Part shown: in pieces, positions 1 through 64,000 of the stretch
How the letters are laid out: every line of letters starts with the position of its first letter
Position numbering within the stretch: the stretch's first letter is position 1
Source of the DNA: Nannocystis bainbridge
GTDB taxonomy: Bacteria > Myxococcota_A > Polyangia > Nannocystales > Nannocystaceae
NCBI RefSeq assembly: GCF_028368995.1
Contig: NZ_JAQNDL010000001.1
Span: forward strand, 480,001-544,000
Reading direction: 5' to 3'
DNA: 64,000 bases
Made by a program: the position numbers and the translations under genes
Notes under the pieces: model-generated
Databases searched by the model: none
Told to the model about the DNA's origin: nothing
The model's input: only the letters and a program-made list of their open reading frames with translations

Positions 1-807
1 GCACAGGTCGGGCGCGTCCTTGTCGACGCCGATGGCGAAGCTATGGACCTCCGCGCGAGGATCGCGGGCGCGCACGAGCCGGGTAGCGAGCGCGGCGATC
101 AGGCTCGAGTCGAGCCCCCCCGACAGCAGCAACCCGAGCGGCACGTCGCTCATCAGCCGCTTCTCGACCGCGTCGCTCAGCCGCTGGCGCAGCCGAGACG
201 GATCGCCGACCTCGCCCCCCTCGCCGCGCAGCCAGGCGGGCGCGTACCAGCGACGCAGGCCGCCGCTGCGCGTCATGAGGTGGCCGGGCGGGAACACCTC
301 GAACGACACGCAATTGTCGATCAGCGCCTTGAGCTCCGACGCGAACCACAGGTTGCCGGCGCGGTCGCGGCCGTAGTAGAGCGGCTTGATGCCGATCGGG
401 TCGCGGGCGACGAGCCAATCGTCGCCATGCACGGCGGCGAAGGCGAAGATCCCGTCCAGCGCCTCGACGCACGCCTCCCCCCGCTCCTCGTAGAGATGCG
501 CGAGGACCTCGCTGTCCGAGCCGCTGACGCACTGACGTCCCGAGCCGGCGAGCTCCCGAGCGAGCGCGCGGAAGTTGTAGATCTCGCCGTTGTGGATCAC
601 CGCGGCGCCGTCACGCCCGAGGATCGGCTGCTTGCCCTGCGCGGGGTCCATGATGGCGAGTCGTCGGTGGCAGAGCACCGCGCTGCCGAGGCGCATCCAC
701 AAGCCGCTGCCGTCGGGGCCTCGATGGGCCAGCCGCGTCGCCGCCGACTCCGCGGCGGCCGCGACGTGGCCGTCGACGTTGCCGAATACTGCAATGATTC
801 CGCACAT
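1..807 (-). CDS. asnB: Asparagine synthase (glutamine-hydrolysing), partial; runs off the left edge
   Basis: Hand translation from ATG 807: MCGIIAVFG (Ntn Cys2), AHRGPD, HRRLAIMD, HNGEIYNF, ARDPIGIKPLYY, FASELKAL, LLSGGLDSS. GGAGG RBS upstream. Missing from the ORF track because there is no stop in the window. Confidence 0.95.
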   Translation of the reverse strand, partial: MCGIIAVFGNVDGHVAAAAESAATRLAHRGPDGSGLWMRLGSAVLCHRRLAIMDPAQGKQPILGRDGAAVIHNGEIYNFRALARELAGSGRQCVSGSDSEVLAHLYEERGEACVEALDGIFAFAAVHGDDWLVARDPIGIKPLYYGRDRAGNLWFASELKALIDNCVSFEVFPPGHLMTRSGGLRRWYAPAWLRGEGGEVGDPSRLRQRLSDAVEKRLMSDVPLGLLLSGGLDSSLIAALATRLVRARDPRAEVHSFAIGVDKDAPDLC

Positions 808-811
808 GTCG

Positions 812-2140
812 TCACCTCCGTTGCGCGTCGCGCAGCGCTCGCTGGTAGAAGAATTCCGGCTCACCGCCGGCCGGGCGCAGCTCGTCGAGCCAGGCCGCGC
901 GCTCGTCGTACTCGGCGAGGAAGGTGCGGCCCACCCACGCCGGATCGCGCCCCTGCAGCATCCGCAGCGAGAAGCACAGCTTCCCGTCAGACTCGACCAC
1001 GCCGTCGATGGCGACCTTCCCCGGGGTGGCCGACATGGACGGGCCGCGGGCGGTGCGACAGAGGCCCGACACATGCCGCTGCGCGTCGGTGAAGATGGCC
1101 AGCGCCCGCGCGAGCGGGACCTTGAAGTACTCCTTCGGGCCGGTGTCGCGCTCGATGAACATGTAATACGGCACCGCGCCCAGCCCCACCTGCGCCCGCC
1201 ACAACTGCGCCCATACGCCCGGATCGTCGTTGACCCGGCGGATCAGCGGCGCCTGGCAGCGGATCACCGCGCCCGTCGAGCGCACGCGCCGAATCGCCGC
1301 GATCGCGGCCGACGTCTCGAACTCGCGCGGGTGCGACGAATGAGCCATCAATGCCAGGTGCATGCCTCGCTCGTTCACCTCCTCGAACAGCCGCAAGAGG
1401 TCGTCCGCGTCCGCGTCGCTGGTGAACCGGTACGGCCAGTACGCCAGCGCCTTGGTGCCGATCCGGATGGTGGTCAGCCCGGGCAGTCGGGCCTCGAGCA
1501 GCGGCTCGATCGTGCGGCGCAGCGCCGCCGTGCGCATCACCAGCGGGTCACCGCCCGTGATGAGCACGTCCGTCACCTCCGGGTGGCGGCGCAGGTACTC
1601 CACCAGCTGTTCGGCCTCTCGCGCGGCGAACTTGAGATCGTCGAGGCCGACGAACTGCGGCCAGCGGAAGCAGTACGTACAGTACGCGTGGCACGTCTGT
1701 CCCTGCGCCGGGAAGAACAGCACGGTCTCGCGGTACTTGTGCTGCATCCCTCGCACCGCCCGGCCGTCCATCGTCGGCACGTTGAGGGTGATCTGCCCGG
1801 CCGGATGCGGGTTGAGGCCGCGCTGGATCCGCCGCACCGCCGCCTCGATCTCGCTGCCCGGCGCCTCGGCGCGCAGCAGATCGGCGACGACCTGCAGATC
1901 GCCGGCGTCCAGCATCTCGGGCTGGGGAAACGTCAATTGATAGATCGGGTCGTCGGGGACGCGCCGCCAATCGATGAGCTCTTCGAGGACGTATCGGTTG
2001 ACCCGGAACGGCAGGACGCGGGCCACTGCGGTCAACTGCAGGCGAGTGTCGGCGGGCAGCGCGGCGATCTGGGGGATCGTCGCCAGGTCGCGCAACGTGA
2101 TCGGAGCATACGTGGGTCGTGGCGGTGTGGAATCAAGCAC
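812..2140 (-). CDS. KamA-family radical SAM/PLP 2,3-aminomutase-like protein
   Basis: C-terminal part of ORF 812..3709. HKYRETVLFF, CHAYCTYCFRW (CxxxCxxC), DVLITGGDPL, IRIGTK, PYYMF, PGKV (candidate PLP Lys). GTG start at 2140 with GGAGG RBS. Confidence 0.9.
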   Translation of the reverse strand: MLDSTPPRPTYAPITLRDLATIPQIAALPADTRLQLTAVARVLPFRVNRYVLEELIDWRRVPDDPIYQLTFPQPEMLDAGDLQVVADLLRAEAPGSEIEAAVRRIQRGLNPHPAGQITLNVPTMDGRAVRGMQHKYRETVLFFPAQGQTCHAYCTYCFRWPQFVGLDDLKFAAREAEQLVEYLRRHPEVTDVLITGGDPLVMRTAALRRTIEPLLEARLPGLTTIRIGTKALAYWPYRFTSDADADDLLRLFEEVNERGMHLALMAHSSHPREFETSAAIAAIRRVRSTGAVIRCQAPLIRRVNDDPGVWAQLWRAQVGLGAVPYYMFIERDTGPKEYFKVPLARALAIFTDAQRHVSGLCRTARGPSMSATPGKVAIDGVVESDGKLCFSLRMLQGRDPAWVGRTFLAEYDERAAWLDELRPAGGEPEFFYQRALRDAQRR

Positions 2141-2182
2141 GAGGCCTCCGTGCGCGCGGCGGTCCGCGCGGACAGGACCCGG

Positions 2183-2199
2183 AGCAAGCGGTGTGCCAA
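2183..2199 (-). promoter_or_regulatory. Sigma54 (-24/-12) promoter of the kamA-like/asnB operon
   Basis: Minus strand reads TTGGCACACCGCTTGCT (GG-N10-GC with TGGCAC and TTGC), about 43 bp upstream of the GTG. A sigma54 activator gene lies nearby. Confidence 0.8.
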
Positions 2200-2282
2200 G
2201 GGTCTCGAGACCACGCCGCGGGCGGGAGCAGCCTGGATCGTCGAGCGTCGGGGACGCGCCGCGGCGAGGGTCGCGCGACCCT

Positions 2283-2315
2283 GGGAAATTTTCCCGGCGG
2301 CCCGGCAATATGCCC
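2283..2315. promoter_or_regulatory. Putative enhancer (UAS): two adjacent imperfect palindromes
   Basis: GGGAAATTTTCCC (2283-2295) and CGGCAATATGCCC (2303-2315), about 85-115 bp upstream of the sigma54 promoter. Confidence 0.5.
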
Positions 2316-2386
2316 GCCCTGTCCGCGCTCCCCGCCGTCCTGGCGCGGTTTCCCAATTGGCGCGGACCGTGCTTCTCTTGGCCGCC

Positions 2387-3835
2387 ATGAACGCGTCCCC
2401 GCTCGGCTCCAAGCGCTGGCGTACGGGCTTGCTGACGACCGCGATGGTGCTCGCAATCGGCGTCATCGCCGCTCTCGGGGTGATGGACGAGCGTTCGCTG
2501 GTGTCGACGACGCGCATCGAGAGCTCTCGCGAGCCGCGCGTGCTGGCGGAGGTGCTGGCGTCGGAGTTCAGGGCCGGCCTGTCGTCGCTCGGCGGCGACG
2601 AGCCCGCGGGCGCCGGTCACGCCGAGGGCGGCGCGTGGCGCTTCGAGGACACCTCGCTGGTGATCGAGCCGCGCCAACTGCTCCACGAGGACGCGATCGC
2701 CAACGACGCCGATCACCGCCTGCTGGTGTGGGCGACCGCGACGGGGGACCCGCGGACCATCGACGGTGTGCGCGTGGACATCCCGAGCGTGGCCCACGCC
2801 GCGACGGCGGGCGAGAGCAGCGCGTGGCTGACCCCGAGCGAGGCGCATCGCCTCGGGCTGCCCGAGGAGCTCGCGGTCGCCGGCCTGTCCCGCGTCGACG
2901 ATCCGCGGTTCGGCGAGTGGATCGTCGCCGTCGTCAGCTCGACCGAACGCCAGCGCGCACGCGAGGCCCGTCGCTACGCCCGGACCATCGTCATGGTCAG
3001 CCTCGCCAGCCTCGTGGTGCTCGGCTTCGGGTTGGTCCTCCTCCGCACGCAGCGCCAGGAGCGGGCCTTCGAGCGCATGCTGGCGCGCGAGTCGATGCGG
3101 GCCCAGCAGGAGGTCCAGCTCGCCCGCGAAGGCCGCGCCGCGACCATGTTGACGTTCGCCGCCGGCATCGCCCACGAGCTGTCGACCCCGCTCGGCGTGA
3201 TCGCCATGCGCGCCGAGCAGCTCGAGAACAACGCCGACGACGATCGTGCGCGCCGCGGCGCGCGGGCGATCACCGAGCAGGTGGCGAAGATCCGGGAGAG
3301 CGCGCGCGGCTTCCTGGCGATCGCCCGCGGCGCGGCCCCGCTGCACGAGCGGTTCCCGGCCGACGACGTCCTCCGCAGCGCGGTCGCCCGCGTCGAGCAC
3401 CGGTTCGAGCGCGCCGGCGTCTCGCTGCGCGTCCAGTCGCTGTCCGGGCTGCCGTGGATCTACGGCGACGCGCGGCTGCTCGAGCACGCGTTGACGAACC
3501 TGCTGCTCAACGCGTGCGACGCGTCGCGCGTGCGCGGAGAGGTCGAACTCGGCGCGTCGCGGAGCGACTCGCAGCTCGAGATCGTGGTCAGCGATCGCGG
3601 CGGAGGCATCGATCCGGCCATCCGCGGCCGCATGCAGCCGTTCTTCAGCACCAAGGCGGAGGGCACGGGCCTCGGCCTGGCGATCGCCAGCGAGGTCATG
3701 CGCATGCACCGAGGCGAGCTCCGGCTCGACGAGCGCTCCGGCGGCGGAACGAACGCCGTGCTACGCTTGCCGGCCGAACCCATGTCCGACGATGCTCTCG
3801 CCGACGAAGCACAAGACGCGCATCCTGCTGGTTGA
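2387..3835 (+). CDS. Membrane sensor histidine kinase
   Basis: Two TM segments, H-box AGIAHELSTPL, N-box LTNLLLNACDA, G boxes DRGGGI and GTGLGL. Confidence 0.93.
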   Translation: MNASPLGSKRWRTGLLTTAMVLAIGVIAALGVMDERSLVSTTRIESSREPRVLAEVLASEFRAGLSSLGGDEPAGAGHAEGGAWRFEDTSLVIEPRQLLHEDAIANDADHRLLVWATATGDPRTIDGVRVDIPSVAHAATAGESSAWLTPSEAHRLGLPEELAVAGLSRVDDPRFGEWIVAVVSSTERQRAREARRYARTIVMVSLASLVVLGFGLVLLRTQRQERAFERMLARESMRAQQEVQLAREGRAATMLTFAAGIAHELSTPLGVIAMRAEQLENNADDDRARRGARAITEQVAKIRESARGFLAIARGAAPLHERFPADDVLRSAVARVEHRFERAGVSLRVQSLSGLPWIYGDARLLEHALTNLLLNACDASRVRGEVELGASRSDSQLEIVVSDRGGGIDPAIRGRMQPFFSTKAEGTGLGLAIASEVMRMHRGELRLDERSGGGTNAVLRLPAEPMSDDALADEAQDAHPAG

Positions 3836-5174
3836 CGACGACCTCGACATGCTCGAGGCCCTCAGCGACGGATTGACGGAGAAGGGCTTCGAGGTCGCGG
3901 CGGCGCGCTCGGCCGAGGCGGCGCTGGTGCACCTCGCGGAGGCGAACTTCGACGTGATGGTGACCGACCTGCGCATGACCGGGGCCGACGGGCTCACGCT
4001 GCTGGCCCAGGCGCGGGCCCTCAACCCGCAGCTGCCCGTGATCGTGATGACGGCCTACAGCGCGCTCGACACCGCGATCGAGGCCGTGCGCCGCGGCGCC
4101 TTCCACTACCTGGCGAAGCCGTTCCGCGTCGACGAGCTCCTCATCTTCGTCCGTCGCGCCTTCGAGGACGCCCAGCTCCGCCGTGAGGCCGAGGTGCTGC
4201 GCCACGCCCTGCGCGTCCAGCCGGGGCCGCCCGGCCTGCTCGGCGGCAGCGCGGCGATGCAGGAGCTGTTCCGCATCATCGACCGCGTCGCCGGGACGTC
4301 GGCGCCGGTCCTCATCACCGGCGAGACCGGCACCGGCAAGACCCTGGTCGCCTCCACCATCCACCAGCGCAGCGGTCGCGCCTCGGCGCCGTTGGTCGCC
4401 CTGAACTGCGCCGCGCTGCCCGAGAACTTGCTGGAGAGCGAGCTGTTCGGTCACGTGCGTGGGGCGTTCAGCGGGGCCACCTCCAGCTCCGCCGGTCTGT
4501 TCTCTGCCGCCGACGGCGGCAGCATCCTGCTCGACGAGATCGGCGAGATGGTGCTGCCGATGCAGGCCAAGCTGCTGCACGTGATCGAGCGCGGCGCGGT
4601 CCGCCCGATCGGCGGCACAAAGGAGCGGCCGATCGACGTCCGGATCCTCGCCGCCACCAACCGCGACCTCGAGCAGGCCGTCCGCGACGGGCGGTTCCGC
4701 GAGGATCTGCTGTACCGCCTCAACCTCGTCGTGCTCGAGCTGCCGCCGCTGCGCGAGCGCACCGGGGACCTGCCGGAGCTCATCGACCATTTCCTCGACA
4801 AGGCCCGGGCGCGCTACCCCGACAGCCCGGTCCGCAGCTTCTCTCTCGCGGCCCTCGAGCGGCTCCTCGCCCACCCGTGGCCCGGCAACGTCCGCGAGCT
4901 GTCCCACACCATCGAGCGTCTGATCCTGCTCGGTCACGGGGCGACGATCGAGGTGGCCGACCTGCCTCGCAGCTTCAACACGCCCCCGGACGCGCACCCG
5001 GCGTTCGACGCGATCGTGCCGATGCGAGAGATGCAGCGCCGATACGCCACCTGGGTGCTGGAGCAGGTCGACGGCATCCGCGCGCACGCAGCCCGCCGCC
5101 TCGGCATCGACGTCAAGACCCTGGGGCGGCTGCTCAGCGCGCAGGAGCCTGCGGACCTCGACATGAAAGAATGA
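3792..5174 (+). CDS. Sigma54-dependent response regulator (REC-AAA+-Fis HTH)
   Basis: [59 protein letters not shown]-terminal HTH. Confidence 0.95.
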
Positions 5175-5330
5175 CGGCGCCGCGAGCGGCGTGCATGGTC
5201 GATCGGTCAGGCTGAATGTTCTGCTCGTCGCAGGCGGCGCGCAGCTCCACGAGCAGGTCTCGCTCCCGGGCCGTGATGCGCCGCGCGCGGCGGCCCCTGC
5301 GGAGCCGCTCGCGGCCTGCCCGTGCGGGTC

Positions 5331-7763
5331 TCAGGGCTTCGGCGGCGGGGCGAGCCCGGCCCACTCCTGGAGGGCCTGGATGGCCCGGGCGTCGAATTTC
5401 GGCGCGTCGCCGCCGAGCACGGGCTGGCGCACGCACGCGTCGCTGTGCTGGCACAGGTGGGCCGAGAAGAGGTCGGGCAGGATGAGGCCGTCGGCGGCGG
5501 TGCAGCGGCAGCCCGACCCACCGGTCATCTTCGCCGCGCCGTCGCTGCACTTCATGGCCGCGCAGCCGGTCGGGGACGTCGCCTGCGCCCGCGCCTGCAG
5601 CGTGCCGGCGTCGCCGACGGCGACGCCCACCCCCGCGGCGTGCAGGCAGCTCATGAATGCCTGCCCCGAGGCGGTGCTCGGGCCCTCCGCGGGCGGCGTG
5701 AGCCCCGGGGAGGGGGTGAGCCCGCCGCTCTTCGGCAGCGGCTTGTCCGTGCCAGGGCGGCAGGCCATGAACTCGGCGACCGCCGCCGCCGCCGCGCCGC
5801 AGCGACCCGGCCCATCGATCCCCGGCCGGCGGTTGCGCCCGCCCTTGCCCTGCGTCCGCCGCCGCTGCTCGGCCTCGGCCTCCTCGCCGACGAGGTCGAG
5901 GTAGCGCTCGACGTAGCCCCCGCGCAGCGACGCGCGGGTGGCCGCGTGCCCGTCGGCCTCGTTGAAGCGGACCCGCACGTCGCCCTGGGTGAGCTCGGCC
6001 GCGTACATCGCGTTCATCGTATTGGCGACGACGTGCACCGCCTCGTGCTCGAGCGTCGACTGCATCGTGCCGACGTCGGGGTGCACGTCGCGGTCGATGG
6101 TGATCCGATTGGTGGCGTCGTCGGTGATCCCGGCCGCGCCGTGGACATCCTTGCCGGCGATCCGGTCGAGCGACGCGGTCTCGACCGCTCTGGCCGCGGC
6201 CTCGGCCAGGATCTTGCCGTCCTTGGCGACGCGCTCGCGCAGCCCCTGGTAGTAATCCGCGCGCTCCTTGGGGAACTTCGAGCCGTCGATGGCGTGGTTG
6301 AGGCGCTCGCGGGACTCGGCCGCCGAGATGGTGTCCTGCGCGGCCTTGACGACGTACTTCTCGCCCTCCTTGGTGCGCAGCCAGTCGGCCGAGCGCTTGC
6401 GGGCCGTCGCGAAGTCGAGCTCGGTCTCGTCGACGGTGCCGCTGCTGCTCTCGGGGCCCGCCGGTTGGTCGCCGACGGTCCGGGGATCGCCGCAGCCGCC
6501 CTCGCCGTAGAACCCGCGCACCGGCAGGTCCTTGCCCTGCGGCAGCTTGCCGACCTCGAAGCTCTTCTTGCTCATCGCCTGCGCCAGGGTGCAGGCGCTC
6601 GTGGTCATCTGCCACGAGGCGACCACGGCGGCCGTGGCGGCGCAGCTCCCGATCGAGGTGCCCTTGCCGGTCGCGCCGAAGGGCCCGGGCCCACTCCCGC
6701 CGCCGGCGGACGCTCCGCCGCCGCCGCCCCCCTTGCCCTTGCCGCCGCCGCTGCCGCCCGCGCCCGAGCAGTTGCTGGCCCGCAGGGCGTCGCTCTTGAG
6801 GCCGAAGGGCGTGTGGTCGCCGCGGCCGCCCGGCAGCTTCGTCTCGCCCGTCGCGCAGCCGAGCCCGCGGCCGCAGGCCGGGCTGCCGCCGGCCTCGGCC
6901 GTCGCCAGCATCTCCGAGAAGCCGCACGCGCCGGCGCCGATGTTGCGGTCGCGCAGCAGCTCGACGAGGCGCAGGTCGACCACGTCGGCGCGCCGGCCGA
7001 TCATCTCGCCGCGGAGCGGGTCGAACAGGTACACGCTCTGCTTGTCGCCCGCGAGCGCCGCGGCGACCTCGGGGGCGACCGCCTGGGCCCACCGGTGCGC
7101 GGCGTTCGGGCCGGCGTGCTTGGCCAGGTCGACCGTGAGCAGCACGAGGTTGAACACGGCCACGCGAAAGTTGGCGAGGCCCGACTTGCCGAAGCCGTCG
7201 CCCTGCAGGCTCGCCTCGTACTGGCGCAGCGCGTGGCCGAGGATGTCGGTCCAGGCGGCGACCTGCCAGGCGGTGAGGCAGTTGAGCGCGTTCTGGTACT
7301 CGCTCAGCACGAGCATCGCCGCGAGCTCGTCCTTCGTCGCCAGCGCGGCGGCGTAGCGCGCGAAGTGGCGGCCGAGCCCGACCTCGGCCCGGCACTCGGC
7401 GCGGTCGCGCAGCTCGAGCCGCTCGGTCGCCCACGGCCGGTAGCGCGCCGCGCCCTGCAGCAGCGCCGAGAAGTCGAGGCCGGTGACGGCCCGCTGCATC
7501 GCCGCGTCGCCCTGCAGCGCGACCTCGGGCACGGTCCGACGCGCGAGCGAGCGGTAGGTCTTGACGCGCTTCCTGACGGCGTCGGTCATCGGCCTGGCGC
7601 CGGGGAAGCCGCGCAACGACCCGGCGATCTGGCGGTCGAGCGCCTCCATCTGCTGCACCTGTTCGCCCAGGCTCGCCGGCGCCGCCTCGGCGCGCGCGCT
7701 CACGGTCCACGCCAGGAGCAGCGCGACGCCGCTCCACCCACTGCTCGCAATTCGTCGTCGCAT
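5331..7763 (-). CDS. Large secreted hypothetical protein with HExxH motif
   Basis: Signal peptide MRRRIASSGWSGVALLLAWTVSARA, high GC3, Gly-rich hinge, STLEHEAVH, Cys-rich C-terminus. Confidence 0.75.
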   Translation of the reverse strand: MRRRIASSGWSGVALLLAWTVSARAEAAPASLGEQVQQMEALDRQIAGSLRGFPGARPMTDAVRKRVKTYRSLARRTVPEVALQGDAAMQRAVTGLDFSALLQGAARYRPWATERLELRDRAECRAEVGLGRHFARYAAALATKDELAAMLVLSEYQNALNCLTAWQVAAWTDILGHALRQYEASLQGDGFGKSGLANFRVAVFNLVLLTVDLAKHAGPNAAHRWAQAVAPEVAAALAGDKQSVYLFDPLRGEMIGRRADVVDLRLVELLRDRNIGAGACGFSEMLATAEAGGSPACGRGLGCATGETKLPGGRGDHTPFGLKSDALRASNCSGAGGSGGGKGKGGGGGGASAGGGSGPGPFGATGKGTSIGSCAATAAVVASWQMTTSACTLAQAMSKKSFEVGKLPQGKDLPVRGFYGEGGCGDPRTVGDQPAGPESSSGTVDETELDFATARKRSADWLRTKEGEKYVVKAAQDTISAAESRERLNHAIDGSKFPKERADYYQGLRERVAKDGKILAEAAARAVETASLDRIAGKDVHGAAGITDDATNRITIDRDVHPDVGTMQSTLEHEAVHVVANTMNAMYAAELTQGDVRVRFNEADGHAATRASLRGGYVERYLDLVGEEAEAEQRRRTQGKGGRNRRPGIDGPGRCGAAAAAVAEFMACRPGTDKPLPKSGGLTPSPGLTPPAEGPSTASGQAFMSCLHAAGVGVAVGDAGTLQARAQATSPTGCAAMKCSDGAAKMTGGSGCRCTAADGLILPDLFSAHLCQHSDACVRQPVLGGDAPKFDARAIQALQEWAGLAPPPKP

Positions 7764-8123
7764 GTCGACTCCTCGACCCGCTCGGGGGCCGCCGCGACAA
7801 CGTCGATTCGCCGCCGTCTTCCCGCGGTCGGGTAAAAAAATCGCCGGCGCGGGGGCCACGGCGCGCCGGCGAGCCGAATCGCGCAGACGCGAGGCGTGGC
7901 ATGCACGAATCCGGGTGTGCATATTCACCGTCGCGGGCCCGCCGCGCCGCGGAATCGCGCGCGGGCGATGGCGGCGGTGGTGTGGCGGCCGTCGCCGGCC
8001 GCGAGTCAATGCGTGGACCGACTCGGTGCATCCTCCCGTGCGCTCAAGGCGCTGGAGAGCGGATGGCGTCGCGCCTCCGCCCACGTCTACGTGGTCGGAT
8101 GACAGGACGAATCTCTGCCCCGC

Positions 8124-9359
8124 TCACTGCTGCACGCAGTAGAGCGCCGATTTCCACGAGCATTTTCCGCTCGTGCACCACTTCGTCCAGCTTTGGTTGA
8201 CCGCGTCGGCGTGGCCCCAGTACGCATTCGCGGTCTCCGACTGCCAATTCTCGCACGTGTCGTGGATCCACGACAGCGTGCCGTCGGCGGAGGTCCCGGT
8301 GTAGACGGTGGCATAACCACCACCGGCGCAGATGGTGTCGCCGATCGGCGCCGGGCCGCCGAGCTCGGTGACATTGATGGGAGCGTCGAGCGAATTGTCG
8401 GTGAGGTCGGCCCAGTCGTCGGCGACCTTGGTGCCGTTGGGCAGCACGTAGGGCACGTCGGCGTGGGTCATGCGCGAGGCGGGCGAGGCGGCGACGTCGC
8501 TGAGCCACGCCAGGTAGGTCCCTGGCAAACCGGCGGCGTCGGCGAGCTGCTGGCACCTGGCGTCGCCGCCGGCGAGGCCGCCGAGGTTGCCGGTGTACAT
8601 CTGGCTGGTGACGAAGACGAGCTTCTGCGCCGCGGTGACGCTGCAGTCGCTCTCGCAGCCGTCGCCATCGGCCCCGTTGCCGTCGTCGCACGCCTCGGCG
8701 CCGGCCCAGACCAGGCCGTCGCCGCACTCGGCGTGTTTGCAGGCGATGGTGCACGCGTCGGTGTCGACCGCGTTGGCGTCGTCGCAGTCCTCGGCGCCGT
8801 CGCGGACCTGGCCGTCGCCGCAGCTCGCGGCCTTGCAGGTGGACAGGCACGCGTCGGTGTCGTCCATGTCGCCGTCGTCGCAGTCCTCGCCGGGCTGGAC
8901 GAGGCCGTCGCCGCAGCTCGCGGGGGCGCACAGGTTGCTGCACGCGTCGTCGTCGATCGCATTGCCATCGTCGCACTGCTCGCCCGGGCCGAGGAGGCCG
9001 TCGCCGCAGGTCGCGTGCTCGCAGGCGCTGGTGCAGGCGTCCGTGTCGTCGGCGTTGCCGTCGTCGCACGCTTCGCCGTCGTCGAGTTTGCCGTCGCCGC
9101 AGACCGGGCTGGCGGGGTCAGGGGTCGAGGTGGAGGTGAACGGGTCGCCCGTCGTCGGGCTCTCCGGGTCGGTGTCGATCCCCGAGGTCGCGGTCGGCAC
9201 GCCCGTCGAGCTCGTCGTGGTCGACGTCGTGGCGGTGGCCTCGGTCGTCGTGGTCGACGGAGAGAGACCCTCGGTGCCCGCATCGCCGTCTCCGCAGGCC
9301 CCGCTGACGGCCAGGAGCATCACGCCGCCGAGCGCCACACCGCTCCGGTGTCTCTGCAT
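8124..9359 (-). CDS. Lipoprotein with Myxococcus Cys-rich (DUF4215-type) repeats and a C-terminal DUF1554-like domain
   Basis: Lipobox LLAVSGAC, Thr/Ser linker, five CGDG..E.CDDG repeats, then [22 protein letters not shown]...AWLSD...LYCVQQ. Alternative start 9419. Confidence 0.85.
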
Positions 9360-9566
9360 TCGCGGAGCAGAGGGCGATGCGACGAGGGCAAACGAGCGAA
9401 GGAGGAAGTTGCTGGACATGGTGGGCTGCAGGACACCCGGGCTGTCCGTGATCGCACGGCTCCGGGGTGGTGAGAAAGGATGGACGAGCCACGCGCCGGA
9501 CGGGCGCTCACCGCAAGGACGCAGCGAGGAGCCCGACCGTCTCACGAAATCTTTGGGCGCCCTGAC

Positions 9567-10457
9567 CTACGGCCCCGGGTCGTCCCCGCCGCGGGTCTGG
9601 CGGAGCAGCCCAGGCAGCGTCCCGTAGAGGTTCGAGGCGACCAGCCGCATCAGCTGGCCGAGCTCCTCGGCCGGCAGACCGAGGGAAGTCATCAGGCGCG
9701 TGCGGGTCCGCTTCACGAGGTCGCCCCGGGCCTCGGCGAGCCAGCGCGCCGCCGTCGCGCGCGACACCCGGTAGAACGCGCCGATCTCCTCGAGCGTGAG
9801 CTGATCGTGGATCTGCAGCCGGAGCAGCGTGCGACCCCGCTTGCTGAGGTCGGCGAGGGCGGCCGCGAACGCCCGCTTGAACGCGTCGCGGTAGCTGGCC
9901 TTGAGGAACGCGAGCGCCTGGTCGTCGCCCTCGTCGGCGATCGCCTCGAGCGTCTCGTCCTCGACGGCGAGCTCCTGGCGCTTGCGCCCGAGGCTGATCG
10001 CGGTGCGCACGGCGCAGATCCGCAGCCACGCCGCCAGCGCGCCTCGCCCTCCGTAGCCCGCGAGCTTGCGCGACTCGCCGACGACGAGCTTCATCAGCAG
10101 CTCCTGCACGAGGTCCTCGACCGAAAAACGACCGCCGAGCCGGGCGACCACGTGGGTGGCCGTGGCGCGGGTCATGCGCTCGAGGATCGCCAGCGCCGGC
10201 TTGTCACCCGCGAGGCACGCGCCCACGAGGTACACGTCGGACGCGGCGAGCTCGGCGAACGCGGCGACGAGGTCGGGCTCGCCGTCGAGTCGCGGCGCGA
10301 GGGCGCTTGACCAGTGCTCGTCGCGGATCGCCAGCTCCGGCCACTTCGCGCGCGTGGCCGCTGTGGCGGCCTCGAGCTGAGCGGCGAGCTCGGCGACGTC
10401 CGTGGCAGCGAGCGTGTGCCCGGTGCGCGCGGCGAGCTGCAGGGCGAGCGCGTGCAT
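9567..10457 (-). CDS. ECF-type sigma-70 factor of the myxobacterial kinase-associated family
   Basis: DVYLVGACLAGD, EDLVQEL, YGGRGALAAWLRICAVR; region 4 LTLEEIGAFYRVSRATAARWL. Starts 2 bp after the kinase stop. Confidence 0.85.
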   Translation of the reverse strand: MHALALQLAARTGHTLAATDVAELAAQLEAATAATRAKWPELAIRDEHWSSALAPRLDGEPDLVAAFAELAASDVYLVGACLAGDKPALAILERMTRATATHVVARLGGRFSVEDLVQELLMKLVVGESRKLAGYGGRGALAAWLRICAVRTAISLGRKRQELAVEDETLEAIADEGDDQALAFLKASYRDAFKRAFAAALADLSKRGRTLLRLQIHDQLTLEEIGAFYRVSRATAARWLAEARGDLVKRTRTRLMTSLGLPAEELGQLMRLVASNLYGTLPGLLRQTRGGDDPGP

Positions 10458-10459
10458 CG

Positions 10460-13249
10460 TCAACCCGACCACCGCTGGAGCTGCTCGTGAAGGACGGCGC
10501 GCATCGCCGCGTAGGGCTCGTCCTCGCGGTCGCCGAGCGCCGCCATCGCCTTGCCCGCGAGCGCGACGGCGCGACGGCGATCGCCGCCGCGTGCCTCGAT
10601 GTCGGCCAGGATCCCCCACGCCATGGCGCGCTCCGGCGGCTCGACGTGCGCGCGCGTCCAGGCGGCGAGCGCCTGCTCGGCGGCGCTCCGCGCCTCGGCG
10701 TCACGGCCGACGTCGGACAGGCACGTGGCGAGGTTGACGTACCCGAGCGCTTGCTGGTCGGGCGGCTCCGCGGCGCGCAGCGAGAGGGCCAGCGCGCGCT
10801 CGTAGTGGGGGATCGCGGCCGAGCAGCGCTCTCGCTCCTGCTCGACCAGGCCGAGTTGATTCTCCAGCTGGGACTGCAGCCCCGGCTCGTCGAGGCGAGT
10901 ACCCGCGAGCGTAGCGAGCGCTCGCTCGGCCAGCCGCTGGGCGCGCTCGAGGTCGCCCCACCTCGACGCCAGATCGGCCAACGCGGTGTCCGCCACCACG
11001 ACCTCGAACGAAGCCTCGCCATGGACGGCGGCGAAGATCTTCCGCGTGCGATCGAAGTGACGCTCGGCGTCCTCGAGCTCGCCGCTCGCGCGCTCGAGAC
11101 GCGCCAGGTCGTGCAGCGTCTGGCCGACCGTGGGATGCATGGGCCCGAGCGCGGCCTCCTCGATCTCGAGCGCACGCCGGAGCTCGGCCGCCCCCTCGGC
11201 GATCCGATCGAGCCTGCCGAGCGCCGTGCCGAGCGCAGCGACGGCGCTGGCGAGGGCGACGCGACGCGACGGATCGCGCCCGGCCGCGAGCTCGAGCCGC
11301 GCGATGCCCCGGCGATAATGCACGATCGCCTCGTCGGTCCGCCCGAGCTGGAGCAGGGCATCGGCGCGCAACAGCTCGATGCCCTCGCTGCGAGGCAAGC
11401 CCCGCGCTGCGAACGCCTCGACGGCGTCGCAGACGACGAGGGCATCGGCGGCGCGATGATCGTCGATCAGGACCAGGGCCTCGAGCATCAGCGCCGCCAC
11501 CAGGAGGTCGTCCTCTCGCGCGTGGCTCGCCGCGCGGGCTGCCGCCCTCGCGTGGTCGCGCGCTGCGGTGCGCGCGTGGGCATCGAGCTCGATCCGCGCG
11601 ACCGCCAGCAGGGCCGCGGCCCTCGGCCCTGGCGAGGTCGTGCGCTCGGCTTGCGCGAGCACCTCGGGCGCGTGCACCAACGCCTCCTCCCAGCGCCCCG
11701 ACCGCTGGAGCGCGTCGATCTTCGCGGTGGACGCGAGCAGCGAGGCCGACCCCGGCGAGGTCGTGTCACGAGCGTCGACGCACTCGGCCGGGCTCGGCAA
11801 AGCGGCGACGGCGGCGGTCGCATGATCGACGACGCTGGCGTCGGCCTGCTCCCACACCGCCAGCTGGGCGCGGAGCTCTCCGAGCTGTCGGTCGAGGCAG
11901 CTCGACCGCGCCGCGCGGGCCGGCCCGGCCACGCAGGCCGATCGTCGCAGGAGCCGCCACGCGTCGCTCCACTGCCCGATCTGCGCGGTGATCGCGGTGA
12001 TCGTCGCTGCGCTGCGCTCGGGCGCGGCCGCGGTGAACCGCCGCGCCAGGGTCGCCTGCGCCTCCGCGTGCCACACGGTATCGACGAGGTCATCACCGCA
12101 CGGCGCTTCAGGTCGCGCGAGGGGAGCGAGCAGCCCCACGCCGATCGCCCCCGCCACGATCGCGGCCGCGGCCGTCGAGATCACCCTGCGACGCGTGCGA
12201 CGAACGCCCCGCTCGAGCGCGTCGAGCATGGTCGCCAGATCGGGCCACCGCCGCGCCGGGTCGACGGCGAGGCCGCGTCGCACGGCGCGATCGAGCCACG
12301 CGGGGATCCGTCGCGCACCACGGCGGATCCGTCCGCCCGCCATCTCGCGCCACATCGCCTCGGGCGAGCTGCCCGCGAACGGGTGGCTGTCATGCAGCGC
12401 CTCGTACAGGGTGATCGCAAACGCGTATTGATCGGTGCGCGCGTCGTGACCACGAACCACGGGCGTGCCCGTCTCTCCCGCTGACGGCAGGAGCATGCCG
12501 GTCAGCTCGGGCGCGAGATAGGCGGGGGTCCCGGTGAGCGCGCCGGTCGTGGCATGGAGGGCGTAGACCGGGACGGGCAGCCCCGTGCTCATCGGCGCGT
12601 CGATCGGGCGCGCCAGCCCGAAGTCGGCCACGCGAGGGCGTCCCTCCCGATCGACGAGGATGTTCTCGGGCTTGAAGTCGCGGTGCAGGAGCCCTCCGGC
12701 GTGGGCGGCCGCGAGGCCACGACCGGCGGCGGCGACGACCTGCACGATCTCTCGCCAGCCCCGCGCTCGCTCGCGCAACCAGGCCCGCAGGGTCGCGCCT
12801 TCGATCCATTCCATGACGAGGAAGGTCTCGCCTCTCACGTCGACGATCTCGTGCACCGCGACGACGTTCGGGTGCTGGAGCTGCGCCGCGGCGCGGGCCT
12901 CACGGATGAGATACGCGCGGCCGCCCGCGACCTCGGCGACCCTGGCGTGCAGGCGCTTCAGCGCGACCGGCCGCGCGAGCTCGAGATCGTCGCCCCGGAA
13001 CACCTCGCCCATGGCTCCGCGCCCGATCGCCGCGCGGACCTGATAGCGGCCGATCTGCGCGCCGACGAGGCTGCGGGCTCCCTCGTGCGCCGGGCTCGAG
13101 TGCAGGCGGATCATGGCCGCCAGCAGCCGCCGACACGACGCGCACTCGTCGACGTGGTCCTCGATCTCGAGTCGCGCAGGCTCCGCGAGCGTGGCGCCCA
13201 CGAAGGCCTGCGCGCGCTGCTCGTCGATGCACCCCGCGGGCACGGGCAT
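10460..13249 (-). CDS. Ser/Thr protein kinase with N-terminal HxxxCxxC zinc finger, TM helix and TPR repeats
   Basis: DHVDECASC; IGRGAMGEV, VALK, HRDFKPEN, DFGLA, GTPAYLAPE; TM segment; TPR-like helical C-terminus. Confidence 0.93.
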   Translation of the reverse strand: MPVPAGCIDEQRAQAFVGATLAEPARLEIEDHVDECASCRRLLAAMIRLHSSPAHEGARSLVGAQIGRYQVRAAIGRGAMGEVFRGDDLELARPVALKRLHARVAEVAGGRAYLIREARAAAQLQHPNVVAVHEIVDVRGETFLVMEWIEGATLRAWLRERARGWREIVQVVAAAGRGLAAAHAGGLLHRDFKPENILVDREGRPRVADFGLARPIDAPMSTGLPVPVYALHATTGALTGTPAYLAPELTGMLLPSAGETGTPVVRGHDARTDQYAFAITLYEALHDSHPFAGSSPEAMWREMAGGRIRRGARRIPAWLDRAVRRGLAVDPARRWPDLATMLDALERGVRRTRRRVISTAAAAIVAGAIGVGLLAPLARPEAPCGDDLVDTVWHAEAQATLARRFTAAAPERSAATITAITAQIGQWSDAWRLLRRSACVAGPARAARSSCLDRQLGELRAQLAVWEQADASVVDHATAAVAALPSPAECVDARDTTSPGSASLLASTAKIDALQRSGRWEEALVHAPEVLAQAERTTSPGPRAAALLAVARIELDAHARTAARDHARAAARAASHAREDDLLVAALMLEALVLIDDHRAADALVVCDAVEAFAARGLPRSEGIELLRADALLQLGRTDEAIVHYRRGIARLELAAGRDPSRRVALASAVAALGTALGRLDRIAEGAAELRRALEIEEAALGPMHPTVGQTLHDLARLERASGELEDAERHFDRTRKIFAAVHGEASFEVVVADTALADLASRWGDLERAQRLAERALATLAGTRLDEPGLQSQLENQLGLVEQERERCSAAIPHYERALALSLRAAEPPDQQALGYVNLATCLSDVGRDAEARSAAEQALAAWTRAHVEPPERAMAWGILADIEARGGDRRRAVALAGKAMAALGDREDEPYAAMRAVLHEQLQRWSG

Positions 13250-13480
13250 ACCTATACCGAGGCCGCGCGAGGTCGACCATCGCTACCTCGCGCGCCGAAG
13301 GGTCCGCTCGCGGGACCGCTTCCAGCGGTGCGCGTGCTCGGGCAGTTCCCTCACGCCTCCCGGGCGCCCGCGGCCGCTCCGACGAACCCCGGCCGCATGC
13401 TCCGGCCTCCACGAGGCGAGCATGGAGCTCGGCAGGCGGCGCCGGTGGGTGCACCCCACGGGCGGTGAGGCCGAGGCGAT

Positions 13481-13689
13481 CCCCGCCTGCTCGCGCGAGG
13501 CCGGCCGCGCCCAGCCTCGACTTCGGCGCATCGCGCGTGAGCCCGCGTCGTGCGGCCCTCACCGATCTTTTCATGTTACCTCGAATTGAAACCCCCGCCG
13601 CTCCGACCCCGCGGTCGACGTGCCGAACCACGACGTCGGCGCGCGACCACGCCATGCTCCCTCATCCCTTCTCTCCTCTGCACCGTCGC
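13481..13689 (+). repeat. Degenerate direct copy of 14818..15054 (upstream region and first codons of the lipoprotein gene at 14999)
   Basis: Colinear shared blocks: ccccgcctgc, cctcgacttcg, gagcccgcgtcg, ccgatcttttt/ccgatcttttc, gaattgaaac, ccgcggtcga.gtgccgaaccacga.gtcggcgcgcgacca, ccctcatccct, tctcctctgcaccgtcgc. Confidence 0.85.
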
Positions 13690-13837
13690 ATCGACGAAAT
13701 TCTCCCTTAGACCCGCTCGAGCGCCGCGCTACCCTTCGCGGGTGGCGCGTCGTCACGCCTTCGTCGTTCAGCACAATCGTGGTCACGGCGCGCGCGCATA
13801 CCCGCGTGGCAGCGAAAGAAGAGAGAGAGAATCACGC

Positions 13838-14722
13838 ATGACACACAAAGCGACTGTCTCCATTCTCGGCTTGGGTCAAATGGGCGCCGCCCTGGCGCGC
13901 GCCTACATCGACGCTGGTCATCCAGTCACCGTATGGAACCGGAGCCCTGGCAAAGCGGAGCCGTTTCAGGGCCGGGCGAGCGTGGCCGCGACGCCCGAGC
14001 AGGCGTGCGGCGCGAGCGACCTGACGATCCTCTCGCTGGCTGATTACGCGGCGTGCGACCAGGTCCTCCGCACGCCCCTCGTGGCGGCGGCCGCGAAGGG
14101 CCGCACGCTGGTCCAGCTGACGAGCGGCACGCCAAGCGACGCCCGCAGCGGGGCCACGTGGGCCGCGAGCCTCGGGATCGACTACCTCGACGGTTGCATC
14201 CTGGCGTACCCCAGCTACATCGGCGGTGAGGGGACGGCGGTGTTCTACTCCGGCCCCAGGGACCTTTACGAGCGCCACCAGTCGACGCTGCGGGTCATCG
14301 GCGGCGCCACCTCGCACGTCGGCGAGCCGATCGGGGCCGCGGCAGCGCTCGACTGCGCCCTGCTGGGCAGCTACTACGGCGCCACCCTGGCGGTCCTGCA
14401 GGGCGCGGCGATCTGCGCGTCGGAGGAGTTCCCGCTCGACGCTTACTTCGAGAAGTTCCAGGCGATCATGCCGCTCATCTCGATCACCGCCGACATGTGC
14501 AAGAAGATGCTGTCCACCGGCAACTTCAAGGGCACCGATTGCACGCTGGACATTCATACGAACGCCCTCCGCCACATCGTGCGCCTCAACCGGGAGAACG
14601 ACCTCGACGGGCGGCTCCCCGAGCTGGCCCTGACCTACTTCGAACGGGCGTTGCAGCTCGGTCACGGCACCGATGAAATGGCCGCCGTGTTCAACGCGCT
14701 CCAGGGCTCGACCCGGCGCTGA
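13838..14722 (+). CDS. NAD(P)-dependent oxidoreductase, imine reductase/beta-hydroxyacid dehydrogenase family
   Basis: ILGLGQMGAALA, VTVWNRSPGK, VQLTSGTP, YLDGCILAYP. Confidence 0.9.
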   Translation: MTHKATVSILGLGQMGAALARAYIDAGHPVTVWNRSPGKAEPFQGRASVAATPEQACGASDLTILSLADYAACDQVLRTPLVAAAAKGRTLVQLTSGTPSDARSGATWAASLGIDYLDGCILAYPSYIGGEGTAVFYSGPRDLYERHQSTLRVIGGATSHVGEPIGAAAALDCALLGSYYGATLAVLQGAAICASEEFPLDAYFEKFQAIMPLISITADMCKKMLSTGNFKGTDCTLDIHTNALRHIVRLNRENDLDGRLPELALTYFERALQLGHGTDEMAAVFNALQGSTRR

Positions 14723-14998
14723 TCGATCCTGAGCGCCGTGCCCCGCGGGCGCGCCACACCGATACGCCCGCCGGGGCCCGGCTCACGATCGCTGCCGGGC
14801 CTCCCCACGGCGGCGAGCCCCGCCTGCTGCGCGAGCCCGGCCTCGACTTCGCAGATCCGGCGCGAGCCCGCGTCGTCCGGCCCTCGCACCCGCCCTCGCA
14901 GACCCCGCGCCGATCTTTTTCACGTCCTGGTGAATTGAAACGCCCGCCGTCTCCGACTCCGCGGTCGAGGTGCCGAACCACGAGGTCGGCGCGCGACC

Positions 14999-16531
14999 AT
15001 GCTCTTCACGAAATCACCCTCATCCCTCCTATCCTCTCTCCTCTGCACCGTCGCGCTGACAGCGGGCTGCGGCGAACTCGAGGACTCGTTCGCCGACGAG
15101 GACGACGCGATCGCGCTGCGGCCCGTCCTGCTTCCGAGCGACCCGGCGACCGTCACCACCCACGTGCCCTGCGTCGACGCCGACACCTTCGACGGCACCG
15201 AGGCGGTGATCCGCTACCCGCGGGGTCTGGGCAATTGCCTGACCACCGTGCCGAACAGCCCGCTCGTGCTCGTGATGCACGGGACGGGCTATCCTCACGA
15301 CTCCTACGATTACCTGCTCGACCATCTCGCGGCCAACGGCTTCATCGTCGTCAGCACCGCCGAGATCGCGTCCAACGACACCGTCACCGCGTACGGTGAT
15401 GCCGCCCTGGCGGTCGAGGGCTTCCTGGACGCCTTGCTCGACGAGTGGGCCCTGGCCGGCTTCATCGACCCGACGCGGCTCGCGCTCGTCGGCCACAGCA
15501 AGGGCGGCAAGCTCGCGCGCTACGTCGCCGACCAGCTCAAGGGCGGCGCCGATCCATGGACCGTGCGCGCGGTCGTCAGCCTCTCGGGCAACGGCCGCGC
15601 CGACATGCAGGTCGAGGCCGACATGACCCCCGCGCTGCTCATCCTGCAGGCCGCCGAGGACTCCGACGTCGAGCCCGACGCCAATTTCGAGGTGTACGAC
15701 CTCGCCGGCACCGAGGGCGCCATCCCGCCGGCGGGCCCGTCAGGGCTGACGAAGGTGATGAAGCTGATCGAGGGCGGGCATCACCACCGCTTCTCGCAGT
15801 CGCTCGGCCTCCACGCGCAGGCGCACGTCAGCAAGGGCTACCTCCTCGCGTTCCTGGCCGCGCACGTGCGCAACAACTGGACCTGGTACGAAGCATACAT
15901 TCGCGGCGATGCCATCCCGTACGGCTGGCCCGAGCGCGTCGTCACCCAGTACAGCGACGGCGTCCAGCGCGACGTGGTCGACAACTTCGAGGACGGCCTC
16001 GTCGGCGCCTCGGCGATGGACGGCGCGGTCACCGTGAGCAACGCCGTGACCTCGATCTTCGACCTCGAGGCCGCCGGCGACGCGTTCCAGGGCGAGACCC
16101 TCGCGCTCGAGATGTCCGGCAACGCCGAGGGCAGCTCGATCACCTGGTTTATCCCCGAGGAGCACCGCGACACCGCCGATTTCGCGTGGCTGTCCTTCCG
16201 CATCGCCCAGGTCGACGGCTCGGCCTCGAGCTACCTGCGGTTCCAGATCAGCAATGACAACGTCTGGTCGGCGGAGCAGATCGTCGGCGACCACGGCACG
16301 ATCGCCACGCCGATGGAGATGTGCCCGCCGTCGCAGATCCCGTACGGTCCGGGCGCCGCCTGCTGGCCGAGCGGGTTATTCCACCACCTCGGCACGGTGC
16401 GGATCCCGCTGGCCGAATTCGGCGCGCACGACGACATCGATCGCGTGCGCCTGATCTTCCGCGGCCGGTCGGTCGAAAAGACCTACCTCCTCGACAGCCT
16501 CGAATTCAGCGGCGACGACGATCTGCCCTGA
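14999..16531 (+). CDS. Lipoprotein alpha/beta hydrolase (chlorophyllase/cutinase-like) with C-terminal beta-rich domain
   Basis: Lipobox ALTAGC, VLVMHGTG, YDYLLDHLAANGFIVVS, nucleophile elbow GHSKGG, candidate Asp (DSDV) and His (GGHH). Confidence 0.85.
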   Translation: MLFTKSPSSLLSSLLCTVALTAGCGELEDSFADEDDAIALRPVLLPSDPATVTTHVPCVDADTFDGTEAVIRYPRGLGNCLTTVPNSPLVLVMHGTGYPHDSYDYLLDHLAANGFIVVSTAEIASNDTVTAYGDAALAVEGFLDALLDEWALAGFIDPTRLALVGHSKGGKLARYVADQLKGGADPWTVRAVVSLSGNGRADMQVEADMTPALLILQAAEDSDVEPDANFEVYDLAGTEGAIPPAGPSGLTKVMKLIEGGHHHRFSQSLGLHAQAHVSKGYLLAFLAAHVRNNWTWYEAYIRGDAIPYGWPERVVTQYSDGVQRDVVDNFEDGLVGASAMDGAVTVSNAVTSIFDLEAAGDAFQGETLALEMSGNAEGSSITWFIPEEHRDTADFAWLSFRIAQVDGSASSYLRFQISNDNVWSAEQIVGDHGTIATPMEMCPPSQIPYGPGAACWPSGLFHHLGTVRIPLAEFGAHDDIDRVRLIFRGRSVEKTYLLDSLEFSGDDDLP

Positions 16532-16612
16532 ATCGCACGAGTCCCTGAGGTCCTTTCATTGTCCCGGTTTTTGGCCTGGCGAGACGATGATCCTTTCACA
16601 GCCGAGACGACG

Positions 16613-19600
16613 ATGCGCACCATGACCGAGGATCGAAATCGCGACCGCCGGGCGCGCCGGCGGGGGTGGGCGGAGCTGGCGGGTCGTTTCCTGGACCTCG
16701 GGGCGGCGCTCCGTCGTGGTTGCGCGCGGGTCGGCGCCCAAGTAACACCGATGCGCATGGTCCGTGGGCCGCAGCGGGGCGACACGCCGAGAGTCGGGCC
16801 AGGCCGCGCGCCGGAGGACGGCCACGGACCTCCGTCGCCGCCGGGCGCGAGCGGCTCGACCTCGACCGCTGCGGAGCTCGAGCCCGGCTGGGCGATGCGA
16901 AGCACTCTGGAGCCGCCGCTCGGCTCCCCGTCGGCCTGGGCGAGCCGCAGCACCCTCGGCCAGCCGCCGGGGCCGCGACCCGAGCACGACCTCGGCGGCC
17001 CGCACCTCAAGGAGCTCATCCTCTCGCGCCTGTTCGTCCGCGAGGCCGGCCCGCCGCGGATCGGCCGCTTCTCGCTCCTGCAATTGCTGGGCGAGGGCGG
17101 CATGGGGGTGGTGTTCGCCGCCTACGACGAGGACCTCGATCGCAAGGTCGCGATCAAGGTATTGCGCGCCCAGGCGACCGCGCAGCCCGACCGGCTCCGC
17201 GCCCGCATGCTGCGCGAGGCCCGGCTGATGGCCCAGCTGTCGCACACCAACGTGATCACGGTCCACGAGGTCGGCGAACACGAGGGGCAGGTCTTCATCG
17301 CCATGGAGTTCGTGCGCGGGCAGCCGCTGGACGCCTGGCTCGCGGCCTGTCGCGCGCGCACCGGCGGGGCCCGCTGGCACGATCTGCTCGGGCCGTTCGT
17401 CCAGGCCGGCGCTGGGCTGGTCGCGGCTCACCGCGCCGGGCTGGTCCACCGCGACTTCAAGCCGCAGAACGTGATCGTGCGCAGCGACGGCGTGGTCAAG
17501 GTCCTCGACTTCGGCCTCGCCTGCGCGGCGCCGCAGGACGACCGCGTAGCGACGACCGCGGACGATCACGAGCGCGAGGCCGCGACGACCTGCGAGCGGC
17601 TGACCCAGACCGGGGCCGTGATGGGCACGCCGACGTACATGGCCCCGGAGCAGCACCTCGGGATCCCGGCCGACGAGCGCAGCGACCAGTTCAGCTTTTG
17701 CGTCGCGCTCTACGAGGCGCTCTACGGCCAGCATCCGTTCGGCGGGTCGACTCTGGAGGCGCTGCGCCGGGCGGTGCTCGCCGGCCACGTCCGCGAGCCG
17801 CCGCCCGGGTCGCCGGTCCCGCTGCGGATCCGTCGCCTGCTGATGCGCGGGCTGGCGGCGCGCCCGGAAGCCCGTCACCCCTCGTTCGCCGGGCTGCTGG
17901 AGGCGCTCGCGGCCGACCCGGCGGGCGCCCGGCGCCGCTGGCTGGCCGTCGGCGGGCTCGTGCTCGCCGCTTCGGCCGCGACCTGGGTCCTGGCGAGTCG
18001 CGGCGCGGAGGCGGAGCCGCCGTGCTCGGGGGTCGCACACGAGCTCGCCGAGGTGTGGAGCGACGAGCGCCAGGCCGCGATCACGACCGCGATCCAGGCG
18101 ACCGGGCTGCCCTACGCCGAAGCCACCTGGCAGCGCGTCGCGCCGACGCTCGACGCCTACGCCCACGATTGGACGGCCATGCGCGCCGCCTCGTGCCGGG
18201 CGCACTTCGACGCGCTCGAGTCCGATCGCCACTACGACCTGCGGACCGCGTGCCTGGTCCGCCGCCGCGTCGCGCTCGCCACGATGGTCTCGGCGCTCGC
18301 CGAGGCGCGACCCGCCGACCTCGAGAACATGGCGCAGGCAACGTCGGCCCTGCCCCCGCTCGCCGCCTGCGGCGACACCGAGGCGCTCGCGGCCGCCGTG
18401 CCGCCCCCGGAGGACCCGGCGGTCGCCCGCGCGGTCGAGGTGCACCGCGGCGCCCTGGCGCAGGCCGACGCCTACGAGGCGCTGGGACGCCACGAAGACG
18501 CGCGCGCCCTGGTCGCGCCGGTGCTCGCCTCGCAAGAGGTCAAGGCGTACGCGCCGCTGGAAGCCGAGGCCCGGCTGTCGCTCGGCACCGTCGAGCTGAC
18601 CGCGCTGCGCTACGGCGCCGCCGTCGAGGCGCTGACGCAGGCGCTGGAGACCTCGCTGCGCGCGGGTCACCTGGCCGTCGCGGCGGAGGCGTTCGCCCGC
18701 CGGATCTTCGTCCAGGGCCAGACCGGCAGGGGCAAGGAGGCGCTCCAGGACGTGCCGCTGGCGCGAGCGCTGGTCGAGTGGTCGGGGGACGATCAGCTCC
18801 GCTGGCTGCTGCTCAACAACACCGGCATGACCTACTACGCCCTCGATCGGCACAGCGAGGCGCAAGAGAGCATGCTCGCGGCCCTGGCGACCAAGGAGAG
18901 GCTCGGCGACCTCGACTTCGAATACGGGGTGACGCTCACCAATGTGGGCATGGTGTCGCTCGCGCTCGGCGATCTTCGCGGCGCGCGGGGCTACCTCGCC
19001 CGCAGCCTCGAGCGCGACGAGGGAGCGCTCGGCACCGACCACCCCAGGGTCGCGCTGGCCAGGTTGGGCCTCGCCGCGGTCGAGCTCCACGCCGGCCGCT
19101 ACGACGCGGCCCTGGCCGGCATGCGAGCGGCGATCGCGTCGCTGGTGCGCGTCCACGGCCCGTCGTCCGAGGTCCTGTTGAACTGTTTCTTGCAGCTCGC
19201 GGACCTGAGCAACCGGCGCGGCGCCCATGCAGGGGCCCTGGCGTACACCGACCAGGCTGCCGCGATCCGGGCCGCGCACGACCTCGAGGGCAACCCGATC
19301 CTCGTCAACCTGTTCATGCAGCGCGCGGCGGCCCTCGAAGGCCTGGGACGCTCCGAGGAGGCCACGGCGGAGCTCCAGGCGGGCCTCGCGGTCTTCGAGG
19401 CGGGGCCCAGCCCGGCGCACGCCGCCTGGATTCACGACGCGAGCGGGCGGCTCTCGCTGCAGCGCGGCGACGCCGGCGGGGCGCTGGCCGCATTCCGGCG
19501 CGCGCGAGTCCTCCACGCGGGCGCGCCGAGCCCGATGCCCTACCTCCTCGCGGCCACAGACATCCGGATCGCCACCGCCTTGCGCGCCGCGGGCGACCGC

Positions 19601-19996
19601 GTCGCGGCCCTCGAGCTGGCCTCGCGCGCGCTGGCGCAGCTGCTCGCCACCCCGCAGCGACATCACGTCGTGATGATGGCCGAGCTCCGGCTCGAGGTCG
19701 GCGACCTCCTGCTCGCCGCGGGGCGTGTCACCGAGGCGCGCGAGCAGTTCGAGACGGCCCACCGTGACCTCGCCGCGACCGCCGAGCCCCACAATCCCTG
19801 GTTGGCGCGGCTCGAGTTCGCCATGGCACGGGCGCTGATGAAAGGACCCGCGGGCGAACGGCCTCGCGCCGAATCGCTCGCGCGCGGCGCCCTGGCCACG
19901 TTGCGCCGCCACGCGCCCGGCTTCGAACCCGAAGCAGAGGCCGTGGAAGGCTTCCTCCGCCAGGAATTCAAGAATTCGACCGGGCGGGCCAATTGA
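16613..19996 (+). CDS. Ser/Thr protein kinase with TM helix and TPR repeats
   Basis: LGEGGMGVV, VAIK, HRDFKPQN, DFGLA, GTPTYMAPE; TPR-like C-terminus. Start uncertain (16559-16894). Confidence 0.92.
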   Translation: MRTMTEDRNRDRRARRRGWAELAGRFLDLGAALRRGCARVGAQVTPMRMVRGPQRGDTPRVGPGRAPEDGHGPPSPPGASGSTSTAAELEPGWAMRSTLEPPLGSPSAWASRSTLGQPPGPRPEHDLGGPHLKELILSRLFVREAGPPRIGRFSLLQLLGEGGMGVVFAAYDEDLDRKVAIKVLRAQATAQPDRLRARMLREARLMAQLSHTNVITVHEVGEHEGQVFIAMEFVRGQPLDAWLAACRARTGGARWHDLLGPFVQAGAGLVAAHRAGLVHRDFKPQNVIVRSDGVVKVLDFGLACAAPQDDRVATTADDHEREAATTCERLTQTGAVMGTPTYMAPEQHLGIPADERSDQFSFCVALYEALYGQHPFGGSTLEALRRAVLAGHVREPPPGSPVPLRIRRLLMRGLAARPEARHPSFAGLLEALAADPAGARRRWLAVGGLVLAASAATWVLASRGAEAEPPCSGVAHELAEVWSDERQAAITTAIQATGLPYAEATWQRVAPTLDAYAHDWTAMRAASCRAHFDALESDRHYDLRTACLVRRRVALATMVSALAEARPADLENMAQATSALPPLAACGDTEALAAAVPPPEDPAVARAVEVHRGALAQADAYEALGRHEDARALVAPVLASQEVKAYAPLEAEARLSLGTVELTALRYGAAVEALTQALETSLRAGHLAVAAEAFARRIFVQGQTGRGKEALQDVPLARALVEWSGDDQLRWLLLNNTGMTYYALDRHSEAQESMLAALATKERLGDLDFEYGVTLTNVGMVSLALGDLRGARGYLARSLERDEGALGTDHPRVALARLGLAAVELHAGRYDAALAGMRAAIASLVRVHGPSSEVLLNCFLQLADLSNRRGAHAGALAYTDQAAAIRAAHDLEGNPILVNLFMQRAAALEGLGRSEEATAELQAGLAVFEAGPSPAHAAWIHDASGRLSLQRGDAGGALAAFRRARVLHAGAPSPMPYLLAATDIRIATALRAAGDRVAALELASRALAQLLATPQRHHVVMMAELRLEVGDLLLAAGRVTEAREQFETAHRDLAATAEPHNPWLARLEFAMARALMKGPAGERPRAESLARGALATLRRHAPGFEPEAEAVEGFLRQEFKNSTGRAN

Positions 19997-20083
19997 AACC
20001 GCCGACCCACCGATAAGGAGCGGCACAGACCGCGCGGACCGCCGAGTGCCCGGGCGCGGACCTGCTCAAGGAGACTTCGACCC

Positions 20084-38289: not shown

Positions 38290-39282
38290 ATGAGGCGCCC
38301 GGTTGCATCGAAGGTCGCGGTCGTCACCGGTGCGTCGAGCGGGCTCGGACGGGCCACCGCGTACGAGCTGGCGGCGCGCGGCTGGCGGGTCGCGGTCGGG
38401 GCGCGCCGCGCGGACGAGCTCGAGCGCACCGCCGCGGGCTGCCGCCAGCGCGGCGGCGAGGCGCTGGCGCAGCCGACCGACGTCACCCACGAGGACGCGG
38501 TGCTGCGCCTGGCCGAGGCGGCGCTTTTGACCTGGGGCCGCATCGACGCGTGGATCAACAACGCCGGGGTGACCCTGTTCGCCCCGCTCGAGGGCGGCGC
38601 GCTCGCGGCTCACAGGCAGGTCATCGAGACCAACCTCCACGGCGCGCTGCACGGCGCGCGCGCCGTCATCCCGGTGTTTCGCCGCCAGCGCCGCGGCACG
38701 CTCATCAACATCGGCTCGGTGCTCGGCAAGATCGGTCACGCCTTCGTGCCGTCCTACGTGATCAGCAAGTTCGCCCTGCACGGGCTGTCCGAGGCGCTGC
38801 GCGTCGAGCTGGCCGAGTACCCCGACATCCACGTGTGCACGATCTTCCCCTACGCGATCGACACGCCGCACTTCCAGGTCGCCGCCAACGACATCGGCCG
38901 CCACGTCAACGCCATGCCGCCGATGCAGTCGCCCGAGAAGGTCGCGCGCGCGGTCGTCGACCTCGTCGAGCACCCCCGGCGCCAGCGCTTCGTGCCGCGG
39001 ATCGCCGAGCTCGGGCTGGTGCTCCACCGCGTCTTCCCGCGCACCATGGAGCGGCTGCTGTTCCGCGCGCTGGGGCGGTTTCACCTCGGCGCGCCCGAAC
39101 CACCGGTCGAGGGCAACCTGTTCCGGCCGGTCGCCGACGACTCCGCGGTCCACGGCCACCGACCTCCGCGCCTCGGCACGCCGGCGTTCCTGGTCTGGTC
39201 CGCGCGCGAGCTGCTGCGCATCGAGCTCGACGCCGCCCGCCGCCGCCTCCAGCAATGGCACCTCACGCGTACGACGCCGTGA
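38290..39282 (+). CDS. Short-chain dehydrogenase/reductase
   Basis: VTGASSGLG, WINNAG, YVISK. Confidence 0.92.
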   Translation: MRRPVASKVAVVTGASSGLGRATAYELAARGWRVAVGARRADELERTAAGCRQRGGEALAQPTDVTHEDAVLRLAEAALLTWGRIDAWINNAGVTLFAPLEGGALAAHRQVIETNLHGALHGARAVIPVFRRQRRGTLINIGSVLGKIGHAFVPSYVISKFALHGLSEALRVELAEYPDIHVCTIFPYAIDTPHFQVAANDIGRHVNAMPPMQSPEKVARAVVDLVEHPRRQRFVPRIAELGLVLHRVFPRTMERLLFRALGRFHLGAPEPPVEGNLFRPVADDSAVHGHRPPRLGTPAFLVWSARELLRIELDAARRRLQQWHLTRTTP

Positions 39283-40679
39283 TCGTCGGCGCCGGGCCCA
39301 ACGGTCTGGCAGCGGCGATCACCCTGGCCAGCGCCGGTCGCTCGACGCTGGTCGTCGAGGCGGGCGCGACCCCGGGCGGCGGCTGTCGCTCGGCCGAGCT
39401 GACGCTGCCGGGCTTCGTCCACGATCCCTGCGCCGCGATCCACCCGCTCGGCGCGGCCTCGCCGTACTTCCGCACCCTGCCGCTGGCGCGCCACGGGCTG
39501 GCGTGGATCGAGCCGCCGACGCCGCTGGTCCACCTGCTGGACGACGGCCAGGCGGTGCGGCTCGAGCGATCGATCGCCGCCACCGCGGCGCAGTTCGGCG
39601 CCGACGCTCAGGCCTATCACGACCTGCTGGGGCCGCTGGTCGAGCGCTTCGACGCGCTGCTGCCGATGATCCTCGGCCCGCTGCGCTGGCCCGCCGATCC
39701 GCTGCTGCTGGCCCGCTTCGGCGCGTACGGCCTGCGGTCCATGGAGGGCCTCGCGTGGCGCTTCGCCCGGGAGGCCCCGCGCGCCCTGCTGGCGGGCATC
39801 GCCGCCCACGCGATGGTCCCGCTCGACCGCCTCGCCACCGCCGCGTTCGCGCTGGTCCTGACGGCCGCCGCGCACGCGGTCGGCTGGCCGCTCGCCCGCG
39901 GCGGCTCGCAGGCGATCGTCGACGCGCTCGTGGCTCACCTGCGCGAGCTCGGCGGCGCGCTCGAGCTCGATCACGAAGTCGTCCACATCTCCGAGCTGCC
40001 GCCGGCCCGCGCCTACCTGTTCGACGTCTCGCCGCGACGCCTGGCGACGATCGCCGCCGACCGTCTGCCTCCGGCCTACCTGCGCCGGCTCGGCGGGTTT
40101 CGCCACGGCCCCGGCGTCTTCAAGCTCGACTGGGCCCTGCGTGCGCCGATCCCCTGGCGCGATCCGGCCTGCGCCCGCGCCGGCACCGTCCACCTCTCGG
40201 GCTCGCTCGCCGCCGTCGCCGACTCCGTCGTCCGCGTCCATCGCGGCGAGGTGGCCGCCGAGCCGTTCGTATTGCTCGCGCAGCAGAGCCTGTTCGACGC
40301 CAGCCGCGCGCCGCCGGGCATGCACACCGCCTGGGCCTACTGTCACGTGCCGCACGGCTCGGACCGCGACGTAAGCCGGCTCATCGAGGCCCACATCGAG
40401 CGCTTCGCCCCCGGCTTCGGCGACCTCGTCGTCGCCCGCGCCAGCCGCTCCGCCGTCGAGATCGCCCGCTACAACCCCAACTACGTCGGCGGCGACATCA
40501 ACGGCGGCCTCGCCGATCTGCGGCAGCTGTTCTTCCGCCCGCTCGTGCGCCTCGATCCGTACACCACCCCCGCGCCCGACATCTTCCTCTGCTCGTCGTC
40601 GACGCCGCCGGGCGGCGGCGTGCACGGGATGTGCGGCCACGCCTGCGCCCGCAGCGTGCTCGCGCGGGTGCTGGCGTGA
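39255..40679 (+). CDS. Phytoene desaturase-like NAD(P)/FAD-dependent oxidoreductase
   Basis: DAVIVGAGPNGL, LPGFVHDPC, AWAYCHVP, NPNYVGGDI, SSTPPGGGVHGMCG. Confidence 0.92.
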   Translation: MAPHAYDAVIVGAGPNGLAAAITLASAGRSTLVVEAGATPGGGCRSAELTLPGFVHDPCAAIHPLGAASPYFRTLPLARHGLAWIEPPTPLVHLLDDGQAVRLERSIAATAAQFGADAQAYHDLLGPLVERFDALLPMILGPLRWPADPLLLARFGAYGLRSMEGLAWRFAREAPRALLAGIAAHAMVPLDRLATAAFALVLTAAAHAVGWPLARGGSQAIVDALVAHLRELGGALELDHEVVHISELPPARAYLFDVSPRRLATIAADRLPPAYLRRLGGFRHGPGVFKLDWALRAPIPWRDPACARAGTVHLSGSLAAVADSVVRVHRGEVAAEPFVLLAQQSLFDASRAPPGMHTAWAYCHVPHGSDRDVSRLIEAHIERFAPGFGDLVVARASRSAVEIARYNPNYVGGDINGGLADLRQLFFRPLVRLDPYTTPAPDIFLCSSSTPPGGGVHGMCGHACARSVLARVLA

Positions 40680-40991
40680 TCGACCTCCGGCTCTGACGCA
40701 CGCCGCCGCCGCGTGATGAATCGCCGCTGCATCGTTGCATCGGCGTGACGGGCCAAAGATTCGCGTAGGCTCCGTGCAGCCGAGCTGAGCCGCGACGGGC
40801 TCGCGGCGGTGCAGACGCCCCGCTGCGAGCCGCCCAAAGCCGTCTTACCGGGCCGCAACGCCGGCTCATGGTCACGCCGCCTCGCGCCCGCGATCCGTGC
40901 CGGACTCTCACGCGACGTCCCGTGACATCGCGGACAGAATCGCAGGTCACGCGCGGCTGGGGGGCGCGGACGCGGTATCGTCGGCCCCGAC

Positions 40992-43022
40992 ATGGAGACC
41001 ATCTACGTCGTCATCCCGCTGCTGCTGATCGGGGTGGTGCTGGCTGCCGTGGTGCTCGACCGGTGGAGCGTGCCGGTCATCCTCGTCGCCCTCGGGTTCG
41101 GCATCCTGTTCGGCAGCGACGTGCTCAACGTGTGGCACTTCGACGACGTCGAGCTGACCAACCATGTCGCCAACCTGGCGCTGGTCTTCATCCTGTTCCA
41201 GGGCGGCTTCTTCACCAAGCGCGAGGACCTGCGGGCCGTGGCGTTGCCGGCGCTCGGCCTCGCGACCTGGGGCGTCCTGCTCACCGCCGCGGGCACCTTC
41301 GCCTGCCTGCACTTCGTGCTCGGCTGGACGACCCAGAAGTCGCTGCTGCTGTCCGTCATCATCTCCTCGACCGACGCCGCCGCGACCTTCTCGATCTTGC
41401 GGCGCCAGGCGCTGCCGAGCCGGCTGGCGTCGACGCTCGAGATCGAGAGCGCCGCCAACGACCCGATGGCGATCTTGACGACGCTGATCGTGGTCGAGGC
41501 CTACGCCTCCGGCGAGAGCCAGGGCTGGCTGACGCTGCCGCTGTTCCTGTGGAAGTTCCTCGCCGGCCCGGTGTTCGGCTGGGCCATCGCCCGCGGCTCG
41601 ATCGCCCTGTTCAACCGCCTGAACCCGCAGGAGCGCGGCTATTACTACGTGCTCATGGTCGGCGGCGTGATGCTCAGCTACGGCCTGACCGAGATGGCCC
41701 AGGCCAGCGGGATGCTGGCGGCCTTCACCGCCGGCCTGGTGATGGGCAACACCCGCTTCGTCTACCGCCAGGGCGTGAGCAACTTCGCCGCGGCGCTGTC
41801 GATGATCGCCAACATCGGCGTGTTCGTGCTGATGGGCGTGCTGGTGTTCCCCAGCCAGTGGGCCGACCTGTGGTTCCAGGGCGTGCTGCTGTTCTTGATC
41901 CTGACCTTCGTGGCGCGCCCGGCCGCCGTGATGCTCGGCACCCTCGGCATGCGCATCGGCCTGCGCGAGCGCTCCTTCATGAGCTGGGCCGGCCTGCGCG
42001 GCGCGGTCCCGGTGGTGCTCGCCACCTACCCGGCGGCCGCGGGCATGGCGATCGGGCAAGAGATCTTCAACCTCGTGTTCTTCGCGGTCCTGCTGTCGGT
42101 CTCGCTGCAGGGCTCGACCCTCGAGCTGCTGGCGCGCAAGCTCGGCCTGTCGGAGCCCAAGCCCCCCCAGCCGCGCTACGGCCTCGAGCTGGTGACGATG
42201 GCCCGCAGCGAGCTCGACGTGGCCACCGTCGACCTGCCCGGACCCCAGGGCCGCCCGGGCCCGCGGATCCGCGAGCTGATCCTCCCGCCGTCAGCCCTGA
42301 TCACCCTGATCGCTCGCGGCAACGAGGTGATCGGCCCGTCCGGCAACACCCGCCTGCTCGGCTGGGACCGGGTCACCGTGCTGGTGCGACCGGAGGAGGA
42401 AGACGCGGCGCGCGAGAGCCTGCTGCGCCGCTTCGAGGCCGTCGAGCCCGGGGTCGAGCCCGAACCGCTGGAGAAGCCGGACATGGTCCCTCCCGCCGAC
42501 GAGGCGGCGGTCGAGCGGCTCCGCGACCACGTCGTGCTGGTCGGCCACGGCCGCGTCGGCGCGGTGCTGGCCCGCTCGCTCCGCAGCCACGGCCTGCCGT
42601 TCGTCGTCATCGAGCAGGACTGGCACATCGTCGACCTGCTGCGGCGCAGCCACACCCTCGCGCTGGCCGGCGACGGCGAGTCGACGGTGGCCCTCGACCT
42701 GGCGGGCATCGCCCGCGCGCGGCTGCTGCTGGTGACGACGGCCGATCCCATGGCCGCGCGCGCGGTGATCGAGCACGCCCATCGCACCAACCCGGCGATC
42801 GAAGTGGTCGCGCGTGTCCACTTCGCCGAGCAGTACGAGGCGCTGTGCCGGTTCCCGCGCACCCGCTGCGTCAACGGCGAGGACGAGCTGGCCGGGACGA
42901 TGGCGCGGCTGGGCCTGGGCGTGTTCGGGATGACGCCAAGCGAAGCCGGGCCGACGACCAGCGAAGCCAGCCCGGCGGCCCGCGAAGCCGGGCCGGCCAC
43001 CCGCGAAGCGGCGCCGACCTGA
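40992..43022 (+). CDS. cvrA: Potassium/proton antiporter (NhaP2/CvrA type) with RCK-C and RCK-N domains
   Basis: ISSTDAAATFS, LEIESAANDP, WAGLRGAVP; TrkA-C-like domain; HVVLVGHGRVG TrkA-N domain. Confidence 0.88.
   Translation: METIYVVIPLLLIGVVLAAVVLDRWSVPVILVALGFGILFGSDVLNVWHFDDVELTNHVANLALVFILFQGGFFTKREDLRAVALPALGLATWGVLLTAAGTFACLHFVLGWTTQKSLLLSVIISSTDAAATFSILRRQALPSRLASTLEIESAANDPMAILTTLIVVEAYASGESQGWLTLPLFLWKFLAGPVFGWAIARGSIALFNRLNPQERGYYYVLMVGGVMLSYGLTEMAQASGMLAAFTAGLVMGNTRFVYRQGVSNFAAALSMIANIGVFVLMGVLVFPSQWADLWFQGVLLFLILTFVARPAAVMLGTLGMRIGLRERSFMSWAGLRGAVPVVLATYPAAAGMAIGQEIFNLVFFAVLLSVSLQGSTLELLARKLGLSEPKPPQPRYGLELVTMARSELDVATVDLPGPQGRPGPRIRELILPPSALITLIARGNEVIGPSGNTRLLGWDRVTVLVRPEEEDAARESLLRRFEAVEPGVEPEPLEKPDMVPPADEAAVERLRDHVVLVGHGRVGAVLARSLRSHGLPFVVIEQDWHIVDLLRRSHTLALAGDGESTVALDLAGIARARLLLVTTADPMAARAVIEHAHRTNPAIEVVARVHFAEQYEALCRFPRTRCVNGEDELAGTMARLGLGVFGMTPSEAGPTTSEASPAAREAGPATREAAPT
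42940..43020 (+). repeat. Four 21-bp tandem repeats in the antiporter 3' end
   Basis: Units start with gcgaagc; encode SEAGPTT/SEASPAA/REAGPAT/REAAPT. Confidence 0.7.
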
Positions 43023-43040
43023 GCCGACCCGCGCGCAGCC

Positions 43041-43925
43041 TCAACAGTCCGGGCAGTGGCAGACGAGGTCGACGTCGCCGCCTCCGCCCTCGCACACCTC
43101 GATCCCGTCATTACAGGCCGCCCCGGCGCATTCGCAGTCGACCTCGTCTTCGCACGCCACGGGCCGCGGCAGGCAGGTCCAGTTGTCGCCGAAGACGCTG
43201 GGGTGATTGACGCAAATGAACGAATCGGGGCACAGCTCGCACGCGGTCACCCACCAGCACGAGATCACGGGCACGCAGGCGCCGGTCCAGCACCCCATGA
43301 AGTCGTCGACCCCCGGCAGGGTCCCGGGCGGGCAATCGGGCGGCAGCGCGTCACAGAAGACCTCGCCGCCGCAATGGACCTTCTCGGTGATGCACTGGCC
43401 GAGCACGCATTTCGCCTCGTCGATGCCGATCTGCTGGCACTGGGTCTGATCGCACCGGGCGTCGCAGACCACGTCGTCCTGCTCGGTGGGGATGGCGAAG
43501 CACGAGCAACAGTCGTCGTGCAGCTTGCAATCGGCGTCGACCTCGCAGGGGCCGCCGCCGATGCCGCCGGTCGTGCCCTCGGTGGTGGTCTCGCTCGTCG
43601 TCGAGCCGGAGTCGGTGGTCTCGCCGCCCGTGGTCGTCGTGCCCGGCGCCCCCGTGCCGGTCTCGCCCGTGGTCCCGGGACTCGTGGGGTCCGAGGTCGT
43701 GCCCTGCGTCGCAGTCCCGGATCCCGTGAGCGGGTCGAGGCCGGTGGTCGGCGCGTCGGTGGAAGCCGACGAGGCCACCGAAGTCTGTCCAGGAGGATCA
43801 CCGGTGCCGTCGCTGTTCGAAGCGCTCGACGTGCTGCCGCCGACCGTCTCGCTGGTCTGCGGCGCAGCCGTCGAGCACGCGCACAAGCCGATGCCAGAGA
43901 AAGCCAAAAGAAGTCGAATTCGCAT
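43041..43925 (-). CDS. Cys-rich lipoprotein with Thr/Ser/Gly linker
   Basis: MRIRLLLAFSGIGLCAC, long linker, more than 20 Cys in the C-terminal half. Confidence 0.82.
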   Translation of the reverse strand: MRIRLLLAFSGIGLCACSTAAPQTSETVGGSTSSASNSDGTGDPPGQTSVASSASTDAPTTGLDPLTGSGTATQGTTSDPTSPGTTGETGTGAPGTTTTGGETTDSGSTTSETTTEGTTGGIGGGPCEVDADCKLHDDCCSCFAIPTEQDDVVCDARCDQTQCQQIGIDEAKCVLGQCITEKVHCGGEVFCDALPPDCPPGTLPGVDDFMGCWTGACVPVISCWWVTACELCPDSFICVNHPSVFGDNWTCLPRPVACEDEVDCECAGAACNDGIEVCEGGGGDVDLVCHCPDC

Positions 43926-44014
43926 GCGCCGAGCATGGCAAAAAGCCCGCAGACCCGCCAGAACACGCGTCGAGTGACCGGGCGTCACCTCGGTCCTCGT
44001 TCACCTTGTCGGGC

Positions 44015-44839
44015 ATGACGCAAATCCTGTCCCTCAACCTCGGCGGCTACGGCGAACAGCACGATCCATGGCGCGCTCGCCGGCCGCTCGTCGCCGCCGT
44101 GCTCGCCGAGCAGCAGCCCGACCTCGTCGCGCTGCAGGCGGTCGCTCGTGACCCGGCGATCGCCCGAGGCTGCGATCAGGCGACCCAGCTCGCGCACGAC
44201 GTCGGCGGCTATGAAGTCGTTTACCGGCCCGCGACCCGCGGCCCCGGCGGACGCGAGTCGGGCCTCGCCTTGCTGTCGCGGGTTTCTCCCCTGGCCGTGC
44301 ACGTGCATCCGCTGTCGCGCCGCGGCGACGACGACCCATTCGACCGCGTCCTGCTGCACGGCGTGTTCCCGGGCCCCCGCGCGCCGCTGCACGTCGTGTG
44401 CGCGCACCTGTCGTGGATCGAGGCGCAGGCGGGCGACAACGTCGGCGAGCTGCTCGTTTACCTCGCCGCGGTGCCCGGCCCGCGGCTGCTGCTCGGCGAC
44501 TTCAATCAGACACCGACCAGCGACGCGCTCGCCCGATTGCGCGGCGCCGGCCTCGTCGACGCCTGGGCCGCGCTGCGCCCCTGCGATCCGGGTCACACCT
44601 TCTTCGAGGCCGGCGCGCCGACCCGGCGCATCGATTATCTGCTGCTCGATCGCCGCCTGGGCCCGCGCGCCTGCGAGGTCTCGCTGGTCCTCGACCGACC
44701 CGGCGAGCGCCGGGCCTCCGATCACGCCGGCCTGCTGGCGCGGCTCGGCGACGACGGGCGAGCGGACGTCGCTGCGACGGGCGACCAGGGTCCGCACCAG
44801 CCCGGATCGCCCTGCCCACAATCGGCGCCGCCGGCGTAA
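44015..44839 (+). CDS. Endonuclease/exonuclease/phosphatase family protein
   Basis: LSLN, PDLVALQA, CAHL, LLGDFN, RIDY, ASDH. Confidence 0.9.
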   Translation: MTQILSLNLGGYGEQHDPWRARRPLVAAVLAEQQPDLVALQAVARDPAIARGCDQATQLAHDVGGYEVVYRPATRGPGGRESGLALLSRVSPLAVHVHPLSRRGDDDPFDRVLLHGVFPGPRAPLHVVCAHLSWIEAQAGDNVGELLVYLAAVPGPRLLLGDFNQTPTSDALARLRGAGLVDAWAALRPCDPGHTFFEAGAPTRRIDYLLLDRRLGPRACEVSLVLDRPGERRASDHAGLLARLGDDGRADVAATGDQGPHQPGSPCPQSAPPA

Positions 44840-44910
44840 ATCACATCACCGCGGGATGGGCAGCGCGTCTGGCTGGCCCCATTCGCTCGCTCGTGTCATG
44901 AACGGGCCTG

Positions 44911-45381
44911 ATGATCGAAACCGCTCAAGACCCCACCATTTACCAGGTCATCCGCGACCAGCACCGCGCCGTCGCCGAGCTGCTCGCCGAGCTGGCCGCC
45001 GAGCAGGACGTGGCGCGCGGGGAGCAGCTGTTCAGCCAGGTCCGCGACGCGCTGGAGCGCCACGCGCGGGCCGAGGAGGCCGTGTTTTACGACATCCTCA
45101 TCCAGCAGGACGCGGAGGGCAAGGCGCTGGCCAAGGACGCCGAGCGCGACCACTCGCAGGTCCGGCGCCTGCTCGCCGAGCTCGAGAGGATGCGGGTCGA
45201 CCACGCCGACTGGGCCGCGAAGGTCGAGGCGCTCACCCGCAGCGTGACCGAGCACGTCGCGTTCGAGGAGGACACTATCTTCGCCGCGGTCGAGGCGATC
45301 CTCGACGACGATCAGGCGCGCACCCTGGCCGAGACGTTCGAGGCGCTCGAATCGCGGGTCGAGCCCGAGGCCGCCGCCTGA
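44911..45381 (+). CDS. Hemerythrin/HHE cation-binding domain protein
   Basis: DQHRAV, HARAEEAVFY, ERDH, HVAFEEDTIF. Confidence 0.9.
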   Translation: MIETAQDPTIYQVIRDQHRAVAELLAELAAEQDVARGEQLFSQVRDALERHARAEEAVFYDILIQQDAEGKALAKDAERDHSQVRRLLAELERMRVDHADWAAKVEALTRSVTEHVAFEEDTIFAAVEAILDDDQARTLAETFEALESRVEPEAAA

Positions 45382-45425
45382 TCGCCCGACTGTGATGATT
45401 CACGCGCGCAAGGCAGAGGTCGCCC

Positions 45426-46511
45426 ATGAGCGGAGTGCCATCCCCGGAGTTCGCGCTCGGCTCGCCCGTCAAGGAGCGCGAGCCGAGCGTGCGGCCCGGC
45501 GCCCAGGTCCACGCGGCGCGCGAGGTGCTGGTGCTGCGCGCCCTGCCGGGCCTCGGCGATTTCTTGTGCGCCACCCCGGCGCTGCGGGCCCTGCGAGCCG
45601 GCTTGCCGCGGGCCAAGATCACCCTGCTGGGCCTCCCGCGAGCGCGTGAGCTGGTCGCTCGCTGCTCGCACCTCGTCGACGGCCTGCTCGAGTTCCCCGG
45701 CTTCCCCGGGCTGCCCGAGACCCTCGCCGACGTGCGCGCCCTGCCCGACTTCTTGCGCGCGGTCCAGGGCCGCTTCGACCTCGCCTTGCAGATGCACGGC
45801 GACGGGCTCGTCAGCAACATCGTCGTCCAGCTGCTCGGCGCGCGCACCAGCGCCGGCTTCTACGCCCCGCCGCAGCCGTGCCCCGACCCGGCGACCTTCT
45901 TGCAATATCCAGCGGACCTCGCCGAGCCGCGCATCCACCTCTCCCTGCTCGGCTTCCTCGGCATCGAGGCGCGCGGCGAACGGCTCGAATTTCCGCTCGC
46001 GCCGGCCGACGTCCGCCGGGCCGACGCGCTGCTGCAGGCCGCCGGCGTCGCGCCCGGCAAGGCGTTCACCATCCTCCATCCCGGCGCCGCCGAACCGCGC
46101 CGGCGCGTCGACCCTGGCGTGCTCGCGCAGGTCGCCGACGGCCTGGCATCGCGCGGCCTCGCCGTGGTCCTCACCGGCTCCGCCGACGAGGCCGACCTCA
46201 CCGCCGCCGTCGATCACCACGCCGCGCGCGAGCTCGTCGACCTGGTCGGCCGCACCGACCTCGGCTCGCTCGGCGCGCTGGTCGAGCGCGCCCGCCTGGT
46301 GATCGCCGGCGACACCGGCATCTCCCATTTGGCGAGCGCGCTGCAGACCCCGAGCGTCGTCGTCTTCCGCAGCACCGCGCCGGCCCGCTGGGCCCCGCTC
46401 GACCGCGTGCGCCACCGCGTCGTCGACGCCCGCGAAGCCCCGGCCTCGGCCGCGGCGATCCTCGCCGAGGCCGACGCCGCCCTGTTCCTCGCGGGGGTCG
46501 ACCGTGCTTGA
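45426..46511 (+). CDS. Glycosyltransferase family 9 (heptosyltransferase-like)
   Basis: LRALPGLGDFLCATPALRAL, FDLALQMHG, LHPGA, GDTGISHLASA. Confidence 0.92.
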   Translation: MSGVPSPEFALGSPVKEREPSVRPGAQVHAAREVLVLRALPGLGDFLCATPALRALRAGLPRAKITLLGLPRARELVARCSHLVDGLLEFPGFPGLPETLADVRALPDFLRAVQGRFDLALQMHGDGLVSNIVVQLLGARTSAGFYAPPQPCPDPATFLQYPADLAEPRIHLSLLGFLGIEARGERLEFPLAPADVRRADALLQAAGVAPGKAFTILHPGAAEPRRRVDPGVLAQVADGLASRGLAVVLTGSADEADLTAAVDHHAARELVDLVGRTDLGSLGALVERARLVIAGDTGISHLASALQTPSVVVFRSTAPARWAPLDRVRHRVVDAREAPASAAAILAEADAALFLAGVDRA

Positions 46512-47025
46512 TCCGCGGGCCGCCCTCCGCCGGGCCCGCCGGCTGCTCGTGGTCCCGCCCGCGGCCGGCTGCGACGAGCTGGGGCCGGCGCTGGTGCGCC
46601 TGCGGATCGCCATGCCGCAGGCGATGGTGGTCCTGCTGGCCGAGGCGCGCGCCGCCGGTCGCGTCGCCGTGTTCGTCGATCAGGTGCTGCCGGCGGCCGC
46701 GCTGACGCGCTTCGACGCCACCGGGCTGCCGGCGCTGGTCGATCGGCTGGCTGCGGCCCGCCTCGACGCCGCCCTGGTGTTCACGGCCGCCGACGAGACC
46801 GCGTTCGAGGTCGCCTACCTCGCCTACCTCGCCGGCATCCCGGTGCGCGCCGGCTTCGCCGACGAGTTCGGCGGCGGCGTGCTCGCGCCGGCCGTCCCGC
46901 CCCCGCCGGCCCGCGTCATCGGCCCCGGGCGCCACCTCTCCCTGCTCGACGCGCTCGACCTGAGCGCGCCGCTCGCCCCCGCGGGCGCGAAAGCGAGGCC
47001 CTCGTGCGACGACTCCGCGTCCTGA
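46504..47025 (+). CDS. GT9 N-terminal half-domain protein, degenerate
   Basis: LDAALVFT, AYLAGIPVRAG as in neighbouring GT9s; lacks the LGD motif and C-terminal domain; overlaps both neighbours. Confidence 0.75.
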   Translation: MLDPRAALRRARRLLVVPPAAGCDELGPALVRLRIAMPQAMVVLLAEARAAGRVAVFVDQVLPAAALTRFDATGLPALVDRLAAARLDAALVFTAADETAFEVAYLAYLAGIPVRAGFADEFGGGVLAPAVPPPPARVIGPGRHLSLLDALDLSAPLAPAGAKARPSCDDSAS

Positions 47026-47990
47026 CCTGGCACGTTCACGGCAGCTACCTCTACTACCTCACCCAGGCGCCGCACGAGTTCTACCTGCCCGTAAAGCCAG
47101 GTCGTCCCGAGGGCCACGGCGGGCGCGGCGGCAGCTTCGCCTGGGGCGCCAACGTCCACGAGGTCCCGGCCGACGCCGTCGCCGACCAGGCGTTCGACGT
47201 CGTCCTGTTCCAGTCGCGCCGCAATTACGAGTGCGATCAATTCGAGCTGCTGAGCGCCGCCCAGCGCCGCTTGCCGCGGATCTTCCTCGAGCACGATCCG
47301 CCCCGCGAGTCGCCGACCGACACCCGCCACCCGATCGACGACCCCGACGTCCTGCTGGTCCACGTCACCCCGTTCAACGCCCTGATGTGGGACGCCGGGC
47401 GCACCCCCGTGCGGGTCATCGAGCACGGCGTCGCAGTGCCCGACGGCGCGGCCTACAGCGGCGAGCTGGCGCGCGGGATCGTCGTCGTCAACGACCTCGC
47501 GCGGCGCGGTCGCCGGCTCGGGCGCGACATCTACGAGCGCGTGCGCACCCACGTCCCGCTCGACCTCGCCGGCATGGACTCCGACGCGCTCGGCGGCCTC
47601 GGCGACCTGCCGCTGCGCGAGCTCCACGCCCGGCTCGGCCGCTACCGCTTCTTCTTCAACCCGATCCGCTACACCAGCCTCGGCCTGGCCGTGTGCGAGG
47701 CGATGATGATCGGCCTGCCGATCCTCGGCCTCGCCACCACCGAGATGAGCACCGCCGTGCAGAGCGGCGTCAACGGCTACGTCGAGACCGACCTCGAGCG
47801 GCTGATCGGCCACATGCGGCGCCTGCTCGCCGATCCGTCCGAGGCCGCCGAGCTGGCCGCCGGCGCGCGGCGGATCGCCCGCGAGCGGTTCGGCATCGAC
47901 AGGTTCACCGCCGACTGGTCGCGGGTCCTGGGCGAGGTCACCGGATGTCCCGAAGGACAGGTCGCCGGCGCGGCCCGGAGGCTCGCGTGA
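47004..47990 (+). CDS. Glycosyltransferase (GT4-like)
   Basis: LTWHVHGSYLYYL, FLEHDPP, NPIRYTSLGLAVCEAMMIGLP. Confidence 0.88.
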   Translation: MRRLRVLTWHVHGSYLYYLTQAPHEFYLPVKPGRPEGHGGRGGSFAWGANVHEVPADAVADQAFDVVLFQSRRNYECDQFELLSAAQRRLPRIFLEHDPPRESPTDTRHPIDDPDVLLVHVTPFNALMWDAGRTPVRVIEHGVAVPDGAAYSGELARGIVVVNDLARRGRRLGRDIYERVRTHVPLDLAGMDSDALGGLGDLPLRELHARLGRYRFFFNPIRYTSLGLAVCEAMMIGLPILGLATTEMSTAVQSGVNGYVETDLERLIGHMRRLLADPSEAAELAAGARRIARERFGIDRFTADWSRVLGEVTGCPEGQVAGAARRLA

Positions 47991-49858
47991 AGCCGCTGCC
48001 CTTCGCCGCCGGCGCCGGCCTCGAGCGGCCGGGCGGCCCGCTGAAGATCGCCATGATCAGCGAGCACGCCTCGCCGCTGGCCCCGCTCGGCGGGCGCGAC
48101 AGCGGCGGGCAGAACGTCTACGTCGCCCAGGTCGCGCGCCACCTCGGCCGCCTCGGCCACCGCGTCGACGTGTTCACCCGCCGCGACAGCCCGACCTCGC
48201 CGGCGATCGTCGAGATGGCCGACGGCGTGCGCGTGATCCCGGTCGACGCCGGCCCGCCCGCGCCGCTGGCCAAGGAGACGCTGCTGCCGCTGATGCCGGC
48301 GTTCACCCGCGCGGTCGCGGCCTGGGCCCGGCGCGAGCGCTACGACCTCGCGCACGCCAACTTCTTCATGAGCGGCCTGGTCGCCGCCGAGCTCAAGCGC
48401 GAGCTCGGGGTCCCGTTCGCCGTCACCTTCCACGCGCTCGGCAAGGTCCGGCGCCAGCACCAGGGCCAGGCCGACGGGTTCCCCGACGAGCGCTTCGCCA
48501 TCGAGGAGCGGATCGTGCGCGAGGCCGACGTGATCGTCGCCGAGTGCCCGCAGGACGAGGTCGACCTGATGACGCTCTACGCGGCCGACCCCGAGAAGTT
48601 GGTCATGGTCCCGTGCGGCTTCGATCCGGGCGAGTTCTGGCCGGGCGGCCGCGCCGAGGCCCGCGCCGCGCTCGGCCTCGGCGCCGACGAGCGGGTCATC
48701 CTGCAGCTCGGGCGCATGGTCCCGCGCAAGGGCATCGACAACGTCGTGCGCGCGCTGGCGCGGCTGCCCGCCGACGCGCGCGCGCGGCTGGTCGTCGTCG
48801 GCGGCGAGTCGCGGCGCCCCGATCCTTCGCTCACCCCCGAGATCGGTCGCTTGCTGGCGGTCGCCCGCGAGGAGGGTGTTGCCGATCGCGTGACCTTCGT
48901 CGGCAGCCGCGGCCGCGGCGAGCTGCGCGACTACTACGTCGCCGCCGACGTGTTCGTCAGCACCCCCTGGTACGAGCCGTTCGGCATCACCCCGCTCGAG
49001 GCGATGGCCTGCGGCGTCCCGGTCATCGGCGCCAACGTCGGCGGCATCGCCCACACCGTCGCCCACGGCGAGACCGGCTACCTGGTCCCGCCCGACGACC
49101 CCGACGCGCTGGCCGACAAGCTCGCGCTCGTGCTTTCGCAGCCGCGCCTGGCCCGACGTCTGGCCCAGCTCGGGCTGCAGCGCGTGCACGCCCTCTTCAC
49201 CTGGGACAAGGTCGCGGCCCGCCTGGCGGGCGCCTTCGTCACCGCCGCCGGCCGCCGCCCCGTCGCCCCGCCGACCGCCGCCTTCGCCGCCGTCGACCGC
49301 GGCTTCGACGACCTGCTGGCCGTGCTCTCGCGCGCCCGCACCTGCCTACGCGACGACATCGTGCGCGCCGCCGACCTCGTCAGCGCCGCCTTCGCCCGCG
49401 GCGGCAAGGTGCTCGTCTGCGGCAACGGCGGCAGCGCCACCGACGCCCAGCACTTCGCCGCCGAATTGGTCGGCCGCTTCCTCGCCCCCGACCGCGCCGG
49501 CCTGCCGGTCATCGCCCTCAACGCCGACACCGCCGTGCTGACCGCCTGGGCCAACGACGTCGGCTACGCCGACGTGTTCGCCCGCCAGGTCCGCGCCTAC
49601 GGCCGCCCGGGCGACCTCGTGTTCGGCATCTCGACCAGCGGCCGCTCGGCCAACGTCGTCGCCGCCCTCAAGACCGCGCGCGACTGCGGCCTCCACACCT
49701 TCGCCCTGCTCGGCGGCACCGGCGGCGAAGCCGGCGACCTCGCCGACTGCGCCCTCGTCGTCCCCTCGCCCGACACTCAGCGCATTCAGGAGGTCCACAC
49801 ATTGGCCCTGCACCTGATCTGCGAATTGGTGGAGGCGCAGGTGGCCCCCTCGCCTTGA
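47987..49858 (+). CDS. GT4 (MshA-like) glycosyltransferase fused to GmhA-like phosphoheptose isomerase (SIS)
   Basis: ISEHASPL...DSGGQNVYV, HANFFMSG, EPFGITPLEAMACG; then CGNGGSATDAQHFAAELVGRF, ISTSGRS, RIQEVH. Confidence 0.92.
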   Translation: MKPLPFAAGAGLERPGGPLKIAMISEHASPLAPLGGRDSGGQNVYVAQVARHLGRLGHRVDVFTRRDSPTSPAIVEMADGVRVIPVDAGPPAPLAKETLLPLMPAFTRAVAAWARRERYDLAHANFFMSGLVAAELKRELGVPFAVTFHALGKVRRQHQGQADGFPDERFAIEERIVREADVIVAECPQDEVDLMTLYAADPEKLVMVPCGFDPGEFWPGGRAEARAALGLGADERVILQLGRMVPRKGIDNVVRALARLPADARARLVVVGGESRRPDPSLTPEIGRLLAVAREEGVADRVTFVGSRGRGELRDYYVAADVFVSTPWYEPFGITPLEAMACGVPVIGANVGGIAHTVAHGETGYLVPPDDPDALADKLALVLSQPRLARRLAQLGLQRVHALFTWDKVAARLAGAFVTAAGRRPVAPPTAAFAAVDRGFDDLLAVLSRARTCLRDDIVRAADLVSAAFARGGKVLVCGNGGSATDAQHFAAELVGRFLAPDRAGLPVIALNADTAVLTAWANDVGYADVFARQVRAYGRPGDLVFGISTSGRSANVVAALKTARDCGLHTFALLGGTGGEAGDLADCALVVPSPDTQRIQEVHTLALHLICELVEAQVAPSP

Positions 49859-49883
49859 AATGGCCCCATCCCACGGAGCAGCG

Positions 49884-50624
49884 ATGACCCTCGTGATCGA
49901 AACACCCCTCGCGGACCGCATCGTGCTGGTCACCGGCGGCGGCTCGGGCCTCGGCGCCGAGATCGCCCGCACCCTCGCCGCCGCCGGCGCGCACGTGATC
50001 GCGGCCGACATCCAGACCGCGCCGCTGGCCCGCCTCGTCGCCGAAGTCGATGACGCCGGCGGTAGCATCGAGGCCGCCCGGCTCGACGTGCGCGACGCCG
50101 ACGCCGGCCAGGCGCTGATCGACGACATCGTCGCGCGCCACGGCCGGCTCGACGTCCTCGTCAACAACGCCGGCACCGACACCACGCTGGCCGTCGACGA
50201 GCTCAGCGTCGCCGACATCGACCGCGTGCTCGCCGTCAACCTGCGCGGCCCGTTCGTCCTCAGCCGCGCCGCCTTCCCGCGCCTGCGCGCCCAGGGCGGC
50301 GGCTACATCGTCAACATCGTCTCGACCGCGGCCAAGCGGGCCTGGAAGAACGCCAGCGCCTACCACGCCAGCAAGTGGGGCCTCTTGGGCCTGAGCCACG
50401 CGCTGCACGTCGAAGGCCGCCCGTTCGGCATCAAGGTCACCGCCCTGCTGGCCGGCGGCATGCGCACCCCCTTCATCCTCGACCGCTTCCCCGACACCCC
50501 GATCGCCGACCTCCAGGACCCGCGCAACGTCGCCGAGACGGTCCGCTTCCTCATCGCCATGCCCGGCGAGTCGGTGGTGCCCGAGCTGATGGTCGTGCCC
50601 ATGCGCGAGACGAGCTGGCCATGA
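49884..50624 (+). CDS. Short-chain dehydrogenase/reductase
   Basis: VTGGGSGLG, LVNNAG, YHASK. Confidence 0.92.
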   Translation: MTLVIETPLADRIVLVTGGGSGLGAEIARTLAAAGAHVIAADIQTAPLARLVAEVDDAGGSIEAARLDVRDADAGQALIDDIVARHGRLDVLVNNAGTDTTLAVDELSVADIDRVLAVNLRGPFVLSRAAFPRLRAQGGGYIVNIVSTAAKRAWKNASAYHASKWGLLGLSHALHVEGRPFGIKVTALLAGGMRTPFILDRFPDTPIADLQDPRNVAETVRFLIAMPGESVVPELMVVPMRETSWP

Positions 50625-51202
50625 CCCGCCGCCGCCCCGCCGCCTTCCTCGACAAGGACGGCACCCTCATCGACGACGTGCCCTACAACGTCGACCCCGC
50701 GCGCGTCCGCCTGACCCGCGGCGCCCGCGACGGCGCCTGGTCGCTGCGCGCCGCCGGCTTCGCGCTCGTGGTCGTCACCAACCAGTCCGGCGTCGCCCGC
50801 GGCCTGTTCGGCCCGCACGACCTGCTCGGCGTCCAGGCCCGGATCGAGGACCTGCTCGACCTCGAGCTCGACGGCTTCTACTGGTGCCCGCACCTGCCCG
50901 CCGGCGTCGTCGCCGAGTACGCCGTCGCCTGCGACTGCCGCAAGCCCGCCCCTGGCCTGCTCATCCGCGCCGCCGCCGACCTCGGCCTCGACCTCGCCGG
51001 CTCGTGGATGATCGGCGACATCGCCAGCGACATCGAGGCCGGCCGGCGCGCCGGCTGCCGCACCGCCCTGCTCGCCGCCTCGCCGCCCACGACCCGCCCC
51101 GCGCCGACCCTCGTCGCCGCCGACCTCGTCGAGGCCGCGCGCCGGATCCTCGGCCACGCCGCCGCCAGCGAGCGCGACGAGCAGCCCGCGCCCCTCGCCT
51201 GA
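50621..51202 (+). CDS. gmhB: D,D-heptose 1,7-bisphosphate phosphatase (HAD IIIA)
   Basis: FLDKDGTL, VTNQSG, CPH, CDCRKPAPG, MIGD. Confidence 0.9.
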   Translation: MTRRRPAAFLDKDGTLIDDVPYNVDPARVRLTRGARDGAWSLRAAGFALVVVTNQSGVARGLFGPHDLLGVQARIEDLLDLELDGFYWCPHLPAGVVAEYAVACDCRKPAPGLLIRAAADLGLDLAGSWMIGDIASDIEAGRRAGCRTALLAASPPTTRPAPTLVAADLVEAARRILGHAAASERDEQPAPLA

Positions 51203-51243
51203 GCGACCGCGATGCCCCGCCCCTGCCCGAGACCGCCGGTCTG

Positions 51244-51315
51244 TTGGGACATGTCCGCTGCGACATGTCAAAACATACCTATCCGTTCGGACATATCCTA
51301 TTCGACATGTCCCAA
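51244..51315. repeat. Five 14-bp-period copies of palindromic GACATGTC, bounded by 12-bp inverted repeats
   Basis: Cores at 51248 GACATGTC, 51262 GACATGTC, 51276 TACCTATC, 51290 GACATATC, 51304 GACATGTC. Ends are TTGGGACATGTC and GACATGTCCCAA. Confidence 0.85.
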
Positions 51316-51342
51316 AATACATCCACACCCAGAGCCGCCGCG

Positions 51343-52809
51343 ATGACCCATGTCCTGCTCCCCGTGCTCGACGCCTTCGCCGGCCTGCGGACCCTCGTGA
51401 TCGGCGAGGCCATGCTCGACGCCTACCTCGACGGTCACAGCGAGCGGCTGTGTCGCGAGGCCCCGGTGCCCGTCGTCGACGTCGACGCGCGCCGGGACGT
51501 CCCCGGCGGCGGCGCCAACACGGCCGTCAACGCCGCCGCGCTCGGCGCCCGCGTCACCTTCCTCTCGGTCGTCGGCGCCGACGACGACGCCGACCGCCTG
51601 GCCCGCTCGCTGGTCGCCCTCGGCGTGTGCGACCGCGGCCTCGTGCGCGCCGAGGGGCGCCGCACCCTCGTCAAGCAGCGGATCCTCGCCGGCGGCCAGA
51701 TCCTCCTGCGCCTCGACGCCGGCAGCCGCGACGGCCTCGACCCCGCCTGCGAGGCCCGCCTGCGCGAGCGCCTGCGAGCCGCCTGGCGCGAGGCCGACGC
51801 CGTCATCGTCTCCGACTACGGCTACGGCGTGCTCACCGACGGCCTCATCGACGAGCTCGCCGCCCTGCAGGCCGCCCACGCGCGCGTGCTGGTGGCCGAC
51901 GCCAAGGACCTGCGCCGGCTCGCGCGCGCCCGGCCGACCGCCGTCAAGCCCAACTACGCCGAGGCCGCGCGCCTGCTCGGCCTCAGCAACGGCCACGGCG
52001 ACGGCCGCGTCGAGCAGATCGCCGCCCACGAGGCCGAGCTGCTGCAGACCACCGGCGCGCGGGTGGCCGCGGTCACGCTCGACAGCGCCGGCGCCCTGGT
52101 CTTCGAGACAGGTCAGCCCGCCTACCGCACCTACGCCAGCCCCTCCTCCGACGCCAACGCCACCGGCGCCGGCGACACCTTCGTCAGCGCCCTCGCCCTC
52201 GCCCTCGCCGCCGGCGCGCCGACCCACGCCTGCGCCGACCTGGCCTCGGGCGCGGCCGCCCGCGTCGTCGCCCGCGACGGCACCACCGCCTGCACCGCCG
52301 CCGAGCTGCGGGTCCACTTCGCCGCCCAGGACAAGCTGCTCGGCCCCGACGACCTCGCCCGCCTGGCCGACAGCCTGCACCGCGCCGGCAAGCGGCTGGT
52401 GTTCACCAACGGCTGCTTCGACATCCTCCACCGTGGCCACATCACCTGCCTCAGCCGCGCCAAGGCGCTGGGCGACGTCCTGATCGTCGGCCTCAACGCC
52501 GACGCCAGCGTGCGCCGGCTCAAGGGCGCCGCCCGCCCGATCAACTGCGCCGCCGATCGGGCCCAGGTGCTGGCCGCCCTGTCGTGCGTCGATCACATCG
52601 TCGAGTTCGCCGACGACACCCCCGCCCGCCTCATCGAGCTCGCGCGGCCCGACATCTACGTCAAGGGCGGCGACTACCGCCTCGACACCCTGCCCGAGGC
52701 CCCGCTCGTGGCCCGCCTCGGCGGCGAGGTGCGGCTCATGCCCTACCTCGAACATTTCAGCACCACCGGCCTGCTGGCGCGCATCGGCGCCGGTCGGGGC
52801 GACGCATGA
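51343..52809 (+). CDS. hldE: Bifunctional heptose-7-phosphate kinase / heptose-1-phosphate nucleotidyltransferase
   Basis: REAPVPVV, PGGGANTA, SDYGYG, TGAGDT; VFTNGCFDILHRGH, VGLNADASV, KGGDY, STT. Confidence 0.93.
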   Translation: MTHVLLPVLDAFAGLRTLVIGEAMLDAYLDGHSERLCREAPVPVVDVDARRDVPGGGANTAVNAAALGARVTFLSVVGADDDADRLARSLVALGVCDRGLVRAEGRRTLVKQRILAGGQILLRLDAGSRDGLDPACEARLRERLRAAWREADAVIVSDYGYGVLTDGLIDELAALQAAHARVLVADAKDLRRLARARPTAVKPNYAEAARLLGLSNGHGDGRVEQIAAHEAELLQTTGARVAAVTLDSAGALVFETGQPAYRTYASPSSDANATGAGDTFVSALALALAAGAPTHACADLASGAAARVVARDGTTACTAAELRVHFAAQDKLLGPDDLARLADSLHRAGKRLVFTNGCFDILHRGHITCLSRAKALGDVLIVGLNADASVRRLKGAARPINCAADRAQVLAALSCVDHIVEFADDTPARLIELARPDIYVKGGDYRLDTLPEAPLVARLGGEVRLMPYLEHFSTTGLLARIGAGRGDA

Positions 52810-53909
52810 GCTGGGCCGCCGCCCGCCGCGTGCTCGCGGTCCGCCTCGACACTCTCGGCGACGTGCTCATGACCACCCCGGCCCTGCGCGCCGTCAAGGA
52901 GGGCCACCCGCGCCGCCACCTCACCCTGCTCACCTCGAGCGCCGGCGCTGTCGCCGGTCGCCTCGTGCCCGAGGTCGACGAAGTGTGGAGCTTCGACGCC
53001 GCGTGGCTCAAGGCCGGCCCCGCGCACGCCGACGCCGCCCGCGAGCGCGACCTCGTCGACCGCCTCCGCGCCGGCCGCTTCGACGCCGCGATCGTGTTCA
53101 CCGTCTACAGCCAGAGCCCGCTGCCCGCCGCGCTCCTGACCTACCTCGCCGGCATCCCGCGCCGCCTGGCCCACTGCCGCGAGAACCCCTACCGCCTGCT
53201 CACCGAGTGGGTCCCCGAGACCGAGCCCGAGCGCGGCGTGCGGCACGAGGTCACCCGCCAGCTCGACCTCGTCGCCGCCGTCGGCCTGCGCCCCTCGCAC
53301 GATCTCCTGTCTCTAAGGCCATGTCCCGAAGACCACCTCGCCGCCGCGGCCGAGCTGGCCCGCCTGGGCCTCGCGCGCCGCTGGGCCGTCGTGCACCCCG
53401 GCGCCACCGCCAGCTCCCGCCGCTACCCCGCCGCCGGCTTCGCCACCGTCGCTCGCGCCCTCGTGCGCGACCACGGCTTCGACCTCGTGTTCACCGGCAG
53501 CGCCGACGAGGCCGCCCTCGTCGAACAGATCCGCGACGCCGCCGACGTGCTCACCCACTCGCTCGTCGGTCGCCTGTCGCTCGGCGCCCTCGCAGCCGTG
53601 ATCGCCCGCGCCGGCCTGCTCATCAGCAACAACACCGGCCCCGCCCACGTCGCCGCCGCCGTGGGCACCCCCGTCGTCGACCTCTACGCCCTCACCAACC
53701 CGCAGCACACCCCCTGGGCCGTGCCCGCGCGGGTCCTCAGCCACCCGGTCCCGTGCGCCCCCTGCTACCGCTCGACCTGTCCCGAAGGCCATCACCTGTG
53801 CCTGCGCGGCGTCCCGCCGGCGGCCGTGGTCACCGCCGCGCTCGAGCTGCTGCGCCCCGAACCCCGCGAGGTCCTCCCCACTGCCGCCGTCCCCCTCGCC
53901 CCGCCGTGA
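52806..53909 (+). CDS. Glycosyltransferase family 9 (WaaF-like heptosyltransferase)
   Basis: VRLDTLGDVLMTTPA, FTVYSQSPLP, HPGATASSRRY, SNNTGPAHVAAAVGTP, CAPC. Confidence 0.93.
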   Translation: MSWAAARRVLAVRLDTLGDVLMTTPALRAVKEGHPRRHLTLLTSSAGAVAGRLVPEVDEVWSFDAAWLKAGPAHADAARERDLVDRLRAGRFDAAIVFTVYSQSPLPAALLTYLAGIPRRLAHCRENPYRLLTEWVPETEPERGVRHEVTRQLDLVAAVGLRPSHDLLSLRPCPEDHLAAAAELARLGLARRWAVVHPGATASSRRYPAAGFATVARALVRDHGFDLVFTGSADEAALVEQIRDAADVLTHSLVGRLSLGALAAVIARAGLLISNNTGPAHVAAAVGTPVVDLYALTNPQHTPWAVPARVLSHPVPCAPCYRSTCPEGHHLCLRGVPPAAVVTAALELLRPEPREVLPTAAVPLAPP

Positions 53910-53963
53910 CGCACATCCACGCAATGTCATGACCGTGACGCCCCTCCACGCAATGTCATGACC
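53904..53963 (+). repeat. Tandem 29-bp direct repeat (2 copies) between GT9 genes
   Basis: ccgtgacgcacatccacgcaatgtcatga / ccgtgacgcccctccacgcaatgtcatga (2 mismatches). Confidence 0.85.
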
Positions 53964-53979
53964 CCATCGAAGTACTGCC

Positions 53980-55161
53980 ATGCCCCCTCGCAATGACCCG
54001 CTCCCCGCCGCCCCGTTCGCCCTCGATCCTCGCCCGCGGCTCCGCCATGACGAATCGCGTCCGACCGCCCGTGGCCTGGCGGCCCTCGGCCTCGCGCGTG
54101 CGATCGAGTGGTCGAGCGTGCGCCGGATCCTCGTCGTCCGGCTCGACAACCTCGGCGACGTCATCCTCACCGGCCCGGCCCTGCGCGCCCTCAAGGACCA
54201 CCTCCCGCACGTCCACCTCACCTTGCTCGCCAGCCCTGGCGGCGCCCCGGCGGCCGCGCTGTTGCCGTGGGTCGACGACCTCGTGCCGTGCCGCGCCCTG
54301 TGGCAGGACCTGGGCCGCCTCGGCTTCGATCCCGCCCGCGAGCGCCAGCTCGTCGCCGGCCTGCGCCGCGGCGCCTACGACCTCGCGCTCGTGCTCACCA
54401 GCTTCAGCCAGACCCCGCACCCGGCCGCCCTCGCCTGCGCCCTGGCCGGCATCCCGGCGCGCATCGGCGCGTCGCGCGAGCGCGGGCGGGCCCTCACCGT
54501 CGCCCTGCCGCACCTCGATGACGACCTCCACCAGTGCGAGCGCAACCTCCAGCTCGTCGAGCGCCTCGGCGTGCCGGTCGCCGATCGGCGGCTCGAGATC
54601 CGGCTCCCACGCGCCGCCTGGAGCGCCGCCGGGGCCCGCCTCGCCGCCCACGGCGTCAGCGGCGACTACCTGGTGTGGAACCCCTTCGCCAGCTGCGACG
54701 CGCGCACCTACGACCCGCTGCGCCACGCCCTCGCCGCCCGCGCCCTGGCCGAGTACGCCGACCTGCGCGTGGTCGTCTGCGGGTCCGCCCGCGACCGCGA
54801 CCGCGCCCGCGAGCTCGCCCCGCTGCTCGGCCCGCGCGGCCTCGACCTGGTCGGAGAGACAGATCTGCTCGAGTTCGCCGCCCTGCTCGCCGGCGCCCGC
54901 CTCGTGCTCACCAACAACACCGCCGCCCTGCACCTCGCCGACGCGCTCGCCGTGCCCCAGCTCGTCACCTACGCCGGCACCGACCGCGACAGCCAGTGGC
55001 GGCCGCGCGCCTCGCCGCACCGCCTGCTGCGCCGCGCCACCGCCTGCGCCCCCTGCTACCGCTTCGCCTGCCCGACCGCCCACGAGTGCCTGGCCCTGGC
55101 CCCCGCCGAGGTGCTCGCCGCCGGCCTCTCGCTGCTCGCCGAGACCGCCCCGCGCGCGTGA
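53980..55161 (+). CDS. Glycosyltransferase family 9 (heptosyltransferase-like)
   Basis: VRLDNLGDVILTGPA, LTSFSQTP, TNNTAALHLADA, CAPCY. Confidence 0.92.
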   Translation: MPPRNDPLPAAPFALDPRPRLRHDESRPTARGLAALGLARAIEWSSVRRILVVRLDNLGDVILTGPALRALKDHLPHVHLTLLASPGGAPAAALLPWVDDLVPCRALWQDLGRLGFDPARERQLVAGLRRGAYDLALVLTSFSQTPHPAALACALAGIPARIGASRERGRALTVALPHLDDDLHQCERNLQLVERLGVPVADRRLEIRLPRAAWSAAGARLAAHGVSGDYLVWNPFASCDARTYDPLRHALAARALAEYADLRVVVCGSARDRDRARELAPLLGPRGLDLVGETDLLEFAALLAGARLVLTNNTAALHLADALAVPQLVTYAGTDRDSQWRPRASPHRLLRRATACAPCYRFACPTAHECLALAPAEVLAAGLSLLAETAPRA

Positions 55162-55533
55162 AGCCCGGGCCCGCCCCGCGCGTGAAGCCGAGCCCGCCGC
55201 GCGCGCCCGCGACGCTCAGGAGCGCGAATCGTGTGATCCCGGCGCACCGAGAATGTCGCACCGCCAATCACCGTAGCCCGCTCGCGTGATTCCCCCGAGT
55301 CTGCCGCAGCAGCCCGATCCATCGGCGCCGCGGCCGAGACCGTCCGCCCGCAGCCGATGCTTCGCGACACGCCGGCCGCGCGACGTGCGCGACTGCCAGC
55401 AGCGCCCCGATCGGCGCAAACGGGATCCTCGCCGGAGCGGCCCGCCGGCCCCGCTGCGCCGCCTCCACGGTGATTAGAGAGAACCGCGGCGCCGGCAACT
55501 GCCGACAAGCTGTCCCCGGGAGGGAACACTCGA

Positions 55534-55716
55534 ATGCATCACCAACGAGTCGAAGCCCACTCGGGCCAGGACGACGGCGTGTCCGTCGAACCGTGGAGCG
55601 ACCTGAACGACGACGATTTCTACCTCGCCGCCGAGGCCAGCATCGAGGCGCTGTACGAGGGCGAGGAGGAGGAGCTGTCCCCGGACGACATCGAAGAGCT
55701 GCCCGACGAGCCGTAG
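55534..55716 (+). CDS. Small acidic hypothetical protein (60 aa)
   Basis: GGAGGG RBS, high GC3, very Asp/Glu-rich, followed by a hairpin. Confidence 0.65.
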   Translation: MHHQRVEAHSGQDDGVSVEPWSDLNDDDFYLAAEASIEALYEGEEEELSPDDIEELPDEP

Positions 55717-55727
55717 GCCGCGCGCAC

Positions 55728-55753
55728 CGCCGCGCCCTCTCACGGGCGCGGCG
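55728..55753. terminator. Hairpin between convergent genes
   Basis: Perfect 10-bp stem CGCCGCGCCC/GGGCGCGGCG, 6-nt loop. Confidence 0.5.
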
Positions 55754-55774
55754 TCGATCCGGCCCGCGAACCAC

Positions 55775-57613
55775 TCACATCAGTTCGCAGGCCATCGGCG
55801 CCCGCTCGTCCGGCACCGCGAACAGCGGCCGCTCGCGCGGGTGCTGCGACGGCGCCAGCTCGTGTACTGCGCCGTCCTCGACGAACAGCACCCGGTCGAA
55901 CAGCGACAGCAAGCTCCAGCGATGGCAGGCCGCCAGCACCGTCGCCTCGGGCGAGGCCTCGAACAGGGCGGCCAGCACCGCCCGCTCGGTCGGTGGATCG
56001 AGCGCGGCCGTCGGCTCGTCGAGCAGCAGCAGCTCTCGCGCGTGCGCGCGCAGCAGCCCGCGGGCCAGCGCGATGCGCTGGCGCTCGCCGCCCGACAGGT
56101 TCAGCCCGCTCTGGGCCAGGTGCGTGTCCCAGCCCGCCTGCAGCTTGGCGATCACCGGCCCCAGGCGGGCCAGCCGGACCACCTGCGCCAGCGTCGCCTC
56201 GGCCACTTCCTCGCCGAGCGTCACGTTGTAGCGCAGCGTCTCCGAGAAGATCTGCGGCTCTTGCGGGATCAGCAGCGTGCGGCTCGCCAGCTCCTCGAAC
56301 GAGCCGCGGCGGCCGTCGAACGTCACCTCGCCGCCCCCCGGGCGCAGCATCCCGGCCAGCAGCTTCAGCAGCGTCGACTTGCCGCCGCCGCTGGTGCCCA
56401 CCACCGCGATCTTCTCGCCGCGGCGGATCGTCAACGCCCCGCAGCGCAGCGCCCGCTCGTCGCCCGCGTAGCTGAACTCCAGCCCCGCCAGCCGCAGCTC
56501 GCGCCAGCGCGGCGCCCCTCGCCGCGGCGGCGCCGCCTGCGGCGTCCCGTGCAGCAGCTCGCTGGCGTCCTCGTAGGCCGCGCAGGCCTCGACGATGTTG
56601 CCGTAATACGCCGAGAAGGAGCCGATCGCGCCGAAGATCTTGTCCAGGTAGCTGATGAGCACATAGACCTGGGCCACGTCGAGCGCGGTCGCGTGCAGCC
56701 CGGCGCCGTGGAAGTACCACAGCAGCGACGTCGCCATCACCAGCGCGTAGCCGCAGCTGACGGCCGCCCACTTGAGCTCGCTGAAGCGCGACACCCGGCG
56801 CACCAGCTCGCCGCCCTCGTCGCGCTGGCGCCCGAGGTCGGCGCAGGCCAGCGCCTCGAGGTTCATCGTCTTCACCGTGACGACGTTCGTCAGGTAATCG
56901 ACGCACACCCGCCCGACCTTGTTGTCGAATTGATGGACCAGGCGGATGTGCTCGACCATGCGACGGTTGAAGTACATCATCGCCGCGATCGTGACCGCGC
57001 CCATCACCACCACGTTGGCGGCCACCCGCACGTCGAGCGCCCACAGGGCCGCGCTGGCGAGCACCACCTTGACGGTGCCCTCGAGCACCTGCCACGAATA
57101 CTGGCCGACCAGGTTGCCGACCGCGAGCGCCGAGCGCTGCAGCTTGGCCATGTTCTCGCCGGTGTGCCGCTCGACGTGCCAGTGCAGGCCGTAGCCGAGC
57201 AGCGCCTGGAACACCCGCGTCATCGTCGCCATGCGCGCCTGATAGGCCACGCCGCTCTGCAGATAACGCCCGAGGTGGTGCAGCAGGATGTTGACGAACC
57301 GGAGCCCGAGGTAGGCGCCGATGCCCAGCAGCGCGCCGGCATAGGCGACCTCGCTGAAGCCGTGCTCGACGAACACCCCGACGGTGTAACCGATGGCCCA
57401 CGGCACCAGCAGCTCGGCCGCGCTGGCGACGATGAACAGGACGACGAACGCCCAGAACCGCGAGCGACTGGGCCCCAGAGCCGTCCACGCGGCCCGCAGC
57501 AGCGGCCCGGGCCCACGACCGGGCGGCAGCGGCCGCGCCGGCCGGGCGGCGTCACGGACCCCGTCACCCGCCCACGGCGAGAACAAACGAACGAACGCTT
57601 GCATGATCCCCAT
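55775..57613 (-). CDS. ABC exporter, fused permease/ATP-binding protein
   Basis: TMD followed by GTSGGGKST, IPQEPQIF, LSGGERQRIALARG, LLLDEPT. Confidence 0.93.
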   Translation of the reverse strand: MGIMQAFVRLFSPWAGDGVRDAARPARPLPPGRGPGPLLRAAWTALGPSRSRFWAFVVLFIVASAAELLVPWAIGYTVGVFVEHGFSEVAYAGALLGIGAYLGLRFVNILLHHLGRYLQSGVAYQARMATMTRVFQALLGYGLHWHVERHTGENMAKLQRSALAVGNLVGQYSWQVLEGTVKVVLASAALWALDVRVAANVVVMGAVTIAAMMYFNRRMVEHIRLVHQFDNKVGRVCVDYLTNVVTVKTMNLEALACADLGRQRDEGGELVRRVSRFSELKWAAVSCGYALVMATSLLWYFHGAGLHATALDVAQVYVLISYLDKIFGAIGSFSAYYGNIVEACAAYEDASELLHGTPQAAPPRRGAPRWRELRLAGLEFSYAGDERALRCGALTIRRGEKIAVVGTSGGGKSTLLKLLAGMLRPGGGEVTFDGRRGSFEELASRTLLIPQEPQIFSETLRYNVTLGEEVAEATLAQVVRLARLGPVIAKLQAGWDTHLAQSGLNLSGGERQRIALARGLLRAHARELLLLDEPTAALDPPTERAVLAALFEASPEATVLAACHRWSLLSLFDRVLFVEDGAVHELAPSQHPRERPLFAVPDERAPMACELM

Positions 57614-58299
57614 TCGGCGCCGGCCGACCGGACGAAGACCGACCTAAGCCCGGCGCTCCGCGCGGACCAGGCCCTGCGGCAGCGCCGCTCGGACGCGGAT
57701 CATGGGAAGTCTCGGGGAGGGACGTCGCGGCGGCGGGATCATGAGAAACAAAAGCTCTGGCGAATGCATCGTTTCGGGCTGCGCCGCACGACGGCGAGCA
57801 CACGGCCGCTCGCTCGCAGCGGCCGAGGCGGCTCACTATAACCGACGGCCGCCCGCCGCCGCCACCCGTGAATCATCACGGCGCCCGCTCCGCCCGGCGA
57901 AGCGAGCGCCGCGCCGACCCCCGACAATGCTGCTCGCCGCGTGGCCCGAATCACCCGTGCTCGCGCGCTGGTGCTATCGATGCATCGCCTCCGCGATCGG
58001 GCTCCGCGATCGCCATGCATCCTTCGGCGAGGTCCGTGGCTCCGCCGCGTGCCGCCGATTCGCGCCCCCTCCGACGAGGCCTGGCCTGAACCCTGGGGCG
58101 CTGCCGAGTGGCCACCACCGCCGCGCGAACGAGGACCGTCGAGCTCAGGACGGCACCTACCGGGTGCTCGTAGTCCCGCGCATCCTCATCCAATGCGCAA
58201 TGACGGCACGATCGATCGCACGGACCCCGACCGCCGTTCGCGGGGCGGCGAACGGATTTTGCTTGGCGCGATGTTCCGCCGTCGCCATGGTTGCGAAGC

Positions 58300-58629
58300 A
58301 TGCGAAAGAAGGGATCCCTCTCGGAGCAGGAACGATCCCAGGCTTCACGACTGGCCCCGGACGCCCCGGCGACCCAGGCCTTGCTGGTCGTCCTCCGCCA
58401 CCTCGACGCCGACCCCGCCGTGATCTACGCCGCGCTGAAGACGCGACAGATCGTCTTTCAGGACGCGCTGAAGGGCTTCACCGCGAGGGAGGTCGACGCA
58501 TGGACGGAGGCGCTCCGCGAGTTCGACCGCCTGAGCAGCGTGCCCCCCGAGCAGTTCGCGCAGCTCGACATCGAGACGAGGCGGCGATGGCAGCTCGCCA
58601 CCAACCGGGGTGACGCGCTCGCCGAGTGA
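58300..58629 (+). CDS. Hypothetical protein
   Basis: Coding-like codon usage and helical sequence; no motif recognised. Confidence 0.6.
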   Translation: MRKKGSLSEQERSQASRLAPDAPATQALLVVLRHLDADPAVIYAALKTRQIVFQDALKGFTAREVDAWTEALREFDRLSSVPPEQFAQLDIETRRRWQLATNRGDALAE

Positions 58630-58716
58630 GCGAGCGCGTCCTTCCAAATCATCGCAGTCGGGCCGGCGTGGCCTCGCCATTCCTCCATGGCGAGAACCAG
58701 GCCCGCGACGCCGCGC

Positions 58717-59805
58717 TCACGCCTCGCGCGTGCGCGACGTGGTCGACGTGGTCGTCGGCTCGTTCTGCGACCCGCGGCCGGAGGTCTGGCCCTGCCCGCC
58801 CATGTCCTGGCGCGACATGCCGCCCTGCCGCCCCGACGTGACGCGCAGTTGATTCTGCACGTCGAGCACCCCCGAGACCTCCTCGGTCAGATCTTCGGCC
58901 ATGCGCTTCATCTCGCGGTCCTCGACCATGCCGGTCAGGATGACGTTGCCCTGATTGACCTTCACCTCGATCTCGCTGGCGTCCACCGCGGGATGCCGGG
59001 TCAAGATCTCGCAAATCTCCTCGGTGATGCGCTCATCGGAGCGGCGATAGCCTTTCGGCCCGCGCCCCGCGTAGCGCTCCTGCGACCGCCCGCCGAGGCG
59101 GCCCGCCTCGCCGAAGCCCCGCGACATCCCCCGCCCCTGCGCCATCTCCCCGCGGAATCGGCCCTCGAAGCCCTCGCGGCCGTGGCTCTGGCTGCCGTAT
59201 TGGCCCGGGCTGCCGTACTGGCCCTGCCCGCCGTACTGGCCCTGGCTGCCGTATTGGCCCTGCCCGCCGTACTGGCCCTGCCCGCCGTACTGGCCCTGCC
59301 CGCCGTACTGGCCCGGGCTGCCGTACTGGCCCTGCTCGCGGTATTGGCCCTGCCCGCCATATTGGCCCGGGCTGCCGTACTGGCCCTGCTCGCGGTATTG
59401 GCCCTGCCCGCCATATTGGCCCTGCCCGCCGTACTGGCCCGGGCTGCCGTACTGGCCCTGCTCGCGGTATTGGCCCTGCCCGCCGTACTGGCTCTGCTCG
59501 CCGTATTGGCCCTGCCCGCCGTATTGGCCCTGCCCGCCATACTGGCCCTGCCCGCCATGATAGGCTTGCTGGCCCTCGTAGCGGCCGGCCCCATGTCCCA
59601 TGAATTCGCCGGTGCGCCGCTCCTCGTATTCGAACCCCTCCTCGTCCGCGAGGCGGCTCCTTTCGCCGGACTCCTCGCGGCCCGCCCAGGTGCGCATCTC
59701 GTCGCCACGGCCGCGCTCCCGGCCCTCGCGCTCCTGCATCGCAGGGCGCTGACGACGGCCATGGCTCTGCTCTTCCTGTCCCTGACGGCGTTCGTTCGGT
59801 CGCAT
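58717..59805 (-). CDS. BON domain protein with Gly/Gln/Tyr low-complexity repeat
   Basis: GRGPKGYRRSDERITEEICEIL...IEVKVNQGNVILTG...VLDVQNQLRV; GAGGA RBS. Confidence 0.9.
   Translation of the reverse strand: MRPNERRQGQEEQSHGRRQRPAMQEREGRERGRGDEMRTWAGREESGERSRLADEEGFEYEERRTGEFMGHGAGRYEGQQAYHGGQGQYGGQGQYGGQGQYGEQSQYGGQGQYREQGQYGSPGQYGGQGQYGGQGQYREQGQYGSPGQYGGQGQYREQGQYGSPGQYGGQGQYGGQGQYGGQGQYGSQGQYGGQGQYGSPGQYGSQSHGREGFEGRFRGEMAQGRGMSRGFGEAGRLGGRSQERYAGRGPKGYRRSDERITEEICEILTRHPAVDASEIEVKVNQGNVILTGMVEDREMKRMAEDLTEEVSGVLDVQNQLRVTSGRQGGMSRQDMGGQGQTSGRGSQNEPTTTSTTSRTREA
59197..59556 (-). repeat. 20 x 18-bp coding tandem repeat (xxxGQY hexapeptides)
   Basis: Units GGQGQY, REQGQY, GSPGQY, GSQGQY, GEQSQY; exactly 360 bp. 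Confidence 0.95.
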
Positions 59806-60157
59806 GAATCTTCCTCTCGTCCTGATTGGTTTGGGTGGATCGAGCGGCCCGGGGGCCGCGCGTGCCGACAGCATGGGAGCGAAAAACCGCAGCCCCGGGA
59901 CAGTGGAGCAGGAACGCCCACCGATGGACGCGCACGCCCACGAATCGCGCAGGCTGCCCCGATGTGCGCGGCCGCCACCGCCTCTCGCTCGTGTGATTCG
60001 ACCTCACCGTCGCGCCGGGCGACCCTTCCCACGCTCGCCGGCGACGACCGGACCCCGGGCGGCGATGGCACCGGTGCTCACCTCCGAGGCCCAGCGCCGC
60101 ACCGAACACGCAGCGGTCGACCTCGCGGAGGTCACGCTGCCGCTCGAGCGCGGGCGT

Positions 60158-61045
60158 TCATTCGCCGCCGCTCAAGACCTCGTCCCGCGCGCGTCGCAAC
60201 GCGCGCGGCCTGCTCCATCGTCGCAAGGCTCGCCGGCAACAGAGCTCGACGATGCCGCTCCAAACTTCGGTGAGGGCGACGGCCAGCAGCACATGGTGCC
60301 ACCACAGCAAATCGCTGACGCTGACGCCCAGGAGACAGGCGACCGCTGCGATCAGGCAGATGTAGCCCACGACACACAGCGGCCAAAATGGCGTGAAGAA
60401 AGCGAGCTCCCAGAACTCCCGGGTCGGTAAGAAAACCGAAGCGCTGCATTTGTCCTTGATGTAGCCGAAGACGGATGTGGCGACACCCACTCCAACCTTT
60501 TACAAGTCTTGAACTTCTTGAAGAACCACCAGCATCCGGCGCCGGTGGCTACCCCGATCGATCCGCCGCTGAGCCCGCCGGCGACATCGCACGACACCGA
60601 GCGCGAGGGCGCCGCCTCCGCAGCGTCCGCGAGCGCCTGCTCGACCTCCGATGTGGTCCAGACCTGGACGAGGCTGTTGAAGAGAGAGACCACTTCCTCA
60701 CGCTCGAGGGTCGCAAGGTACTCCGTGTTCAACGTCTTCAAACTCTGCTCGGGCAGCCCGGTCAACTCGCCGTCGAAGTCGAGGATGGTGGTGTCGTCCA
60801 CGAGCAGGATGAAGGTCGCTCCCCCGTCGAGCTCACCATGCGCCGCCAGCCTCACGTGCCCGACGCCCTTGAGCGCGTAGGCAATCTCGATGTTCAAGCC
60901 TTCGGAGAAGTCGAAGGCAGCGATCACCGCATCCGCGGAGAAGTCCACCGGCGCCCGGAGGCTTTCAGAAAACTCGCCAGGCGTGACGTGCGCGGGATTG
61001 GAAGCCGCGAAGAGCGACACGGCAATGAGGAAGTTCGGCGAGCAT
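60158..61045 (-). pseudogene. Frameshifted exported precursor with Cys-containing cationic C-terminus, read through into a small membrane-protein remnant
   Basis: GGGAGA-T-ATG at 61045 is one base out of frame with ORF 60352..61077. A second shift at the A4 run (60498-60501) joins to ORF 60158..60490. Visibly lower GC than the flanks. Confidence 0.6.
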
Positions 61046-61189
61046 ATCTCCCATGACAAAAGCTCGGCAGACCACAAGCGGACGACGACTAATTCCCGAC
61101 GACGAGCGGCGAGGGCCGCGTCGCCGAAAGAACCCGCCGCCGTGGAGCGCGACCTCGGGCGGCGTCGTCACCCGCACTCAACAAGGTCC

Positions 61190-61897
61190 TCAGGGGTCAT
61201 GAGAGGATCTCGAGTCCCCCTCGAACCCGAGCGCCCGCTCGATGTTCGTGGCGATCCACGACAGCGTCTTGGGGTCGTCGATCCCACTCAGTAGCGATTG
61301 GCGTCGACCTTGGCGCCCCAGGAGCACGAGCTCCAGGCGGCGATCCTCGGGGCGCTCGGCGCGAGCGAGGGCCCGCACAAACACCCCTTTGACGTCGTCG
61401 GCCACGAATTGCTGGCCTTGGTGGAGCGGGACACCATCACCCACGACAGTGAGGCCATCCGACGTGGCGATGAAGCGCATCACGGAGGTCCTGGGGATCG
61501 CACTCCACGTGATTCCACCGACCGCGAGCACCACGGCACCGACCGTCATCGCCGAAGAGAGCTCGATCCTGGTCACCACAACGACGAAGAAGAGCGCGGC
61601 CGTGGCGGCGGCCGCTCGGAACTGTTGCCGCCGGTGCTCGACGAGAATATCGAGCCGGGGTTCCTCGGCCGCCACGCGGTACGGACCGCGCGCATCGCCT
61701 TCGGTCAGCGCCGTGGCGGCTCGACGCGTCACGCCCGGCGGGGGGACATCGTCCGCGACTTCGCTTGGTGACTGCTCCACGAGCAGGCAACCGCACGCGT
61801 CGCAGTAATCCAGCGCATGCTGTGAGCCCTGGACGATGGGGCTCTCGCACAGCGGACAGCACTCGTCGAGATTCGGGTCACGTTCGGACGGCTCCAC
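61190..61897 (-). CDS. Membrane protein with N-terminal zinc ribbon
   Basis: CPLC...CDAC, GPYR, two TM helices, PH-like beta C-terminus. Confidence 0.7.
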   Translation of the reverse strand: MEPSERDPNLDECCPLCESPIVQGSQHALDYCDACGCLLVEQSPSEVADDVPPPGVTRRAATALTEGDARGPYRVAAEEPRLDILVEHRRQQFRAAAATAALFFVVVVTRIELSSAMTVGAVVLAVGGITWSAIPRTSVMRFIATSDGLTVVGDGVPLHQGQQFVADDVKGVFVRALARAERPEDRRLELVLLGRQGRRQSLLSGIDDPKTLSWIATNIERALGFEGDSRSSHDP

Positions 61898-62087
61898 TCC
61901 TGCAGGTCCTCACATCCTTCTTCTCATGGCCCTCGTGCCTTGCCAACCCGTCGCTGCGCTCCCGCATGATCGTGCGGTGCTCCGGGCGCCGCTTGCGAGC
62001 ATGGGCCGCGAGCGATTCTGCCGCCTGGCGACCGCCAGGCTGGCGAAGCGCCACCGGCGAGCCGCGCTGCCGCCTCGCTCGCGCCGC

Positions 62088-62720
62088 CTAGCCCTTCGGC
62101 CCCTGCACGACCGCCAGCAGCTCCTGCGAGCGCCGGGCCTGGACCTTCTCGAGCAGCGCCACGTCGGTCTTCAGCGCGTGGCTGGCCTTGGCCAGTTGCA
62201 CGGCCACGCTCGACGGCTGCGCCGACCCGGCGATCGCCGCGAGCGCGCGGGTGTCGGCGAGCGAGCGCTCCGCCAGCGTCGACGCCACGTCGAGCAGCAC
62301 GAACTCCAGCAGGCCCGCATCGATCGAGCCCGACAACAGCGGCGCCTGGCCCACCGATTCGGCCACGAACGCCGCCATGCGGGCCGCGGGGCTGACATAG
62401 CGGCGCGGCAGCCCGAGCTTGTGGAGCAGCCCCTCGAGCGTCGTCACCCGGTCCTCGTACATCTGCGCCAGGTGCTCGTGGAGCTGCCGGCGCGCGGGCT
62501 GGCTGGTCTGCTCGGCGGCCGCTCGGGCGAGGCGGGCCGAGACTCGCGCGTGCATGGCGATCGCGCTGACGACATCCGCGAGCGCGACCCCGTTCAGCCC
62601 CGCTGCCGCGCCGCAGGCCGCCAGCGCCGCCGGCGACACCTCCTGCGAGGGTGGGATCACCGTCATGCTCGCGGGTCGGCCGTGGCCCCCCGAAGCCTTC
62701 GTCACAAACAGGATGGACAT
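62088..62720 (-). CDS. Helical, probably ferritin-fold hypothetical protein
   Basis: Starts 11 bp after the upstream stop with GGAG RBS; LNGVALADVVSAIAMH, LGLPRRYVSPAAR; lacks clear ExxH ligands. Confidence 0.7.
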   Translation of the reverse strand: MSILFVTKASGGHGRPASMTVIPPSQEVSPAALAACGAAAGLNGVALADVVSAIAMHARVSARLARAAAEQTSQPARRQLHEHLAQMYEDRVTTLEGLLHKLGLPRRYVSPAARMAAFVAESVGQAPLLSGSIDAGLLEFVLLDVASTLAERSLADTRALAAIAGSAQPSSVAVQLAKASHALKTDVALLEKVQARRSQELLAVVQGPKG

Positions 62721-62731
62721 GGCGATTCTCC

Positions 62732-63988
62732 TTATTCGTCGCGCTCGTGTTGCGCTGCATCGAGGTCTTCGAGGGACCCGGACCGCAGCACCTCGATCGG
62801 GTGCGGGCCCTCGGTGGTCAGCCGGAAATCGTCGCCGAACACCTCGACGTGCCGGGCGATGACGTACTCGCTGGGGACCTTGACGCCGCCGTTGACCGCC
62901 TCCTGATACGCGAAGAAGCGCGCGTCGGCGGGCAGCGCCCCCATCGGCACGAAATCGGGGCCGACGGAGGTCAGGTCGATCTGGTGCTTCAGGACCTCGC
63001 GGATGTATTTCTTGTTCTCGTGGAAGCGCGTCGGCTGCGGCAGCTCCGGCGGCAGGATCGCCTGCGGCTCGACGCCCTCGTGGCGCAGCAGCAGCTCGCC
63101 GGCCACCCGGACGTGCTCGATCTCCATCGCCAGGTGCAGCTCCCAGATCTTGCGGATCCGCGGGTCGACCTCCTCGGTCATGAACGACCAGTACAGGTAG
63201 CACTCGTTGTAGTGGTGAAACAGCTCGCGCTGGAACCACGACTCGAGCGGGTCGAGCAGCGACTCGTACTGCGTCACGTGCTGCTCCTCGATCTCCGCGA
63301 TCTCGAGGTAGAGCCCGCGCGCCAGCGGCGGCACGTAGGTCGGCCCCACGTTCATGTAGAAGTTCATCGTCTGCTGCTCCGCCGCCACGATCGTCATCGC
63401 GTGCAGCCGCGACAGCGGGTCGACGGTGTGGCGGTCGTAGTGGCGGCGCACGTCGTCGAAGGGGTGCCGGTGCTCGACGATCGTCGGCCGGCCGGGCATG
63501 ACCTCGGTCAGGTTGCCGACGATCTCGTGGACCCGCTTCGGCCCCTCGATCAGGTCGATCAGGTTGGCGTAGCGGTACAAGTGGTCGAAGTCCTCGAGCA
63601 GGCCGAAATCGAGGGTCTGGCGCAGGTACGGGTCGGGCTCGGTGCGCGCGAGCCCTGCGGTCAGATCGATGGCGACCTGCTCGTAGCCGAGGGTGGTCTC
63701 CAGCACGGTCTGGTCGCCCGGGAGCAGCCAGTTCACCGCCTTCTGCTGCTGCTGGTCGACCCGCCGCAGCAGCGCGAGCGTGGTCTTGACCGGCCAGCTG
63801 TCGGTGTGGCGCGCGAATTGGTGCGACGACAGGATCGACTCGATCTCGATCCCGTTCATCACGATCACGCGAGCGCGCGTGTACGGGTGGACCTCGCGCT
63901 TGTCGAACGGCGCGACGTTGAGCTCCGACCAGTTGCGGATCTGCAGCTCCAGGGGGATGCCTTTTTCGGCGAGCGGATTGAAGCCCAT
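62732..63988 (-). CDS. Conserved ferritin-like (di-metal carboxylate) hypothetical protein
   Basis: MNGIEIE, GYEQVA, LLEDFDHLYRY, AAEQQTMNFY, EIAEIEEQHV, MEIEHV; CAGGAG RBS. Confidence 0.85.
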   Translation of the reverse strand: MGFNPLAEKGIPLELQIRNWSELNVAPFDKREVHPYTRARVIVMNGIEIESILSSHQFARHTDSWPVKTTLALLRRVDQQQQKAVNWLLPGDQTVLETTLGYEQVAIDLTAGLARTEPDPYLRQTLDFGLLEDFDHLYRYANLIDLIEGPKRVHEIVGNLTEVMPGRPTIVEHRHPFDDVRRHYDRHTVDPLSRLHAMTIVAAEQQTMNFYMNVGPTYVPPLARGLYLEIAEIEEQHVTQYESLLDPLESWFQRELFHHYNECYLYWSFMTEEVDPRIRKIWELHLAMEIEHVRVAGELLLRHEGVEPQAILPPELPQPTRFHENKKYIREVLKHQIDLTSVGPDFVPMGALPADARFFAYQEAVNGGVKVPSEYVIARHVEVFGDDFRLTTEGPHPIEVLRSGSLEDLDAAQHERDE

Positions 63989-64000
63989 GGGTCTCTCCTG

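Follow-up and report, generated by a model that had tools for sequence, protein, structure and literature searches.

Enzymes of the KamA family have been assigned few specificities, namely lysine, glutamate, arginine and the beta-lysine of EF-P. In lysine 2,3-aminomutase (KamA), two aspartate residues, one in the YYxYQCD motif and one in VVDAPGGGGK, hold the epsilon-amine of the substrate, while cysteines near the C-terminus form a zinc site. A glutamate 2,3-aminomutase, Eam, was reportedly described by Ruzicka and Frey in 2007. Aminomutases also work with a second enzyme that neutralises their product to a zwitterionic solute, as in the abl operon (AblA with the acetyltransferase AblB) and in methanogens, where glutamine synthetase makes beta-glutamine (PMC1224877). 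The locus analysed here, from a 64,000-nucleotide stretch of the Nannocystis bainbridge genome (the window), pairs a kamA-like gene with asnB and could follow the same concept, with the differences that the second gene encodes a canonical AsnB in place of an acetyltransferase or glutamine synthetase and that the pairing with asnB is limited to Nannocystis. The genes and sites of the locus are:

1–807, minus strand: 5' part of asnB (269 codons), with its ATG at 807–805, running off the window start
808–819, minus strand: 4-nt spacer (808–811), stop codon of the kamA-like gene (812–814) and asnB ribosome-binding site GGAGG (815–819), read from the sequence
812–2140, minus strand: kam1 (P0001), a kamA-like radical SAM/PLP aminomutase-like gene of 442 aa, with a GTG start and TGA at 814–812
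2145–2149, minus strand: ribosome-binding site GGAGG of the kamA-like gene, 4 nt 5' of the GTG and kept in N. exedens
2184–2198, minus strand: sigma-54 -24/-12 element TGGCACACCGCTTGC (TGGCAC-N5-TTGC), an exact match 43 nt before the GTG
2280–2297, no strand: palindrome CCTGGGAAATTTTCCCGG, about 115 nt 5' of the expected start site, in a block kept in both Nannocystis species
2387–3835, plus strand: membrane sensor histidine kinase (HisKA, HATPase_c), divergent from kam1
3792–5174, plus strand: NtrC-type sigma-54-dependent response regulator (Response_reg, Sigma54_activat at 222 bits, AAA lid)

The complete asnB encodes 536 aa (L005, 11197–12807), 804 nt of the gene lying past the window start. 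The initial annotation had placed the kamA-like gene 4 nt before asnB and both behind a consensus sigma-54 promoter, and both points are borne out. With the kam1 stop at 812 and the asnB ATG at 807, the short gap and the ribosome-binding site lead us to read the two genes as one operon in Nannocystis. RNA-library runs covered only small shares of the window (0.05–0.06), in short contigs of 90–95% likeness that derive from relatives and give evidence neither of transcription or co-transcription nor of a start site. The exact sigma-54 element is the only one in the 64 kb, against 0.10 expected, and at least one such match arose in 9 of 100 shuffles; when one mismatch is tolerated, the window shows no enrichment, with 2 matches where 3.08 would be expected. 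The element is kept 46 nt 5' of the orthologous gene in N. exedens (L007, 7941–7955), and at the sequence level it has the GG-N10-GC signature, a proper distance from the gene and an activator gene nearby. The adjacent kinase/NtrC-type pair would presumably drive sigma-54 transcription of kam1-asnB, with the palindrome at 2280–2297 as a candidate activator-binding site.

The kam1 protein falls below the cut-offs of all six KamA-family NCBIfam models. It scores 123.4 bits against 199.2 for TIGR00238, on which the paralogue kam2 reaches 131 and the remaining eight subfamily sequences in the scan reach 225–401; 106 against 525.4 for TIGR03820 (KamA); 83.9 against 650 for TIGR04368 (Eam); 97.7 against 369.3 for EpmB; and 83.1 against 600 for arginine 2,3-aminomutase. 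The tree places it in a monophyletic clade (support 100) on a long branch of 2.5 changes per site, separate from Eam, which nests beside KamA. The sister group (support 98) is a likewise uncharacterised 'R-type' subfamily of Bacillota, exemplified by Thermaerobacter marianensis, whose proteins share with the clade an Arg at the column of KamA Asp293 and a (V/S)MSH..GK loop. They differ from it in their length (360–420 aa), in passing TIGR00238 (225–243 bits) and in having NRP where the clade has ERD; four YheC/D ATP-grasp genes surround the T. marianensis gene. We considered this subfamily as a clue to the substrate and set it aside, since its relatives occur in spore-forming Bacillota that are not known accumulators of beta-glutamate.

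There are more than 8000 database matches to the kam1 protein, at least 590 species-genome loci of the clade, and 332 clusters at 50% identity with E ≤ 1e-30. Identity to kam1 is 53–91% among 80 of the at least 590 loci, and 53–67% in those outside Nannocystis, which come from many phyla. The clade is present in 103 of 121 genomes of the Streptosporangiaceae-level family that includes Nocardiopsis chromatogenes and in all seven genomes of the genus of that species, and in only 8 of 251 Myxococcota genomes. The N. bainbridge genome holds, besides kam1 and kam2, a KamA-type gene with both aspartates (D/D) and a gene of the AblA_like_2 type. We found no paper on the clade or on the kamA-asnB pairing. 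By these comparisons the clade is a large, uncharacterised and deeply divergent branch of the KamA family.

The whole fold of KamA is nevertheless recognisable at about 22–23% identity. Searching with the AlphaFold model of the kam1 protein (pLDDT 88.5), Foldseek returned KamA of Clostridium subterminale (PDB 2A5H) on top (E 1e-18, TM 0.63–0.67 over 431 columns), the next matches having a TM of about 0.3. The cluster cysteines C150, C154 and C157 (CxxxCxxC) and the SAM motif G196-G197-D198 (GGD) are invariant in 33 of 33 clade sequences and align with those of KamA, Eam and other subfamilies; R159 aligns with the arginine of CxxC-T-R and K375 with the PLP lysine of GGGGK, and the Q and H/N-D motifs are likewise shared. 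From the literature on the KamA structure, we take R159 to bind the substrate alpha-carboxylate and K375 to be the PLP lysine. The kam1 protein differs from KamA in two extra residues ahead of the first cluster Cys and in an NPHPAGQ block peculiar to the clade; the clade lacks invariant C-terminal cysteines, its only invariant cysteines being the three cluster ligands, and kam1 has no match to LAM_C (PF12544).

The main departure from KamA is in the substrate pocket. Four independent alignments put Arg331, in YYMFIERD, in the column of Asp293, the Asp of YYxYQCD. Two of them compare kam1 with 2A5H, one by phmmer and one through a 33-sequence profile; the other two, made with MAFFT, include genomic KamA-type and Eam sequences. 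In both MAFFT alignments, the only ones to reach that far, Ser368 (PSMSATPGK) falls at the Asp of VVDAPGGGGK and Lys375 at the PLP lysine. All 33 clade members carry Arg331, and in at least 90% of them Ser368 is kept. The initial annotation had assigned Arg and Ser to these two positions from a manual alignment and had argued from them against lysine; alignment with real sequences supports both statements, the two replacements being genuine and conserved. Because an invariant Arg and a Ser replace the Asp pair, the substrate should be an amino acid other than lysine with an anionic or strongly polar end, and the enzyme would move the alpha-amino group of such a molecule. With its pocket rebuilt in this way, the enzyme probably yields a beta-amino acid that is not beta-lysine.

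A basic substrate (lysine, ornithine or arginine) would need its cationic tail to be bound by Glu330 and Asp332 instead of the aligned positions. Both residues are invariant in the clade, and the databases and the Protein Atlas name its members 'lysine 2,3-aminomutase / KamA family'. These names are automatic, however, and have no basis in that the clade lies below every curated model; moreover, an Arg and no acid occupies the Asp293 column, and the genome already holds the D/D KamA-type and AblA_like_2-type genes. We consider a basic substrate very unlikely.

A cationic residue at the first pocket position recalls Eam. The six genuine Eam sequences (above the TIGR04368 cut-off) have Lys and Asn in the columns of Arg331 and Ser368, where KamA-type sequences have D/D, so that a cationic residue in the first column goes with an acidic substrate, and it is on this likeness that we propose one for kam1. 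The acidic substrate of the initial annotation thus gains from the Eam lysine and loses in that the clade is no relative of Eam. The second position differs (Asn in Eam, Ser in kam1). Our preferred reading, which we hold tentatively, is that kam1 is a working 2,3-aminomutase with a non-lysine substrate, most likely converting L-glutamate to beta-glutamate in a one-enzyme pathway, and that the AsnB of the operon is an ordinary asparagine synthetase. Accumulation of beta-glutamate has been reported for Nocardiopsis halophila (PMC1224877, PMC5884947). The occurrence of the clade in the Nocardiopsis family, a correlative link, is consistent with glutamate as the substrate, as are a gene for an MscS channel directly upstream of the clade gene in one Chlorobiaceae locus and one for a class-III (omega/beta-type) aminotransferase downstream of it in R. 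palustris BisB18. Against glutamate stand the separate branching of the clade from Eam and the invariant Glu330 and Asp332 beside Arg331, which could bind a cationic or zwitterionic tail.

All-against-all clustering of the open reading frames in 80 loci gave no universal neighbour, the partners being lineage-specific, and a one-enzyme route to beta-glutamate would fit this absence. A neighbour cluster present in 76 loci was rejected as an antisense-frame artefact of the aminomutase gene itself. No Rfam riboswitch family reached its gathering score in the nine lower-GC loci (110 kb). Among single cases, an N-hydroxylase of the Lys/Orn monooxygenase family (P0246) is fused to one clade protein, and a fragment resembling GABA/Lys-6-transaminases (P0390) adjoins a clade gene. 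The fusions to N-hydroxylase, ferredoxin and class-III transaminase each form a cluster of one member and may be gene-calling joins. The N-hydroxylase and transaminase-like partners point to amines, which speaks for a basic substrate and against glutamate.

A class-I aminotransferase resembling AspAT is the most frequent neighbour. It forms operons with the clade gene in seven loci (L027, L035, L041, L050, L087, L088 and L091), and at the kam2 locus its gene overlaps the second asnB copy (asnB2) by 20 nt, the two lying opposite kam2. An orthologue is present in 7 of the 8 clade-positive Myxococcota genomes and in 16 of the 243 clade-negative ones (Fisher 1.6e-7, with kin that are not independent). 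A dedicated partner of this kind would be needless for a substrate as abundant as glutamate. The recurrence of this aminotransferase and of AsnB, together with the R331-D332 pair that with E330 is the hallmark of the clade, instead suggests a substrate of the aspartate family or one with a zwitterionic or amide tail: asparagine, giving isoasparagine; glutamine, giving beta-glutamine; 2-aminoadipate; or diaminopimelate. On this reading the Arg-Asp dyad would recognise the carboxamide or amino-carboxylate end of a substrate furnished by the aminotransferase and AsnB. This alternative is doubtful. No orthologue of the aminotransferase turned up in any of five clade-positive genomes of other phyla (best identity 37%); in 16 further orthologue loci it stands alone, with no neighbour shared among them, and its database names are only generic. 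No KamA-family enzyme is known to carry out any of these reactions.

As judged by its sequence, AsnB is canonical. It passes the NF006949 equivalog cut-off (621 against 499 bits), matches E. coli AsnB (1CT9) over its full length (E 1e-136), and has the N-terminal nucleophile Cys (MCGI start), the PP-loop SGGLDSS and intact synthetase-site motifs that are identical to those of the E. coli enzyme, including SGEGSDExFGGYLYF, D..R..K and RQKEQFSDG. Since the genome encodes AsnRS and we found no AsnA in it, the cell needs an asparagine synthetase, and the ordinary role is the simpler reading. AsnB would most likely serve asparagine synthesis inside a regulator-controlled amino-acid module, the amidation of a beta-amino acid product being a minority possibility.

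On these grounds the amidation of beta-glutamate by the AsnB paralogue, as proposed in the initial annotation, is not supported. The full pathway, in which beta-glutamate from Kam1 is amidated by the linked AsnB copies to beta-glutamine, a zwitterionic compatible solute or store of nitrogen, with sigma-54 and an NtrC-type activator in control, is unlikely, and as a whole the earlier interpretation is partly supported. Several observations do favour it. The genome has two AsnB genes above the cut-off, and each adjoins a kam paralogue, one co-directional with the 4-nt gap and one divergent. Their products form a divergent subgroup, scoring 620–624 bits against 750–920 for most other myxobacterial AsnBs, and this type was not found in five other myxobacterial genomes, the sister genus included, so that some change of specificity is possible. 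AsnB adenylates a CH(NH2)-CH2-COOH arm in aspartate, and as a matter of chemistry beta-glutamate should bear the same arm. Finally, AsnB-family genes of three subtypes flank the clade in four lineages, the subtype differing from that of Nannocystis in Polyangium fumosum (L009), a further myxobacterium (L092) and a member of the Streptosporangiales (L086).

Against the pathway, besides the canonical synthetase site and the need for asparagine, the established route to beta-glutamine runs through glutamine synthetase (PMC1224877). The survey of kamA-like/asnB coupling is also largely adverse, with the flanking genes of the four lineages on one side and, on the other, 76 of 80 clade loci from other species with no AsnB relative within 8 kb. 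An aminomutase occurs in 0 of 80 metagenome loci of AsnB relatives, which at ≤56% identity are too remote to inform on the Nannocystis subtype. Together these counts go part of the way to the refutation named in the initial annotation, a pairing that other genomes do not keep. Among 251 Myxococcota genomes, AsnB proper is not associated with the clade: it occurs in 1 of the 8 that carry the clade and in 28 of the 243 that do not.

A bolder and distinctly improbable version would make the clade a second, independently evolved glutamate 2,3-aminomutase with an Arg/Ser pocket, supplying beta-glutamate in aerobes such as Nocardiopsis, with the Nannocystis AsnB paralogues carrying it on to beta-glutamine under a sigma-54 two-component switch. 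If true, this would be a bacterial route to beta-glutamine unlike the archaeal one through glutamine synthetase. For a clade with at least 590 species-level loci that is near-universal in one actinomycete family, fixing the substrate would add a specificity to the aminomutases and correct thousands of annotations, and it could reveal a bacterial source of beta-glutamate or of another beta-amino acid. The substrate could conveniently be tested in the Nannocystis operon, where a sigma-54 switch goes together with linked genes for AsnB and the aminotransferase.

The KamA-like gene kam1 and the adjoining asnB share the minus strand, with two regulatory genes divergent from them (positions within the window, C1:480001-544000 of the 11 Mb genome):

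812-2140, minus: kam1, 442 codons, from GTG (2140) to TGA (812-814), with GGAGG 4 nt 5' of the start
807, minus: ATG start of asnB, four bases past the kam1 stop, with GGAGG 7 nt 5'
2184-2198, minus, same strand as kam1: exact TGGCAC-N5-TTGC element, 43 nt before the start codon
2280-2297: palindrome, about 115 nt upstream of the expected start site
2387-3835, plus, divergent from kam1: sensor kinase gene
3792-5174, plus, divergent from kam1: NtrC-type sigma-54 activator gene

The asnB gene runs past the window start and is complete, at 536 aa, in the locus that spans this edge (L005:11197-12807). The exact sigma-54 element occurs once in 64 kb, compared with 0.10 expected by shuffling (9 of 100 shuffled windows contain at least one); with one mismatch allowed there is no enrichment in the window (2 found, 3.08 expected). 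The orthologous region of N. exedens keeps the element, the ribosome-binding site and the palindrome. The open reading frame layout, the ribosome-binding sites and the exact, conserved element therefore confirm the observation, made in the initial annotation, of a kamA-like gene and asnB behind a sigma-54 promoter, and show that kam1 is tied to asnB as an operon. On the same strand 3' of asnB, beyond the window start, lies a PPOX/FMN double-domain flavoprotein gene (TIGR04025, 222 bits; L005:10042-11085, minus), for which no counterpart was found downstream in N. exedens; a P450, a TetR regulator and a DHA2 efflux pump follow. The window's open reading frame list also includes 8124-9545 (minus), with a Thr/Ser-rich N-terminal stretch and repeated Cys-rich 'CGDG..DDGN..DTDAC' units, and its neighbour at 5331-8084 (minus, 917 aa), with an HEAVH motif.

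The kam1 protein matches KamA-family models only, each below its cut-off: 123 bits on TIGR00238 (cut-off 199) and 84-106 bits on the Lys, EpmB, Glu and Arg equivalogs (cut-offs 369-650). Its sole Pfam match is a sub-threshold Radical_SAM, with no LAM_C domain, and 2A5H, a lysine 2,3-aminomutase, is the one PDB entry that it matches by sequence (E 2.6e-21, improving to 6e-27 when a family profile is used). An AlphaFold model built with 33 relatives as input (pLDDT 88.5) has 2A5H as its top structural match by far (431 columns, TM 0.63-0.67), the remaining radical SAM enzymes matching the core alone (TM ~0.3). In a 33-member clade alignment the cluster cysteines C150, C154 and C157, and R159, G196-G197-D198, Q296, E330-R331-D332 and K375, are invariant, with no further invariant cysteines.

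We compared the substrate pocket with six Eam (glutamate 2,3-aminomutase) genes that exceed the TIGR04368 cut-off, with four KamA-type genes and with members of other subfamilies, all from Bacillota genomes, together with two further KamA-family genes of the Nannocystis genome itself.

Motifs at the columns of the two lysine-binding Asp residues (first column; second column)
KamA-type: YYxYQCD; VVDAPGGGGK
Eam: YYIFHAK; YIINAPxGxGK
Clade of kam1: YYMF(I/V)ER; RGPSMSAxPGK

The aligned columns thus give the residue pairs D/D, K/N and R/S, respectively, while the PLP lysine and the alpha-carboxylate arginine stay in register across all three. The Arg and Ser that had been placed at these positions by manual alignment were correct, and kam1 retains an intact PLP/radical-SAM aminomutase architecture around a rebuilt distal pocket. 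The K/N signature, reportedly described for glutamate aminomutase by Ruzicka and Frey in 2007, is seen directly in the six genomic Eam sequences. Two 618-aa KamA-family proteins from Bacillota genomes (L121 and L122), with an N-terminal extension of ~200 aa, have an Eam-like Lys/Asn pocket yet form a very long separate branch. Judged by sequence, kam1 as a lysine 2,3-aminomutase was rejected (R/S replaces the D/D pair, and scores fall below cut-off), as was membership of the Eam family (R/S versus K/N, below cut-off, separate branch).

Rather, kam1 falls within a large KamA-family clade that is uncharacterised. A maximum-likelihood tree of 30 sequences recovers this clade as monophyletic (support 100; branch of 2.5 changes per site) and apart from the cluster shared by KamA and Eam. 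There it groups with a small set of Bacillota 'R-type' proteins, likewise uncharacterised, which also have Arg at the first pocket position (support 98, although the program flags long branches meeting at this join). Eight scanned sequences of other subfamilies all pass TIGR00238 (225-401 bits), whereas the clade fails. The 'R-type' subfamily is widespread in spore-forming Bacillota; in Thermaerobacter marianensis its gene lies amid four YheC/D-type ATP-grasp genes (L126:3743-10813). In relatives at 35-45% identity the R-D dyad is lost, and three of these lack the cysteine motif. The full-length proteins P0255, P0329 and P0366 (28-44% identity) lack the CxxxCxxC cysteines, with the PLP lysine partly gone, and from their sequences may be non-catalytic descendants. 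Three metagenome proteins that form single-member clusters (P0246, P0374, P0390) carry, besides the clade domain, a Lys/Orn-type N-hydroxylase, a 2Fe-2S ferredoxin domain or the end of a class-III aminotransferase; they could be genuine fusions or the result of merged gene calls.

A word-based search found at least 8000 proteins, of which the best 120 are all at least 64% identical, and an exhaustive search gave 332 clusters (50% identity) at E<=1e-30. Scanning species genomes gave at least 590 loci. Among the 80 retained, 78 lie outside Nannocystis; these share 53-67% identity with kam1 and represent Myxococcota, Planctomycetota, Acidobacteriota, Verrucomicrobiota, Chloroflexota, Actinomycetota, Gemmatimonadota, Chlorobiota, Bacillota, Idiomarina and Rhodopseudomonas palustris BisB18. 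Within Myxococcota the clade is patchy (8/251 genomes scanned, none in the single other genus of the Nannocystis family). In a literature search, supplements aside, no paper dealing with either the clade or the kam-asnB pairing came up.

No gene family generally accompanies the clade within 8 kb at these 80 loci. A paralogous cluster lies elsewhere in the genome:

G000:C2:2689820-2694501 (L006:5817-10501): kam2, asnB2 and a class-I aminotransferase gene

Here kam2 shares 69% identity with kam1 and is transcribed away from asnB2; opposite kam2, asnB2 and the aminotransferase gene overlap by 20 nt. The exact sigma-54 element is not present in this cluster. AsnB-family neighbours of the clade recur in four lineages, but such coupling is not general: 76 of the 80 loci have no AsnB relative within 8 kb, and the aminomutase is absent from all 80 metagenomic loci examined around AsnB relatives. 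Two of the four positive loci are Nannocystis (AsnB 93% and 68% identical). In Polyangium fumosum a TIGR01536-type gene lies 64 nt downstream, and a Streptosporangiales MAG has a 703-aa relative. At seven further Myxococcota loci a Polyangium-type AsnB-family gene adjoins the clade member once. The commonest partner is a class-I aminotransferase, within 8 kb at 7/80 loci (directly downstream in four) and directly downstream at 3/7 of the further Myxococcota loci. Its orthologue occurs in 7/8 clade-positive and 16/243 clade-negative Myxococcota genomes (Fisher 1.6e-7, related genomes not being independent), was not found in five of five clade-positive genomes of other phyla (best 37% identity), and shows no conserved context at its own loci. 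Single-case neighbours include short-chain dehydrogenases; IclR with a branched-chain-type ABC transporter (Chloroflexota); and, in a Chlorobiaceae MAG (L071:1814-4372), an MscS-type mechanosensitive channel gene immediately upstream and co-directional, with another radical SAM gene downstream. In R. palustris BisB18 (L039:4049-10658) two 2-hydroxyacyl-CoA-dehydratase/benzoyl-CoA-reductase-like subunits and an activase lie upstream, and a class-III aminotransferase, read in two overlapping frames, downstream; together these genes may serve anaerobic amino-acid catabolism.

With 621 bits the complete AsnB exceeds the AsnB equivalog cut-off of 499 (asnB2 product 624), and it aligns to E. coli AsnB (1CT9; E 1e-136, residues 23-513), keeping its PP-loop, TIRAS, SGEGSDExFGGYLYF, D..R..K, GVEARVPFLD and RQKEQFSDG segments. 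It thus looks fully canonical, which speaks against the speculative reading that it amidates the kam product to beta-glutamine, a route that is chemically neat and has some support from the AsnB-family neighbours in four lineages. The two kam-linked copies alone pass the AsnB cut-off in the Nannocystis genome, which encodes AsnRS (610 bits) and in which no AsnA match was found (completeness 90%). They score 620-624 bits, compared with mostly 750-920 for 27 other over-cut-off myxobacterial AsnBs, and a search of five other myxobacterial genomes, among them the sister genus, did not find AsnB of their type; both points count against a purely housekeeping AsnB. Across Myxococcota, AsnB proper shows no association with the clade (1/8 clade-positive, 28/243 clade-negative).

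The interpretation in the initial annotation is partly supported: the R/S pocket holds and argues against lysine, and the step to beta-glutamine is speculative. We infer that the kam1 substrate is a non-lysine amino acid with an anionic or strongly polar tail. An aspartate-family, amide or zwitterionic substrate is possible, given the invariant Glu and Asp flanking Arg331 and the aminotransferase as partner, and a basic amino acid is less likely. Glutamate is the leading candidate, by analogy with the Lys that Eam has in this column, and because beta-glutamate could be made by a single enzyme that requires no partner. The clade is near-universal in the family to which Nocardiopsis chromatogenes belongs (103/121 genomes; 7/7 in its genus), a distribution that would match beta-glutamate production, Nocardiopsis halophila being reported to accumulate this compound (PMC1224877; PMC5884947). 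Na+ riboswitches link eam and ablA to the salt response (PMC9337991) and the glutamate aminomutase IdnL4 provides beta-Glu for incednine biosynthesis (PMC11284099), which shows that this kind of chemistry serves both purposes.
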